A DNA stretch of 64,000 bases from a virus. How positions within the stretch are numbered: the first letter of the stretch is position 1; every line of letters starts with the position of its first letter. Shown piece by piece: positions 1 through 64,000 of the stretch. The stretch is from positions 1 through 64,000 of IMG/VR virus record IMGVR_UViG_3300036760_000689; one strand, written 5' to 3'. Position numbers and translations under genes: made by a program. A model generated the notes under the pieces. The model was not told the origin of the DNA, ran no database searches, and was given only the letters and a program-made list of their open reading frames with translations.

Positions 1-837
1 GCCATCTCCATCAGTCGCTTCGCCCCCCCCCTCCTTGCGCTGCCATATCTCCAAAAACCTCGGACCCCTCATCCATAACTTATCCCTTCAACCCAGATCA
101 TAGAGTTTCTCCCTATACGCGAATATATACGTTATTCTTCGCGTGTCAAGCGAAAAAAGTTGTGGCGATTTTTTTTGCGGAACCGAAAATGTGGATTGGA
201 TCCTATAGAACCGAGGCTTCGCCTCGAAGGTCAATGGTCCACCCGGTCTCTCCCGCGCGAGTCCGTCCTCGCGCGCGTCGCCGCTTGCGTCTGGCCGAGC
301 GCCTAGCGCCCAGCGCCGCGCCCAGGATTCCACCTCGGGACCTTTCTCGCCGGCGCTGCGCTCTCGCGCTTGGCTCCTTCCTTTATATATGCACCCCGCC
401 GGCGGCCCTGCTGCCGATTCTCGCCTGCTCGAACTTGACAAATCACCCAAGTGTCAAGTCCAAGCCCTATCCCAAGTCGGCGCTTGCACTAATCCAGCCT
501 GCCTGAGTCCAGCTTTGCCGTCCGCTTGTAGACTGAAAGATTGCCCGTCTATGCCTCGCGTCTATGCATCGGCAGGGCGCTGGCAATTGGCGCGTTGCTC
601 TATGAATTCGAACACGAAAAAGGTCTCTTGCCTAAATCTGGGTGTGTTGGCGCGCTTGCGGTTGCGAGTCATGACATTGTGCGTATATAAGAACGAAGGC
701 GCGGGTTTGGAGAGGAAAGGGCTTGTGTAGTGGCTCAGGACGGGCGAACGGGCGAGGGTTGATATCTGAGTACCCGTTCATTTGGTGGGTTTGAGGGGAG
801 CGCGAGCTTTTGGGTGTGTACTGCTTTCCAGGCGGGA

Positions 838-1239
838 TTAGGTTGGTTTTGGGATGTGCTCTGCTTCTGCCCATTCGCTGTACGCTTTGAGTCTGTGTCT
901 TCGCATGTTGGCTCTTATCTCTCCGTTGGTGGCGATCCATAGGGCTGGGAAGTCTGGCCTATGCTTGTGACCGGCGCTTACCCAGGCCAGGTTGATGGTG
1001 AATGCGTTTCTCAGGGTAAGCTTGTGGCGGATGGTCTTGGGCATTGTTCTGGTCATAGCTCTTAGCCAGGCATTCATGGCTGTCGTCATGGCTTCATAGG
1101 CTGCGTTGGCTTCCTTCACTGTTCTGACTGCTCCAACGTCTACCATGATCTGGCACAGGTCCGCCTTGTTCGTGCGATGAGTTATGCCCATGATGTTCTG
1201 TTTGATGACCGGCGCTGTCCCTCTCTCTTTGTTTTCCAT
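838..1239 (-). CDS. Small basic protein, possibly divergent HU/IHF-like DNA-binding protein
   Basis: N-terminal TNKADLCQIM...TVKEANAAYEAM helix pattern resembles HU helices 1-2; basic; divergent from the early promoter. Confidence 0.35.
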   Translation of the reverse strand: MENKERGTAPVIKQNIMGITHRTNKADLCQIMVDVGAVRTVKEANAAYEAMTTAMNAWLRAMTRTMPKTIRHKLTLRNAFTINLAWVSAGHKHRPDFPALWIATNGEIRANMRRHRLKAYSEWAEAEHIPKPT

Positions 1240-1326
1240 GGCTCTAGTCTAACCGTTGGACTGCCAGAACCATACAACTTTTTCGCGCGATCCTGTCATA
1301 TCGTCCCCATGTGGCAATAATTTATG

Positions 1327-1355
1327 TTGACAAGTGAACGGCATTCGTGTATATT
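1327..1355 (+). promoter_or_regulatory. Sigma70-type promoter for the early gene cluster
   Basis: TTGACA-17 nt-TATATT. Confidence 0.75.
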
Positions 1356-1528
1356 TATCCCATGCCACACGCCACCAACACACAGACACAACCGCTTGCA
1401 ACCGCTACACTTATCCGCTTCGCCGGAGTGCTACGCACACTCGAAACCCTACGCTTACGCGCGTGCCAACGCTTGCAGTCGCAACACTTTACAACGACAC
1501 CTGTATGTTTTCTTGGGAGAGAGAAACC

Positions 1529-1684
1529 ATGCGTTACTATCTGCGTCAAGATTTCTTCTGCATCCTCTACGCTTACGATAGCTTGAGTGATCGTCTTATC
1601 GCGCAAGCTCTTGACATTCACAATCTTCTAAGCATGATTGAACGCTTGGGTTACACGCGCTGGGATCATCACTTGGTTACCTAG
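1529..1684 (+). CDS. Hypothetical early protein (MRYYLRQDFF...)
   Basis: Strong GGAGAGAGAAACC-ATG ribosome-binding site shared with neighbours. Confidence 0.65.
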   Translation: MRYYLRQDFFCILYAYDSLSDRLIAQALDIHNLLSMIERLGYTRWDHHLVT

Positions 1685-1694
1685 GAGAGAAACC

Positions 1695-1904
1695 ATGCGA
1701 AAACTATTCGACCGACCTATGTCTCACAAATACAAGGGATGCACCGTCTTCGCTTCGCGCGGCGTTCTTGGGCTTCCTCGTTATGTCCTTTGGCGTGGCC
1801 GCAATTTCGTCCGCATCGTTCAACCGAAGTTTCAGCACTTCGCTGAGCTGGTGATCGATTGGCGAAATAATCAAACTCTGCGTGACATGTACACAGATTC
1901 TTAG
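1695..1904 (+). CDS. Hypothetical early protein (MRKLFDRPM...)
   Basis: AGGAGAGAAACC-ATG RBS overlapping the upstream stop. Confidence 0.65.
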   Translation: MRKLFDRPMSHKYKGCTVFASRGVLGLPRYVLWRGRNFVRIVQPKFQHFAELVIDWRNNQTLRDMYTDS

Positions 1905-1914
1905 GAGAGAAATC

Positions 1915-2316
1915 ATGAGAGATCCAAAAGATCAATTGATTACCACCATGCGCCAATATCTCCTCCGTTGCGTCCCTATCATTCGCGCCGCCGATACGCC
2001 CTTCCGCGAAGGCGAATTACTCGCCGATGCTATCGAGGCTCTGTTTGAATCCGCGCCTTGCATCGTCTGCGGTGAGTCCGGCCCATTCCACGCGTCCCAT
2101 TGCATGGTCGGACCAGCTAACCCGCTTCATACTCTCACTACCCCTTGGATGCCTTGGACGGATGGCAACGCCTACCGTTATGAGAATGGCTTCCTTCGCA
2201 TGGCTCCGCTCACACCCGGCGGCCACATCATCACCGATGAAGTCGTTGACATGGCGACGCTGCCCTACGATCCTCCCGAGGATATTGTTGAAGCTCTGCG
2301 CCGCCTTGTTCGGTGA
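1915..2316 (+). CDS. Hypothetical early protein with CxxC motif
   Basis: AGGAGAGAAATC-ATG RBS; CIVC...HASHC. Confidence 0.65.
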   Translation: MRDPKDQLITTMRQYLLRCVPIIRAADTPFREGELLADAIEALFESAPCIVCGESGPFHASHCMVGPANPLHTLTTPWMPWTDGNAYRYENGFLRMAPLTPGGHIITDEVVDMATLPYDPPEDIVEALRRLVR

Positions 2317-2385
2317 TTCCCGATTCCGCCACACTCCCCCGAGCGTGGCGCTACCGCGAATCAACGCGGATTAGGAGAGAGACCA
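2314..2385 (+). repeat. Repeated intergenic two-hairpin element, copy 1
   Basis: TGATTCCCGA-hairpin-CCGCG AATCAA CGCGG-AGGAGAG-ATG. Confidence 0.75.
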
Positions 2386-2558
2386 TGAAGATTATCAACG
2401 TTGTCACTATCATCAGCGGACCCAAGGACTCCCGAGAATCATCGACCATCCGCATTATTCGCAACAACAAACTGACCTATCTGGGAGCCCAACGCATCGT
2501 GTCGCGCTCGTATCCTGGAGCAACAGTTGAACGCATTGAGACCTTCATTCAATCGTGA
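2385..2558 (+). CDS. Hypothetical early protein (MKIINVVTII...)
   Basis: Strong RBS; bounded by two copies of the intergenic element. Confidence 0.6.
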   Translation: MKIINVVTIISGPKDSRESSTIRIIRNNKLTYLGAQRIVSRSYPGATVERIETFIQS

Positions 2559-2637
2559 TTCCCGAGGACAAGCGCCCACAACGTCCAACCGTTGGACGCT
2601 TTCCCCGCGAATTAACGCGGAGAAGGAGAGAACCAAA
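2556..2637 (+). repeat. Repeated intergenic two-hairpin element, copy 2
   Basis: TGATTCCCGA...CGTCCAAC C GTTGGACG...CCGCG AATTAA CGCGG...AGGAGAG. Confidence 0.75.
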
Positions 2638-3056
2638 TGACCGAGGAAAGCATCACTCCCAAACACGAAGAACCCGAAGTGAAACATTGCATCATGTGCG
2701 GCAAGGTCGCCAACACGTCTATTTGCTACGACGGCGAATACCATCCAGCTTGCAAGCTCTGCCGCGACCTGCGCGCAAAGGATGCGATGATGCAGGAGAT
2801 CGGCCCGAGTGTTCAGAAGCTCTTCGACCATGTGAACGGTCACTCTGGCCGCGCATCGTCCGAGGCTTTCATCCAGGCATTCCAAATGCAGCATCGCACC
2901 TCGCAGCAATCGTTCTTCAGTACCTTCATCGTTCCTTTGATCCTGCACGAAGCCGGGCTCAAGACTGGCTGGTATGATCTGAGGAACGAAGCGACCGTAA
3001 ACCTCTGCAAGCGCCTTGCCAGCGCGTGCAAGGATTCCCCCTTACCCTTGTACTGA
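2637..3056 (+). CDS. Hypothetical protein with N-terminal zinc finger
   Basis: CIMC...C...HPACKLC; RBS. Confidence 0.7.
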   Translation: MTEESITPKHEEPEVKHCIMCGKVANTSICYDGEYHPACKLCRDLRAKDAMMQEIGPSVQKLFDHVNGHSGRASSEAFIQAFQMQHRTSQQSFFSTFIVPLILHEAGLKTGWYDLRNEATVNLCKRLASACKDSPLPLY

Positions 3057-3135
3057 TCCTGGAGCGCGCGGCATGTCTACCCGTTGGACATGCCGCAAGC
3101 CCTTGGATACAACCCAAGGAGAGGAGAGAGACCCA
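3054..3135 (+). repeat. Repeated intergenic two-hairpin element, copy 3
   Basis: TGATCCTGGA...GCGGCATGTC/GACATGCCGC...CCTTGG ATACAAC CCAAGG...GGAGAG. Confidence 0.7.
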
Positions 3136-3719
3136 TGAAAGAACATCATTACGCCATCGGCCCAATTTGGGGACGTGGCAAAAGTATCACAGCGGCTAAG
3201 GATGATGCCGCCAACCAAGCCAGCGCCGCGCTATGCGGATCATTCGACGCCTTCTATGCCAGACATCAGAAATTCAGTCTGATCGTTTGGCGCTACCCGC
3301 AGACGGGCTGGACATATCGAATTGAGCAAGACAACCTGGACAGCGATTCTATAAGCAACCTCACAATGTGCTGCATGTCCGGAGATTCCCGCGAACAGTG
3401 CATTGCTAGCGCCCTAATGCATATGGCCCAACTTGCATGGTCCGGAGACGAATCAGAGACTTCCCCACTGTTGACCGGATTGCCAGGCAAGCAAGCGGAT
3501 TATACGTCTTGGGTACGCTGGCAGAAAGGTTATCGCATTGCCAAGCTGACAGGACTATCCGACAATGACGCCCATCAGCGTGCCATGGAATTCTATCAAG
3601 GTTCCTTATCCAATTGCACATGTTGCGATCCTGCCCTTGCAAATAGAATGGACCGCATCATTGCAGACCGAGATGCCGCCACAAAAGCGGAGGCTATTGT
3701 TGCCCGCGCAACAGCCTAA
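3135..3719 (+). CDS. Hypothetical early protein
   Basis: GGAGAGAGACCC-ATG RBS; 194-aa ORF. Confidence 0.7.
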   Translation: MKEHHYAIGPIWGRGKSITAAKDDAANQASAALCGSFDAFYARHQKFSLIVWRYPQTGWTYRIEQDNLDSDSISNLTMCCMSGDSREQCIASALMHMAQLAWSGDESETSPLLTGLPGKQADYTSWVRWQKGYRIAKLTGLSDNDAHQRAMEFYQGSLSNCTCCDPALANRMDRIIADRDAATKAEAIVARATA

Positions 3720-3723
3720 AGCA

Positions 3724-3799
3724 TGATTCCCGACTCACCGGCACAGGCTTAGGCTTGCGCCGGTCTGCCGCGAATTAACGCGGAAAAGGAGAGAAACCA
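3724..3799 (+). repeat. Repeated intergenic two-hairpin element, copy 4
   Basis: TGATTCCCGA...ACCGGCACAGGC/GCTTGCGCCGGT...CCGCG AATTAA CGCGG...AGGAGAG. Confidence 0.75.
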
Positions 3800-5100
3800 T
3801 GAGCAAATGGAAATACACCGAACCAACGCCCAAGCGAGCGGCCATGAAAGCAGTGGAAGCCGCTATCGCCAAACTATCGAGACTCAATCGCCAATACACC
3901 GAGGTTACCGGCATCATCGGCAAGCCAGAGACCGAACAGCGGTTTACCTTCGAGGTTCTCATCGGCGGAGGCAACAAGTTTCAGCCCTTGATTGCAAACC
4001 TTGGCGGACTGTTTAACTGGGAAATCAACGCCAACAACATCGCCCAGGTTGCCGAGGCTTTCACCGCCGCTTATGAGGAATCCAAAGATCTAGTCGCCAT
4101 CAAGGACAAGCGTATCACCCAGGAAGCCGCCGACAAACAAGCCGCCGAACGTATCGCGCAGGATATCGAGCGAGACCAGAAAACCAACGACGCGTCCGCG
4201 CGAGCTTGCGCCAACGAAGCAATCATGAAGCAGATCACCCCTGCGAATGCAGCAGCCGTGATCCTAGCCGAACTGAATGAAGATCAGTGCGACATCCAAA
4301 CCGACTACTTCAGCCACAAGACCACGCGCACAGTCTTGATTGGCTTCCGGACTGGCAAGAAAGAGGATTTCCGCCAACTTCGCGCAGCCGCCGGCAGATT
4401 CGAGGAAACCAAGCACCTCGGCACAGGTTGCGACCGCTTCCACGTTAAGATTGTATTTGCCAATGCCATCGTCGATATCCAGGGTAATCAGTATCACGAG
4501 GGTTTCCCTTCTCATTGGCACAAAGAGGAAGAACGTGTTTTCTACACCCGCGCGGAGGCTGACGCTTACGTACTAGCACACAGCGCCTTGGAATCTATGG
4601 GCTTCGGCGAGCTTACAGCTACCTTCAGATTCCAAATCAATCAGTATTCCGTGGAACACCGCGAAAACTACAGCATGGGTTCCGGCAATTACCTGAAGGA
4701 CGGTCACACCGATTCTTCGGGTTGGCGTGTCTACTCCCGCGCTCTGCCCTTGGATCGCACCTTATTGGGCGATCCGAATCTTCAAATCTGCTGCGAGGCC
4801 TTAGCCGTTCCCACTCCCGAGCCAGTCTCTGAAGGTTATTCCGCTACGTCTCATTGGAACGGGGATGTGAAGGTATCTCGCAACATTGAGAAGGACGGGA
4901 TTGAAATCAGATTCAAAGTAAAGCCCAGCGCCGACGTTCTTTCACGCCTCAAGGGCATGGGCTACCGATGGTCGCCCTATTCCTCGTGCTGGTACTGCAA
5001 GCACTCGCCCCAGCGCCTGGCTGATGCTCTGCGCTTTGTCCAATCCCTAACAGGAACGGCCACGCAGGTCACAGGTAATGATGAGGTCGCTATCGGGTGA
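3799..5100 (+). CDS. Mobile-element protein of unknown function, polyvalent-protein-like domains
   Basis: DIQTDYF and EHRENYSMGSGNYL motifs, plus C-terminal IRF.KP.....LK.MGYRWS....WY module recalled from phage/ICE early proteins. Confidence 0.6.
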   Translation: MSKWKYTEPTPKRAAMKAVEAAIAKLSRLNRQYTEVTGIIGKPETEQRFTFEVLIGGGNKFQPLIANLGGLFNWEINANNIAQVAEAFTAAYEESKDLVAIKDKRITQEAADKQAAERIAQDIERDQKTNDASARACANEAIMKQITPANAAAVILAELNEDQCDIQTDYFSHKTTRTVLIGFRTGKKEDFRQLRAAAGRFEETKHLGTGCDRFHVKIVFANAIVDIQGNQYHEGFPSHWHKEEERVFYTRAEADAYVLAHSALESMGFGELTATFRFQINQYSVEHRENYSMGSGNYLKDGHTDSSGWRVYSRALPLDRTLLGDPNLQICCEALAVPTPEPVSEGYSATSHWNGDVKVSRNIEKDGIEIRFKVKPSADVLSRLKGMGYRWSPYSSCWYCKHSPQRLADALRFVQSLTGTATQVTGNDEVAIG

Positions 5101-5181
5101 TCTTGGAGGATAGCTGCCCAACCTCCAACCGTTGGACAGCTTCCCCTCGGATCATCCGAGGCAGAGGAGGCAGAAAAACAA
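5098..5181 (+). repeat. Repeated intergenic two-hairpin element, copy 5
   Basis: TGATCTTGGAGG...AGCTG..TCCAACCGTTGGA CAGCT..CCTCGG ATCAT CCGAGG..GAGGAGG. Confidence 0.7.
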
Positions 5182-5555
5182 TGAAACACATATCTTGTCC
5201 CAACAATCCCAACCACATGAACTTTACGGCAACTGTGCGCGAGGTACACAAGTGGGCAGTGGATCAGCATGGCAACTACGTCAGTGACCTTGGATGCTTC
5301 GACACCAGCATACCCGATGAATTCGCTTGCTTGGAATGCGATATTCCAGCAGAGGTCACTGAAAGCAATGGCAAGGTTAATACTCGCTTTACCCCCGAAC
5401 AAAAGACCGCCATCCTGGTGGCCCTGCGTTACTATCAAGGACAATCCCAGAAACATCCCGAGATGGCAGAGCGTTTCCACCTACTTACCGAGACGGAACC
5501 CTTGTCACCTCGAGCCATTGACGAACTCTGCGCGACAGTCAGCTTCCAACCATGA
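5181..5555 (+). CDS. Hypothetical early protein
   Basis: GAGGAGG RBS; CPNNPNH...CLEC. Confidence 0.65.
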   Translation: MKHISCPNNPNHMNFTATVREVHKWAVDQHGNYVSDLGCFDTSIPDEFACLECDIPAEVTESNGKVNTRFTPEQKTAILVALRYYQGQSQKHPEMAERFHLLTETEPLSPRAIDELCATVSFQP

Positions 5556-5613
5556 GCCTGGAGGACAAGCGCACAGTGATCGCTGCGCGCTTTCCCCTTG
5601 GCTTAGTCTAAGG
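5553..5613 (+). repeat. Repeated intergenic two-hairpin element, copy 6 (no adjacent RBS)
   Basis: TGAGCCTGGAGGAC AAGCGC...GCGCTT TCC CCTTGG CTTAGT CTAAGG. Confidence 0.6.
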
Positions 5614-5758
5614 AATGACGGTTACGGATTTGCTTGGTTGCCTTTGCAGGACTTCCGTCATGTCGTCACCGGAATAACGACAAACTAAAAAGTGCCTTGA
5701 AAGTGCAGTCCGCCGGCTGGGAGCGGATCCCAGCCCCTAACCTGGAGGAGTAATAACC

Positions 5759-5980
5759 ATGAATGGACTACTACGGACCTGTTCGACGTGTCATCGCAGA
5801 ATTGCCGGAAACCATCCTTATCAGTTCTTTGGAAGTTTAGGGCCAGAACCAACTTACGCGTGCGGATCTTGCATCAAGAGAGCGTTATCCGTCATCAGCA
5901 TGTATCGCCGACATTACAAGATTCACGACGCGGATTCTGTAAGTTGTCTGCTGAACATGATGTGCGAAGAATCCGAATAA
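5759..5980 (+). CDS. Small zinc-finger protein
   Basis: GGAGGAG RBS; CSTC...CGSC. Confidence 0.6.
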   Translation: MNGLLRTCSTCHRRIAGNHPYQFFGSLGPEPTYACGSCIKRALSVISMYRRHYKIHDADSVSCLLNMMCEESE

Positions 5981-5999
5981 GGCAAAGCCATTTGCGGTA

Positions 6000-6028
6000 T
6001 TGACATCGGTATTATTTTCTGGTAACAT
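6000..6028 (+). promoter_or_regulatory. Sigma70-type promoter
   Basis: TTGACA-17 nt-TAACAT with TG extension. Confidence 0.65.
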
Positions 6029-6051
6029 AACGCAATGCCGTGGAGGAAACC

Positions 6052-6330
6052 GTGAAATATTTTGAAGGCATGATTACCATGCACAACGGACGCTATGAAC
6101 GATCATTTGGCGTCCGGCTATCCGCAAGCAACTGGAGCACAGCCGTCAAGGCGGCTATGGTGCTGGCCACAACGGCATTGAAAGATCATTTCAAAGCAAT
6201 GCGAATGAAAAAGAGGGTCCACATTGAGATGATCCATATGACTTTGGTTCAGTATAAACCGCCAACTGATGCCGCGACTGGATTGGCTGCAAAGGATCGG
6301 CTTCCTGGGCACGCTTGGCTTTCCAAATAA
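6052..6330 (+). CDS. Hypothetical protein
   Basis: GGAGG RBS then GTG start, directly downstream of the promoter. Confidence 0.55.
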   Translation: MKYFEGMITMHNGRYERSFGVRLSASNWSTAVKAAMVLATTALKDHFKAMRMKKRVHIEMIHMTLVQYKPPTDAATGLAAKDRLPGHAWLSK

Positions 6331-6483
6331 AGAGCTTTATGAGAAAAGTGATCCATCTAATGTATCCGCTATCATTGATAGCCCAAATCAAAAAAAATCG
6401 GTGGTGACAAGTGAGCGCATCCACTCGAACGGTTTGTTGAAAGATGGATTATGATCGCTGGCACGTAACTGTCCCTCCACGCC

Positions 6484-6822
6484 TTGTCACATGTGCCACA
6501 TGTAAAAAATGGATGCAGTCGCACGGATATTCAGATCGCGTGCGCCAACGCAAGGAGATCTTTCATAACAATGCAACCAAACGATGCGGACCTTGAACGT
6601 AGCGGCCTAGAATGCCCGATTTGCAGTTCTGAATTATACGTTTGCAAGAACGCTACAGGATCGCCCGAACTTTGGCTCCATTGCCTTTGCTGTCTGCAAA
6701 TAGGGGCGAGGAGCGAGTTTGATAAGATGCGCCAATGCATCAAACATTGTTCTGATTCCCGCGAGGAATCCAATCGCCAATTGGCGCTCATATCCGAGCG
6801 AGATATTGATGCTTTAATCTGA
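6484..6822 (+). CDS. Hypothetical zinc-ribbon protein (start uncertain)
   Basis: CPIC...CLCC. Confidence 0.45.
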   Translation: MSHVPHVKNGCSRTDIQIACANARRSFITMQPNDADLERSGLECPICSSELYVCKNATGSPELWLHCLCCLQIGARSEFDKMRQCIKHCSDSREESNRQLALISERDIDALI

Positions 6823-6860
6823 ATTTGTTTTGGGTCACCGACAAGGTCTAAGGAGAGCCA

Positions 6861-7085
6861 ATGCACATCTGTCGGATTTGTCATCACTGGATGGGCAATG
6901 ATGTCATGCTCCAATATGCCCGCTGCCACTGGGTCCATTCAGAATGCGGGCTGAAAAAGTGGGGGGCGGCATTTTTTGGCCGCCTAGCGCTCTGGCAGTT
7001 AAAGCTAATCCCATTTCTCTACCTGGAGCAGTACCGCCTCCTGGAAGCATATGAAACCGAGTGCAGGAAAAGGGAAAAGGTCTAA
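6861..7085 (+). CDS. Small Cys/His protein
   Basis: AAGGAG RBS; CRIC...HWVHSEC. Confidence 0.55.
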   Translation: MHICRICHHWMGNDVMLQYARCHWVHSECGLKKWGAAFFGRLALWQLKLIPFLYLEQYRLLEAYETECRKREKV

Positions 7086-7147
7086 CGTTGGATTCATGGT
7101 TGGCCAAACGCAACATCTCAGATTCTCTCCCTGAGTAGTTTGGCTAG

Positions 7148-7180
7148 GGGCGCGAAGGGGCGTACCTTCGCGCCCTTCTC
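7148..7180 (+). terminator. Possible intrinsic terminator hairpin
   Basis: GGGCGCGAAGG-6-CCTTCGCGCCC followed by TTCTCT (weak U tract). Confidence 0.4.
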
Positions 7181-7235
7181 TGGTTGCTAAAAAGAGGATG
7201 AAGAGTAGAGAAAACGGAGGAATAGGAGCCGCAGC

Positions 7236-7478
7236 ATGACAAAAGCAAGTACGAAACATGGAGCGACAACAGACGATCAAACGTATTTCCCGCTACTGAT
7301 TTGCGAGAAATGTTTCCCGATTGCGGGGCATACCACACGCCACAGGTTTGTTCGCTTTGAAAAACGCGGAGCACAGAATTATTCTCTTGGTGGCGACATC
7401 AAAAGGGTCTCAACGATTAGAGTCCACATTTGGGCTTGCAAATCGTGCGCAACGGAAAGGCGATGGGGCAGTGAATAG
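7236..7478 (+). CDS. Small zinc-ribbon protein
   Basis: AGGAG RBS; CEKC...CKSC. Confidence 0.55.
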   Translation: MTKASTKHGATTDDQTYFPLLICEKCFPIAGHTTRHRFVRFEKRGAQNYSLGGDIKRVSTIRVHIWACKSCATERRWGSE

Positions 7479-7613
7479 AAACAAATCCTGCTGAAGGTGA
7501 TTTGTGGCAATCAAAAGGAAAGCGCAAATTTGGCTTGATCTATGTTGCATGATAACTCTCATAGGTTTGATCGTTTGGGGCTTGATCCGATTGTTGATAA
7601 TTGCGTGCACGGG

Positions 7614-8198
7614 TTAAGCATCATCGTCCTGAATTGTATCCTCCTCGTCACGAATTTGCTCTTCGGGTTCCAAAGTTTCGGCTTCGATCAGTTGGGAATC
7701 ATCCTCCATATTTCGGAGGACCAAACGAATCAAATCCTCAGCGCTTCGAATGCCACTACCCGAACCTGCGGAGGGATTGCCAAAATTCTGTTGAATGGCA
7801 ATCATGGGTTCGGCTTTGGCAATCATGCCGGTGGCTTCCCTGAATTCCTTGAGAATTCCAGCCGGCGAGATTCCAGCAACAAGGAAACTTCTGGCATCGA
7901 TCTTAAGTGTCTCCTGGAGGAGTTTACGAAAGTCTTCCGATTGCTGCCGCTGAACCAGAATACGATTGCGGTCATTGTTGTGCTGGATGATGGTGCGGAC
8001 TGGCTGGCCCGACTGGACATGCATGATGTCCTTTTGCACCTCGAGGGGAGGAAGATCATAAAATATGCCGATCTCCTCTTCAGTGTAACCAGACATCCAG
8101 ACGTTATAGCACTTGTTGGCCCGTTCGTGATGCGGATAATCGAGAGCTTCCCCGGATGGGTCAAGCTTGATGATGTCATATCCAGGGACCTTTGCCAT
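7614..8198 (-). CDS. Hypothetical protein with N-terminal HTH-like segment and acidic tail
   Basis: SGYTEEEIGIFYDLPPLEVQKDI looks like a helix-turn-helix; divergent from the recombinase. Confidence 0.5.
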   Translation of the reverse strand: MAKVPGYDIIKLDPSGEALDYPHHERANKCYNVWMSGYTEEEIGIFYDLPPLEVQKDIMHVQSGQPVRTIIQHNNDRNRILVQRQQSEDFRKLLQETLKIDARSFLVAGISPAGILKEFREATGMIAKAEPMIAIQQNFGNPSAGSGSGIRSAEDLIRLVLRNMEDDSQLIEAETLEPEEQIRDEEDTIQDDDA

Positions 8199-8227
8199 GC
8201 GAATATTATAACCCAGAAAGGCGCTTC

Positions 8228-8812
8228 ATGAGCAAGCTTTTTCTTTCCGAGGCGAGAATCAACGAGTTGCTATCATTGGCAGAGCCATACGCGCGCGATA
8301 ATTGCCTTTTCCGGCTGGCACTATGCACTGGCCTGCGCGTAAGCGACCTCATAAAGCTGCGAATCTGCCAGGTTGTAGATACGGATGGTTTGCCAATTCG
8401 ATCTTTGCGCGTGAAGATGAAGAAAACGAAGAAATACATCGAAAGACCGCTGCGCGAGGATTGCAGGCAAGCCATTGCGAAATACGTGGCCGAACGGCAG
8501 GATCGGAACCCTTACCTATTCCGACCTGACTCCCACAATTCGAAGGCAAGCCTGCATCCGATAAGCCGACAGGCGGCGCACGGGATTTATCGGAAGTATC
8601 TCGAAAAAATGTATCCGTGGAGCGTCCTGCAAGGTACGGGATGCCATGTTACACGAAGATCCGTTGCCAAGATCATCAGCGACAAAGCCGGAAGGATCGA
8701 ACCAGCGACGCAATTTCTGGGGCATCGTTCGATTCAAACGACGATGCATTATATCGATATGGATCAATATGGCCAGAAGGCGGATGGAATCGTACAATCG
8801 CTTTCTTGGTAG
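8228..8812 (+). CDS. Tyrosine recombinase, catalytic domain only
   Basis: TGLRVSDL (R), KKTK (K), HVTRR (HxxR), FLGH, TMHY (Y); 194 aa with no N-terminal core-binding domain. Confidence 0.9.
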   Translation: MSKLFLSEARINELLSLAEPYARDNCLFRLALCTGLRVSDLIKLRICQVVDTDGLPIRSLRVKMKKTKKYIERPLREDCRQAIAKYVAERQDRNPYLFRPDSHNSKASLHPISRQAAHGIYRKYLEKMYPWSVLQGTGCHVTRRSVAKIISDKAGRIEPATQFLGHRSIQTTMHYIDMDQYGQKADGIVQSLSW

Positions 8813-8816
8813 CCAC

Positions 8817-8870
8817 AAAGTAGCCACATACGCCGATAGTACTAAGAGCTAGGAGCGAACCAATATTACC
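8817..8870 (+). repeat. Single TIGR-like unit upstream of the membrane protein gene
   Basis: AAAGTAGCCA-8-GATAGTACTA-8-GAGCGAACCA-8, same grammar as the main arrays. Confidence 0.55.
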
Positions 8871-8884
8871 AAAGGAGCACGAGC

Positions 8885-9184
8885 ATGAACCGTAAACAAA
8901 TATGGCTAATGTGGATCGGGATGGGGATCGTCTGTATCATATTACTCTTCCCCCCCTGGAAGTTTGTGGCCACAACTGCTAATGGAGCAATCTACGAGCG
9001 ATCGGGTCCATATCGAGAGCTGGATGCCCCTCCCCTTCCTCCCTGGAATAACTGGCATGCATCAATTGACTGGGAAAGGATGTTTGGACCGCTACTGGTG
9101 GTCATATTGTTGGATGCCGCTGGCATGATAACATGTCGCAAACGGAAGGTGTCGAAGACGATAAAAGATCAGGGCCGGGTTTAA
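8885..9184 (+). CDS. Small two-TM membrane protein
   Basis: Two hydrophobic helices (IWLMWIGMGIVCIILLFPPW; LLVVILLDAAGMI); AAGGAG RBS. Confidence 0.75.
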   Translation: MNRKQIWLMWIGMGIVCIILLFPPWKFVATTANGAIYERSGPYRELDAPPLPPWNNWHASIDWERMFGPLLVVILLDAAGMITCRKRKVSKTIKDQGRV

Positions 9185-9203
9185 CGGGTTCCTTGATAGT
9201 CAC

Positions 9204-18364: not shown

Positions 18365-19464
18365 AACGCTTCCTCGTTCACCACCTTTGCAAATAGCGGA
18401 CCCTGAATTCGCTCGGCCGCAAGAGATTGATAGGCGAGGTCGGATCCGATGCCAATCCTGCCAAAACACCTCGCTACCATCTGGACTGTGCCTGTGCCGC
18501 AAAATGGGTCAAAGACCACATCCCCCGGTCGGCTTGCCGCAAGGATACATGTCTCTGGCAGTTTCGGTGGGAAGGTGGCAAAGTGAGATCCTTTGTAAGG
18601 GGTAGTATTGATTGTCCATACTGTGCGGATATTGCGTTTACCGTTGTCCTCTGGACGATCCATCATCATTGCCCCATGAGCCGGCTGGGCATCGGCATAT
18701 CTCTTTGAAAAATTTCCGCCGCGCTTTCTGCCTACGTTTGGATGCACCAGGAGATCTCGCTCTCCATCAAATTTGCTACCTTTCCAACTTGCGTTCCTGG
18801 TTAATCCTTGGCCATATGGAGATTTGATCTTGTCTGGAGCGTTCGATCCCGTGTAGGTTGCATTCTCTTTCACCGCCTCCTGATCCCAGTAATATCGTGC
18901 TGATTTTGTGAGCAAGAAAATATACTCATGGGACTTCGTCGGTCGGTCGGTGACACTCTCGGGCATGGGATTCGGCTTGCTCCATATGATATCGGAGCGC
19001 AGATACCATCCATCGGCTTGAAGTGCGAAGGCTACGCGCCAAGGGATGCCAATGAGATCCTTGGCTTTCAATCCCAGAATCGGCATCCGATTTGGCTGTG
19101 TCATATCAAACATTGCTGGCGAAGATCCGGGAGTGGGTTTACCGAAATGCCGTTTGAATCTCTCCCCTTGTTCTCCCCCTCCAGGACAATCGCCGACCTT
19201 TCCTGCCCCAGTCGCATAAGAATCTCCAAGATTCAGGAACAGGACGCCATCATCTCTCAGCACTCGCCAGACCTCTTGGAATACCTCTACAAGGTTCGAT
19301 ACGTACTCTTCAGGGGTTGGCTCAAGGCCGATCTGCCCTGCCACCTTGTAGTCCCTCAAGCCCCAATACGGAGGAGATGTCACAACACATTGAACAGACT
19401 CTGACCTTAATGGGATTTGTCTTGCATCGGCACGAATAAGCATCTGCGACGGCCCAGGAGACAC
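18361..19464 (-). CDS. DNA N4-cytosine/N6-adenine methyltransferase (beta class)
   Basis: VTSPPYW, IIWSKPNPMPESV.DR, HFATFP, DPFCGTGT. Confidence 0.92.
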   Translation of the reverse strand: MSPGPSQMLIRADARQIPLRSESVQCVVTSPPYWGLRDYKVAGQIGLEPTPEEYVSNLVEVFQEVWRVLRDDGVLFLNLGDSYATGAGKVGDCPGGGEQGERFKRHFGKPTPGSSPAMFDMTQPNRMPILGLKAKDLIGIPWRVAFALQADGWYLRSDIIWSKPNPMPESVTDRPTKSHEYIFLLTKSARYYWDQEAVKENATYTGSNAPDKIKSPYGQGLTRNASWKGSKFDGERDLLVHPNVGRKRGGNFSKRYADAQPAHGAMMMDRPEDNGKRNIRTVWTINTTPYKGSHFATFPPKLPETCILAASRPGDVVFDPFCGTGTVQMVARCFGRIGIGSDLAYQSLAAERIQGPLFAKVVNEEAL

Positions 19465-19480
19465 GATCTCGGGAGAGGCC

Positions 19481-19846
19481 TTACCTAACCCCTACCTTCT
19501 CGGCGATCGTCGATCCTTGCTTGGAAAATAGCCACGTAGGAGGCCTTTTATAGGATTTTAATGCAGGTCCCTGATCTGATTTGGGCCTGTGTCCCATGCG
19601 ATAACGCATCGCGGGACAAGTTTTGCTTTGGCATTCCTTAACCAATTTCTGGGACCCGTTCATGCAATAAAGGCAGTTCTTCCTGATAACGCTCAACTTC
19701 GATCTTCCTTTACCGAGACGATACGCATAAAATAGGCATGGGCCAGTAATCAGTGTATCCCCTTGGCAATTTCTGACTTCTTGTGCAAATCCTGAACAAC
19801 CAAGGCACATCAGTCTAATTGCCTTTCGCACGGTTATTTTTGCCAT
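19481..19846 (-). CDS. Phage Cys-rich protein with a duplicated motif
   Basis: Two copies of IR..CL.C..G....V..C....C....YR.G. Confidence 0.65.
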   Translation of the reverse strand: MAKITVRKAIRLMCLGCSGFAQEVRNCQGDTLITGPCLFYAYRLGKGRSKLSVIRKNCLYCMNGSQKLVKECQSKTCPAMRYRMGHRPKSDQGPALKSYKRPPTWLFSKQGSTIAEKVGVR

Positions 19847-19847
19847 A

Positions 19848-20249
19848 TCATGGCTCCGGCAAAGGGGTTATCTCAAAACTGAATTCAGTGTTCTTCCGTT
19901 TTTCCTTGTGAATTCTCAGTTCCATGACCTGCCGATCGTTCTTTATCCGGCCCGAGAGCTGAATGCCATCGAGACACGCTTTTATGGCATCGGCATCGAG
20001 CCTATCTGAGATCCAAATATCGACCGCAACAGACTTTTCCGTGTCTTCGGTTAGGGACTGCAGAGCCATAAACCCAATGGCTCGTTCGACATCCTTGACC
20101 TTTTTTGATGGTCCAATCCAATAAAGCGGCTTCCGATACTGGGCCAGACCAGCGACGATATCCTTGATGGCATTCCAGAAGAACGGCGCAAAGTGGATTT
20201 CATAGGTATTAGCCTTGTTTGGCAACGGTAGCGGAACCGTAACCCTCAT
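19848..20249 (-). CDS. RusA-like Holliday junction resolvase
   Basis: DADAIKACLDGIQ.....NDRQV; position after DnaB. Confidence 0.65.
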   Translation of the reverse strand: MRVTVPLPLPNKANTYEIHFAPFFWNAIKDIVAGLAQYRKPLYWIGPSKKVKDVERAIGFMALQSLTEDTEKSVAVDIWISDRLDADAIKACLDGIQLSGRIKNDRQVMELRIHKEKRKNTEFSFEITPLPEP

Positions 20250-20324
20250 TGTTTCACCTCCAAAACCATCATCAATCGCTTATCGATCCATTCAGTATAG
20301 GCCAGAAGAGGTCCAAGAGTCTCG

Positions 20325-21680
20325 TCATCGATCGTACCACCTTTCAGCCGAACCCTCGCTGTCCTGCCATAAGCTGGCAAACTTTGTAAACTGGCCAATG
20401 AAAGCGAGAGCTACCTCTCCTGTCGGGCCGTTACGTTGTTTGGCAATGATTAACTGAGCCACGCCCGCATGATCTTCGCCTTCCATTTGGTGGATAAGGA
20501 GGGCAATATCACAATCCTGCTCCAATTGGCCGGATTGTCTCAGGTCCGAGAGTCGGGGAATTTCCTCTTTTCGCTTGTTTGGCGAACGGTTCAACTGGGC
20601 ACAAGCGATTATAGGAGTCTTCATGCTTCTCGCCATGAACTTTAAATGCATGGAGTTATAGGCTACCTTCTGTTCATCAGTCGCCTTATAAAGGTGCTTC
20701 GGAGATTGAAGGAGCTGAACATAATCAAGGAGAATGGCGTCCAACGGTTGGCGCAGGCGACGGATTCGCGCTCCGATATCATGGGCATGGATCCCGGTAC
20801 TGTCGTCAATCCATACCTTCCATTGACTCATGGTCCCGGCCGCACGCCCTAATTTCGCCCATTCATCTTTGTTGACAAACCCGGTCAGCAACTTCATCAA
20901 TGGAACCTCAGACACGATGCTAAATAGCCGCATCATAATCATTAAGCGCCCCATCTCGATCGAAAAGAACAAGATCGCCCTACCGTCTTTGGCCATGTTG
21001 GCAAGGATTCCAAGCAAAAGGGATGTCTTGCCCTGACCAGGACGAGATGCGATGATCATATAATCATCTGAGGCAATCCCGGCCGGAATAAGGCGGTCAA
21101 GTCCTTCAAATCCAAGGCTCAAACCCGTCCTGATATCTCTCTGTTTCAGATCAGCAATTCTCTCAACCTGTTGATAAGCCTCGCTCACCGCTGTTTCCAT
21201 CGAGATTGGCCCAACGGCAGGTTCCAAAGCTGCATGGGCCTTGTCTATGGCCGCGATCAGATCGCCAGAGATCTCCCTGAAGGATTCCTCAGCCTGATAT
21301 GACCTTGTCATTGATTCCATGGAGGCTTGGATCAATCTCCTGAGGGCTGCCTTTTCTCGAATGATTTCAACATATTGAGGTGCCAGACCATCCTTGAAAT
21401 GCGGCATGCCATCGGTAAGAGATGCAAGATATGCGGGACCTCCGCATTCCTCAATCTTGCCATCAGTTCGGAGTTGAGACAGAACGGTTATCATGTCTGG
21501 CGATCTGCCCTGGGCCTGGATGTCCTTGGCTGTCTTGAAGATCACGCGATGGGACTGAGAATATAAATCATCTGGCTCAAGATCAAAATCGATTCCGCCC
21601 TCTACAAGAACGACTGCCAGGATGATTCTCTCGACCTCAAGGTCATAAGGTAAAGTCTTTTCGAGGCTTATATCGCTCAT
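20325..21680 (-). CDS. dnaB: Replicative DNA helicase DnaB
   Basis: ASRPGQGKT, FSIEM, LDYVQL, AQLNR, DLRQSGQLEQDCD, KQRNGPTG. Confidence 0.95.
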   Translation of the reverse strand: MSDISLEKTLPYDLEVERIILAVVLVEGGIDFDLEPDDLYSQSHRVIFKTAKDIQAQGRSPDMITVLSQLRTDGKIEECGGPAYLASLTDGMPHFKDGLAPQYVEIIREKAALRRLIQASMESMTRSYQAEESFREISGDLIAAIDKAHAALEPAVGPISMETAVSEAYQQVERIADLKQRDIRTGLSLGFEGLDRLIPAGIASDDYMIIASRPGQGKTSLLLGILANMAKDGRAILFFSIEMGRLMIMMRLFSIVSEVPLMKLLTGFVNKDEWAKLGRAAGTMSQWKVWIDDSTGIHAHDIGARIRRLRQPLDAILLDYVQLLQSPKHLYKATDEQKVAYNSMHLKFMARSMKTPIIACAQLNRSPNKRKEEIPRLSDLRQSGQLEQDCDIALLIHQMEGEDHAGVAQLIIAKQRNGPTGEVALAFIGQFTKFASLWQDSEGSAERWYDR

Positions 21681-22522
21681 TCACCCTCCGATCTCATCTG
21701 AACCATCGTCGTAAGGCAGCGGATTCTTCGGGCAGAAGCTTCGCCAAATTGCTTGGCCCACTCCTCCAGCTCACAATTGCTGGCAACGGACAAGACGACC
21801 TGATCGGCATGCTCATAGCAGTAATCCAACAGACTAAACATCGTCCGTGCGGAGAAGTCTGATAGTGTAACGTTTTCGATCTCGTCAAGATACAGGTGCG
21901 TAGGACCTGAGCGAGTCGCTTCCAACTCAGTCTGCATAAAGATCATATCTTCCGGTTCTGCGGTATTGTCGGTCGCGCAGATCCGGGTAGCATCCATCCA
22001 TGAGTTTGCCTTCCGAAACAACAACCTTCTACCTGCATAGGCGGCTTCGATGGCCAAACAATACATTAGAAAGCTCTTGCCTACTCCGGTAGGACCCATG
22101 AAACAATATCCCTTCAAGGGATTCTCGGCTAGGGTCTCGATGATTTGGGCTTGATCGACTCGAAATAGACCGCGGTTCTCCACATAATCCGTCGGTTGGA
22201 CTTTCTCGGCGGGAAAATTGGCTGGAGGCCATCTCCGATAAGTTCTTCCTGGGCAGAGCCGTCTACCTTCAAGATTCTTACGGACGAAAGCCCCAGCCCT
22301 TTGGACAATCCTAGCGGCCCTCGCGACATAAAAGCATTCGCAGAGCGCGTAGCACCTATGCCCTGGACTTATTTCCTCCGGTACCAGAAGGTGTTTTTGG
22401 TCCTGGCAGGTCTGGCAGCCGATTTTCGGGGGGGGTAATGAGGGGTTTTCCTTTCGATTGCTTTCGATAAGTTTGTAGGTCTCCCTTACCACTGAGTCGA
22501 GCTTTTCTGGTTCCTGGTCCAT
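21677..22522 (-). CDS. DnaC/IstB-like AAA+ helicase loader
   Basis: CxxC zinc motif, GPTGVGKS, LYLDEI, VASN, ARRI. Confidence 0.8.
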   Translation of the reverse strand: MDQEPEKLDSVVRETYKLIESNRKENPSLPPPKIGCQTCQDQKHLLVPEEISPGHRCYALCECFYVARAARIVQRAGAFVRKNLEGRRLCPGRTYRRWPPANFPAEKVQPTDYVENRGLFRVDQAQIIETLAENPLKGYCFMGPTGVGKSFLMYCLAIEAAYAGRRLLFRKANSWMDATRICATDNTAEPEDMIFMQTELEATRSGPTHLYLDEIENVTLSDFSARTMFSLLDYCYEHADQVVLSVASNCELEEWAKQFGEASARRIRCLTTMVQMRSEGE

Positions 22523-24362
22523 ATGCATTTTCCTTTTCAAAGCTATCGTTGTAGATTCCTCGGACAACCTGGTTAACGTGCTCAAGATCTTTTGATAGCC
22601 AGACAGGACTGATCTTTGGATAATGCTCCGGGTGGCACTGTCGCGCGATGTGGATCAGTTTTACCCAATGGCCTGCGGGACCGTCCGCATTGTCCGGGTA
22701 TTCATTGAGGTGCTTTAGAAGGTCTCCTACTCTTCCGTATTCTGGCACCTCCACTGCTGGCAACGGTCCTCTTTCCTTTTCCCAGACCTCGAAGAGGTCT
22801 TTTGGAGTGAGTTTTTTGGGTGCCGTCGGCTGCTTTTGCTTTGCTTCTTTCTTCTCTCTTTCTTCTTGATGTACTTCTTTCTTCTTGTTAAGTGGCTCGC
22901 CTTGTGGCTCAGCGATAGGCTCAGCTATTGGCTCGCCTTGTGGCTCAGCTATTGGCTCGCCACCTATGAGATCGGTTGTTACAGGCCGCGCTTGATATCT
23001 GTCGTAATTACAGAGACTTATAACCGAAAAACCTATGATGGGAGGCTCTGGTTTTATTGGCTCAGCTATTGGCTCGCTTTGTGGCTCAGCTATTGGCTCA
23101 GCTATTGGCTCGCTTTGTGGCTCACCGTTTTTCGCGTTTCGCAGGTTGGCCGTAACCGCCTTTTTTCTCAGAATAAATCTTCTGGAAATCTCTCCATTTT
23201 GTTCAAAGGAAAGGAGTAGTCTGTTCATCGATGGCCGACTTACCTTGAATTTCTGGGCGAGTTGCCTCTCCGTGCAGTCAGTCTCGCCACGTTGCAGAAC
23301 GATCGTCTGGCCGAATCTGCGAATCGTAGTCGGCTGTCTACAGGCGATCAGCATCAGATAGCAAAAAATCTTGAATGGCCAATGCCGGGGATCTTCAAAT
23401 GTCCAGTGGTCGAGGATTCTGCGGTGAAGTTTGATCCATCCTTGTTGACATCTTTCCTGTGGCAGCACCAAGTCGGCGAGAGCGCCATCGGGCATGAACC
23501 ATTCCCCACCGACTCTTAATCTGCAGAATCTTTTGTGGAAGGCTTTCTCGTCGCCGATGGTTCCCGCGATCTTATGCATCAGGACTAGCCTTCCAGGGGA
23601 TCCGGTCTGTAGGATCTTTATCCGTTGTTCTGGATCAACAGCCCAACCGATCTTAATCAGTCCACTTTGCTCATCTTGAACGAAATAAACCCATCCCTGC
23701 TGGAGCATGGCCTGTTTTTGGGGATTGATCCCTGGAAACTGATCCGCATGGTCCGAAGAAATCCAGATACCCAAACCTTGAGGTTCACTTAGATTGGGGA
23801 GGCATGACCTGCAATGTCCATACTTGCCGATCGGAAAGTCTTCCCCTGAGGAATACCAATCGATGCCAAAACCTGTTCCTGAGCATTCCTGGCAATCAGG
23901 TTTACAGCGAGCATCTGGTTGAAATTGGCGATGGAAAAGCTGTGTTAATTCTTTGGTTATAGGGGAGGCTGCGTCCTTGTCGTTGCAGATCCCGGAGGAA
24001 TCCGAAGCCTTTCCTGGCATAGCCTCGGAACGGGGAACGCCCCCGCCTCCTGCCTCCCCATCATCCAAGGATGCCAGTATAAATTCTTCTGGCATGGAAG
24101 GCAACACGGTAAAAACGTAGCCAATGGTATCCGCTTTGGCCAGAATGGCAGCGCCAATGGCACAGGCAAGGGAGTAAGCCGAACCTCGCTGGTCCCAGAG
24201 TCCCTTAAATGTATCTTCTTCATTGCCCTTCGTCGTCCAATGCCTATCCTTAAATAGCTTGATCGCAGCACTTTGCAACGAAGTGCGACCTAATACCTTC
24301 TCTGAGTCACCGCATCCCGACGCTTCTTTCCATGCCTCAAAACAGTCCTGGTTCGAGGGCAT
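22356..24362 (-). CDS. Replication initiator fused to a T5orf172/GIY-YIG-like domain
   Basis: GWVYFVQ..LIKIG..RIKILQTGSP..EWF, then GWIKLHRRI..., YDRYQ and EPIA repeats; sits upstream of loader and helicase. Confidence 0.75.
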   Translation of the reverse strand: MPSNQDCFEAWKEASGCGDSEKVLGRTSLQSAAIKLFKDRHWTTKGNEEDTFKGLWDQRGSAYSLACAIGAAILAKADTIGYVFTVLPSMPEEFILASLDDGEAGGGGVPRSEAMPGKASDSSGICNDKDAASPITKELTQLFHRQFQPDARCKPDCQECSGTGFGIDWYSSGEDFPIGKYGHCRSCLPNLSEPQGLGIWISSDHADQFPGINPQKQAMLQQGWVYFVQDEQSGLIKIGWAVDPEQRIKILQTGSPGRLVLMHKIAGTIGDEKAFHKRFCRLRVGGEWFMPDGALADLVLPQERCQQGWIKLHRRILDHWTFEDPRHWPFKIFCYLMLIACRQPTTIRRFGQTIVLQRGETDCTERQLAQKFKVSRPSMNRLLLSFEQNGEISRRFILRKKAVTANLRNAKNGEPQSEPIAEPIAEPQSEPIAEPIKPEPPIIGFSVISLCNYDRYQARPVTTDLIGGEPIAEPQGEPIAEPIAEPQGEPLNKKKEVHQEEREKKEAKQKQPTAPKKLTPKDLFEVWEKERGPLPAVEVPEYGRVGDLLKHLNEYPDNADGPAGHWVKLIHIARQCHPEHYPKISPVWLSKDLEHVNQVVRGIYNDSFEKENAYGPGTRKARLSGKGDLQTYRKQSKGKPLITPPENRLPDLPGPKTPSGTGGNKSRA
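22893..23123. repeat. Iteron-like 12-bp repeats, probable phage replication origin
   Basis: Two blocks of six units with a TGGCTC core at 12-bp spacing (22893-22964; 23058-23123) inside the initiator gene, beside a purine/pyrimidine-skewed tract. Confidence 0.7.
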
Positions 24363-24383
24363 GCCGACAACTCCGATCTGTGA

Positions 24384-24635
24384 TTATTTCCAGTAGCTGG
24401 ATTTACTCTTTGCCACGTTGTTTTTTTGATCGTGGCACTCTGGACACAATGCTTGAGCATTAGCCCATTCATCTCCACCGCCTTGGGACCTCTTCCGTTT
24501 GTGATCCCTTGTGAGTGGCCCTACCCTACCACACTTGGCGCAACGCCATCCTTGGCTTTCAAACAGTTTCTGTTTTTGCGCTCGGTACGCTTTCGGACTT
24601 AGCTTCAGTTTCTTTGGTTTCCATTGGGGTTCCAC
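24384..24635 (-). CDS. Small HNH endonuclease
   Basis: CAKC..DH..KRSQGG....NAQALCPECH. Confidence 0.85.
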   Translation of the reverse strand: MEPQWKPKKLKLSPKAYRAQKQKLFESQGWRCAKCGRVGPLTRDHKRKRSQGGGDEWANAQALCPECHDQKNNVAKSKSSYWK

Positions 24636-25404
24636 GATTCTTGTCTACTCCTGCCGCGATGGTGCCGATAAGGCGATCAACAACCTGCGCTTCAGAAAAA
24701 TCCAACTGTTCTACGAATCCCTTGATCGTGGTCAGGATGAATTGATTCTTGCCCATTACGTGTCCACTGCCATCCTCCGCGAACTGCGAGAGAAAGTTGG
24801 CGCAGACCAGAACAAATAGAAATCCCAATCCGCGATCTGAGCCGACCAGTTTTGTCATTGTCTCAAAAGTGCGATTGATCGTGATGATGTCGTCGCCGAA
24901 GATCCTGAACGATATGAAATGATCCTCGACCTTTGGGTCGGGCTTCGGCTGGCTTTTGCTTCCATCCCCGGTGTCGTCCGTCAGAAAAGATCTGACGCGA
25001 CGGCGGAAGGTATCCTTATCGTCCTCTTGAGCATGCAGAAACCAATTCTCAGGGATAAGGCCGCAATGCCTTTGCACGCGCACCAGATCCTCGCATTTGC
25101 TCCGGCCTAAATTTTCAAGAAGTTCTCTTGGATAGTTGGCGAGGTGCTCGCCGATGCCGATAAGGGCGTAATAATTTGCTCGGGACTGCGGGAAGATGTC
25201 GCGGATGTATTCCTCTTCGCTTTTATAGCCACGAAGGGTCCAGTAAGCTCCGCGTTTGGCCTCAACGAGCAATGCCGCCAGCCGCATTAGTCCCTTCTCA
25301 TATTTGGCTGACGTTTCCCGTTGCCATTTTACTAGCTTGTCGATTGCTATGAGGACTGATAGCGCGACTTCATTGACAATCTGAATCTCCTCTTGCATGG
25401 GCAT
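24559..25404 (-). CDS. Hypothetical protein
   Basis: 281-aa ORF in the operon; GYKSEEEY segment typical of phage DNA-binding proteins. Confidence 0.6.
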   Translation of the reverse strand: MPMQEEIQIVNEVALSVLIAIDKLVKWQRETSAKYEKGLMRLAALLVEAKRGAYWTLRGYKSEEEYIRDIFPQSRANYYALIGIGEHLANYPRELLENLGRSKCEDLVRVQRHCGLIPENWFLHAQEDDKDTFRRRVRSFLTDDTGDGSKSQPKPDPKVEDHFISFRIFGDDIITINRTFETMTKLVGSDRGLGFLFVLVCANFLSQFAEDGSGHVMGKNQFILTTIKGFVEQLDFSEAQVVDRLIGTIAAGVDKNRGTPMETKETEAKSESVPSAKTETV

Positions 25405-25798
25405 CTCTCAAAATCTTCAGACTAGGAAGGTCTAGTGGCGTCCCACATTTTACCCTTTCTAGAGCACCCCGTTGCAACAAAAATCCGAAGATTGGATCGC
25501 CCACCAATCCGTGAGCTTTCCAACGCAAAAGGGAAAGTCGCGCTGCGGATGGATCAATGCCTAATGTTTTGCACACGATAGGAAGCGGTGACTGCGTGAT
25601 TCCAAAAAGAACCGCTTTAGCCGAAGCGCGTGTTTTCTTCCGTATTTTGGGCATCAAATAATCCCGTTCAGCACGGCGCAGAAGGCTGATCGTAATCCTG
25701 AGCGTACTGAGATCAATATGATTAAAATGGGATATCGTCGTCAGTAATGCTTGCTGTGCTAGACTCTGGGACTGCTGCTGGGGCCGGCTGCGGTTCAT
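25370..25798 (-). CDS. Hypothetical protein (start uncertain)
   Basis: Fills the gap between SSB and the next gene on the coding strand. Confidence 0.45.
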   Translation of the reverse strand: MNRSRPQQQSQSLAQQALLTTISHFNHIDLSTLRITISLLRRAERDYLMPKIRKKTRASAKAVLFGITQSPLPIVCKTLGIDPSAARLSLLRWKAHGLVGDPIFGFLLQRGALERVKCGTPLDLPSLKILRDAHARGDSDCQ

Positions 25799-26126
25799 CG
25801 ACCACTTCCTTGCGATCAGACCAATTGATTTTGTAGACGGCGATATCGATCGAGTATCGGGGACTCCCATCTCTGCCCGTGTATTGGCGAAGATCAACAT
25901 CGCCAAGGACGTCTACTTGCATCCCCTTATGCAGATATTGTTGACAGAGTTCGGCCGTCTTGTCAAATGCTGTAGCCCTTATCCAGGTGCAATATTCCAC
26001 CTCACCGTGCTTGCTGTTGATGGCAATATTGAACTTGCAGATTTTTGTGCCGCTTTGCGTAACCTTGAGATCTGGATCTCTTCCCAAGTTGCCGATGATG
26101 TTACCGAAAAATCTACCCTGTGCCAT
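25722..26126 (-). CDS. ssb: Single-stranded DNA-binding protein
   Basis: IGNLGRDPDLK, YLHKG, C-terminal DDDIPF. Confidence 0.95.
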   Translation of the reverse strand: MAQGRFFGNIIGNLGRDPDLKVTQSGTKICKFNIAINSKHGEVEYCTWIRATAFDKTAELCQQYLHKGMQVDVLGDVDLRQYTGRDGSPRYSIDIAVYKINWSDRKEVVDEPQPAPAAVPESSTASITDDDIPF

Positions 26127-26134
26127 GGTTTCTC

Positions 26135-29100
26135 CTATCCGACCGTGACGCAGCCGTCCTCAATTCGAATCTGCGAATCGGCGAGATCCACTACCCTTGA
26201 TTGATGAGCGATAAAAAACAATTTGGAAAAATGCCCGACCTGTCGCGCACGACGGAGCATAGTGATGTACCGGATGGCATTTTCATCGTCCAGAGCACCG
26301 CTTACTTCGTCCCGCCAGATCGAAGCCCATCCAACGTTAGATTTCTGCCGATTGTAGAGGGCAGTGGCCAGGGCGGCAGCTTCGCTGACAATCGTTCTCT
26401 CACCTCCAGAGAGATCATCAACGCTGCCCTCTCTGTTTTTTTCGGCATCATAGACGTACAGATCAAAATCATCTGTAACGCCCCCTGTGGCCGTGGGCCG
26501 TTGCGTCACAAACTTGATTGAAAACCTTGGTCCGAAGCACGAATATAGGAGTTCCTTGTTGGCGATGTCGCTTACCGCCGGCCCTGCGGCCGCGATCTCT
26601 AAGCTCTGGATTTCCATCTTCCCAAATGCCTTTGCGAGGAAATTCCAGTTCCTATGGTCCTGAAAAGTTTTCTGAAGGTGGGGCCTTATCTCCTGACTCT
26701 TCTTGTGAGCTTCCAGAATCTCATTCAGGATCGTTTCCGCGCGAGTCAGCTCATTTTGAGCAACCTCAAGATTGGTCCGCCTATTTTCCAGATGATTCTC
26801 TGCCTCCTGCATGGATATCTGGGCGCGACGGGCCTCATCTTCTGCCGCCTTGGCACTTCGAAATTCTTGGGAAGTCTTCTCGAGGCTATTGGCCACCAGT
26901 GCAGAATCCGCTTCCCAGTTCATTATTCGATTTTTGATCTGGCCCATCTGCCCTTCCGCTACTTCTGCTGCGACTTTCCGGACGGTAAGGCCATGCAAAG
27001 AATCGGCCATCTTTTTCAATTCCGCCTCTTGTTTGTTTCGCTCCTTTGCCGTCTCTTCACCTTCCGCAACAGCAAAAGAAATATTCTCAATATCCACGTT
27101 CACAAGAGATAGGTCCATTTGGAATCCAGCCAAAGCCTGTTTCACTTCACCAATCTTAGTTTCTGCCGCTTCCGCTTTAGCTAGTGCATCGCGATCCCTT
27201 TCCATCATAGCAACCCTGCGTTCCAATTCCGAAATGGCTAGGGTGGTCTTACGTATTTCCGATTCAATGACGTGTTGACCTTGAGGGTCTGGCCTTCGGA
27301 GTTGTTTCATCTGTTGATCGCATGCGAGCATCCGGGATTGCGCCACATCAATATCACCAGAAATCTCATCAATAGAATCTCTACCTTTGATGGCGTTTGC
27401 CAAAAATTGACACGAAACATATTCCCCTTCCCCGTGACAGGGGACAACATTGATGATGAGCGAATCTCGTTGTGCTCGTTGGAGGGTGATCGTATTGACC
27501 GCCCTAATCTTTTCGCTCTCCGCCCTAGTCTTTTCAATCATCAACGTTTGCTCGGCATATTCTTTTATCATTCGCTGATATGTAGCCAACTCCTGCTGGG
27601 AGCGCGCGAGTTCCCCGCGTAAAGCTTGAATGTTCCGTCTTCCCTCCTCCAATCCTTGAGCCATATCCCTCAACTTCGGCGCTGAATCCGCCATTTCCTT
27701 GAGTTTGACTATCAGATCCTCACTCGTAACGATATCCTCATCGAGTCTTTTATGACGATGTTTGAGGGAGAGCAAGGTATTTTTGGCCGCGTTTGCAACG
27801 GCCATCTTGTTTGCCAGACTGGCGATCTGCTCCTTGGTGGCGATTATCTCACCTTCAGAAAACGCAATCAGATCTCCGAGCATGGGTAGTTGCGAGACAA
27901 TTAATTCCGCATCCGACAATACTTTCCTCTCGGTTGCGATATCGGTCTTCAACTTTGCAGATCTAGAAGAAAGCAGATTCATTTGCTGGGTGATTACAGG
28001 AAGAATAGCTGCTTTATTCTTCAGCGCCGAATAAATCGATTGGACATCTTTGTAATCGGCCTCGGCGTGAATAACTTCTTGTCGCAGATTATCGCGGCTG
28101 TTGTGGAGCGTCTCAACATCGGGGACCATTTTCGAGGCGGTAACCTGAAGCATTTCATGTTGTCCGGTAAGCCGTTGCATTTCAAACTGGCTGGCGTCGG
28201 CATGTTTTCCAGCCAAATCCGAAATCTTTTGAAGGCGATTCAATCCCAGCATGCTTATGAAAAGGGCCTTGCGATCAGCTTTCTCCAGTTCGATGAATGA
28301 TCCCCTTTTATTCTGGGATCCGAAGGAGGATGCCAGCACCATCTTAGAACTGCCGAAGAGTGTCTGCATGATCTCATCGAATGGTCCCGTATTGCCATCC
28401 TCACCGCCTATGGGTTTACCATCTTTGTAGAGGTATACCTTCATTGATCGCTTTTCGGCATTGATCTGGAGAACAGATAGATAATGATCGGTTCCCTGGT
28501 CGAATGCGAAACTGATTTTGGCATCCTTGCCCCGACAGTATTTATAGATGCTGGCCTCGCGGTAGGGGAAGTATCGATAAAAACTGGCGAACATGCTTTC
28601 GACGAACATCGTCTTTCCGCTATTCGACACAACAACTCCATTTGCGATGAAGTTGTGGCTCCCTGGAACCTCCATGTCGAACGTTTCTTCTTGGCCACAC
28701 TCGTCAATGCTGATTACTTTGTGATTGAACTGCTGCACTGTATGAGAATCTTGTCTATCTCTTATGGGCAGTCCAAATCTTCGCAGCCAATTGCGCACAC
28801 ATGTATCAGTACAACCAAACCGAGATGCGATCTGAGGCGCACTCAATCGATCCGTGAGATACATCTGCTCAAGCTGCGACTTTTCCGCCCATGGCCGATC
28901 CTGTTTATGCCAATAGTTCTCCTGCCCCCTGATCCTTATACTTTCTGACAGTGACCGACGAGGGATAGAGAACCACTCAAGCCAATAACCTATTGTATGG
29001 TCGCTCACTCCCAGAGCATCCGCTATTTGCACTGTACTTAAACGCTCAATACAGTACATTTGAGTGAGCAATTCTTTGTTGGCCCACGGTTGGTCTTGGG

Positions 29101-29896
29101 CATCCCAGTATTTTCTGAGTCCCAATTTGTGCGCCGCCTTGATTGCTGGATCAGAATGGCTTGCCCGTGATCCGGCACTGATCGCCGCCTTAACATCCTC
29201 ACTGTGTCGTTTTCCGAGCATCCCTCTTGGATGGATCTCGTAATGCGGCGGACGAAGCCTTCCGTGCAAGGCCCCGTGATCAACACTTAACATTCTAGCG
29301 ATGTTGAGAGGATCATTATTGAGTGGGTCGAGGTCGATATGATGGGGATCCTCGTTGTCCAACAATGGACTGCCGGAGGTGAACGCGGCAACCATTCGGT
29401 GTTCGCCTTCAAGGTTTCTATCTTGATGTACAATGGCAGCATACTTGCCATCCCTTATCCTTCGCGTCAGAGGCATGATTCGATCTCCTGGCCGCAACTC
29501 TCCAAGAGGTCGCCATGTGCCGTCAATGAGCATGATCAGGTGTTCTTTCGTTCCTATTAACTCTGCGGGAGGAGCAAAGCGACCTTTGGGCCTGGTGAAT
29601 CGCACCCTGAATACATCTTTGATCCCCGTACTCCAAACCTGCGATGCATGATTGAGAATAGTTTTCCTTGATTCTCTGTCATGCGAATAAACCAAAGGTC
29701 TCGTTCCGACCAATTCCTTGATTGGAATTCCGTGGGGGTGAAGAGTCAGGTTTCTCGGAACATCAATCATCGTGTCACCCACGAGACATCCATTCCGTCC
29801 AACGATGGCCACGACATCCCCCCCTACGGAATCAAAAGAGAAATCCACATCTTCGAATGGTCCGATCTGTTTGAGCCGAATCGAGCGGGGTATCAT
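26135..29896 (-). CDS. SbcC/Rad50-like SMC ATPase containing an intein
   Basis: Walker A GRNG|SGKT split by the intein, long coiled coil, LSGGE signature, DEVSGALD, IAH. Confidence 0.9.
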   Translation of the reverse strand: MIPRSIRLKQIGPFEDVDFSFDSVGGDVVAIVGRNGCLVGDTMIDVPRNLTLHPHGIPIKELVGTRPLVYSHDRESRKTILNHASQVWSTGIKDVFRVRFTRPKGRFAPPAELIGTKEHLIMLIDGTWRPLGELRPGDRIMPLTRRIRDGKYAAIVHQDRNLEGEHRMVAAFTSGSPLLDNEDPHHIDLDPLNNDPLNIARMLSVDHGALHGRLRPPHYEIHPRGMLGKRHSEDVKAAISAGSRASHSDPAIKAAHKLGLRKYWDAQDQPWANKELLTQMYCIERLSTVQIADALGVSDHTIGYWLEWFSIPRRSLSESIRIRGQENYWHKQDRPWAEKSQLEQMYLTDRLSAPQIASRFGCTDTCVRNWLRRFGLPIRDRQDSHTVQQFNHKVISIDECGQEETFDMEVPGSHNFIANGVVVSNSGKTMFVESMFASFYRYFPYREASIYKYCRGKDAKISFAFDQGTDHYLSVLQINAEKRSMKVYLYKDGKPIGGEDGNTGPFDEIMQTLFGSSKMVLASSFGSQNKRGSFIELEKADRKALFISMLGLNRLQKISDLAGKHADASQFEMQRLTGQHEMLQVTASKMVPDVETLHNSRDNLRQEVIHAEADYKDVQSIYSALKNKAAILPVITQQMNLLSSRSAKLKTDIATERKVLSDAELIVSQLPMLGDLIAFSEGEIIATKEQIASLANKMAVANAAKNTLLSLKHRHKRLDEDIVTSEDLIVKLKEMADSAPKLRDMAQGLEEGRRNIQALRGELARSQQELATYQRMIKEYAEQTLMIEKTRAESEKIRAVNTITLQRAQRDSLIINVVPCHGEGEYVSCQFLANAIKGRDSIDEISGDIDVAQSRMLACDQQMKQLRRPDPQGQHVIESEIRKTTLAISELERRVAMMERDRDALAKAEAAETKIGEVKQALAGFQMDLSLVNVDIENISFAVAEGEETAKERNKQEAELKKMADSLHGLTVRKVAAEVAEGQMGQIKNRIMNWEADSALVANSLEKTSQEFRSAKAAEDEARRAQISMQEAENHLENRRTNLEVAQNELTRAETILNEILEAHKKSQEIRPHLQKTFQDHRNWNFLAKAFGKMEIQSLEIAAAGPAVSDIANKELLYSCFGPRFSIKFVTQRPTATGGVTDDFDLYVYDAEKNREGSVDDLSGGERTIVSEAAALATALYNRQKSNVGWASIWRDEVSGALDDENAIRYITMLRRARQVGHFSKLFFIAHQSRVVDLADSQIRIEDGCVTVG
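28622..29788 (-). mobile_element. Intein (389 aa) with HNH, NUMOD3 and two HTH repeats, in the SbcC Walker A
   Basis: Starts CLVGDT, ends FDMEVPGSHNFIANGVVVSN|S; internal HHIDLDPLNN HNH motif. Confidence 0.9.
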
Positions 29897-29905
29897 GTTT
29901 CCTCC

Positions 29906-31042
29906 TTAGATCAGATTGCCAGAAACGAGTTCATCTTCGACTTGTCCGAGTTTTTCCAGCATGTCGCGTTGCGTGTCTTCGTCCGGACCGCCCTTGGCCT
30001 GCCATAATGCTTTCAGTTTGTCTGCCGAGGACTGGGCCTTGGCGATCTCCACGGCGATCGCCGCATCCTTCGGAATAATCTGGTGGTTTACTTTCACCTC
30101 CAACGCCCCCAGCGTGTAGAAATCCTTTTCGAGTGAGGCGTCGATCGCTTTGGCGTTTTCGCCTTCCGGGACGGTGTAGATAATCCGCACCCGCGCGCCA
30201 GGTATCCGCGCGCGATACTCTGGATCGTCATAGGTCATCCCATCGGCGATACCCAGATACTCCCCATTCAGCGTGTAGCGGTCGATAGTTTTTAGGCGGA
30301 TCCATTCCACCCCGGCAGTTTTGGTGTCGAGGATTGAGAAATATTTCTCCGGAGTCTCCCCGTAGTCGAGGGCACACACCGATCCGTTATAGAAGAAGAG
30401 CGGATTGTCGAATACCTGTTGAAGGTGGATATGCCCAAGGATGCCAGCGAAGAATCCCGCCTCGGGGAGGTCGTATTGCCCGAAGGTTACGCCCTCCCCG
30501 ATCAGCCTCTGGTGATTTTGCGCTCTCGCTCCAGAGATCAAAAGGTGACCTACCAAAATGTGCTGATCGACATCTGTGATGAGTTGTACGGCATTCTTCA
30601 GGTATTGCAAGGCCAGCGCGCTCACCGTTGCATCGGCCTGTTCAGTGGAGGCTTCGAGGTTCTGTTTCACCCAGCGCGCCTTGGTAATCCATGGCAGCGA
30701 GTGGATGGCTACCGCGTCACGGCCAAAAACCCTGACGTTCGGCAATTCGTCCACCATCACGAGATTTTTCGTTTTCAGTTTCTCAAGGATCCTGAGGTCG
30801 CCTGGCGCATCGTGGTTCCCTTTGACGATCAGAACGGGGGCCGACTCGGCAAGGAATTGAATGGATTCGGCGGCTGGATTGCGCCCCTCCGGATCACTTG
30901 CTCTTTCGTAAACGTCTCCGGTGATCGTGATCAAGTCAACCGCATGTTCTCCGGCTTTCGCTTTTATTTGGCGGAGCGACTGAACAATATCTTCGTCATA
31001 TCCCCCGCAGAAGTGGAAATCTCCTGTGCTCAAAATCAGCAT
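29906..31042 (-). CDS. SbcD/Mre11-like metallophosphoesterase nuclease
   Basis: GDFH, TGDVY, GNHD, GHL, GHIH. Confidence 0.9.
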   Translation of the reverse strand: MLILSTGDFHFCGGYDEDIVQSLRQIKAKAGEHAVDLITITGDVYERASDPEGRNPAAESIQFLAESAPVLIVKGNHDAPGDLRILEKLKTKNLVMVDELPNVRVFGRDAVAIHSLPWITKARWVKQNLEASTEQADATVSALALQYLKNAVQLITDVDQHILVGHLLISGARAQNHQRLIGEGVTFGQYDLPEAGFFAGILGHIHLQQVFDNPLFFYNGSVCALDYGETPEKYFSILDTKTAGVEWIRLKTIDRYTLNGEYLGIADGMTYDDPEYRARIPGARVRIIYTVPEGENAKAIDASLEKDFYTLGALEVKVNHQIIPKDAAIAVEIAKAQSSADKLKALWQAKGGPDEDTQRDMLEKLGQVEDELVSGNLI

Positions 31043-31434
31043 ACCGTTTCTCCTTTCTTGTGAGGACAGATCCCATATAAACCGATTGCTTGATTGCAGT
31101 TAAAGCACAGAAGTCGATATTTGTCTGGACTATATCCTTCTTTCATTATGCTGAGGTAATATCCAGTGCTACTTAAAGCAGATTGCTTTCTGTGTTTATT
31201 ACCGCCGCCGCCAATATGATCTATGGACAAAAATTCATAAATACTTTCTCCACAACAAGTGCATTTGCTTCCATATATTGCGATTATCCGCTCTCTTAGT
31301 GTTTTACGGTAGTCGCATTGCATCTTGTTGTATTTTTCTCTATTTTTTAGACGCCAAATACGATGGTAGGCATCTCTTTCCGATTTATGGTCACGATAAT
31401 ACCTCTTGAGATAAGAACTGCGATCGCATTCCAT
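31036..31434 (-). CDS. Free-standing HNH-type endonuclease
   Basis: CTCC..LSIDHIGGGG..YRLLCFNCN. Confidence 0.8.
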   Translation of the reverse strand: MECDRSSYLKRYYRDHKSERDAYHRIWRLKNREKYNKMQCDYRKTLRERIIAIYGSKCTCCGESIYEFLSIDHIGGGGNKHRKQSALSSTGYYLSIMKEGYSPDKYRLLCFNCNQAIGLYGICPHKKGETVC

Positions 31435-31687
31435 TAGCGAACGTCAAAGTAAAGGTTTTTACAACATGGGTAAATGTCAGTGTTTGTGTTGATTCTAGTG
31501 ACTCCGGATCCGAGGTTATAAAGCCTGTAGCCGATCCCTTTGCCAGTCAACCGAACGATTAGAACCTGCATAGCTGGCCTGATTGCCGTCGTCACGTCTA
31601 CGGATCCTGTCTTCTAATGTCCATCCAAAATAGAATTGATCCAGTTAGGATTTATCCTTATCGCCATGGGCTAGGTCTTTTCTTGTG

Positions 31688-33811
31688 TCAAACTGGGTTA
31701 TGGTCTGGATACTCGTTGAGGCGCTTTTCGATGGCCTCAAGTTCCTCGTCCCTTAATGCAACTAGAGGCAACTTGTTTGGCGAATGCTCGAATCGGCTTT
31801 TGCCGAGCTTCTTAAGATACAGTGCTTCGATTCGAACGATCATTGCCTCTCGCGTATCTGGCGCGGACGGAGGCAGATCATCATCATCATCATCAAAGGG
31901 CGGAGGTTCTGGCACGGAAACCCCGGTAGCATCCATCGGTGGTTCAATCACCAATGGGCGCGGAACAACCTCTGGGATCTGAGCGGGGGCCGAATAACTG
32001 GGAGCTATGCCAAGAGCCTGATCATACATCTCCGAAGTTACTCCAGTTTGCTTCATGATGACGAGCTTCCTGATAAAAGGATCGTTCATGTTCAAGGGAG
32101 CTGGAATCGTCTTCAAGATAACAAACGGCTTGGCTAAATCCTGGAGGCGGAAACCAGACTGAATCCCGAGCAGGGTCCGGCGAACCCTGTTCATAGCCTT
32201 GGTATTGCCGGTGATACAAATCTGGCCATCCAAGCGCATGACCCAGGTTTCATAGAGGGTCGTTGGACACCAAACCGGCTCAGGACTTCCGAGGGGCGAG
32301 ATTTCCAAGCCGCCGATAGCAATGTTTGGCCTTCTCCACAGGGTTTGTTCTACAACAACGCGCTCGCGTTCAGGACCCAAACCATACCCTTCCAGCGCAG
32401 CTAAGATCTGAAAGGCATCGAGTACAGGGCCGCGTTTCTGCGTAAACACCCAGCAGTTCCCGTGCCGAGTCCCGTCGCCCATGAGCATTGCCTCAAGCAT
32501 GGCCTTGCGCGCCGGGGCGCTAAGGGCAGTGGCAAGCCGAGGGAGGTCAGCCTTCCCTTCAATACCGGCTCTAGCAAATAGCGATCGCCAGTATGCAGCG
32601 TGAAGACAGAATTGCACCCCCCGATGTGTGGCATAAGTCTTTCCCGTAGGGAAAGTCCTTAAGTTGGCCCCAGAAACAGACTCGCTATAGCTCCCGAGAG
32701 GTAGGAGGCTGCGGATGGCATCGGCATTCGGTCCTTCTACCTGCGTAATGTGAGCACGCATAAATGGTTCGTACGGGCCGTAGCGCATGCCATTGTGAAC
32801 AGAATGGGTCATCGTCTCTCGCACGCATCCCTCTGTCACAATCCATCCCAGGATCGCAGCATCGACTGGGGAAAGCGGATGATCCCCAGTCGGACCAGGA
32901 GCTGCTGTCACTATGCGCTTTAGGGCACGCGAGGCACCAAGCAAGTCTGATGCCTTGACGAGAGCAATCCGACTATTCTTATTCCTAACTCCAAACCGCG
33001 ATCGTACCACCCATGAATGGTTCGGGGTGCAGATGGTCGAGAAACCTCGTCGTTCGAGCCTTACGGTATCAACTCGTTCGAAGACACTAATATTCTCCAA
33101 TGGGGTCCACAAACAGCGATCGCTCCCGCAGTCATAGGCAAGTACGGACTCTCCGAGCGAGAGAGACGAATAACGCTTCCACCCATGCTTGGTCAATATT
33201 TCCGCTCGGATAGGCACGCATTCCGCTAGGGCTACGATATTCTGCCGCGAGCGGACGAGTTCAAGATCCTTGAGTTTCTTTGCCTGCGGAGTCCCGTCAT
33301 TGAGATCCAGTTCATAGGTCTGTTCTGAGTTGCGGATCGTGCCATCGATATCCTCAATTTCAGCACGGGCCGTCGTTTTGGCATGGAGAGGATCATAACG
33401 GGTGGTTCTGGTCTGGGGATCCATGCCCGCTGGTACCAAGCCAGATTGAATTTTCCAATTCGTCAAACCGGCCAAGGCATCAAGACGCTGAAGACCGATT
33501 TTGGTGAGCGCCAGTTTGCCGGTTTCTTTCACATCGTAGACCTCACCTTCGACGTATTCCTTGCCATCATCGGTTTTTTTGGTGGAGATTGAGGCAATCC
33601 GAAGGACAGGGATCCGGCCAGCATATGCTATCAACTGGGGGTCTAGGTTGGTCCTCGCCATGGGAGTCAAGACGTGCGCCTTGTCTCTCAACGAGACGAT
33701 CTGTTGCTGTACCTTCTGGATTTCTTGGAAAATGCTGTTGAGGTTGGTAACCTGGATGGCTACCGTCTCTGGTGGAATTAACGCTAACTGTTGGCTCTTT
33801 TGATCTTGCAT
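31688..33811 (-). CDS. Putative recombination/annealing protein with intein
   Basis: First gene of the recombination operon; spliced motif AE|TKAMNRVRR; Pro/Asp-rich tail. Confidence 0.55.
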   Translation of the reverse strand: MQDQKSQQLALIPPETVAIQVTNLNSIFQEIQKVQQQIVSLRDKAHVLTPMARTNLDPQLIAYAGRIPVLRIASISTKKTDDGKEYVEGEVYDVKETGKLALTKIGLQRLDALAGLTNWKIQSGLVPAGMDPQTRTTRYDPLHAKTTARAEIEDIDGTIRNSEQTYELDLNDGTPQAKKLKDLELVRSRQNIVALAECVPIRAEILTKHGWKRYSSLSLGESVLAYDCGSDRCLWTPLENISVFERVDTVRLERRGFSTICTPNHSWVVRSRFGVRNKNSRIALVKASDLLGASRALKRIVTAAPGPTGDHPLSPVDAAILGWIVTEGCVRETMTHSVHNGMRYGPYEPFMRAHITQVEGPNADAIRSLLPLGSYSESVSGANLRTFPTGKTYATHRGVQFCLHAAYWRSLFARAGIEGKADLPRLATALSAPARKAMLEAMLMGDGTRHGNCWVFTQKRGPVLDAFQILAALEGYGLGPERERVVVEQTLWRRPNIAIGGLEISPLGSPEPVWCPTTLYETWVMRLDGQICITGNTKAMNRVRRTLLGIQSGFRLQDLAKPFVILKTIPAPLNMNDPFIRKLVIMKQTGVTSEMYDQALGIAPSYSAPAQIPEVVPRPLVIEPPMDATGVSVPEPPPFDDDDDDLPPSAPDTREAMIVRIEALYLKKLGKSRFEHSPNKLPLVALRDEELEAIEKRLNEYPDHNPV
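32204..33220 (-). mobile_element. Intein (339 aa) with LAGLIDADG-type endonuclease
   Basis: Starts CVPIRAEILT, TPNHSW block B, ILGWIVTEG and AMLMGDGT motifs, ends VWCP...ITGN|T. Confidence 0.88.
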
Positions 33812-33874
33812 ATGCCCTCCTAAGGCATCAAGGTTGACCTATTCGTAGTCGGCGGAGGGCCGAAACGATGTTGT

Positions 33875-33904
33875 TTTATAGCATGTGGAAATTCTTTTTG
33901 TCAA
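33875..33904 (-). promoter_or_regulatory. Sigma70-type promoter for the replication/recombination operon
   Basis: Minus strand TTGACA-18 nt-TATAAA with TG extension. Confidence 0.6.
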
Positions 33905-33920
33905 CAACCAAATCGGCCGA

Positions 33921-33956
33921 ACAACAAAAGGGCTGGAGCGGGGTGCTCCAGCCCTC
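33921..33956 (-). terminator. Intrinsic terminator
   Basis: AGGGCTGGAGC-5-GCTCCAGCCCT followed by TTTGTT on the minus strand. Confidence 0.7.
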
Positions 33957-34015
33957 CTGACAAGTTGAATGCCCTCTGAAAATCATAGGCCGATCAGGTC
34001 AGCAACGGCCAAGCC

Positions 34016-34044
34016 GTTTCAATCCACGCCCGCGCGCGGGCGAC
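34016..34044 (-). CRISPR. Solitary type I-C-like CRISPR repeat (no array, no cas genes)
   Basis: GTCGCCCGCGCGCGGGCGTGGATTGAAAC: GTCGC start, GC hairpin, GCGTGGATTGAAAC 3' end. Confidence 0.7.
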
Positions 34045-34129
34045 TACTTACGGGTTGTCCCAGAAGAATCATCGTGGAAGCGAATAGAGCCAGCAGAATC
34101 ATCAAAACCGTCACTGCGATTCTGAGCAT
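34019..34129 (-). CDS. 36-aa hydrophobic peptide MLRIAVTVLMILLALFASTMILLGQPVSSRPRAGVD
   Basis: AAGGAG RBS 8 nt upstream; one TM helix; below the ORF-track cutoff; stop codon lies inside the CRISPR-like repeat. Confidence 0.55.
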   Translation of the reverse strand: MLRIAVTVLMILLALFASTMILLGQPVSSRPRAGVD

Positions 34130-34322
34130 GCACGTACTCCTTTCGCTTGTTGCGTTTATTTCAATTTACATTGGTATGCAACAGACTGAGATCAATGTCA
34201 ACCGCTTTTTTTCAGCAAGATAACGCCCTGGGCGACAAGAAATATTCCGACGACCAAACCGCCGATAAAAGCCAACAGCGCACATAGAACGTATCCCATG
34301 ATTCACCTCACGAAAAGAGGAA

Positions 34323-34796
34323 CTACTTTTTATTCCATTGGAATCCACTTTTGTCCAGTGACCTGAATCCGGCATATCCTAAATAGCCGCTACCAAAAAG
34401 CCAATATGCCTCTGAAGGAATATTCAAGGGGACCAGAGTGGTTGCCCCGCGAATCATCTCGATCACTGGAAGGATGATGAAATTGAAGGTGATCACGGCA
34501 TACATGATGTAAAGAAATGTAGGGCGAGAGCGGGAAACAAACTTGTCGCCGCTTTTTGCTTCTGCCTGAATATTAGCGGAAGCTGCTTCCGTTTCTTTTG
34601 CTTGGAGGTCAGCAAGATGCTGCTCCATTTCGAGTTGCATTTTCTGCAACTCGAAGGCGTTTTGATCCAATGCTTCCTGGATCTTTGCCTTCTCTGTGGG
34701 ACTCACCTTGATACGATCGAGGATCCCAAGGACAAGATCTTTAATCCCGCCTCCGCCGCCAGTGATGGCAGAGATAATACCTCCGAATGCTCCCAT
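34323..34796 (-). CDS. Holin (3TM/GTA-holin-like)
   Basis: AEAKS..FV.RSRP, TM helices, GYLGYAGFRSLDK; adjacent to lysozyme. Confidence 0.8.
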   Translation of the reverse strand: MGAFGGIISAITGGGGGIKDLVLGILDRIKVSPTEKAKIQEALDQNAFELQKMQLEMEQHLADLQAKETEAASANIQAEAKSGDKFVSRSRPTFLYIMYAVITFNFIILPVIEMIRGATTLVPLNIPSEAYWLFGSGYLGYAGFRSLDKSGFQWNKK

Positions 34797-34817
34797 GCCG
34801 TTCTCCTTCGCTTGGCT

Positions 34818-35249
34818 CTATCTTACACCCGTTTTCATTTCCTCCGCAAGTCTTGTCGCCCGGACTCCGACCTGCGTTGCCCAGGTGGAATTTAGCATCT
34901 CTATTGCCGCTATGCTATATTCCTTATTCTGGATCGCCCTTAGCGTGCGTTCGAATTTTAATAGGCCATAAATCCCCAAGTTGAAGCACATGTTGGCCAA
35001 TACCGATTGGCGTACAAGGTCGAGATCATTAAACCAAGGAAGAGCTTGGGTAAGCTGGCCAATGACCTCGGCCACATCGTTGGATAACCGCAGTTCTGCC
35101 TCGGCCAAACGTATAGGGCAAATCTGAATTGCCCAACCGTAACCGATGGTCAGATTCCCTGTAGAATCCATGTAGGTTTTACCCCGAAACCCCTCGTCAA
35201 CTTTCAATGCTTCTTTGGTCAATTGTATAAGGGCAACTATATCCATCAT
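34818..35249 (-). CDS. Endolysin, GH24/T4-like lysozyme
   Basis: DEGFRGKTYMDSTGNLTIGYG, NMCFNLG, EMLNSTWATQVG.RA.RL. Confidence 0.92.
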   Translation of the reverse strand: MMDIVALIQLTKEALKVDEGFRGKTYMDSTGNLTIGYGWAIQICPIRLAEAELRLSNDVAEVIGQLTQALPWFNDLDLVRQSVLANMCFNLGIYGLLKFERTLRAIQNKEYSIAAIEMLNSTWATQVGVRATRLAEEMKTGVR

Positions 35250-35256
35250 TTGCCTC

Positions 35257-35640
35257 CTATGGTTTTCCTCGCCAGAGTTTTATCAAATCGCTCAAATGCT
35301 CAAGCAGGAGCAAAGCTATAGCACCGGCAACGACCATAATGTAAGGTTTTATTTCCGTCCACCATTTTGTCGAGGTTTGCTTTATGGCATCTGAGGTTGC
35401 AGCCGCCAGTCGGACATCAATCTCCAACTCATTGATTTTAGACTTCGCTGGACAATCGGTTGCATGACTGACCAGCGCTAATTCCGAAGCCCTCAATCCT
35501 TCGAAAAGTTCACCGATATGACCGTTCGCCTTGTCAAAACGTTTGTTAAGTCCTTCGACAGATTCGACAATGCTTTCAACCTTGGTTTCCAACCGGGTCA
35601 CCCCGCCCAACATCGTATCGTGAAATTGCTGAGTGTCCAT
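35257..35640 (-). CDS. Coiled-coil protein with C-terminal TM helix (lysis-associated)
   Basis: TM segment YIMVVAGAIALLLL; upstream of lysozyme. Confidence 0.6.
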   Translation of the reverse strand: MDTQQFHDTMLGGVTRLETKVESIVESVEGLNKRFDKANGHIGELFEGLRASELALVSHATDCPAKSKINELEIDVRLAAATSDAIKQTSTKWWTEIKPYIMVVAGAIALLLLEHLSDLIKLWRGKP

Positions 35641-35676
35641 CTTTTCTCCTCTTCGGTATCCCCTGAGTGCCGTCGT

Positions 35677-38600
35677 TTACTCGGGCGGTTCGGGCAATCG
35701 TAATGGCGACTCCCCAGTCGGGGGAGGCATCATCCTTCTAACCTTTGTCGCTTTATATTCCTGAAGCGTCTTTTTGGCAATCGCATTCATCTGAGCCTGT
35801 TTGGTTCTGATGAAGGTGTCGATTTGCGTCTTGGTGTATTTCGGATTCTTTTGCATCGCATCGATCTGTTTCTGGTAGGCCGTCAATATCCTTGCACAGC
35901 CGGCAAACTTAGGTGCAAAAAAAGCATTGGGATAGAGTTGGGAAGCTTCCGCATAGGACATGCCCTTTTTCATCTGGTAATCGCGGACCCGTTTATCTCG
36001 CGTAACTTCCGCGTTGGCAATAAAGAAATCCGCCACCTCAGCTCCCGCACCCCTCTTTGCTTCACGACTTTGGGCTTGTTCTTTGAGTTGCAAACGCTCA
36101 GGTCTTCGTTCCTCCTCTGTATGGCCATATCCAGTACTCTCGTTGATGACCCTTCCGGCCAACCGTCCAACCGTTGGATCTATTTGCGTTAATATTTGGT
36201 AAAAGCTCTTATTGCTTATATCGTAGGTTTGGAAATTGCCAAGACCCAACTGGTTCAACGAGAACAGTACGAGTTTGCCCGCCATGGCCGGTTTGTCTCC
36301 CGCTTCATATACATCGCGCGGAAAAATGGGCATACCGCGATAGGTATCTGGCGGGTTCTGGCCTGCCAACGCTCGACCCACGGTGATCGGAATCTGGATC
36401 CAGGGAGTGGGCGATGGCAATTGCGACACAACATGATTATATATGTTTGTCAGCATTTCCGGATCGTCTTTGGCATATCCATCCATCAGTTCGTTTATGA
36501 TCCCCCAAAGCATCCTGCATCCTTCGTCCAAGGGTACTTGAAAGCTGATCGCTTCCCCTAACCTGTTCAGGCCGAACAGAACGTTGAGATACATCCGCTT
36601 TTTATAACCCGTGATGCCGTCCCAGGCCCACTTGATCTTTTTGCCCCAATAGGGACCAAAGATCTTGACGGCGTAATATCCGAAAATCAAGTTCGCCGCT
36701 ATCAGCACGCTCAGGACTTTCATCGTTCTGTGGAAGAATCCCGATCTGGTTACGGGATCAGCGATAAGATTAATCTCGCTGTGCCATCCCTGGATGAACA
36801 TAGTCGGAAACGCGAGGAGCCGGTTGAATGTCTGTCCCCAACTTCCCTTGCGATACCATGCCGGGGTCCCTGTGTTGCGCCGCATGTTCATGCCAAGTCT
36901 TGGCCCGGTTTCCCCTGCGGCCACCCGGACTTGATGGCCACTAACCTTACCCAAGGTTTCCGCGAACTCTGCGACGTAGGCAAGTCCGCCCAAAACATTC
37001 TTGGCCCCACGGTACATCCTTATCGTAGCGCGCTTATCCAACGTCCCGTTTGGCCTGTAGATTCCTGCGCGCTTCATTGTTAGATTGAAGGCGTCATGCT
37101 CATATTCGGTCTCGGGGGCTTCCAACGTCGGAGCTGATATTTCGTCGTTTCTGATCATCTCACGCAAGAGTGGATCCCCGTGATTCTTCATGTGCCGATA
37201 TACATGAATGAAGGAGCGCCTGTAGGCATCGAGGAGATAAGTAAAATCTCCAGCCCCCCATTCACGCCAGAGCTTCTGAAGCATATTCCCGGGAAGAAGC
37301 TCAAAAGGCAACGCCCTGAAATTTTTCACAAAGTCCCTGACTGGATTGCCAAACGCACCGAAGGACAAGTTGTAAAGAATAATGACCTTCCACCAGAGTT
37401 TGTGAACCAGATTCATCCACTGCGCCCAATCCTGTAGGGCCTCAGCGTTCGGATGATTGATCCCATCGGCCAGGTACTTATCCACCCAATATCCCTGTCG
37501 CCTGCCATCCTCCATCATCTCAACGATGTCAAATCCCTCAACGGCCTTACCATTGGCATCCACGGGGCGTTCCCAAGTTACTGCGATGTCGGTAGGATGC
37601 TGTCGTTTGGCCTTATAGATTTCATCTGGCCAGAATTGTTTCCAATTTTCGATAAATGACCGGCGCGCACCATAGACGACTATCATTTTGATAAGGGCAA
37701 ACCGCATTTTGAGATCAGATAGAATCGGGTTTTCAAAGGCCCCCGTATAGCCGATCTGGGCCTTTACTGTCGGGCTGACGTATTGATCGATATATTTTTC
37801 GGCCACGAATTTGACGTAGTTGTACTTGTCCTCCTCGAACTTTTTACGCGCTCGCTCTGGATAAATCTGGAGATCGAATCCTTTTTCCACGAGTTCCCAG
37901 GTAATGTCCTCATAGGCATGAGCAGCTTGTTCCAGAGCTGCGAATTTTTCGGGACCAATCCGCTCCTGGAATCGGTCCAATGTTTCTGCCGCAAATTCTC
38001 CACCAACAATTTTGGGATTGGCCACATCCGCGCGCCCGGTCGCAGTTCTGTGGAGATACATGTAGAGACCCAAGACGATGTGTGGCCCATAATGCTCCGC
38101 CGTCAGATCCTGGTAGATCGTGCCAGCAATACTGGGCAAGTCCGACGCCTTGAAACCCAAATCCTCGATCGTGATTCCGGCCTTCTCGATGATTTCCTGC
38201 ATTATCTCGCGGTTGACCCTATCGGCGAATTCCCATGTTCTGTTGGCAATGTTGAACGGGAGCGCATCGTATTTGATCTCGGGATTGTCTTTGTCGTCGA
38301 TGGCAGTGGGTTTATACTTCAGCAACCCCTCAATGTGTTTGTCGAGCATCCATAAGCGATAGACGAGTTTGCCCTTGACGCTTCCTATGAATCCCTGGCC
38401 CTTTAGTGGTTCTTTCAACTCCACAGCCGCAGATGATCTTTCCGCATCTACCAACATACCGAGCGTTCTGACCAGCCGATCGTCCAACTTTTCTTCCGTA
38501 GCTCCCGCCATCATTGCCCGGAGCTTGAGGTACTCCGTTTTCACATCTGGCTTGGTATCCATGTGGGCATGGAACTCCCGATAAAACTTTGGCGCATACT

Positions 38601-41600
38601 TGCGCGCCGTGCCTGGGGAATTCAGCAGGGCGGACACAAAATCCGCATATAATTCCTGGGATTGTCGCCGCAACCTTATGTATCCAGGTCTAGCCTTCGT
38701 AAGGTCGTAAGGATGCCAGTATTCGCTGAGGAAGATGAGTTCCTTCCTGAGTTCCTTGGCTTTGGCCATCACCCCCGGCATAGTATTTTTCAGATAGGTG
38801 CTGAGAGTCGTGAGCCGACCTAGGAGATTACCACGCTTGAGCGTTGCGGTCGGCACCCAATCAACAAGGTGACCGATTTCATGAGCGAGTACGCGCGCTA
38901 AAACCTCTCTATTTCCCGGTTCGAATAATTCAGGGCGCAACTCGATATGTTCCTTCATCCGCTCGCCTACGAAGCGGCCGTAGCTTGTTCTCAGTCTCGT
39001 GCTTAATTTGATTGCTTCCTTTACTCCGTGTTGTGATGCGATCTGGATCAGATCATCGGCAAGATTCATCAGTTCCGGAGCTTGGATCCTGCCCCAAGCT
39101 TCAATCTCAAAGATATCGACGCTCCTATTGTCGTATGGAAGGATCCGAAACCGCCTCGTTCCATCGTTAATGATCCAACCTAATGTCCCCTTTGTGATCT
39201 TCGCCGCCGAGGAGAGATCAATATCGCTATTGGCTTTCATGTCATCAGTAATCGAGGTGGGAATGGTCCCGGAGGACATTGCCGTTTTGTCGGCTTGCGT
39301 CACAGCGCTTGTGAAGAGATAGGACGGTCCCAGTTCTTCCTCACGCGTCCATATCGGCATTTCCCTTTTTTTATACTCCGCAATTTCCGGGGGTTCTGGA
39401 AGTGGCGTATAAAGCGGATCCGCCAAGGGGCCGCTGACCAATTGGGGATCGGGATGCCCTTCAAATGCAGGCATATCGGCGACCTCGGGTTGTGCCGCGC
39501 CAGCATCCACAACCTCCTGTGCGACAGGAGTTCTCTTCTTCTTTCTTCTTCTGCCGACATTGATAATGTACGACGAGGCCAAGAAGGATCTCTTGCCTCC
39601 TGCACCATATCTGTTCGCAATTTCTGGACGTGTAGCTTCTAGGTCTTCAACAAGTCGTCCTGCGAGTTTTGCTTCTTCGTAAATGCCGATATAGAGGGTG
39701 GCCTTTTCCCGTTCTGCATGAAGGAGATCCCTGCGTGCGGCGATTGCCTTGCGTTTGTCCTCGGCCTCAGGGTTATAGTCTGGATGTTCCTTCATGAGCT
39801 GGGCAAGGTGCTCCTGGTGGGATTGCATCCTTCTGCGATCCCAATCCGACCCATAACCCTTGGCAATGTCATCCTCGAGTTCCTTGATGCGTTCCTGCCT
39901 ATTTTTGATGTCGTCTTCCATCACCTTCAGGTGGTGGAGAACTCTTTCCTCGACCTGATCTATTGCCTCAAGTTCGCCATCGACCGAATGAACGGCATGT
40001 TTGGCCCGATAGTAATCCAAGGTTGCCTGCGGGATGGCTGCGGCATCGGCCAATTGCCGGAAGTTTCTGCCATCCTCGTCGAAGTCAAGCATTTCATCCG
40101 CGTTCCCTCGATATACCTCTTTGATCCATACATCCTTGCCAGCAATGGTATCGTAGAGCTTGGCATCCGACGTTCCCCTTACCAAATAACGATGGATGCG
40201 AATGCTTTCGTTCCTATTCCCTTGCCGTAAGCCGCGCCCGTCCGCTTGTTCAAGTGCAGAACCTGTCCACGGGACATCGAAATGATGGACCTGAGTAGTA
40301 TCAGTTTGAAGGTTCATGCCCTCACCCATGGATTGCCTCGAACCGATCAGGAATCGGATTTTTCCCTCCGCGTTGGCCTGCTGAATTTTGAACTTGGCAT
40401 TGGCTCCGCTGTTAATCTGCCCATTGACGATGGCAATCTGACTTTCGGGAACACCAGAATCCATCAACTTCTGTTTGAAATGTTTGTGGATATTGACCAA
40501 CTCCACAAAATGCTTGGAATTCTGTTCCTTTTGCACACTATCTTCGTCGTCACCCTCTTCAATCTTTCCCTCTTCGGTATCTACCGGCTCCTCCAGATAA
40601 CCGCCACGATAAAGATCACAGAAGATAAGTTGAGTGTTCTCTCCGGTATCACCAGCGAGCACTTCTTTAACCACAGCCTCTAACTTCGAACCGGGACCCC
40701 CAAAGGAAGCAGCATACTTCCTGGGATCGAAGATCGCGGGATCTGCCGCTAGTTTTCGCGCGAGAGTCAGGACAGAGAGGTGATTGATACCTTCGGCAGC
40801 CGCCTGCTGCAGGTGATCGTTGACGTATTCTTGCAACCATGCGATGTAGCCAGCGCACTCCGTCACTGCGTCAGTTGGATCCAAAACATGGTCAATATAG
40901 ATTCCTTCGGGACGGGGGATCTTGAGATCTTCAATCGTTCGGAAATCAACATAGCGCCGGAAGATGGCTCTCAACTCGGTCAGATTCTTATATCCTGCCC
41001 AGACCGTCTTAGCCTTAGGCACTCCGGTTGCGGTCTGGACCTCACGCGTTTCAATCCGCCCGAATTGCCCCATGAAATCGCCAGCGTTCAGGATTCCCCG
41101 ACTCGTCCACTCTTCCGGTGCCACATAACCCATCATGGCGTAGATCTCAGAAGGATGATTCGGGGTCGGTGTGGCAGTGAGCATCCAAACATTCTGACCT
41201 TTTCGACCGCCCCTGCGCTCATGGATGTAGCGGGTCTTATATTGCATGTCAGCGGCACGTTGCGACCACTTTCCTGCACGCACGTAATCCGACATGTCAC
41301 CGTAATCCTTTGGAGTATTTTTGAATCGATGAGCCTCATCCACGATGATGGCGTCGGAACCAAGATCCTCGAAAAAGATTGTGTTAGTTCTTTTCATCTG
41401 CTGCAATTTCGCGAGTTTCTCTTCGTATTTCAGGATTTGATTCTGAATTTGGGTCTCGGTACGCTTATCCTTTTTTACCTGGACGGCCCGGAGACGATCT
41501 TCGAGTTTGCGGATATCTTCTTGAATGTATTCCTCAGACTTGCGTAGCGGGATCTCCTTCATACCTTCATGAGTTATCAAGATGAAATCGGCATCGGTTA

Positions 41601-44600
41601 CCGCTGCCCGTTGCAGCATCTTGTAGCGATTGGTGGCGTCCAAGCCAGAGAGGTCAATAATGGTGGCGTCTGGTAGCGCCTGATTGATTTCATATGCCCA
41701 ATTTTTCACCACCGCAGCCGGGACAGTAAGAATTGGCTTGCGCACCTTGTTGCGTTGTTTCAGGTGTTCTACCAGTAGGATGGCGGTCAAGGTTTTCCCG
41801 CCTCCTACACCATATGCAACGATTCCGCTACCGATGTGTGCTGCGCGCCCCACGCCTTGCCACTGATGCGCTTGAATCTTCAAGGGACTTCCCTTGAACA
41901 TCGTGCTCAGACCGTTAATGTCGAGTTGTTTATCGGAATAAAACCGTTCTCGAAAGGAACGATAACCTCGGTTATATTTCGGGATCACCCTATCAAACAG
42001 GCTGATATGCTGAAGACTCCAATCACGGAACATTTGAGCAAGAACGGCGTATGCCTTCTCGCCGTCTTCGTCGTAGATGGTTTTGGTTATTATCTCGCCC
42101 TTCGGATTTACCTCCCCGGTCGGCACTTCCTTCCTCACCCGGATATGCCGCATATAATTTTCGATTTGCTGGAAGTCTAGCCTGAAATCTTTTTCAATCG
42201 GCCTCGTTTTTTCCAGGCCAATCTCATCCTGATATTTTTCCGTTGACGGGATTCGTATATTCAGTTTCGCAGATGCTCTATCCGCCTCTAATGCCCAAAC
42301 CATCCTTCCGCGATCGCCATCCCAGACCTTTTCGGCACGGATGCGCCCGGGAGTGAGTTCCGCAAGCCAGTGCTGAATGACCCGATCCTCGATATATGCG
42401 GAGAAAGGATCGCTTCGGCGGATTATTTCATCGGCCTGCGCCTGTTCTGGAAGCACCGCCTTGAGCCTTATGAGCTGATCCGAAAGCGCGGTGAGGACGT
42501 TTGCCGCGCGGTTCCTTACTTCTGGCGTTTTTTGTCCCTCTGGTATCTGGTCGAGGCGGTTCTGAATATCGCCTGCCATCTGGGCAGTCTGATCGATCTT
42601 AGGCCAAATGGAACCATACAAATACTCCTCGTTGACCTCCATGATCGGCTTACCATCCTGATCCAGAGCGGCAATGCTGAAGTCTGGATGGCCCACGAGA
42701 TCTTCGGGCTTCATGGTTCCCTGATATCTCTGGGCAACCTCAGACCAGTTCATCTCTCCGGTGGTTTCGTAGACAAATTTTGCTGTGTCAACGAGATCTT
42801 CCTTGTTGTAATCCCGCACCTCTGGGGGTGGAACGTAGATGGAATTATTGGTAAAGATATCGCCGGGACTGCCATCAACATTGGTCAACGCTGCTAGTTT
42901 CCATATCCTGGGATCGGCAAACGGGAAAGGAGCACTCTGCGGTCCTCCACCGAGATATCTCCATAGGGTTTTATCTTTGGTTGGATCGCCGCTGGGATTG
43001 TCCTTTGGGGTGGCGTAAGTTCTTTTGTAGGCATCCAAGAGTGGTCTTACTTGCGCGCGGAGTTTGTCCGCCCCAGCGATATCATTGTCTCTGAGAGCGG
43101 TGAAAAGGTCATCCGCGAATTCGACTAGCCTCAATCCTTTGCGGACTCTCTCATGGGTTTTGCCCTCACGAGGCATTTCCGTGGCATGGAGGATAAAGCC
43201 GTCCTTGCTGGCATATCCGAACTTCTCTTTCTCTTCATCCCAGACAACCGTTCCGATTTTCATCCCCTGTGGGCGGTTGCCGAGGATTTCCCGATCTGCG
43301 GCCTCTTCCGTTGCGATCTTGGCGGCCTGCGTCTCCTTTGGGATATAGCGAATATCATCAGTCAGAGCATGCGCAATAGCTTGCAGGTATCTATCCTGAT
43401 CGGGAATCTTTTTCCCCCCTGGTCCTTCCTTCTGGAAAGGCCGCACACCCATCATCGTTGGATGCTGGACATTGTATCCAGCCTCGAGTGTCCCCCATAC
43501 CTTTTCGGGATGCTTCATATAGTAGGTCGAGACTTTCGCTCCAATGCCGCTTTCCTCTGGATCCAGAGCGTAGATGAACTCGTCCTGATACATGTTGTCC
43601 GTCCACGATTCCATTTCCTCTGGAGTTCTTTTCCTGAGAAAAATGATGTCGGTCGAACCTTCGTACTGGGTATTTTTGCTGAACTCACCGCCCGGAGTCC
43701 GGTAGGCACCAAGAAATTCAGCCCTCTTATTTATCTCCTTGCGAGGTTTCTCATTGCCCGTTTTGTCCATCGTCCCGATGCCGGTAATGAACATGACAAC
43801 GCCATTGGGCCGTGTCATGTCGAGAGATTTCACAAAGAAAAAATCGTGCATTTGGTGGATATCTTCGTATTCTTTTGCTTCATCTCTATAGCGGCAAGCG
43901 CCACGCGCCGCATTGAAGGGAACATTCGAAGAGAAGACATCAATATCCTTCCTTGGCGGATATTCCTCGAAATGAAGGTCCGAGATTTTTACATCGGGGA
44001 ACAAGAGCCGAGATACCTGGACGGCAAGCGGATCGATTTCCGTAGCAAAGATCTTGGAGTCCGCAGGGGCGAACCCCGAACTGCAATTACCAATACCATG
44101 GGCTGGATCCATGATGGTAAGATTGTCCATGGGGAAACCCATAGCACGGAGTTTATCCCACAAGAACACGGCCATCCGATACGAGGTGTAATGCTCGTAC
44201 AAGGTACCCCGTTCTTTGACCATGGCCGACAGGCCCCCGCTCCCAGTGTATTGACGCAGAAGGTTCTTCTCTTCATCTGTGAGTGGATCCCCTGGTTGCT
44301 TCGACTCCACGAGTTGGCGAACCTTCTCGTTAATCTCTATGCGCTGTCCGCGCGTAAGAACTACAGGAGGTCTCCCTCTGAATGTATATCGGGCGTCGCG
44401 TTGCGCTGACTCAAGATCTGCTGCCGGAGTTGTTCCTTTAACTCCTGGCTCGGTGGAAAGTTCAGCAGTAGGTCGTGGCTCAGGTCGCTCAGCAGGTTCG
44501 CCACCCCGCACCGCTCTACCACCTCCTTCGGCAAGCGGTCGATAATCTCCCGCGCCGCCTCGTCCGCCGCGTAAATCCTCGACATCTCCGTAACGTGCTC

Positions 44601-47600
44601 CATAAATGCCTCCGACCCCGCCTTCATAATCCTTGTTGCCTGTGACCGCCTCCCAGACATCTGGGAATAACGGTTCGAGATCTTCGCCCAGACCCTCGGC
44701 GATATCCTCCATATCGCGGTACAAGGTCGCATGCCATACGGCCTTATCAGCGACTCCGGTATTGTAATAGTCATCGCCTAGAGCTGTCATGGCGTCGAAG
44801 ATATCCGGGTCTGTCCGCAATTGCTCTCTTGTCGGCCCCTTGATCTCGATGCCCTCGACAGCCATCTCGGCGACCTCCGCCGCCCGCTTGCTGATTTTCT
44901 TGCGAATGATATCCCGCGCGCGCTTTGCCTTTTCGGATTGACTCTGAGGCACTGCCTCTGGTTCTGGAGGAAGTAATGGTCCGCCGCTGAGATTTGAGAG
45001 GGGATGCTCCGCCCCGAAGGTCGGCGGAGGCGCTTCGGGAGGAATCAGTTCCGTCTTATAACCTGCCCTCGTCGGGATAATCCTCGCCTTCGTCCATTGG
45101 ACTTCTGGAGGACCTTCGAGCGGAGGAGGCTCGAAAGTCACTTTTCCACCTAATGGTGTGATGTCCTTCAGACTGTATCCAGTCGCTTCTGCCAGCTCGT
45201 TTGCGATTTCCCACGCCTGTATGCCCTTTCTCATCTGACCCACGGAGGAAAGATATTTGGATGCATCGGAATAAAAGCGTGCAAGATCCAGGGCCTCATC
45301 CGGGTTGACGCTGAGAATCCCAACGGTCTGACTATTATCGACAGTGGCGGTTTTGAATTTGCCGGGATTTCTTCTCAGAAGATCTTCTCCGGTGTCCTTT
45401 TGACCTGTCGTTCGCAGTTTGATGCGGATCTGGGGCGCTTCTGGTTCAATCTCGGGAGGCGGTGACGGCAAAACCTCGCCACTGGCTGCACGTTTGAGAT
45501 CCCGCGCGTTATCGGCAAACTTCGCCAAAGAAGGGCTGCCGCTTTCGGGAATACCTTTCAGGTCTCTGATTTGAATGATCCTAATCCTGATCTGGGCAAT
45601 GCTCCAGTCCGCCTTACCGCCCAGGGTTTGCTTGATCTCATCGGCCAACCGTGGAAGCGATTTGCCATCGAGCAAGCCTTCGATGATAGGTTCCGCAATG
45701 TCGAGATTGATGGCCTGCTGGAGAAAGGATTCGGCCATTCTCTGTTTCGCAGGTGTAAGGACCGTATTGGGCAGATCGGCTGCATAACTGAAGAGTTGGA
45801 TGGGAGCTTTGCCTTCGGGCGCAAGCGGTGGTTCCAACGTTGGACTTATTTCCTCGCCCTCACGCGGACGGGCTAAGCCAATATATAGGTTGCCATTTTC
45901 ATCTTCTACAAACTTCGATAAATCCTCTCCGGGCAACGGTCGGGGACCATCATAACCGCCAAGAACCAAGTGTCCTGCACGTGCCAGTCGAAACACAGCA
46001 GCATCGAACACCCCTCGTGTCATGGTCGGAAACTGCTTTCGGACTTCATCTACCGCGACAAAGTTCCCCAGTCTTGTCTCTGTCTCCCATTCCGCATCCG
46101 CCATGCCCTTAAGGAAAGCATTTTCCTCTCCGGGGACAGGTTCCAGAGGCGGAATCTCTGCCTCGGCAGCCGCAGGCAACACTTCCTCAGGCGGTTCTGC
46201 CAACGTCATAGATACCAGTCTTCGTTCCAGCTTCCTGTCGGGGAGTCGCGGTGGGCGACCCGACTCGGAAATTCGCATGACATCCTTGGCCCAGCGTCCC
46301 ACAGATCTGCCATCGGGCATCCTTATCGTGAGACGTTGCCTACCCTGGAAATCAGCGATATTGGTGATCCTACCGATACCAAGATCGACATCGGCATCTG
46401 TGAAGATGTCACTCTCAGTGAAGATATTGTTTTTAGGTTCATTCTTGGCCAGAATGCTCTGTGCTTGTTCTGGTCGAAGGCGGCCGATGATATTGTCGCT
46501 ATAATCCAATCCGCGCAACTTATCTTCCTGGTCTCGAGTGATCACAAATGCCGCCAAAGGTTGCGGCGTAGGTTCTTGAGCTTTCTCGATTTCTTCGGCT
46601 GCAACAGCAAATTTGGCGCGGGTGTCCTTCAACTCATCGGCGATCTTTTCTCCCGGCTTGACCGCGAACGTCGATCCAGTTTGCGTGTCAGTATAAAGGA
46701 AGAATACGGTATTGCCTTGTAGATCTTGCTGTGGGCCGTTATAGACGACGCCTTCTGGAAGTTCTTCCATCTCATGAGGCGCTGCCACCTTGCCGATATC
46801 CTCGGGTCTAGGCAATGGTTCTGGCTGAGGAGCCACTGGAATCGGCGGTTTAATTGGTAACTCCGTTGGCGGAATTTCGGTCACTGTCGGAAGCATCCCT
46901 AGCGGTGCCTCGGGCGCTGCCGCCGCGACCTCGGGTTCAACTGTTTTGCCGGAAAATTCATTGGCCCTGCGCGCGGCATCTGTCAGATCTTCTGGGGTAA
47001 TCCCAGCGACAATCTGTTTGCGTTCTTGACCGCTCATATCGGCAAAACCTACGGTCATTTCGGAAGGTGTCATGGCGCGCCCATATTTGGCCTGAAACGC
47101 GCGCGCGATTGACGGAATGTGGAATCCGGCGATCTGGAGAAATGTTATGAAACCATCTTCACCAGCAGCAGAAAGTCGTGTTGCGAGATTTCCGGGGGTC
47201 TCCACCGCTGTAATGCCAGCCGCCGCCAGACCATAGGATACCGCGCTCTGGAGAGCCGTTCCGATTGAGGTGCGATGCGTTTCGTTCGCGTAATCCTCGA
47301 TAAACTTCTTGAACTGTTCATATTCTGGATAACGCGCGCGGGCCATATCACGAATGGTGTCCACAACCGAAAAGCGAAAGGCATTGGGATCCACCATGCC
47401 CCTATTAACGGCATCGCCGACCCACGCACGCGCTACCGCCTGCGCCGCGAGCAAATCCTCTTTTGTGGCCGTAGTAGGATCAAGGAGCGTGCCAGACCAT
47501 CCCGCCCTGGATGCCGCCAACAACTCCGCTTGTATCTTGATGGTTTCGGCTTCCTCTTTGTTAGCGACCGTCGCCATCCCGCGAAGTAATTGCGATATCT

Positions 47601-49266
47601 TTGGATCCGTGATATCCATTTTGAAGGTTTGGGCAAGATTCCTGATTCCCGGTGCATATTTCAGAACTTCGCCACCGACGCCGAAGGCAACTGCCCTTGC
47701 GATAGCATTGGGGACACTTTCCCCTCTTCCGAGCGCCGTAATAGTTCCGGCTGTAGCCAAAGCCAAACTATTCTCTGCCCCGGCGATTCCTCGAACGGCC
47801 CAGGATAATTTGTTGGGATTTTCCAGTCCCCATAGGAGTGTCTTTTCGAAGTTGGGATTTTTTAGGGCCTGTTGGGCCAAAACCTTGACGGCTAACTTTG
47901 CCGATGTCTGATCAACTTCCTTAATGGCTTTCACGGCTTCGATGGCTTTCTTGGCCGCTGGCAATACACGGAGCCGTTCAAGCCAATTGGCCACAACAGG
48001 AATCTGCCCGATCTTGCCGGATATCCCGATCATTTCGGCCATGGTACCGCCGCCAAGAAATGCCATACTGCCAAGGAATCCTGGAACGCCAGCAACCATT
48101 CGTACCAGTTCCTCGCCCTTATATTCTTCGGGTTGGAATTTGCCGATGTTGTAAGCCCAAGCATTGCCAAAACTTTCGATCGCAGAGACGTAGATTTTTT
48201 CCGCCAGGGAAGGTTGGCCATAACCTTCGGGGACCTCCCCATAGCGCATCGCCGCCGCTTGCTCTGGGGGTAACGCGCTGATGAAGGGGCCTTTGGCAGT
48301 CTTCATCCGATCCATCATGGCGCGAAGGTCTTTATCTACAGGAGCGCCAGCAACTTTGATAGCGCCGATCTCTTGACCCAGGGTAATCAGATCACCCAGA
48401 GCCTTTATCTTCGGGCCGGCCTCACCAATGACCGATCTGATTTTGGTGACTCTCGAGTTATATTCGTTCACATCCTCTCTGTTGGTTGTATCAGGTCCAC
48501 CCGGCCACCTATCTTTGATTTCGGCGGAGAGAAGATCGATATCCTGTCTATGGACTCCAATTTCCCTTGAGAGTCGGTCGATATCTCCGCCGACTTCCCT
48601 TTGTTCGGGCGGTTTCCCAACCTTTGTACTCGGCACTGGCATGGGTGGCTGTTTATTCAGCCAATCCTGAAATGATTCCCGTTTCTCGAACTGAGGGACC
48701 GCAGGATATTTTAGCCGTTCGGAAATCTCAGGAGGCGGAGCAAGTGGGGCTGAAACAGCAGGTGCGACTTGGGGAGTTGGTTCAGGAGGCGGAGCGAATG
48801 TGGCTGGAATGCCTGGACCAGAAGGAACAACGGCACGCATTCTCTGAGTCGGGGAAACAAATGCTCCTGTAATCAGGTCTTCCGTCTGTCTGACTTTCTG
48901 CTTTGTCCAGTTCAACAGGTCATCTAACCACCAAGTTTCCTTCGTCTCAGGTGTGTTCTTGAAATAGTCGTTCCACGTCCCCTTATCGACATTCAGTTCA
49001 TTATCCTGGCCTTCTTTGGGGGCATTGGCGAACTCTGGCGACACCTTGTTCAGAATATATCTGCGGGTTTCCATGTCTAACTGATGGAACCAATCCTGAG
49101 TTAGCACATCCTTGGGTTTGATCGAGGCCCAATCTGGTTGAGACACCTTGGCCTTTGGAGGCGCGACTGGCGTCTTCGGAGGGACAGGTGGTTTCGGTTC
49201 TTGATCCTGCGATCCTTCATTATCAGGAGGAAGAGGCAGAGGTTGGTCGAACAGATTTGCGGCCAT
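35677..49266 (-). CDS. Giant polyvalent DarB-like protein: adenine MTase + SF2/SNF2 helicase + zincin metallopeptidase + C-terminal LPD38-like region
   Basis: YTGSGG, MDPAHGIG, SNVPF; YGVGGGKT, VDEAH, LTATP, GEGMNLQ, QADGRGLRQGN; LAHEIGH. Confidence 0.85.
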   Translation of the reverse strand: MAANLFDQPLPLPPDNEGSQDQEPKPPVPPKTPVAPPKAKVSQPDWASIKPKDVLTQDWFHQLDMETRRYILNKVSPEFANAPKEGQDNELNVDKGTWNDYFKNTPETKETWWLDDLLNWTKQKVRQTEDLITGAFVSPTQRMRAVVPSGPGIPATFAPPPEPTPQVAPAVSAPLAPPPEISERLKYPAVPQFEKRESFQDWLNKQPPMPVPSTKVGKPPEQREVGGDIDRLSREIGVHRQDIDLLSAEIKDRWPGGPDTTNREDVNEYNSRVTKIRSVIGEAGPKIKALGDLITLGQEIGAIKVAGAPVDKDLRAMMDRMKTAKGPFISALPPEQAAAMRYGEVPEGYGQPSLAEKIYVSAIESFGNAWAYNIGKFQPEEYKGEELVRMVAGVPGFLGSMAFLGGGTMAEMIGISGKIGQIPVVANWLERLRVLPAAKKAIEAVKAIKEVDQTSAKLAVKVLAQQALKNPNFEKTLLWGLENPNKLSWAVRGIAGAENSLALATAGTITALGRGESVPNAIARAVAFGVGGEVLKYAPGIRNLAQTFKMDITDPKISQLLRGMATVANKEEAETIKIQAELLAASRAGWSGTLLDPTTATKEDLLAAQAVARAWVGDAVNRGMVDPNAFRFSVVDTIRDMARARYPEYEQFKKFIEDYANETHRTSIGTALQSAVSYGLAAAGITAVETPGNLATRLSAAGEDGFITFLQIAGFHIPSIARAFQAKYGRAMTPSEMTVGFADMSGQERKQIVAGITPEDLTDAARRANEFSGKTVEPEVAAAAPEAPLGMLPTVTEIPPTELPIKPPIPVAPQPEPLPRPEDIGKVAAPHEMEELPEGVVYNGPQQDLQGNTVFFLYTDTQTGSTFAVKPGEKIADELKDTRAKFAVAAEEIEKAQEPTPQPLAAFVITRDQEDKLRGLDYSDNIIGRLRPEQAQSILAKNEPKNNIFTESDIFTDADVDLGIGRITNIADFQGRQRLTIRMPDGRSVGRWAKDVMRISESGRPPRLPDRKLERRLVSMTLAEPPEEVLPAAAEAEIPPLEPVPGEENAFLKGMADAEWETETRLGNFVAVDEVRKQFPTMTRGVFDAAVFRLARAGHLVLGGYDGPRPLPGEDLSKFVEDENGNLYIGLARPREGEEISPTLEPPLAPEGKAPIQLFSYAADLPNTVLTPAKQRMAESFLQQAINLDIAEPIIEGLLDGKSLPRLADEIKQTLGGKADWSIAQIRIRIIQIRDLKGIPESGSPSLAKFADNARDLKRAASGEVLPSPPPEIEPEAPQIRIKLRTTGQKDTGEDLLRRNPGKFKTATVDNSQTVGILSVNPDEALDLARFYSDASKYLSSVGQMRKGIQAWEIANELAEATGYSLKDITPLGGKVTFEPPPLEGPPEVQWTKARIIPTRAGYKTELIPPEAPPPTFGAEHPLSNLSGGPLLPPEPEAVPQSQSEKAKRARDIIRKKISKRAAEVAEMAVEGIEIKGPTREQLRTDPDIFDAMTALGDDYYNTGVADKAVWHATLYRDMEDIAEGLGEDLEPLFPDVWEAVTGNKDYEGGVGGIYGARYGDVEDLRGGRGGAGDYRPLAEGGGRAVRGGEPAERPEPRPTAELSTEPGVKGTTPAADLESAQRDARYTFRGRPPVVLTRGQRIEINEKVRQLVESKQPGDPLTDEEKNLLRQYTGSGGLSAMVKERGTLYEHYTSYRMAVFLWDKLRAMGFPMDNLTIMDPAHGIGNCSSGFAPADSKIFATEIDPLAVQVSRLLFPDVKISDLHFEEYPPRKDIDVFSSNVPFNAARGACRYRDEAKEYEDIHQMHDFFFVKSLDMTRPNGVVMFITGIGTMDKTGNEKPRKEINKRAEFLGAYRTPGGEFSKNTQYEGSTDIIFLRKRTPEEMESWTDNMYQDEFIYALDPEESGIGAKVSTYYMKHPEKVWGTLEAGYNVQHPTMMGVRPFQKEGPGGKKIPDQDRYLQAIAHALTDDIRYIPKETQAAKIATEEAADREILGNRPQGMKIGTVVWDEEKEKFGYASKDGFILHATEMPREGKTHERVRKGLRLVEFADDLFTALRDNDIAGADKLRAQVRPLLDAYKRTYATPKDNPSGDPTKDKTLWRYLGGGPQSAPFPFADPRIWKLAALTNVDGSPGDIFTNNSIYVPPPEVRDYNKEDLVDTAKFVYETTGEMNWSEVAQRYQGTMKPEDLVGHPDFSIAALDQDGKPIMEVNEEYLYGSIWPKIDQTAQMAGDIQNRLDQIPEGQKTPEVRNRAANVLTALSDQLIRLKAVLPEQAQADEIIRRSDPFSAYIEDRVIQHWLAELTPGRIRAEKVWDGDRGRMVWALEADRASAKLNIRIPSTEKYQDEIGLEKTRPIEKDFRLDFQQIENYMRHIRVRKEVPTGEVNPKGEIITKTIYDEDGEKAYAVLAQMFRDWSLQHISLFDRVIPKYNRGYRSFRERFYSDKQLDINGLSTMFKGSPLKIQAHQWQGVGRAAHIGSGIVAYGVGGGKTLTAILLVEHLKQRNKVRKPILTVPAAVVKNWAYEINQALPDATIIDLSGLDATNRYKMLQRAAVTDADFILITHEGMKEIPLRKSEEYIQEDIRKLEDRLRAVQVKKDKRTETQIQNQILKYEEKLAKLQQMKRTNTIFFEDLGSDAIIVDEAHRFKNTPKDYGDMSDYVRAGKWSQRAADMQYKTRYIHERRGGRKGQNVWMLTATPTPNHPSEIYAMMGYVAPEEWTSRGILNAGDFMGQFGRIETREVQTATGVPKAKTVWAGYKNLTELRAIFRRYVDFRTIEDLKIPRPEGIYIDHVLDPTDAVTECAGYIAWLQEYVNDHLQQAAAEGINHLSVLTLARKLAADPAIFDPRKYAASFGGPGSKLEAVVKEVLAGDTGENTQLIFCDLYRGGYLEEPVDTEEGKIEEGDDEDSVQKEQNSKHFVELVNIHKHFKQKLMDSGVPESQIAIVNGQINSGANAKFKIQQANAEGKIRFLIGSRQSMGEGMNLQTDTTQVHHFDVPWTGSALEQADGRGLRQGNRNESIRIHRYLVRGTSDAKLYDTIAGKDVWIKEVYRGNADEMLDFDEDGRNFRQLADAAAIPQATLDYYRAKHAVHSVDGELEAIDQVEERVLHHLKVMEDDIKNRQERIKELEDDIAKGYGSDWDRRRMQSHQEHLAQLMKEHPDYNPEAEDKRKAIAARRDLLHAEREKATLYIGIYEEAKLAGRLVEDLEATRPEIANRYGAGGKRSFLASSYIINVGRRRKKKRTPVAQEVVDAGAAQPEVADMPAFEGHPDPQLVSGPLADPLYTPLPEPPEIAEYKKREMPIWTREEELGPSYLFTSAVTQADKTAMSSGTIPTSITDDMKANSDIDLSSAAKITKGTLGWIINDGTRRFRILPYDNRSVDIFEIEAWGRIQAPELMNLADDLIQIASQHGVKEAIKLSTRLRTSYGRFVGERMKEHIELRPELFEPGNREVLARVLAHEIGHLVDWVPTATLKRGNLLGRLTTLSTYLKNTMPGVMAKAKELRKELIFLSEYWHPYDLTKARPGYIRLRRQSQELYADFVSALLNSPGTARKYAPKFYREFHAHMDTKPDVKTEYLKLRAMMAGATEEKLDDRLVRTLGMLVDAERSSAAVELKEPLKGQGFIGSVKGKLVYRLWMLDKHIEGLLKYKPTAIDDKDNPEIKYDALPFNIANRTWEFADRVNREIMQEIIEKAGITIEDLGFKASDLPSIAGTIYQDLTAEHYGPHIVLGLYMYLHRTATGRADVANPKIVGGEFAAETLDRFQERIGPEKFAALEQAAHAYEDITWELVEKGFDLQIYPERARKKFEEDKYNYVKFVAEKYIDQYVSPTVKAQIGYTGAFENPILSDLKMRFALIKMIVVYGARRSFIENWKQFWPDEIYKAKRQHPTDIAVTWERPVDANGKAVEGFDIVEMMEDGRRQGYWVDKYLADGINHPNAEALQDWAQWMNLVHKLWWKVIILYNLSFGAFGNPVRDFVKNFRALPFELLPGNMLQKLWREWGAGDFTYLLDAYRRSFIHVYRHMKNHGDPLLREMIRNDEISAPTLEAPETEYEHDAFNLTMKRAGIYRPNGTLDKRATIRMYRGAKNVLGGLAYVAEFAETLGKVSGHQVRVAAGETGPRLGMNMRRNTGTPAWYRKGSWGQTFNRLLAFPTMFIQGWHSEINLIADPVTRSGFFHRTMKVLSVLIAANLIFGYYAVKIFGPYWGKKIKWAWDGITGYKKRMYLNVLFGLNRLGEAISFQVPLDEGCRMLWGIINELMDGYAKDDPEMLTNIYNHVVSQLPSPTPWIQIPITVGRALAGQNPPDTYRGMPIFPRDVYEAGDKPAMAGKLVLFSLNQLGLGNFQTYDISNKSFYQILTQIDPTVGRLAGRVINESTGYGHTEEERRPERLQLKEQAQSREAKRGAGAEVADFFIANAEVTRDKRVRDYQMKKGMSYAEASQLYPNAFFAPKFAGCARILTAYQKQIDAMQKNPKYTKTQIDTFIRTKQAQMNAIAKKTLQEYKATKVRRMMPPPTGESPLRLPEPPE

Positions 49267-49273
49267 TGATTCC

Positions 49274-50872
49274 TCAACGTTTAATATACTGCGGCTCAGG
49301 ACCGGGTGCCGGTATCCCTCCTCGTCCTGCCGCCTGGGGCAGATTGGTTTTAATAGCGTCGATCGCTTTTTCCTCAGAAGTTATCTCTGGGGATCCAGCC
49401 CTACGGATCGCCTGAACAGTTTCCCATGAAACTCCTACGTAATCCTCAACATAGCGCATCATCCATGAGTTGACTTCTCTCGCATTCCTAGTCTTGGTTA
49501 TACCATCTTGATCAAGTTGCACCGGAACCATCTGCATCGCAAAGGTCTGCGCCGCCTGCATGATTTTGGCCGCATCCTGTTTTGTCAGTTTTCCGCTTTG
49601 GGCCGCAGTCTTCAAATCCATGGCCTGCTGCCTCGATTCGGAGAGCAATCGAGCATTCGTAACTTCTTGCTGCCTGAGCATCCTGCTGGCCGTCAGATCA
49701 TCGACATAACTCTTATCGGCGACAACTCGGGCTTGGTCATAATTCTCGATCTTTTTACCATTGATTGTCTGACCGATAAGCGCGATCGCCTGTTGCTCAT
49801 AGGTAGTCGGTTCGATCTCATCCCTCGTTCCAATCTCGGCACCCGTTTCGGTATCATAAGCCGCTTTATAGCGTAATCCAGTCCTTGGATCTCGGCCAGT
49901 AATGTTGATGAGTTTGCCAGGTCTGTCCTGAATCGGTTTCCCATAGCGAAGGAACGAATAGATTTCGTTGTAATAGTTCCTGTCCTTAGTTTTAGTTTCC
50001 TGGGCATCTGGAGTCGCAGCCCAATCTTCGGCCCGCTTCTTGTACCACTCCTCATTAGCGGTCTGATCCGCTTGTTTTTGCGCGGATTCGGCCTTGATTC
50101 TCGCCTCCTGAATTTGGATTGTGCTCCCAGTCTGCTTGGCAGTATCGTAATCGGTCATGGCGCGATGCAAAGCAAACTGTGCTCGTTGGTTGGGACTCAG
50201 ACCTGTCAGATCAGGTTGGGCCTGAGGAGCAACGCCAGGGATTCCAACAGGTGCCGCAGCAGCAGCACGGAACTGAAAACGAGATACAGGAAATGCCCCC
50301 GGAGCTTGGGGTTGCGCCTGTGGAGTCATAAACTGCCCCCCCTGAACCGTCGTTGGGCTAATCGGGATCGTTGGCGGCGGAGGTTGAGCAGGAGGCGGGG
50401 TCACGAATCTTCCACCCTCCACAGTTGTCGGAGGTAAGGCCGCTGCAGGATATGTACCGGCGATTCCCATCAGGGAACCTTGAGGCGCAGTCTGAATTGC
50501 TCCAGTTGGGGGAGCGGCCATCCCCTCTTGAGGTCTTTGACCTGGGGTCCCTGTCGCAACAGCCATGTCCGCCGCCTGCGTCATTGATTTATCCTGCGTC
50601 CCTTTTCCGCCCGGACTGATCAGTTTGCTCACAAGGTTCCATAGGCCAGTCTTCTGCGTTCGAATCTTTTCGGCCTGATTCATCAAATCGACCGCGCGTT
50701 CATGAAACATTTGCTGAAAGTGGGGATCCGTCTCATTGCCGGCCTGAGTGGAAAATTTGATCGACATGTCCTGCAATTGGCGCACTTGTTCGATCTTCTG
50801 TTGATGGGCTTGATTCGATGCCTGGACATAGCCCTTGAGAAATTCCCCAAAGATTCCTGCCGCCTGATACAT
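49274..50872 (-). CDS. Putative internal virion/ejection protein
   Basis: Pro/Ala/Gln-rich; immediately upstream of the giant protein. Confidence 0.55.
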   Translation of the reverse strand: MYQAAGIFGEFLKGYVQASNQAHQQKIEQVRQLQDMSIKFSTQAGNETDPHFQQMFHERAVDLMNQAEKIRTQKTGLWNLVSKLISPGGKGTQDKSMTQAADMAVATGTPGQRPQEGMAAPPTGAIQTAPQGSLMGIAGTYPAAALPPTTVEGGRFVTPPPAQPPPPTIPISPTTVQGGQFMTPQAQPQAPGAFPVSRFQFRAAAAAPVGIPGVAPQAQPDLTGLSPNQRAQFALHRAMTDYDTAKQTGSTIQIQEARIKAESAQKQADQTANEEWYKKRAEDWAATPDAQETKTKDRNYYNEIYSFLRYGKPIQDRPGKLINITGRDPRTGLRYKAAYDTETGAEIGTRDEIEPTTYEQQAIALIGQTINGKKIENYDQARVVADKSYVDDLTASRMLRQQEVTNARLLSESRQQAMDLKTAAQSGKLTKQDAAKIMQAAQTFAMQMVPVQLDQDGITKTRNAREVNSWMMRYVEDYVGVSWETVQAIRRAGSPEITSEEKAIDAIKTNLPQAAGRGGIPAPGPEPQYIKR

Positions 50873-50888
50873 GATTCCTCCTAACGAT

Positions 50889-51467
50889 CTAGTCGATGCG
50901 TTTGGGGTGTTCCTTCATCTCGAATCGTTTAATCCAATTGCAGTTGGCACAAAGCAATTGATATTTGTTCGGTACACCGCTGAGAACATCCCGGCATATC
51001 GGCCAAACGCCCCATCCGAGTTTCTTTTTCTCGGCTACACCGCCGCCGTTTATGTGATCTATTTGCAGTACCCGCTTATCCTCTATTCCGCACTTGGCGC
51101 ACCGATTACCCAAAAACTTCAGGGCGGCATCCCTTAGTTGATCTGACACCCTTCTGTGGTTAGCACGTTTCCGAGATTTAAACTCTTCACTGTAATAGGA
51201 ATTATTGCATTTCTTGCATGCTGGACTTAATCCATCGCTCGCGGACCTCCTACCAAAAAATTCATGTTTTGGCTTACATTCATGGCATCGACAGCAGGTT
51301 TTGCTTCCGGTCCTGTCAATGATCGAGTTCCGAATCGTATTCTCCTCTAATATCTTGGAGGTCCTATATTTGCGGCATTCCGTGCAAACATTTCTCAACT
51401 TCCCAGTATCGCTTCTAGTCGCAAATTCGTCGCTGGATTTATCTTGTTTACACTTTTTGCAAACCAT
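50889..51467 (-). CDS. HNH homing endonuclease with N-terminal zinc motifs
   Basis: Repeated CxxC; LQIDHINGGG..YQLLCANCN. Confidence 0.85.
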   Translation of the reverse strand: MVCKKCKQDKSSDEFATRSDTGKLRNVCTECRKYRTSKILEENTIRNSIIDRTGSKTCCRCHECKPKHEFFGRRSASDGLSPACKKCNNSYYSEEFKSRKRANHRRVSDQLRDAALKFLGNRCAKCGIEDKRVLQIDHINGGGVAEKKKLGWGVWPICRDVLSGVPNKYQLLCANCNWIKRFEMKEHPKRID

Positions 51468-51471
51468 CACA

Positions 51472-51837
51472 TCACCTGTTTCGCATGCGCCTGCTTCCAT
51501 TCCGTGAGGACTTCCTGACTTTATCCAATTTGCGGAGTATCTCTGCCGGAATTATTATTTCGTTTTTATGCAGCATATAGATCCCAGTCTTCTTGATCCT
51601 TCCGCCCTTACGAAAGCTGGCAAAAGCGCCGAATTCGCCAGCGTTGGGAACTCCGCCGACATTTTCCGTGTCAGTCGATGGGCCACCACGATTTGCGAGT
51701 CTTTGCGTTTCGGCCTTCTGAGTGACCTGCCGAATGGATTCCTTGAGTGTCCTCTGTTTTTGCGCCTGTTTCGCCGGGAAATATATCGAAGAAAATCCCT
51801 TCATCAGATTCCCAAACGCGTTAGTCGTTGCCATCAT
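51472..51837 (-). CDS. Hypothetical virion-associated protein
   Basis: FRKGGRIKKTG..MLHKNE.IIP motif. Confidence 0.55.
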   Translation of the reverse strand: MMATTNAFGNLMKGFSSIYFPAKQAQKQRTLKESIRQVTQKAETQRLANRGGPSTDTENVGGVPNAGEFGAFASFRKGGRIKKTGIYMLHKNEIIIPAEILRKLDKVRKSSRNGSRRMRNR

Positions 51838-52367
51838 TTACCCTTCATCGCCATGAATCCACCAGCCATGGATCCGAGACCGCCTGCCAAACTACCCCAT
51901 GCCCCAGCTTGCGATGCCGATAACTGAGCATATGCCTGACCCGCTTGCCCATATCCGCCTTGCGCCTGTCCATAGGCTCCGATGCCGGCCTGCGTGCCGC
52001 CGCTTCCCATTGCAGCAAGACGCGCCAAAGCTTCGGATACTCCCCCAGAATAGATACCAGTCTTCGTTCCAGCTTCCTGAAGGTTGATATCCCTCATGGT
52101 CACATCCCTCAACCCACCAGGTGCCATCTCCTGAGCTTGTTTCCGCTGGAGATAGTACTGTTGAGTTGCGGCGTTGATGGAAGGAGCCATGGAACGTTGG
52201 AGATCCGCACCTTTGCCCGTTGCCATGGCCATATAAGCATCCTGGGCTGTTTGGCGAGCTGGGGCAGCTTCCTGTTCCAAACCTTTACCAAGAGTAAAGG
52301 TCTGCTGAGCGATATCCATCATCTGTTTAGTGGCGACATCGGCCTGTTTTGCGGCTCCCTTGCCCAT
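51834..52367 (-). CDS. Putative DNA pilot/ejection protein
   Basis: MGKG start, Gln/Ala-rich body, Gly-rich hydrophobic C-terminus. Confidence 0.6.
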   Translation of the reverse strand: MGKGAAKQADVATKQMMDIAQQTFTLGKGLEQEAAPARQTAQDAYMAMATGKGADLQRSMAPSINAATQQYYLQRKQAQEMAPGGLRDVTMRDINLQEAGTKTGIYSGGVSEALARLAAMGSGGTQAGIGAYGQAQGGYGQAGQAYAQLSASQAGAWGSLAGGLGSMAGGFMAMKGK

Positions 52368-52383
52368 CGTAACTCCTTTGCCG

Positions 52384-53007
52384 TCAATAGTTTACGGCCA
52401 CTCCTCGATAGTCAGTTGCAGATTGATGTTTCCTGGCGTTACACGATTGACACAATGGCTGGATGTTGGAAATATCACTTAATCCGCCCCGGATAACGGG
52501 AATTATATGATCGATCACAAGTTTGATTTCAGGTTCGCATCGTTTACAGCATAAGCACATATGTTGATATTTGCTTTTCAATGCTTCCCACTCTTCTAAG
52601 GTGAAGGATCCGCGTGCCGTTGTCTTGCACGCCCTACGATTCGCCTCATACACGGCAAGTTTGCTCTTATTGTTTTGCTTCCATACCTTGATTGAGGCAT
52701 ACGCTTTGTCCAGATTTTCGCGCTGCCATTTTGCGTTGGCTTCCCTTTTCTGTTCTCGGTGTCTTTCCCTATATTTTCTTTTCTGCTCCCTGTACTTTTG
52801 GGGATTGTCCTTCCGCCATTGCCTTGCCAATTCGTTCAAGTGCGCTCTGTGTTCCTTGCTGTATTTCTTGACCTTAGCTGATAACTCCGCGATGTGATTC
52901 AGACGATAGTTTTTGAATTCCGCCCCACCGCAAGTTCTGCATGTATTCCTGTACCTTCTAAACTGATCATCCGGTAGAGTCTGCAGGCATCCGTGGCATT
53001 GCTTCAT
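52384..53007 (-). CDS. HNH homing endonuclease
   Basis: [37 protein letters not shown]. Confidence 0.88.
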
Positions 53008-53013
53008 CGCAAT

Positions 53014-53604
53014 CTATTGTCCTCTGAGTTGGCGGTGTTCCTCTTTCGTCATCATCACGATCGTCGAATTGCTGACGATCCCATGGATTGTGGTGTATTT
53101 GGGAATCGTCGCAACATGCGTGAATCCAATCCTTTTGACGAATAACTTGGCCGCGATATTTTCTTCTGGGGTTTCCCCGATTATCAGATCAACATTGAGC
53201 CGATTAAACCAATAATCCAAGACGATCTCGGAGAACTGATCGGTATAAGATGGTTTCTGATAATCTTTGAAAAATACAAAAGATCCGAGCGCCCGTGTCC
53301 AATCGCCTTTGCAAGTCGTAATATCGGCAAGCCAAGCCATACCAGCGATTTCCACGATTTCATCACCATTGACGATCGAAAAGATAGCCAGTAGAGTCTT
53401 ACCGGAATTGAAAAAGACGAGGTAATCAAACAAGCTCATATCAGGATTTTCATGGAATACCGTGTCCCATAAGTCCTCTGAATGGAGCTTTTTATAAAGC
53501 ATGATGAGCGTTTCGACCGTGAACACACCTGTCCTTGGATCGTAAGGCAACGCTGCCAAGTTTCCTCTGACAAACTCAAAATCCTTAACGGCTGTAGTTT
53601 CCAT
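53014..53604 (-). CDS. GNAT-fold protein of the virion module
   Basis: GETPEENIAAKLFVKRIGF; lies before the ejection proteins as in podoviruses. Confidence 0.65.
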   Translation of the reverse strand: METTAVKDFEFVRGNLAALPYDPRTGVFTVETLIMLYKKLHSEDLWDTVFHENPDMSLFDYLVFFNSGKTLLAIFSIVNGDEIVEIAGMAWLADITTCKGDWTRALGSFVFFKDYQKPSYTDQFSEIVLDYWFNRLNVDLIIGETPEENIAAKLFVKRIGFTHVATIPKYTTIHGIVSNSTIVMMTKEEHRQLRGQ

Positions 53605-53646
53605 AGAATCCTTCCATCCCGACTTTATCACAGCTTCGTCAATCCC

Positions 53647-54024
53647 CTATCCGATATAAGCCCCCATATCACCAGCAAAGACTGGTATCCGAGCATTCGT
53701 GAATTTATCAATCGTATAAAAAACCACCATGGTATTTGCGCCGCCTTCCCAAAACTGAAGAACGGTATCGGGGGCGGATGGCAGATTGACCTCCATCAGA
53801 ACTCGGGGAGTATCCTCCCGATGATAGAAAATCGGTTTTGGAATCGCTGTCTGGGGATGTATCGCCTGAGATTCATAGTATTGAAAATCGGCAGTATTTG
53901 CCAGCGACCAGCAATCCGATAACACAGTATCTGGGGTAGACGGAAGATTGACATTTGCCTGCCATAGATGCAGGCCAAGATTTATCTGCTGAAGAAACCA
54001 TTGAATGCTACGAACAACCATCAT
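53647..54024 (-). CDS. Hypothetical protein with short internal duplication
   Basis: VNLPSTPDTVL / VNLPSAPDTVL. Confidence 0.5.
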   Translation of the reverse strand: MMVVRSIQWFLQQINLGLHLWQANVNLPSTPDTVLSDCWSLANTADFQYYESQAIHPQTAIPKPIFYHREDTPRVLMEVNLPSAPDTVLQFWEGGANTMVVFYTIDKFTNARIPVFAGDMGAYIG

Positions 54025-54902
54025 CCCACCCTATAAGCAATCTTATGGTATAGGTAGCCTCCCGCTACTGGACAAGCAACCTGGAAGATTCCAGTCGTGC
54101 CTAAGTCGATGGGGATTGTCACTCGGGATCGGTTGGGAAATATCTGTCCATAATAATTAGGATAGGGTGCATAGATATGCTGATATCCTCGACCGGCCCA
54201 AGTTCTGGTGTTTGCGCCTGTCGCGGTACACCAATATTCAACTGGCACAAAACGGCAATAGCCACCCGGGGTGGATTGACCGTCGCATGAAGAACCTAAA
54301 CCCTGAGGTCCACCACATCGTGAGGTGTTTACAGGCGTGACATTATCTATCATCCAAGCGGAGGCGGAATCATTGTATGACAAAGAATCCGCAGTGGTTC
54401 TTGACCCTTGGCCATAAACATAATGCGTGTTTTGCGTCTGGGCTTCGGGAGTAAAATCGGTGATGCCCGCCTTGAAGAATTCGGGCAACTGAGTACCAAA
54501 GTAGAACTCGATGCAAAAATGATACTGGCCAGAAAATACCCAGACATCCCAAGCCGCGCCTGCTGGCGCATTTACTCTTACATTCCAAGCGGGGGTGGTT
54601 CCTGTCACGGGACTCGCGTTTTGATCTGTGAGCGCCATCGACATTTTGAGGTCGCTCGATCCAGCAATATCCGTGAACACCATTTTAAAAAATCGTCCAT
54701 CCGCATCGTGCGGCGATTCAGCCGTAACCGTGGGAGGAGTGCCATCTCTATTATCCGTCAGAGTCCAGGCAGGAGTCTGACCGCTCAAGGCATTATAGAT
54801 GACGGACAGCCCATGCGTGTCGCCAGCCGTGCCAAGCATATCAACTACGGCGGCGGCGTGATAGACATGATAACTAGAATTCAAAAACATCGGTACAGCC
54901 AT
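54021..54902 (-). CDS. Putative tail/structural protein, paralog of the next gene
   Basis: MAVPMFL start and VTIPIDLGTTGIFQV end match the neighbour. Confidence 0.55.
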   Translation of the reverse strand: MAVPMFLNSSYHVYHAAAVVDMLGTAGDTHGLSVIYNALSGQTPAWTLTDNRDGTPPTVTAESPHDADGRFFKMVFTDIAGSSDLKMSMALTDQNASPVTGTTPAWNVRVNAPAGAAWDVWVFSGQYHFCIEFYFGTQLPEFFKAGITDFTPEAQTQNTHYVYGQGSRTTADSLSYNDSASAWMIDNVTPVNTSRCGGPQGLGSSCDGQSTPGGYCRFVPVEYWCTATGANTRTWAGRGYQHIYAPYPNYYGQIFPNRSRVTIPIDLGTTGIFQVACPVAGGYLYHKIAYRVG

Positions 54903-54904
54903 GA

Positions 54905-55735
54905 CTAACTCTTTCTCCAACACATTTTTCTAATATCCTGGAGGGGTGGGCCAGTTACTCTAAACACTCCAGTTACGCCGGTGTCAATCGGGACGGTAAG
55001 TTCGGCATTAAACGCTTGGAGGCTATCCACCCATAAGACGTTTGGCAACTTGCCAAACACGAGATCATAATTCTGAAACGTGATCGGAATGAACAACAAC
55101 GCACCGCTCTGGGTTGTTAAAGAGCTAGGGGTTGTAAAGGGATATCCTACGCAATACCAAGCGTACGAAGGAGTTATATTGTAAGCAAGGCTGCCATATA
55201 CTTTATTCATCCAATGGGCTTCATTACTATAATCATATGATGAATGAACATTGGCATTGGTATATGGACCTCCAGCGCATAACCAGACTGGGGGATTGGT
55301 AATTTCTGGGTAGGGATCCACCTCACAGCACCACCATGTTTGCGGAACCGCCTGTTGGGCATTGATACACACATAGGGTCTGTTTTTGCCGCAATAAGTG
55401 CTTACGTCGGAGCCGCCACCTGCAACGTTGAGGTTTTGGCTGGTTTCATTGTTGATCTGAAGACCATATCCATCCTTGGCGACGATATTTAATTGAGTGG
55501 CGGCGGCCCTAGTGAATTGGACTGTGAAATAATGCGTTGCCCCGTAATCCCCAACTGGAGACTTGTAGGTCGTGGGCGTCTGCGTCTTACCCCCCACAGT
55601 GCAGGTCCAACCGAGGGTTGTCACAAGATCATCATATAGATCGTCAATGATATCTTGGACGTCGGTTATGCCGGCATGGAGCCTATAGGTGTAATCGATG
55701 TTGAGCGTTCCAGCCAGAAAACTTGGGATGGCCAT
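54905..55735 (-). CDS. Putative tail/structural protein
   Basis: MAIPSFL start and LTVPIDTGVTGVFRV end. Confidence 0.55.
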   Translation of the reverse strand: MAIPSFLAGTLNIDYTYRLHAGITDVQDIIDDLYDDLVTTLGWTCTVGGKTQTPTTYKSPVGDYGATHYFTVQFTRAAATQLNIVAKDGYGLQINNETSQNLNVAGGGSDVSTYCGKNRPYVCINAQQAVPQTWWCCEVDPYPEITNPPVWLCAGGPYTNANVHSSYDYSNEAHWMNKVYGSLAYNITPSYAWYCVGYPFTTPSSLTTQSGALLFIPITFQNYDLVFGKLPNVLWVDSLQAFNAELTVPIDTGVTGVFRVTGPPLQDIRKMCWRKS

Positions 55736-55857
55736 TATAAGACCGTTGCCTTTCTGCGTTTCCAGAGTAAAGAGTGGGTTTCGCTCATTTTTCTAATCGT
55801 CTCTTCCGAATGATGGCGGCCAATCCAATTTCTATTGCCGATTGGGGTATTAGGCAT
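55735..55857 (-). CDS. 40-aa NUMOD3-only mini-protein (homing endonuclease remnant)
   Basis: MPNTPIGNRNWIGRHHSEETIRKMSETH...; overlaps both neighbours' stop/start. Confidence 0.5.
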   Translation of the reverse strand: MPNTPIGNRNWIGRHHSEETIRKMSETHSLLWKRRKATVL

Positions 55858-57037
55858 ATTCTTTCATAAAACCCGTTATGACGAACCGGTCAAGAACGGC
55901 GTTATAGATCGCTCCCAGCATATCCGTTTTCCCAGGTCCAGTACTCAGGGTGATGTCGGGCATGTTTTGTGGAACGCTGAATTTGGTATCCAAAGTTAGC
56001 GTCCGATTTCCTGTAGCATCCTGGGTAAACTCCCAAATGATACGCTGACCATCTACTCCATTGGTTGGATTCCCAAGAATGCGGTTGGCCCCCAATGTTA
56101 CTCTGAAATGATTTCCTGCGGATCCATCGGTGGCCAATGGAGAAGCATCACTCATGGCAACGACCGTAGGAAGAATTGAACCTGTCGTGGCCTTTACTTG
56201 TCCCTGGACCTCCAGGGTATAAGTTGGCGCTCCCGTCGTTGCGATACCGATCTTGTTTGAGGACTCTTTGATAACTGAATCGCCGATCGTGCCGGCGGCA
56301 GTGAACTTTGGTATGTTACCTGCTGTGCCGCTGCCACCAACCTTACCGTTGAATGTTGACCAATCGCCAGATGACAGGTAACCGCTTTGACCGGCACCAC
56401 CCTGTTTAACCTGAATGCTTGTGCCGCCCCCGACCACCGCGCCAGTGCCCCCTGAGACGGTCAGAACAGAGGACGTGGCCTCAGTCAGGTTGCCAAAACC
56501 GAGGGCATTCTGCTTGCCATTGAATGTGGCCCAATCAGTGGAAGACAGGTATCCATCCACTGCGGCAGTGGCCTTGGTGATCGAGAGTGTCAGATCACTG
56601 CCGAGGTTTCCTCCACCTGACAATGGCGAATTGCTGGAGACTTGTCTGATAGCGGGAACAAAACCAGTATGTAATGCTTGGGCATAGTCCAAATGCGACA
56701 ACAACGCATGATCGGTTACCCCGCCACCTCCATTGGTTGGGATAGGCAATGGCGTTTTTCCTTTTGATTTTAGGAGATCAAGATAGATGTTTCCCGCCTC
56801 AACTGAGGACAGATAACTTTTTGTAACATAATCCGTCGCAGTCAAGTTTTTTTGCAACGGCCCCCCAGTGATCGCATGCGCGGTCATCTGGATCGGACTG
56901 TAGAACTTTACCGGACCTTCCTCACCATGGATGTTTTTAATGATGTTGAAGATCTGTCTGAGGACGAAATTCAACTTTTCCCATTGCTGGGCCTCGGGTG
57001 ATTTCCGATTGTAATCGACCTGATAAAACTCTGACAT
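55850..57037 (-). CDS. Tail fibre-like protein
   Basis: Gly/Thr/Ser-rich; repeated GYLSS.DW.TFNGK; C-terminal TQDATGNRTLT. Confidence 0.7.
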   Translation of the reverse strand: MSEFYQVDYNRKSPEAQQWEKLNFVLRQIFNIIKNIHGEEGPVKFYSPIQMTAHAITGGPLQKNLTATDYVTKSYLSSVEAGNIYLDLLKSKGKTPLPIPTNGGGGVTDHALLSHLDYAQALHTGFVPAIRQVSSNSPLSGGGNLGSDLTLSITKATAAVDGYLSSTDWATFNGKQNALGFGNLTEATSSVLTVSGGTGAVVGGGTSIQVKQGGAGQSGYLSSGDWSTFNGKVGGSGTAGNIPKFTAAGTIGDSVIKESSNKIGIATTGAPTYTLEVQGQVKATTGSILPTVVAMSDASPLATDGSAGNHFRVTLGANRILGNPTNGVDGQRIIWEFTQDATGNRTLTLDTKFSVPQNMPDITLSTGPGKTDMLGAIYNAVLDRFVITGFMKEYA

Positions 57038-57045
57038 TTCGTCTC

Positions 57046-60000
57046 TCAGTATGTCTGCGGTGGTGCCATCTTCTCCCTGCGATAACCATCTTCCATATTC
57101 AGATCTTTCAACTCAATCTCGCTCTTATCCCAGAAAATGCCGAAGGCGCTAGTGGAACTGAAGATGAGGCGGAACAGTTTGCCTTTTTTCGCGCTGGTCA
57201 GATCAATTTTTCTCTTCGAGAAGGATGGATCTGGACTGGGATTGGCTAGGATATTACCAGAATGCCTCAAAATGTTGTCGATCCAGATCTCGAAATTCAC
57301 ATCAGCGTTGGGATTGGTCATCGACAACCATAGTCGTCTAAGAATCTTGTAGCGATCATAATTGAAGATCTGAGTCCAAGTATCAGCCAATGTCACATCT
57401 GGTGGAAGTTTATCAATCACATAGTTGACGGAATAATTCCTCATAATTTTTGCGCTGAAGGTAACCCTGGCGAGTTTCCCGATGGTATCTTTGGCCAAAC
57501 TGAAAGTGGACAGCAAACGGCCAGCATGCGAGAAAGTAAATGTTTGGGCCGTCACAACACCATCAAGCCAGAAGGTCAAAGTAGCTGGCTGACCACCTGT
57601 ATCGGCTTGGACGACGACCTCTTTCCAGAGTTTTTTGTAGGGCCACTCTTCAATCACCCATGGCATCTCGATGATCGTTTCCTCGATGCTATCCTCAAAA
57701 TATTTGAACTCGTGTTCGTAAATTGTGAACGGAAAGCCTGAGGTAGCGGTAATCCGCATGATTTTCCCGATCGTGTCGATCGGCAAGGAGAACACCACGC
57801 GCGAACGAGCGGACGTGGCCAGGGTAAAAGTATCTGGTAGACTATAACCATCAACCCAGACTGTTATGGTGACGTTATGTCCCCCGGTGTCGCCTTCCAG
57901 GATCACATCCCTCAGACGTTTTTGGTTCGAAATGCCTTGATCTGTCCATGGAGATTCATGCCGATATTCCTGAAAAGGTTCTGGAATGGCTTCCACCCAT
58001 GCTTTCCAAAACCGCATCTGAGATCCAGTCTCTGATCTCAAGATGACCCGCCAGAGGATACCAACCGTATCTGGTTCAAAACTGAAGGAATATTGGTCGC
58101 GCCCCAGATCCGAAATATATGTGGGAATCGTCGTGACTGAACGGTTATCCACCTGAGTGTCAATTATGATCCCACCTGGGCCGAGGTTGTTTACCTCCAC
58201 AAGAAGTTTTCGGAATCGTTTTCTTTGGTTGGGCGCGCCCTCGTTGCTCCACGGAGTTTCGATGACCGTATTCTCAATCGAATCATCAAAATGGGCGAAG
58301 TCACTTCCATAGATCGTAAATCTCTGATTGGCTACTGCCGTAATTCTTGTGATTTTGCCAATCAGATCCACGGGCAAGGAGTAAACAACTCTTTCCCTAT
58401 AAGGTGTGTTGAGGATAAAGGTATCAGGTAGCGCAGCGCCGTCAACCCACGCCGTGACTATGACATCGTCGCCCGTCGTATCCGCCTCGATAATCAGATC
58501 TCTGAGACGTTTCTCCTGGTCGGTGCCATTATTCGCCCATGGGGATTCATACCGCCATTCGTGGAAAGGTTCTGGAATGGCTTCCACCCATGCCCTCCAG
58601 AATCTCATTTGGGATCCTGGTTCTGATCTCAAAATCACTCTCCACAGAATTCCCACGGTGTCGGGGTCAAAACTAAAGACATATTCGCTCCGGCCCAGAG
58701 CGGTGATGGTATCTGGGGTCGTCAATACCGTTGCATTATCAATCTGGGCTTCAACGGTCACCGCTCCCGGCCCGAGATTGTTGACCTCCACCATGAGTTT
58801 TCTAAAACGCTTTTTCTGGTTAGGCGCGCCCTCATCACTCCAGGGCATCTCGATGATCGTGTTTTCGATGGCGTCGGCGAAATGCGCGAACTCATGGACG
58901 TAGATCGTAAACCAATATCCCGATGTTGCCGTTATTCGTGTGATCTTTCCGATCAAATCCACGGGCAACGAGAAAACCACTTTCTGCCTGTCTGGGGTAT
59001 TCAGAAGAAATGTGTCTGGAAGGGCGCTACCATCGACCCAGACTGTTATGGTGACGTTGTGACTCCGTGTGTCCGCCTCAATTACCAAATCTCTGAGACG
59101 CTTCTCATTGTCCGTTCCATTGTTGGTCCACGGGGATTCAAATCGTCTTTGTTCGAAAGGTTCTGGGATCGCTTCAACCCAAGCGCGCCAAAAACGCATA
59201 ACGGATCCAGAATCAGAGGTAAGAATCACCCTCCAGAGGATACCTACGCTGTCAGGTTCAAAACTAAAAGTATACTCAGATCTGCCCAGTGCGGTAATTC
59301 GTGTGGGGGTCGTTGTCATCGAGGCATTGTCAATCTGAGCATTGACGGTGATGCCACCTGGACCGAGATTGTTCACTTCCACGATTAAATTTCGGAATCT
59401 CTTTTTTTGATTGGGCGCACCCTGATCGTTCCATGGCGTCTCGATAATCGTATCCTGAATCGAGTCATCGAAATGGATAATATCGTGACCATAGATGGTG
59501 AATCTGTGGTCGCCTATCGCGGTAATCCTTGTGATTTTCCCTATAGTATCCACAGGCAGGGAAAAACACACTCGCGATCTTACCTTTGTATTTACGGTAT
59601 AGGCGTCAGGCAGAGCCGCACCATCCACCCATGGAGTAACAACAACATCGTCCCCAACAGTATCCGCCTCAATTACCAGATCTCTGAGACGTTTCTCCTG
59701 GTCGGTGCCATTGTTCGCCCATGGGGATTCATACCGCCATTCCTGAAGAGGTTCGGGAAGAGCCTCTACCCAGGCACGATAGAATCTGAATGTTGACCCA
59801 GGATCATTGACCGTAATCAACGCACGCCACAAAATTCCGACGGTATCTGGCTCGAAACTGAAGACATATTCCGTCCTGCCATGCTCGGAAACATTGATTC
59901 CCGTCGAAGTGATGCTAACCGATGCGTTGTCCACCTGGGCATCGACGGTCAAACCGCTAGGACCAACATTGTCGGCTTCCACGATCATCTTACGATAACG

Positions 60001-63000
60001 CTTCCTTTGATTTGGTGCGCCTTCATCGCTCCAGGAGGTTTGGATGTTTTCGATTTCAGGTGGTTCGGGAATGACCTTGAAATCGTGACTCCATATCTTT
60101 ACGAGGGCATCACCAGAGGGGATAAACTTGAGGCGTATCAGTCTGCCACGGAGATCAGGATCCATCGCCCGGAATATCTGGTGGCGACCATTGGCGACGA
60201 TATCCGTGAATGTTTGCGCTATTTGGCCATCCACCTGAACTTCGAGGGACGCCAGCGTTTTTCCGAATGTGTCCAACTCCAACCATAATTCGCGAAGGAA
60301 TTTGGAACCAGGATTGCCGTAGTCACTCCAGTCTGTGACGAAAGTTCTGTGGGCTTGAGGCTCAAGTAGGATCCGATGGGCGATCTTATAAAGTCGAGTC
60401 GCTGCTATCGAGGAAGCAGATGTGGTTGCAATGATTCGGATCTGGCAACGAACAGCCAGTTTGCTTTCGCCTTCTCCGCGCAGGACTGGCAGAATGACTC
60501 GCTCGCGACCTGCCGTTTGCACCACGCCAATGGGATCATACATGGCATCATCAAATGCGGCTTCAAACAAAACAGGAACGCCTTGCGTATCAACATCGAG
60601 AACAAAATCGATGAATCGCTTTTCCTGATCCGGGGCACCAAGGTCATAGTCCTTGGTATCCACAGCCCAGTAGATCCCCAGATAACCTTCCTGGCAGTGA
60701 TCGGCATAACCCATCTCTAATTGCATTGGCCATGCGCCACTGTAACGATAATCGGTTGGATCTTCGCTTGGTTCGATCGCATCATCCGATGAGACTATCG
60801 TGCCTCCAATCAGGATGTTGTTCTCAGGTTCGGTGAAGTAGCAGTACGCTCCATATAGATAGTAATGCCACCGTTCATAGATCGTGTCCCAGACGAGTAT
60901 ACGATTATTCTTGATCTCGATGTTCTGGTTGGCAGGATAGGAGAAGTAGACCTTTGAATCCCAGAAACCCATGCAACATTCTGTTTCCCTGCCGATCGAT
61001 ATCGGATCAATGTCATTCAATCGTTGGCCAAAAAATACTTGATTGATCGGTTCGGAGATTTTTCGCCCAGATGGAAATTCATAAACCCCATCGTAGGCAT
61101 GCATATAAAGAGATCGCAGGCCGCGAATGATCCCGAATTTGCTCTTCAGACCCTGGTTTACCGGGGTCGTAACCGCACGATAAGCGCCTCCGCTCCCAAT
61201 GACCCGATAAACCCTTGTAAGAGTAAAGACGAAGAGTTCGGCGTCATTTTCCATAACGCGTTGGATCTGTTCGGAGCCGGTACCTACATAGATATAGTTC
61301 CCAGCCGGAAAATGTTCAACTCGCACGGCTTTGGAAAATCGCAAGCGATTAGGTGGCTCAGGGATCAGCAGTCCGTCGTCACTGGTATAATAACCGCCCC
61401 AGGTCCACAAACGATCATCGTATAGCTCAATGCCCGATACCGCATTCATCGGTAGTTGATTATCTACTTCCAATGGTTGGCCAAGAAGTGCATCTGCTTG
61501 ATCGTCCGTAACGACAGGAGATGTTCCTGCCACATAGGGAATCTCGATATCTACCAACTGAAATTGGGTGACCGTTCCCCCCATGCGATAAAGACGGACG
61601 AAATCTGGATTGGCCTTGGGAGGTGTGGTTGATGGTAACGTCGGAATCGTGAGTGTATAGGAATCATACTGCGCACCAGGTGCGGGAACCGCGACCGCTG
61701 GGGAATAATCACTCTCCGTATTTGTTTTGGAATTATAGAAGGTATAGGCCCACTGATAATCCCAACCGAATAATTGTCCCGTGGTCAGCAGAACACAGTT
61801 GTCAAATTCCAGATTCAGGGTCTTGCCTCCCTTGGCGACGGCGATCATAGAACAATCAATTCGGATTGCGGTTACAGTCGTCCAGTTTAGATCAGGGGCT
61901 GTGAGGGCATCCCTGCCGACCCTCTTGAATTCCTCTTGATTTATCCGTTGCCTTATCCAGACACCGGCACTGGGTGGCAAAACCGTCGGTTCTCCAGTGT
62001 TATCTCTCGGATCACCGAATGTCGGATTTTCTGGATCCCACACCAACCCATATTTGTTGGCAAGCAATCCGCGAATATAGATTGGGTCCAACGTTGGAAG
62101 ATCAGAAGGATAAGCATCTAAGAATCCGTTGTTTCTTAGATATGTCAGCAGTTCGGCCCCCTGGTCACGGTCATATAGGACCTTGCCGAAAATGATATCC
62201 AAAACGCTTTCTGGCGTCGAACCAGTATATGTGATCGTTCTGCCACCCGATCCTCCGATGGTAGCAGCTTGAAATGATGAAGGCACGAAAGCCCGTTCAT
62301 AACGGGTTTGGAAGGTTATATCGCCAGCAATGTGGGACAATCCAAATGAGATTACAAATTGCGAAAGATTCAGAGACGCTTCCTCGTCAGTGAACTTAAC
62401 CCACAATTCAATGGTTTTGTCTGCAGTAATGCCGAGATTGGCCACTACAGGATATCCGCCAACAGTGATGGCTTTCTTTATGCTCCCCGTAGCCCCGTCC
62501 CCAGTTGTGATCACCTTGAGGGCATTTGTGGAAATTATCTCTGTTGGCGGGGTGGAAGCGGCAACTGTGGCATTATCCAGAGTCCATGATCCTGCGGTTT
62601 CGAAATCTTCGATATTTTGGGTGACCTCGCCAGTGTTTGCGCTGACAGTCATTTCGTGCGTGGGTCTTGGAATGCCAATCCTTGTCGCCGAAGTTGCGCC
62701 GCCCGAATGTTTGATGAACGCGGTACCATCCGTCATGAAACTATATGGTTTAATTTCTCTCCCGATCAACGTATAAGATGCAAACAAAGCACGAGGATCG
62801 GGTTCCGCTGAAAGATTGCTGCCTCCGATAACGGCCTGAAAGTGAGTGTGCTGATTGAGGGGCCAGATCAAATCGCTCTCTGGATCTTCCACGGGGGCCA
62901 CGTAAAGTTTTCCGCCAGCGATGCAATATCTCCACTGGTATCCATTCATGTCCTTGAGATAGAAAATTGAATAGGGGGCTGACGGCAAACCATCATTCAA

Positions 63001-63162
63001 TCGATCGAATCCCTTCCTGACTGAGATTGAATTTTCTCGGTCTGTAATGACATTGATCAGGGCCTTATAGCCAGTGATTGGCAGTTCATCTGGGACAGTC
63101 CTCAATACTATTCCGGTATTAGCGAACGTGATGGCCACACTACGAATGTCTTGTGTGCTCAT
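57046..63162 (-). CDS. Large tail (nozzle/stabilisation-like) protein with C-terminal tandem domain repeats
   Basis: Beta-rich; propeller-like core (RLWTWG, NRLRFS, LFVFT); ~197-aa repeats. Confidence 0.7.
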   Translation of the reverse strand: MSTQDIRSVAITFANTGIVLRTVPDELPITGYKALINVITDRENSISVRKGFDRLNDGLPSAPYSIFYLKDMNGYQWRYCIAGGKLYVAPVEDPESDLIWPLNQHTHFQAVIGGSNLSAEPDPRALFASYTLIGREIKPYSFMTDGTAFIKHSGGATSATRIGIPRPTHEMTVSANTGEVTQNIEDFETAGSWTLDNATVAASTPPTEIISTNALKVITTGDGATGSIKKAITVGGYPVVANLGITADKTIELWVKFTDEEASLNLSQFVISFGLSHIAGDITFQTRYERAFVPSSFQAATIGGSGGRTITYTGSTPESVLDIIFGKVLYDRDQGAELLTYLRNNGFLDAYPSDLPTLDPIYIRGLLANKYGLVWDPENPTFGDPRDNTGEPTVLPPSAGVWIRQRINQEEFKRVGRDALTAPDLNWTTVTAIRIDCSMIAVAKGGKTLNLEFDNCVLLTTGQLFGWDYQWAYTFYNSKTNTESDYSPAVAVPAPGAQYDSYTLTIPTLPSTTPPKANPDFVRLYRMGGTVTQFQLVDIEIPYVAGTSPVVTDDQADALLGQPLEVDNQLPMNAVSGIELYDDRLWTWGGYYTSDDGLLIPEPPNRLRFSKAVRVEHFPAGNYIYVGTGSEQIQRVMENDAELFVFTLTRVYRVIGSGGAYRAVTTPVNQGLKSKFGIIRGLRSLYMHAYDGVYEFPSGRKISEPINQVFFGQRLNDIDPISIGRETECCMGFWDSKVYFSYPANQNIEIKNNRILVWDTIYERWHYYLYGAYCYFTEPENNILIGGTIVSSDDAIEPSEDPTDYRYSGAWPMQLEMGYADHCQEGYLGIYWAVDTKDYDLGAPDQEKRFIDFVLDVDTQGVPVLFEAAFDDAMYDPIGVVQTAGRERVILPVLRGEGESKLAVRCQIRIIATTSASSIAATRLYKIAHRILLEPQAHRTFVTDWSDYGNPGSKFLRELWLELDTFGKTLASLEVQVDGQIAQTFTDIVANGRHQIFRAMDPDLRGRLIRLKFIPSGDALVKIWSHDFKVIPEPPEIENIQTSWSDEGAPNQRKRYRKMIVEADNVGPSGLTVDAQVDNASVSITSTGINVSEHGRTEYVFSFEPDTVGILWRALITVNDPGSTFRFYRAWVEALPEPLQEWRYESPWANNGTDQEKRLRDLVIEADTVGDDVVVTPWVDGAALPDAYTVNTKVRSRVCFSLPVDTIGKITRITAIGDHRFTIYGHDIIHFDDSIQDTIIETPWNDQGAPNQKKRFRNLIVEVNNLGPGGITVNAQIDNASMTTTPTRITALGRSEYTFSFEPDSVGILWRVILTSDSGSVMRFWRAWVEAIPEPFEQRRFESPWTNNGTDNEKRLRDLVIEADTRSHNVTITVWVDGSALPDTFLLNTPDRQKVVFSLPVDLIGKITRITATSGYWFTIYVHEFAHFADAIENTIIEMPWSDEGAPNQKKRFRKLMVEVNNLGPGAVTVEAQIDNATVLTTPDTITALGRSEYVFSFDPDTVGILWRVILRSEPGSQMRFWRAWVEAIPEPFHEWRYESPWANNGTDQEKRLRDLIIEADTTGDDVIVTAWVDGAALPDTFILNTPYRERVVYSLPVDLIGKITRITAVANQRFTIYGSDFAHFDDSIENTVIETPWSNEGAPNQRKRFRKLLVEVNNLGPGGIIIDTQVDNRSVTTIPTYISDLGRDQYSFSFEPDTVGILWRVILRSETGSQMRFWKAWVEAIPEPFQEYRHESPWTDQGISNQKRLRDVILEGDTGGHNVTITVWVDGYSLPDTFTLATSARSRVVFSLPIDTIGKIMRITATSGFPFTIYEHEFKYFEDSIEETIIEMPWVIEEWPYKKLWKEVVVQADTGGQPATLTFWLDGVVTAQTFTFSHAGRLLSTFSLAKDTIGKLARVTFSAKIMRNYSVNYVIDKLPPDVTLADTWTQIFNYDRYKILRRLWLSMTNPNADVNFEIWIDNILRHSGNILANPSPDPSFSKRKIDLTSAKKGKLFRLIFSSTSAFGIFWDKSEIELKDLNMEDGYRREKMAPPQTY
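57400..60050 (-). repeat. About 4.5 tandem ~591-bp coding repeats
   Basis: W.DEGAPNQ.KR...EP..E.R.ESPW.NNGTD.EKRLRD recurs at ~60036, 59440, 58848, 58257 and (diverged) 57667. Confidence 0.85.
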
Positions 63163-63740
63163 ATGTTAGTCTCTTTGGGCCGCCGCCATCGTTCGGCGAT
63201 CATCTGGCGACAGTGTTCAATGTTTTCCGGCCTTTTGGATCGTATTGACTGTTCTCGCTTCCAGTCCTCGGTGTGTTTTGGATGTGATTTCCCAAGATTG
63301 GACATCCGTATCTCTTCGATTACTTTCGATGAATGCTTATATCCTTTCCTCATTCTCGCTGCTTTCGATGCGATGCTACTTCTCAGATCTGGAGACATAC
63401 GACATTTTGCCGCTCGTAATTTGGCGCGATGATCATCGCTGAATCGATGTCCAGTCGTCCCCTCGCCTCCGTTGGTTGCGTTTACGAGATTGACCCCAGA
63501 TTGTCTGAAGCCCAGGATCCATGCCTGTTCGGAATCGATGCGGCACCTATCGGCAATGACATCAAGAATTTCAATGAGCGGTTTCAGACCCCGCCGATAC
63601 ACCGATTGGATCCAGTTACACCGATGATTGTCTCTCTTGTCATTCCGATGTTCCCTCAGACGTTTGGCAACCGATCCGGTCACACCGACATAGCGCGCCT
63701 CTCTTGTAATAGGATCACGAAGAAGATAGACCGTTTGCAT
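63159..63740 (-). CDS. GIY-YIG homing endonuclease with NUMOD3 motifs
   Basis: VYLLRDP...YVGVT...RLREH, LVNATNGGEG, GYKHSSKVIEEI. Confidence 0.85.
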   Translation of the reverse strand: MQTVYLLRDPITREARYVGVTGSVAKRLREHRNDKRDNHRCNWIQSVYRRGLKPLIEILDVIADRCRIDSEQAWILGFRQSGVNLVNATNGGEGTTGHRFSDDHRAKLRAAKCRMSPDLRSSIASKAARMRKGYKHSSKVIEEIRMSNLGKSHPKHTEDWKREQSIRSKRPENIEHCRQMIAERWRRPKETNI

Positions 63741-63741
63741 T

Positions 63742-64000
63742 TTATCTTCCAGGCACCACGTTAGTTTCTGTCCCCATTGTCAGTCGTTTGGCCAAGGAAA
63801 CTCCCATCAAATATCTCTGGTGGGCATAATTACTCCGCGCGACATCTTGGTTGTCCCCATCCTTGCCCAAAGCCAGAGAAAGCACCTCCCATCGAATAAA
63901 TGGTTCCCAGACAACATCCACCGATGTCGTCGTCTCATGTGATTCCGAAACAAAGAATGGCAATGGCGCAACCCTGTCGGTATCGCCATAACGCATAGGA
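63742..64000 (-). CDS. 3' end of a structural (adaptor-like) gene, probably truncated by the window edge
   Basis: Open frame near the window end, upstream of the tail genes. Confidence 0.4.
   Translation of the reverse strand, partial: PMRYGDTDRVAPLPFFVSESHETTTSVDVVWEPFIRWEVLSLALGKDGDNQDVARSNYAHQRYLMGVSLAKRLTMGTETNVVPGR

Follow-up and report, generated by a model that had tools for sequence, protein, structure and literature searches.

The early region of an uncultured 110-kb sediment phage is built of small genes separated by a repeated RNA spacer of about 75 bases, which begins at the upstream gene's stop codon. This layout raises the question of what kind of signal the spacer is and how it acts between genes. 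The stretch of DNA analyzed, referred to below as the window, comprises 64 kb of this genome. Each element starts with a strand S (the stop codon and about 7 nt), followed by an apical hairpin and a second hairpin (hairpin 2), after which, in the complete copies, comes a purine-rich leader carrying the RBS of the next gene.

The spacer element and its distribution

The six copies found in the window by the sequence-only reading (at 2314, 2556, 3054, 3724, 5098 and 5553) all lie where they had been placed, between ORFs and on the + strand. The early operon is organized as follows:

1327..1355, + strand: sigma-70-type promoter serving the early operon (TTGACA, 17 nt, TATATT; 11/12 consensus matches)
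2314..2384, + strand: element copy 1 (covariance model 58.5 bits, E = 1.7e-12); S at 2314-2323, beginning with the stop of ORF 1915-2316, apical hairpin, hairpin 2 at 2354-2369, RBS leader preceding the ATG at 2385
2556..2636, + strand: element copy 2 (covariance model E = 4.1e-10); S at 2556-2565 (stop of ORF 2385-2558), apical palindrome at 2583-2597, hairpin 2 at 2605-2620, leader up to the ATG at 2637
3054..3134, + strand: element copy 3 (covariance model E = 1.2e-9); S at 3054-3063 (stop of ORF 2637-3056), 10-bp apical hairpin, hairpin 2 at 3101-3119, leader up to the ATG at 3135
3724..3798, + strand: element copy 4 (covariance model 72.5 bits, E = 4e-16); S begins with a non-stop TGA, the real stop being the TAA at 3717-3719, 7 nt upstream; hairpin 2 at 3768-3783, leader up to the ATG at 3799
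5098..5180, + strand: element copy 5 (covariance model E = 6.5e-8); S at 5098-5107 (stop of the 433-aa ORF 3799-5100), hairpin 2 at 5145-5161, leader up to the ATG at 5181
5553..5613, + strand: element copy 6, an orphan (truncated covariance-model match, model positions 1-56, E = 0.07); S at 5553-5562 (stop of ORF 5181-5555), apical hairpin, hairpin 2 at 5596-5613, no RBS leader and no gene immediately downstream

The 10-nt pattern at the 5' end is by itself not significant in the window (13 matches vs 7.9 expected). A covariance model, a check that had been proposed together with the first description, was built from the copies of relatives and recovers the copies of the window as well as those of the relatives. 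The five complete window copies score between E = 4e-16 and E = 6.5e-8, and the model detects no copy in the 110-kb genome beyond the known six. In this phage and five distant relatives it yields 45 plus-strand matches, all within early operons, and zero elsewhere in the roughly 700 kb covered.

The TGA of the window elements had been described as usually the codon that ends the upstream ORF, and the RBS as following the element in five copies; we found the former in five of the six copies, 3724 being the exception, and the latter likewise in five. In the full set from all phages, the upstream stop codon marks the exact beginning of 35 of 46 elements, and the type of stop codon covaries with its pairing partner (UGA with UCA or UUA, UAA with UUA, UAG with CUA). 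Two orphan copies lacking a downstream cistron, the one at 5553 in the window and one at 9672 in the relative G001, nonetheless retain hairpin 2.

No terminator-like site was found on the + strand from the promoter at 1327-1355 to about position 6000, and we infer that the early genes are read as one polycistronic transcript starting there. This also bears on the elements themselves: none possesses a T-run or coincides with a terminator-like site on the + strand, and the idea of an intrinsic terminator, a simple explanation that the sequence-only reading had wished to see checked, was rejected.

Two competing folds

To test covariation, 31 copies from the six phages were aligned with MAFFT using only their sequences. 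According to the predicted structures, the spacer can fold in two ways, either as one long two-turn hairpin or with a small hairpin beside the next ribosome site. In the first (fold A), S pairs with a strand S' situated just upstream of the RBS leader, and this pairing stacks beneath the apical hairpin to give a helix of 18–25 bp, about two turns long, which covers 21 aligned positions from stop codon to apex and further apical pairs. The columns of fold A are paired in 81.9% of cases, as opposed to 38–42% for slid partners; its covariation score reaches 0.688 (slid partners: ≤0.17), and both sides have changed in 16 of the 21 pairs. The second (fold B) combines the apical hairpin with hairpin 2. 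The latter is paired at 93% and shows G-C to U-A exchanges at two pairs, and the compensatory variants by which it was initially recognized (CCGCG/CGCGG, CCTTGG/CCAAGG and CCTCGG/CCGAGG) are indeed present.

That the 5' end is complementary to the region of the hairpin-2 loop, an observation from which a pseudoknot or an alternative pairing had been proposed, was confirmed, and the match is longer than at first perceived, as it extends over some 10 nt and takes in the 5' arm of hairpin 2. S is paired with this arm and loop at 93.2% (30–49% for slid controls), with an S/S' covariation score of 0.578 that exceeds the ≤0.14 of slid partners and was reached by none of 500 shuffles. Four columns (53–56) pair in both helices, and only 0–3 nt, measured from the partner of U1 to the 3' arm of hairpin 2, link the two 3' strands. 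Fold A and hairpin 2 are thus mutually exclusive. The pseudoknot in its H-type form, which would need both helices at once and loops able to span the grooves, is dismissed on the same grounds, and it was the second suggestion, alternative pairing, that captured the relation between the helices.

The apparent loop-to-5'-end pairing was also what could have pointed to a self-cleaving ribozyme of a new class. No match at gathering score was obtained in the 64-kb window with Rfam 15 (4227 families, among them hammerhead, twister, pistol, hatchet and HDV-like ribozymes). When matches up to E = 10 were admitted in 1200-7200, an irrelevant lncRNA model, outside the elements, was the sole one, and the early regions of the relatives gave no Rfam match either. 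The initial failure to recognize a hammerhead, twister, pistol or HDV core therefore stands at both gathering and permissive thresholds. Moreover, conservation of unpaired positions is limited to three mismatches within the helix, so nothing resembles the invariant block of a catalytic core. Unlike hammerhead arrays, the elements possess neither a ribozyme core nor an Rfam match, and any cut would need a protein enzyme. We consider a ribozyme, which the sequence-only reading had listed among its options, or an H-type pseudoknot to be improbable in the extreme.

The three mismatches are located 8, 11 and 13 columns from the base of fold A and interrupt the helix near its middle. The column pair 8/55 is Y.Y in 22 of the 31 copies, 11/52 is A.C in 28 and 13/50 is U.U in 14. 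Hairpin 2 begins exactly at column 52, i.e., at the 3' edge of this irregular region. In terms of predicted energy, folds A and B lie within 3 kcal/mol of each other in 24 of the 31 copies (median +0.4), with fold B equal or slightly favored in the window's own copies. When nucleotides 1–13 are masked, hairpin 2 is predicted to form in nearly all copies. The helical columns contain 73 G.U against 18 A.C pairs, an excess suggesting that it is the sense strand that folds, and presumably as RNA. With true covariation and no Rfam counterpart, the original view of an unrecognized cis-acting structured element on the sense strand holds, and of the functions then envisaged a processing site, a stabilizer and a coupling switch appear to be those still live.

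Possible cleavage or a possible role of the terminating ribosome

By analogy with phage T7, we tentatively favor, at somewhat less than even confidence, the view that the element is a structured intercistronic signal of the early polycistronic mRNA, namely an RNase III site that would be cut and then refold. Substrates of Escherichia coli RNase III typically span two helical turns, and internal loops or mismatches restrict the enzyme to one strand, so that protective 3' hairpins are left behind (PMC1540722, PMC3867540). The elements offer a double helix of this length in each copy, internal mismatches at columns 8/55, 11/52 and 13/50 that may limit cutting to one strand, and a position between the cistrons of what seems to be a polycistronic transcript. 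No RNase III gene was found in the phage. Host RNase III would nick the 3' side of the irregular mid-helix region, as in T7 R-sites. The upstream message would then retain its stop codon and end in a protective 3' hairpin, and the downstream message would begin at S'. Deprived of its partner S by the nick, S' would snap into hairpin 2, directly before the constant leader and the RBS; since the irregular region's 3' edge is where hairpin 2 starts, a cut there would place it at the extreme 5' end.

The early precursor of T7 carries five RNase III signals (PMC3867540). Similar to these, the elements occupy intercistronic gaps of an early operon, presumably read by host RNA polymerase, that has a host-type promoter and no internal terminators, and consist of a helix of about two turns in which an irregular middle part separates the lower stem from an upper stem-loop. 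We take the T7 signals to be R0.3, R0.5, R1, R1.1 and R1.3, with names and cut positions, which the T7 record itself leaves unannotated, after Dunn and Studier, 1983. R0.5 is presumably the hairpin that separates T7 genes 0.4 and 0.5. In the MFE fold of this gap, the hairpin starts at the upstream UGA stop (UGAUAG with UUAUCA), and stop-codon anchoring is thus compatible with an RNase III site. The expected products correspond as well: the upstream RNA would finish in a 3' hairpin, and a fresh 5' end would precede the RBS that follows (PMC3867540, PMC1540722). Yet, there is no sequence similarity between the T7 signals and our elements, which are in addition followed by a constant leader and for which cleavage is proposed by analogy. 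In our elements, the lower stem's 3' strand can also pair within hairpin 2, an alternative that covaries and is predicted to be almost as stable; in T7, the MFE fold of the 0.4/0.5 gap contains no alternative hairpin reusing the 3' strand, and such reuse is without known precedent in the T7 model system. A further parallel may exist in the Bacillus phages SP82 and SPO1, for which Panganiban and Whiteley reportedly described Bs-RNase III sites in early mRNA in 1983. Repeated conserved hairpins between their early genes are said to be cut by the host double-strand RNase, and the resemblance to our repeated early intergenic hairpins is one of description.

Several properties go beyond what RNase III cleavage demands. 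Near-isoenergetic folds are not needed by a pure RNase III substrate and count against this reading, as do the orphan copies, in which the retention of hairpin 2 is left unexplained by a mere 5'-cap role for the next cistron. An exact start at the stop codon, as seen in 35 of the 46 elements, likewise exceeds the need of an RNase III site and may reflect some interaction with the ribosome as it terminates.

The main rival is a two-state junction worked by that ribosome, in which cleavage is not obligatory. A ribosome at the stop codon would hold S in its mRNA channel and leave S' free to form hairpin 2; once it departed, S would displace hairpin 2 again. Since the fold energies are balanced, opening the long hairpin would cost the ribosome almost nothing. 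Between ribosomes the rod would keep the cistrons insulated by barring exonucleases and re-initiation by scanning, and the next gene would be offered a constant, unstructured RBS leader. Termination at a stop codon set in the helix base would thereby flip the spacer from the long hairpin to hairpin 2 and gate processing, decay or re-initiation at each gene boundary, which would make the element a plug-and-play connector for swaps of unrelated early genes that leave their neighbors' expression undisturbed. We regard this model as possible, at a rather low likelihood. It draws on the exact stop-codon start and the covariation of the stop type with its partner, the prediction obtained by masking, the closeness of the two folds in energy and the hairpin 2 of the orphans. 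The length of S (10–11 nt) is also about that of the ribosome footprint downstream of the A site. In a synthetic operon, structure placed right behind a stop codon is reported to weaken translational coupling (Chemla et al., cited by PMC12548453). The Shine-Dalgarno region, however, is predicted to be highly accessible in either state, and masking S has no consistent effect on this accessibility, so that the classical "RNA unfolding" model of coupling does not apply. The proposed switch also has no identified measurable output, and the near-equal energies may be a trivial consequence of the shared S'.

Gene exchange around the elements

It had been suggested, as one possibility, that the elements are cassette junctions at which early genes are swapped, and they do coincide with points at which the early-gene content of relatives differs. 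None of the early genes of this phage has homologs in any of the five relatives, which nevertheless share the elements with it. Insertions and deletions that distinguish the relatives G004 and G005 are bounded by elements, which mark the breaks in synteny, and a gene-family map of the six phages likewise places gene-content boundaries at elements. In G004, one near-identical element stands behind two unrelated genes. In turn, where the downstream gene differs, the element stays with the upstream gene family. Since its parts evolve together and it moves along with the gene upstream, the element seems to act also as a standard connector around which early genes of unknown function can be gained, lost or swapped.

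These observations could be accommodated by a passive role, in which the hairpin only blocks 3' exonucleases, the repeats supply homology for cassette shuffling and hairpin 2 is incidental. Such a stabilizer and recombination connector would be comparable to REP hairpins or to PeSLs (promoter-early stem-loops), the mobile regulatory cassettes of T4-type phages (PMC2839356, PMC4122927). Like PeSLs, the elements are repeated stem-loop motifs found next to early ORFs that vary and have no known function, at the boundaries of insertions, deletions and replacements. PeSLs, however, carry an early promoter, whereas no sigma-70-like match was found inside the elements, and the conserved feature here is a stop-codon-anchored RNA fold with two states. 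REP/BIME sequences are intercistronic imperfect palindromes of enterobacteria that lie just after stop codons and stabilize the upstream mRNA. The elements share with them this position within operons, but REPs are conserved in sequence, are spread over the whole genome and are not known to possess a covarying alternative hairpin, and our elements are confined to the early operon. An incidental feature would also not keep the compensatory changes seen in both hairpin 2 and S/S'. Breakpoints at elements are weak evidence in any case, because gene-level insertions and deletions fall in intergenic gaps anyway. A purely passive role is, in our view, unlikely.

Mobility by site-specific recombination is less credible still. 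The operon does have the layout of a cassette array, with an imperfect palindrome behind each ORF whose mismatches are conserved and whose apex varies, and its gene content is highly variable. Just downstream of it, all six phages encode a protein of 194 aa with an R..H..R..H..Y-like invariant pattern in the alignment, a recombinase-like gene product and putative minimal tyrosine recombinase. The elements might then be attC-like single-stranded DNA sites used by this enzyme. Integron attC sites fold on the bottom strand, but the 73 sense-strand G.U pairs (G.T in DNA) would be mismatches on the antisense strand. R-box and L-box sequences are absent, hairpin 2 and the fixed RBS leader would have no role, and the action of the recombinase on the elements is itself putative. 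We judge this explanation very unlikely.

The element represents a structured RNA family new to Rfam, with 45 copies in six phages and compensatory changes in two competing helices, and it punctuates the most variable part of the phage genome. Should it prove to be an RNase III site, the processing model of T7 early mRNA would extend to uncultured environmental phages, with the addition of a refolding 5' cap undescribed for T7. Operation by the ribosome would instead establish a new link between translation termination and the fate of mRNA. Under either reading, it would explain how early genes without relatives can be exchanged as cassettes while their expression context is kept uniform, much in the manner of the hand-made insulator parts of synthetic biology.

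The early operon and its repeated spacer

The IMG/VR virus record is 110,116 bp long and rated complete by CheckV, the window being its first 64 kb. The entire stretch is present in one sediment metagenome DNA run, and one of the three sediment DNA runs listed is probably the source sample. The genome codes for a portal, a terminase, DnaB, an SbcD-like nuclease and a 4529-aa SNF2/SprT polyprotein. As this last ORF is not a virion RNA polymerase, N4-like hairpin promoters were ruled out; the phage is not N4-like. Two further features of the window are:

1327-1355, + strand: strong sigma-70-type promoter upstream of eight small ORFs
26135-29896, - strand: 1253-aa SMC/RecN-like protein with an intein splicing domain carrying an HTH insert (Pfam PF14890, PF13384)

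The eight small ORFs lie on the + strand and extend to ~5600, with no terminator-like sites found between the promoter and that point. They gave no meaningful match in a PHROG search, and blastn of the early region against 50,697 phage records returned no match. The region has the typical make-up of an early operon whose genes are of unknown function.

Six copies of a two-hairpin element, proposed from the sequence-only reading, were confirmed between these genes at 2314, 2556, 3054, 3724, 5098 and 5553, each opening with TGA. In every copy a variable GC-rich hairpin is followed by a short second hairpin and, after five of the six, by the leader AGGAGAGA..ACC and then ATG. The suggestion that this is an unrecognised RNA also stands, with zero matches in Rfam 15 at gathering and permissive thresholds. 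Two orphan copies (window 5553 and position 9672 of the relative G001) lack the leader and retain hairpin 2. Between the orphan sixth copy and the next gene, which has its ATG at 5759 and its own GGAGGAG RBS, lies a non-coding stretch of ~145 nt (5614-5758) with several hairpins. It lacks a T-run terminator; a small RNA is one candidate role for it, an unconventional end to the operon another.

As for relatives, the first exact-pattern scan gave 19 chance matches and one true relative, found by whole-genome tblastn to be syntenic but distant. Searching with a single protein failed, while portal and recombinase alignments succeeded; the portal alignment led to 15 related viral contigs and to the early region in five complete or nearly complete genomes. 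The relatives' genomes range from 45% to 58% GC, and in all of them a near-identical purine-rich leader, GGGGAAAGAGAGA, precedes early genes, the stop-to-start spacer measuring 69-83 nt (median 75 nt) at many junctions.

Two mutually exclusive folds

We aligned 31 compact spacers by MAFFT, fitting the alignment to no fold and numbering from the U of the stop codon. In fold A, a long hairpin, positions 1-22 pair with 61-41; across the 31 copies 81.9% of these positions are paired, as against 38-42% for slid partners. The covariation score is 0.688 (at most 0.17 when slid), 16 of 21 pairs show changes on both sides, and none of 500 shuffles reached these values. The basal helix P1 (stop codon plus 7 nt) is by itself 93.2% paired, compared with 30-49% for slid partners. 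Within it the stop codon is paired in most copies: UGA with UCA or UUA, UAA with UUA, and UAG with CUA. Three conserved non-canonical positions break the fold A helix, namely Y.Y at 8/55, A.C at 11/52 (28 of 31 copies) and U.U at 13/50. In turn, fold B combines the apical hairpin with hairpin 2, whose columns 52-56 and 65-69 are 93% paired; two of the pairs exchange G-C for U-A. The covariation first noticed in the sequence-only reading, both of hairpin 2 and of the 5' end, is thus upheld in the 31-copy alignment. When own and cross pairings between the 5' end and the 3' region were compared by RNAduplex, the difference was only weakly significant (p = 0.018), because G-rich leaders pair promiscuously, and column-based pairing counts were used in its place.

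Columns 53-56 are common to both helices. At column 54, for instance, a G has C9 and C67 as its two partners, and a U has G9 and A67. Since, in addition, the two 3' strands lie just 0-3 nt apart, the helices exclude each other. Hence, of the original proposal of a pseudoknot or alternative pairing, the alternative pairing holds and the pseudoknot does not. A ribozyme or pseudoknot is hardly credible given these shared columns and the absence of a conserved core.

Under constrained folding the two states lie no more than 3 kcal/mol apart in 24 of 31 copies (median difference +0.4), and masking the first 13 nt, which mimics a terminating ribosome, leaves hairpin 2 predicted in nearly all copies. 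The RBS is predicted open in both states, on which ground translational coupling by RNA unfolding was rejected. The helical columns hold 73 G.U as against 18 A.C. The folding strand is the sense strand, presumably as RNA; an attC-like DNA site, which the strand asymmetry opposes, is very unlikely.

No element stands between the first three early genes. At these minimal junctions (1682-1697 and 1902-1917) the upstream UAG stop codon abuts the same leader (UAGGAGAGAAA, two bases, then AUG), and therefore the 60-nt structured part looks like an insert, one that in fold A would reunite stop codon and leader.

Distribution of the element

A covariance model built on fold A was run on seven fetched genomes (~700 kb). 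It gave 45 plus-strand matches, all within early operons and eight of them outside the seed, together with two antisense echoes and one weak match. In six of the eight non-seed copies the first base is that of the upstream stop codon and P1 is retained; overall, 35 of 46 elements have this exact start. The exceptions are mostly longer multi-hairpin versions in the GC-rich G001, where several junctions of 90-113 nt hold one or two extra hairpins between stop codon and core element. These long junctions lie in the G001 record (L024) at:

856-963
1234-1335
1867-1969
2934-3046
5085-5173

Here the 3' strand of P1 pairs with a strand that also serves as 3' arm in one of the extra hairpins, so that the competition is three-way.

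The model was also run on nine more viral fragments, 16 contigs from metagenomes and 8 distant viral loci, and detected no element in them. An exact-pattern scan of viral contigs yielded the same six phages and leader-only matches, nothing else; among genome contigs the matches were due to chance except one:

L154 5277-5354, + strand: weak element match of 27 bits with the same leader, on a 12-kb contig binned as a Clostridia MAG

This contig may represent a more distant carrier or a misbinned phage contig; the match is too weak for naming a host.

Candidate functions and gene turnover

RNase III substrates typically span two helical turns, with internal loops that confine cutting to one strand and leave a protective 3' hairpin (PMC1540722, PMC3867540). 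The elements resemble the RNase III signals of phage T7 in their two turns with an irregular middle and in their position between cistrons of an early operon with a host-type promoter. When we folded the T7 intercistronic gaps, the lower stem of the 0.4/0.5 hairpin was found to begin at the gene 0.4 UGA (UGAUAG with UUAUCA; MFE; T7 record L116, 1431-1476), the same stop-codon anchoring as in our elements. In our reading this hairpin is the R0.5 RNase III signal. T7 signals are cut on the 3' side, between upper and lower stems; a cut at the equivalent place would make the downstream RNA begin with hairpin 2. We tentatively favor a T7-type RNase III signal with cut-and-refold, which would explain why both exclusive folds are conserved.

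A ribosome-operated switch or insulator, somewhat unlikely in our estimation, is the better fit to the exact stop-codon anchoring, to the balanced fold energies and to the retention of hairpin 2 in orphan copies; it is compatible with RNase III processing. Readthrough of the stop codon into the next ORF was rejected, as stop-to-ATG distances occur in all three frames. Rfam has no hairpin that is anchored on a stop codon and has a covarying alternative fold of nearly equal energy, and we know of no description of one. Both intercistronic RNase III signals and cassette connectors of the PeSL type are already known (PMC3867540, PMC2839356, PMC4122927). That the element is simply a passive stabiliser or connector seems improbable.

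One gene is conserved (45-54% identity) in the window phage and all five relatives, where it directly follows the variable early operon on its right:

8228-8812, + strand: 194-aa gene

Its invariant alignment residues are consistent with a minimal tyrosine recombinase. Dispersed palindromes were also noted. CCAACnGTTGG, whose 9-mer core is present 5 times where 0.49 would be expected, forms the apical-hairpin apex in three elements; one further copy precedes the early promoter at a short distance, and others lie elsewhere in the genome:

1251-1261, 2585-2595, 3081-3089 (partial), 5125-5135, 20741-20751 and 36167-36177 of the window; G000 82757

Three relatives (G003-G005) have another palindrome, GTAAACCnGGTTTAC, at 7-9 sites per genome, partly at element apices. 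Such a palindrome could be bound by a regulator or serve as a hairpin signal in its own right.

The early proteins of the window phage have no homologues in the other five phages; the elements are nonetheless conserved. It had been asked whether gene content changes at the elements, and these do coincide with the breaks in synteny between G004 and G005, the two closest relatives, one break being an extra unit of gene plus element. In G004 a near-identical element stands behind two unrelated genes. The apical hairpin is common to elements behind the same gene family, even where the downstream gene differs, and since it tracks the upstream gene family, the element goes with the upstream gene, the leader with the downstream one.
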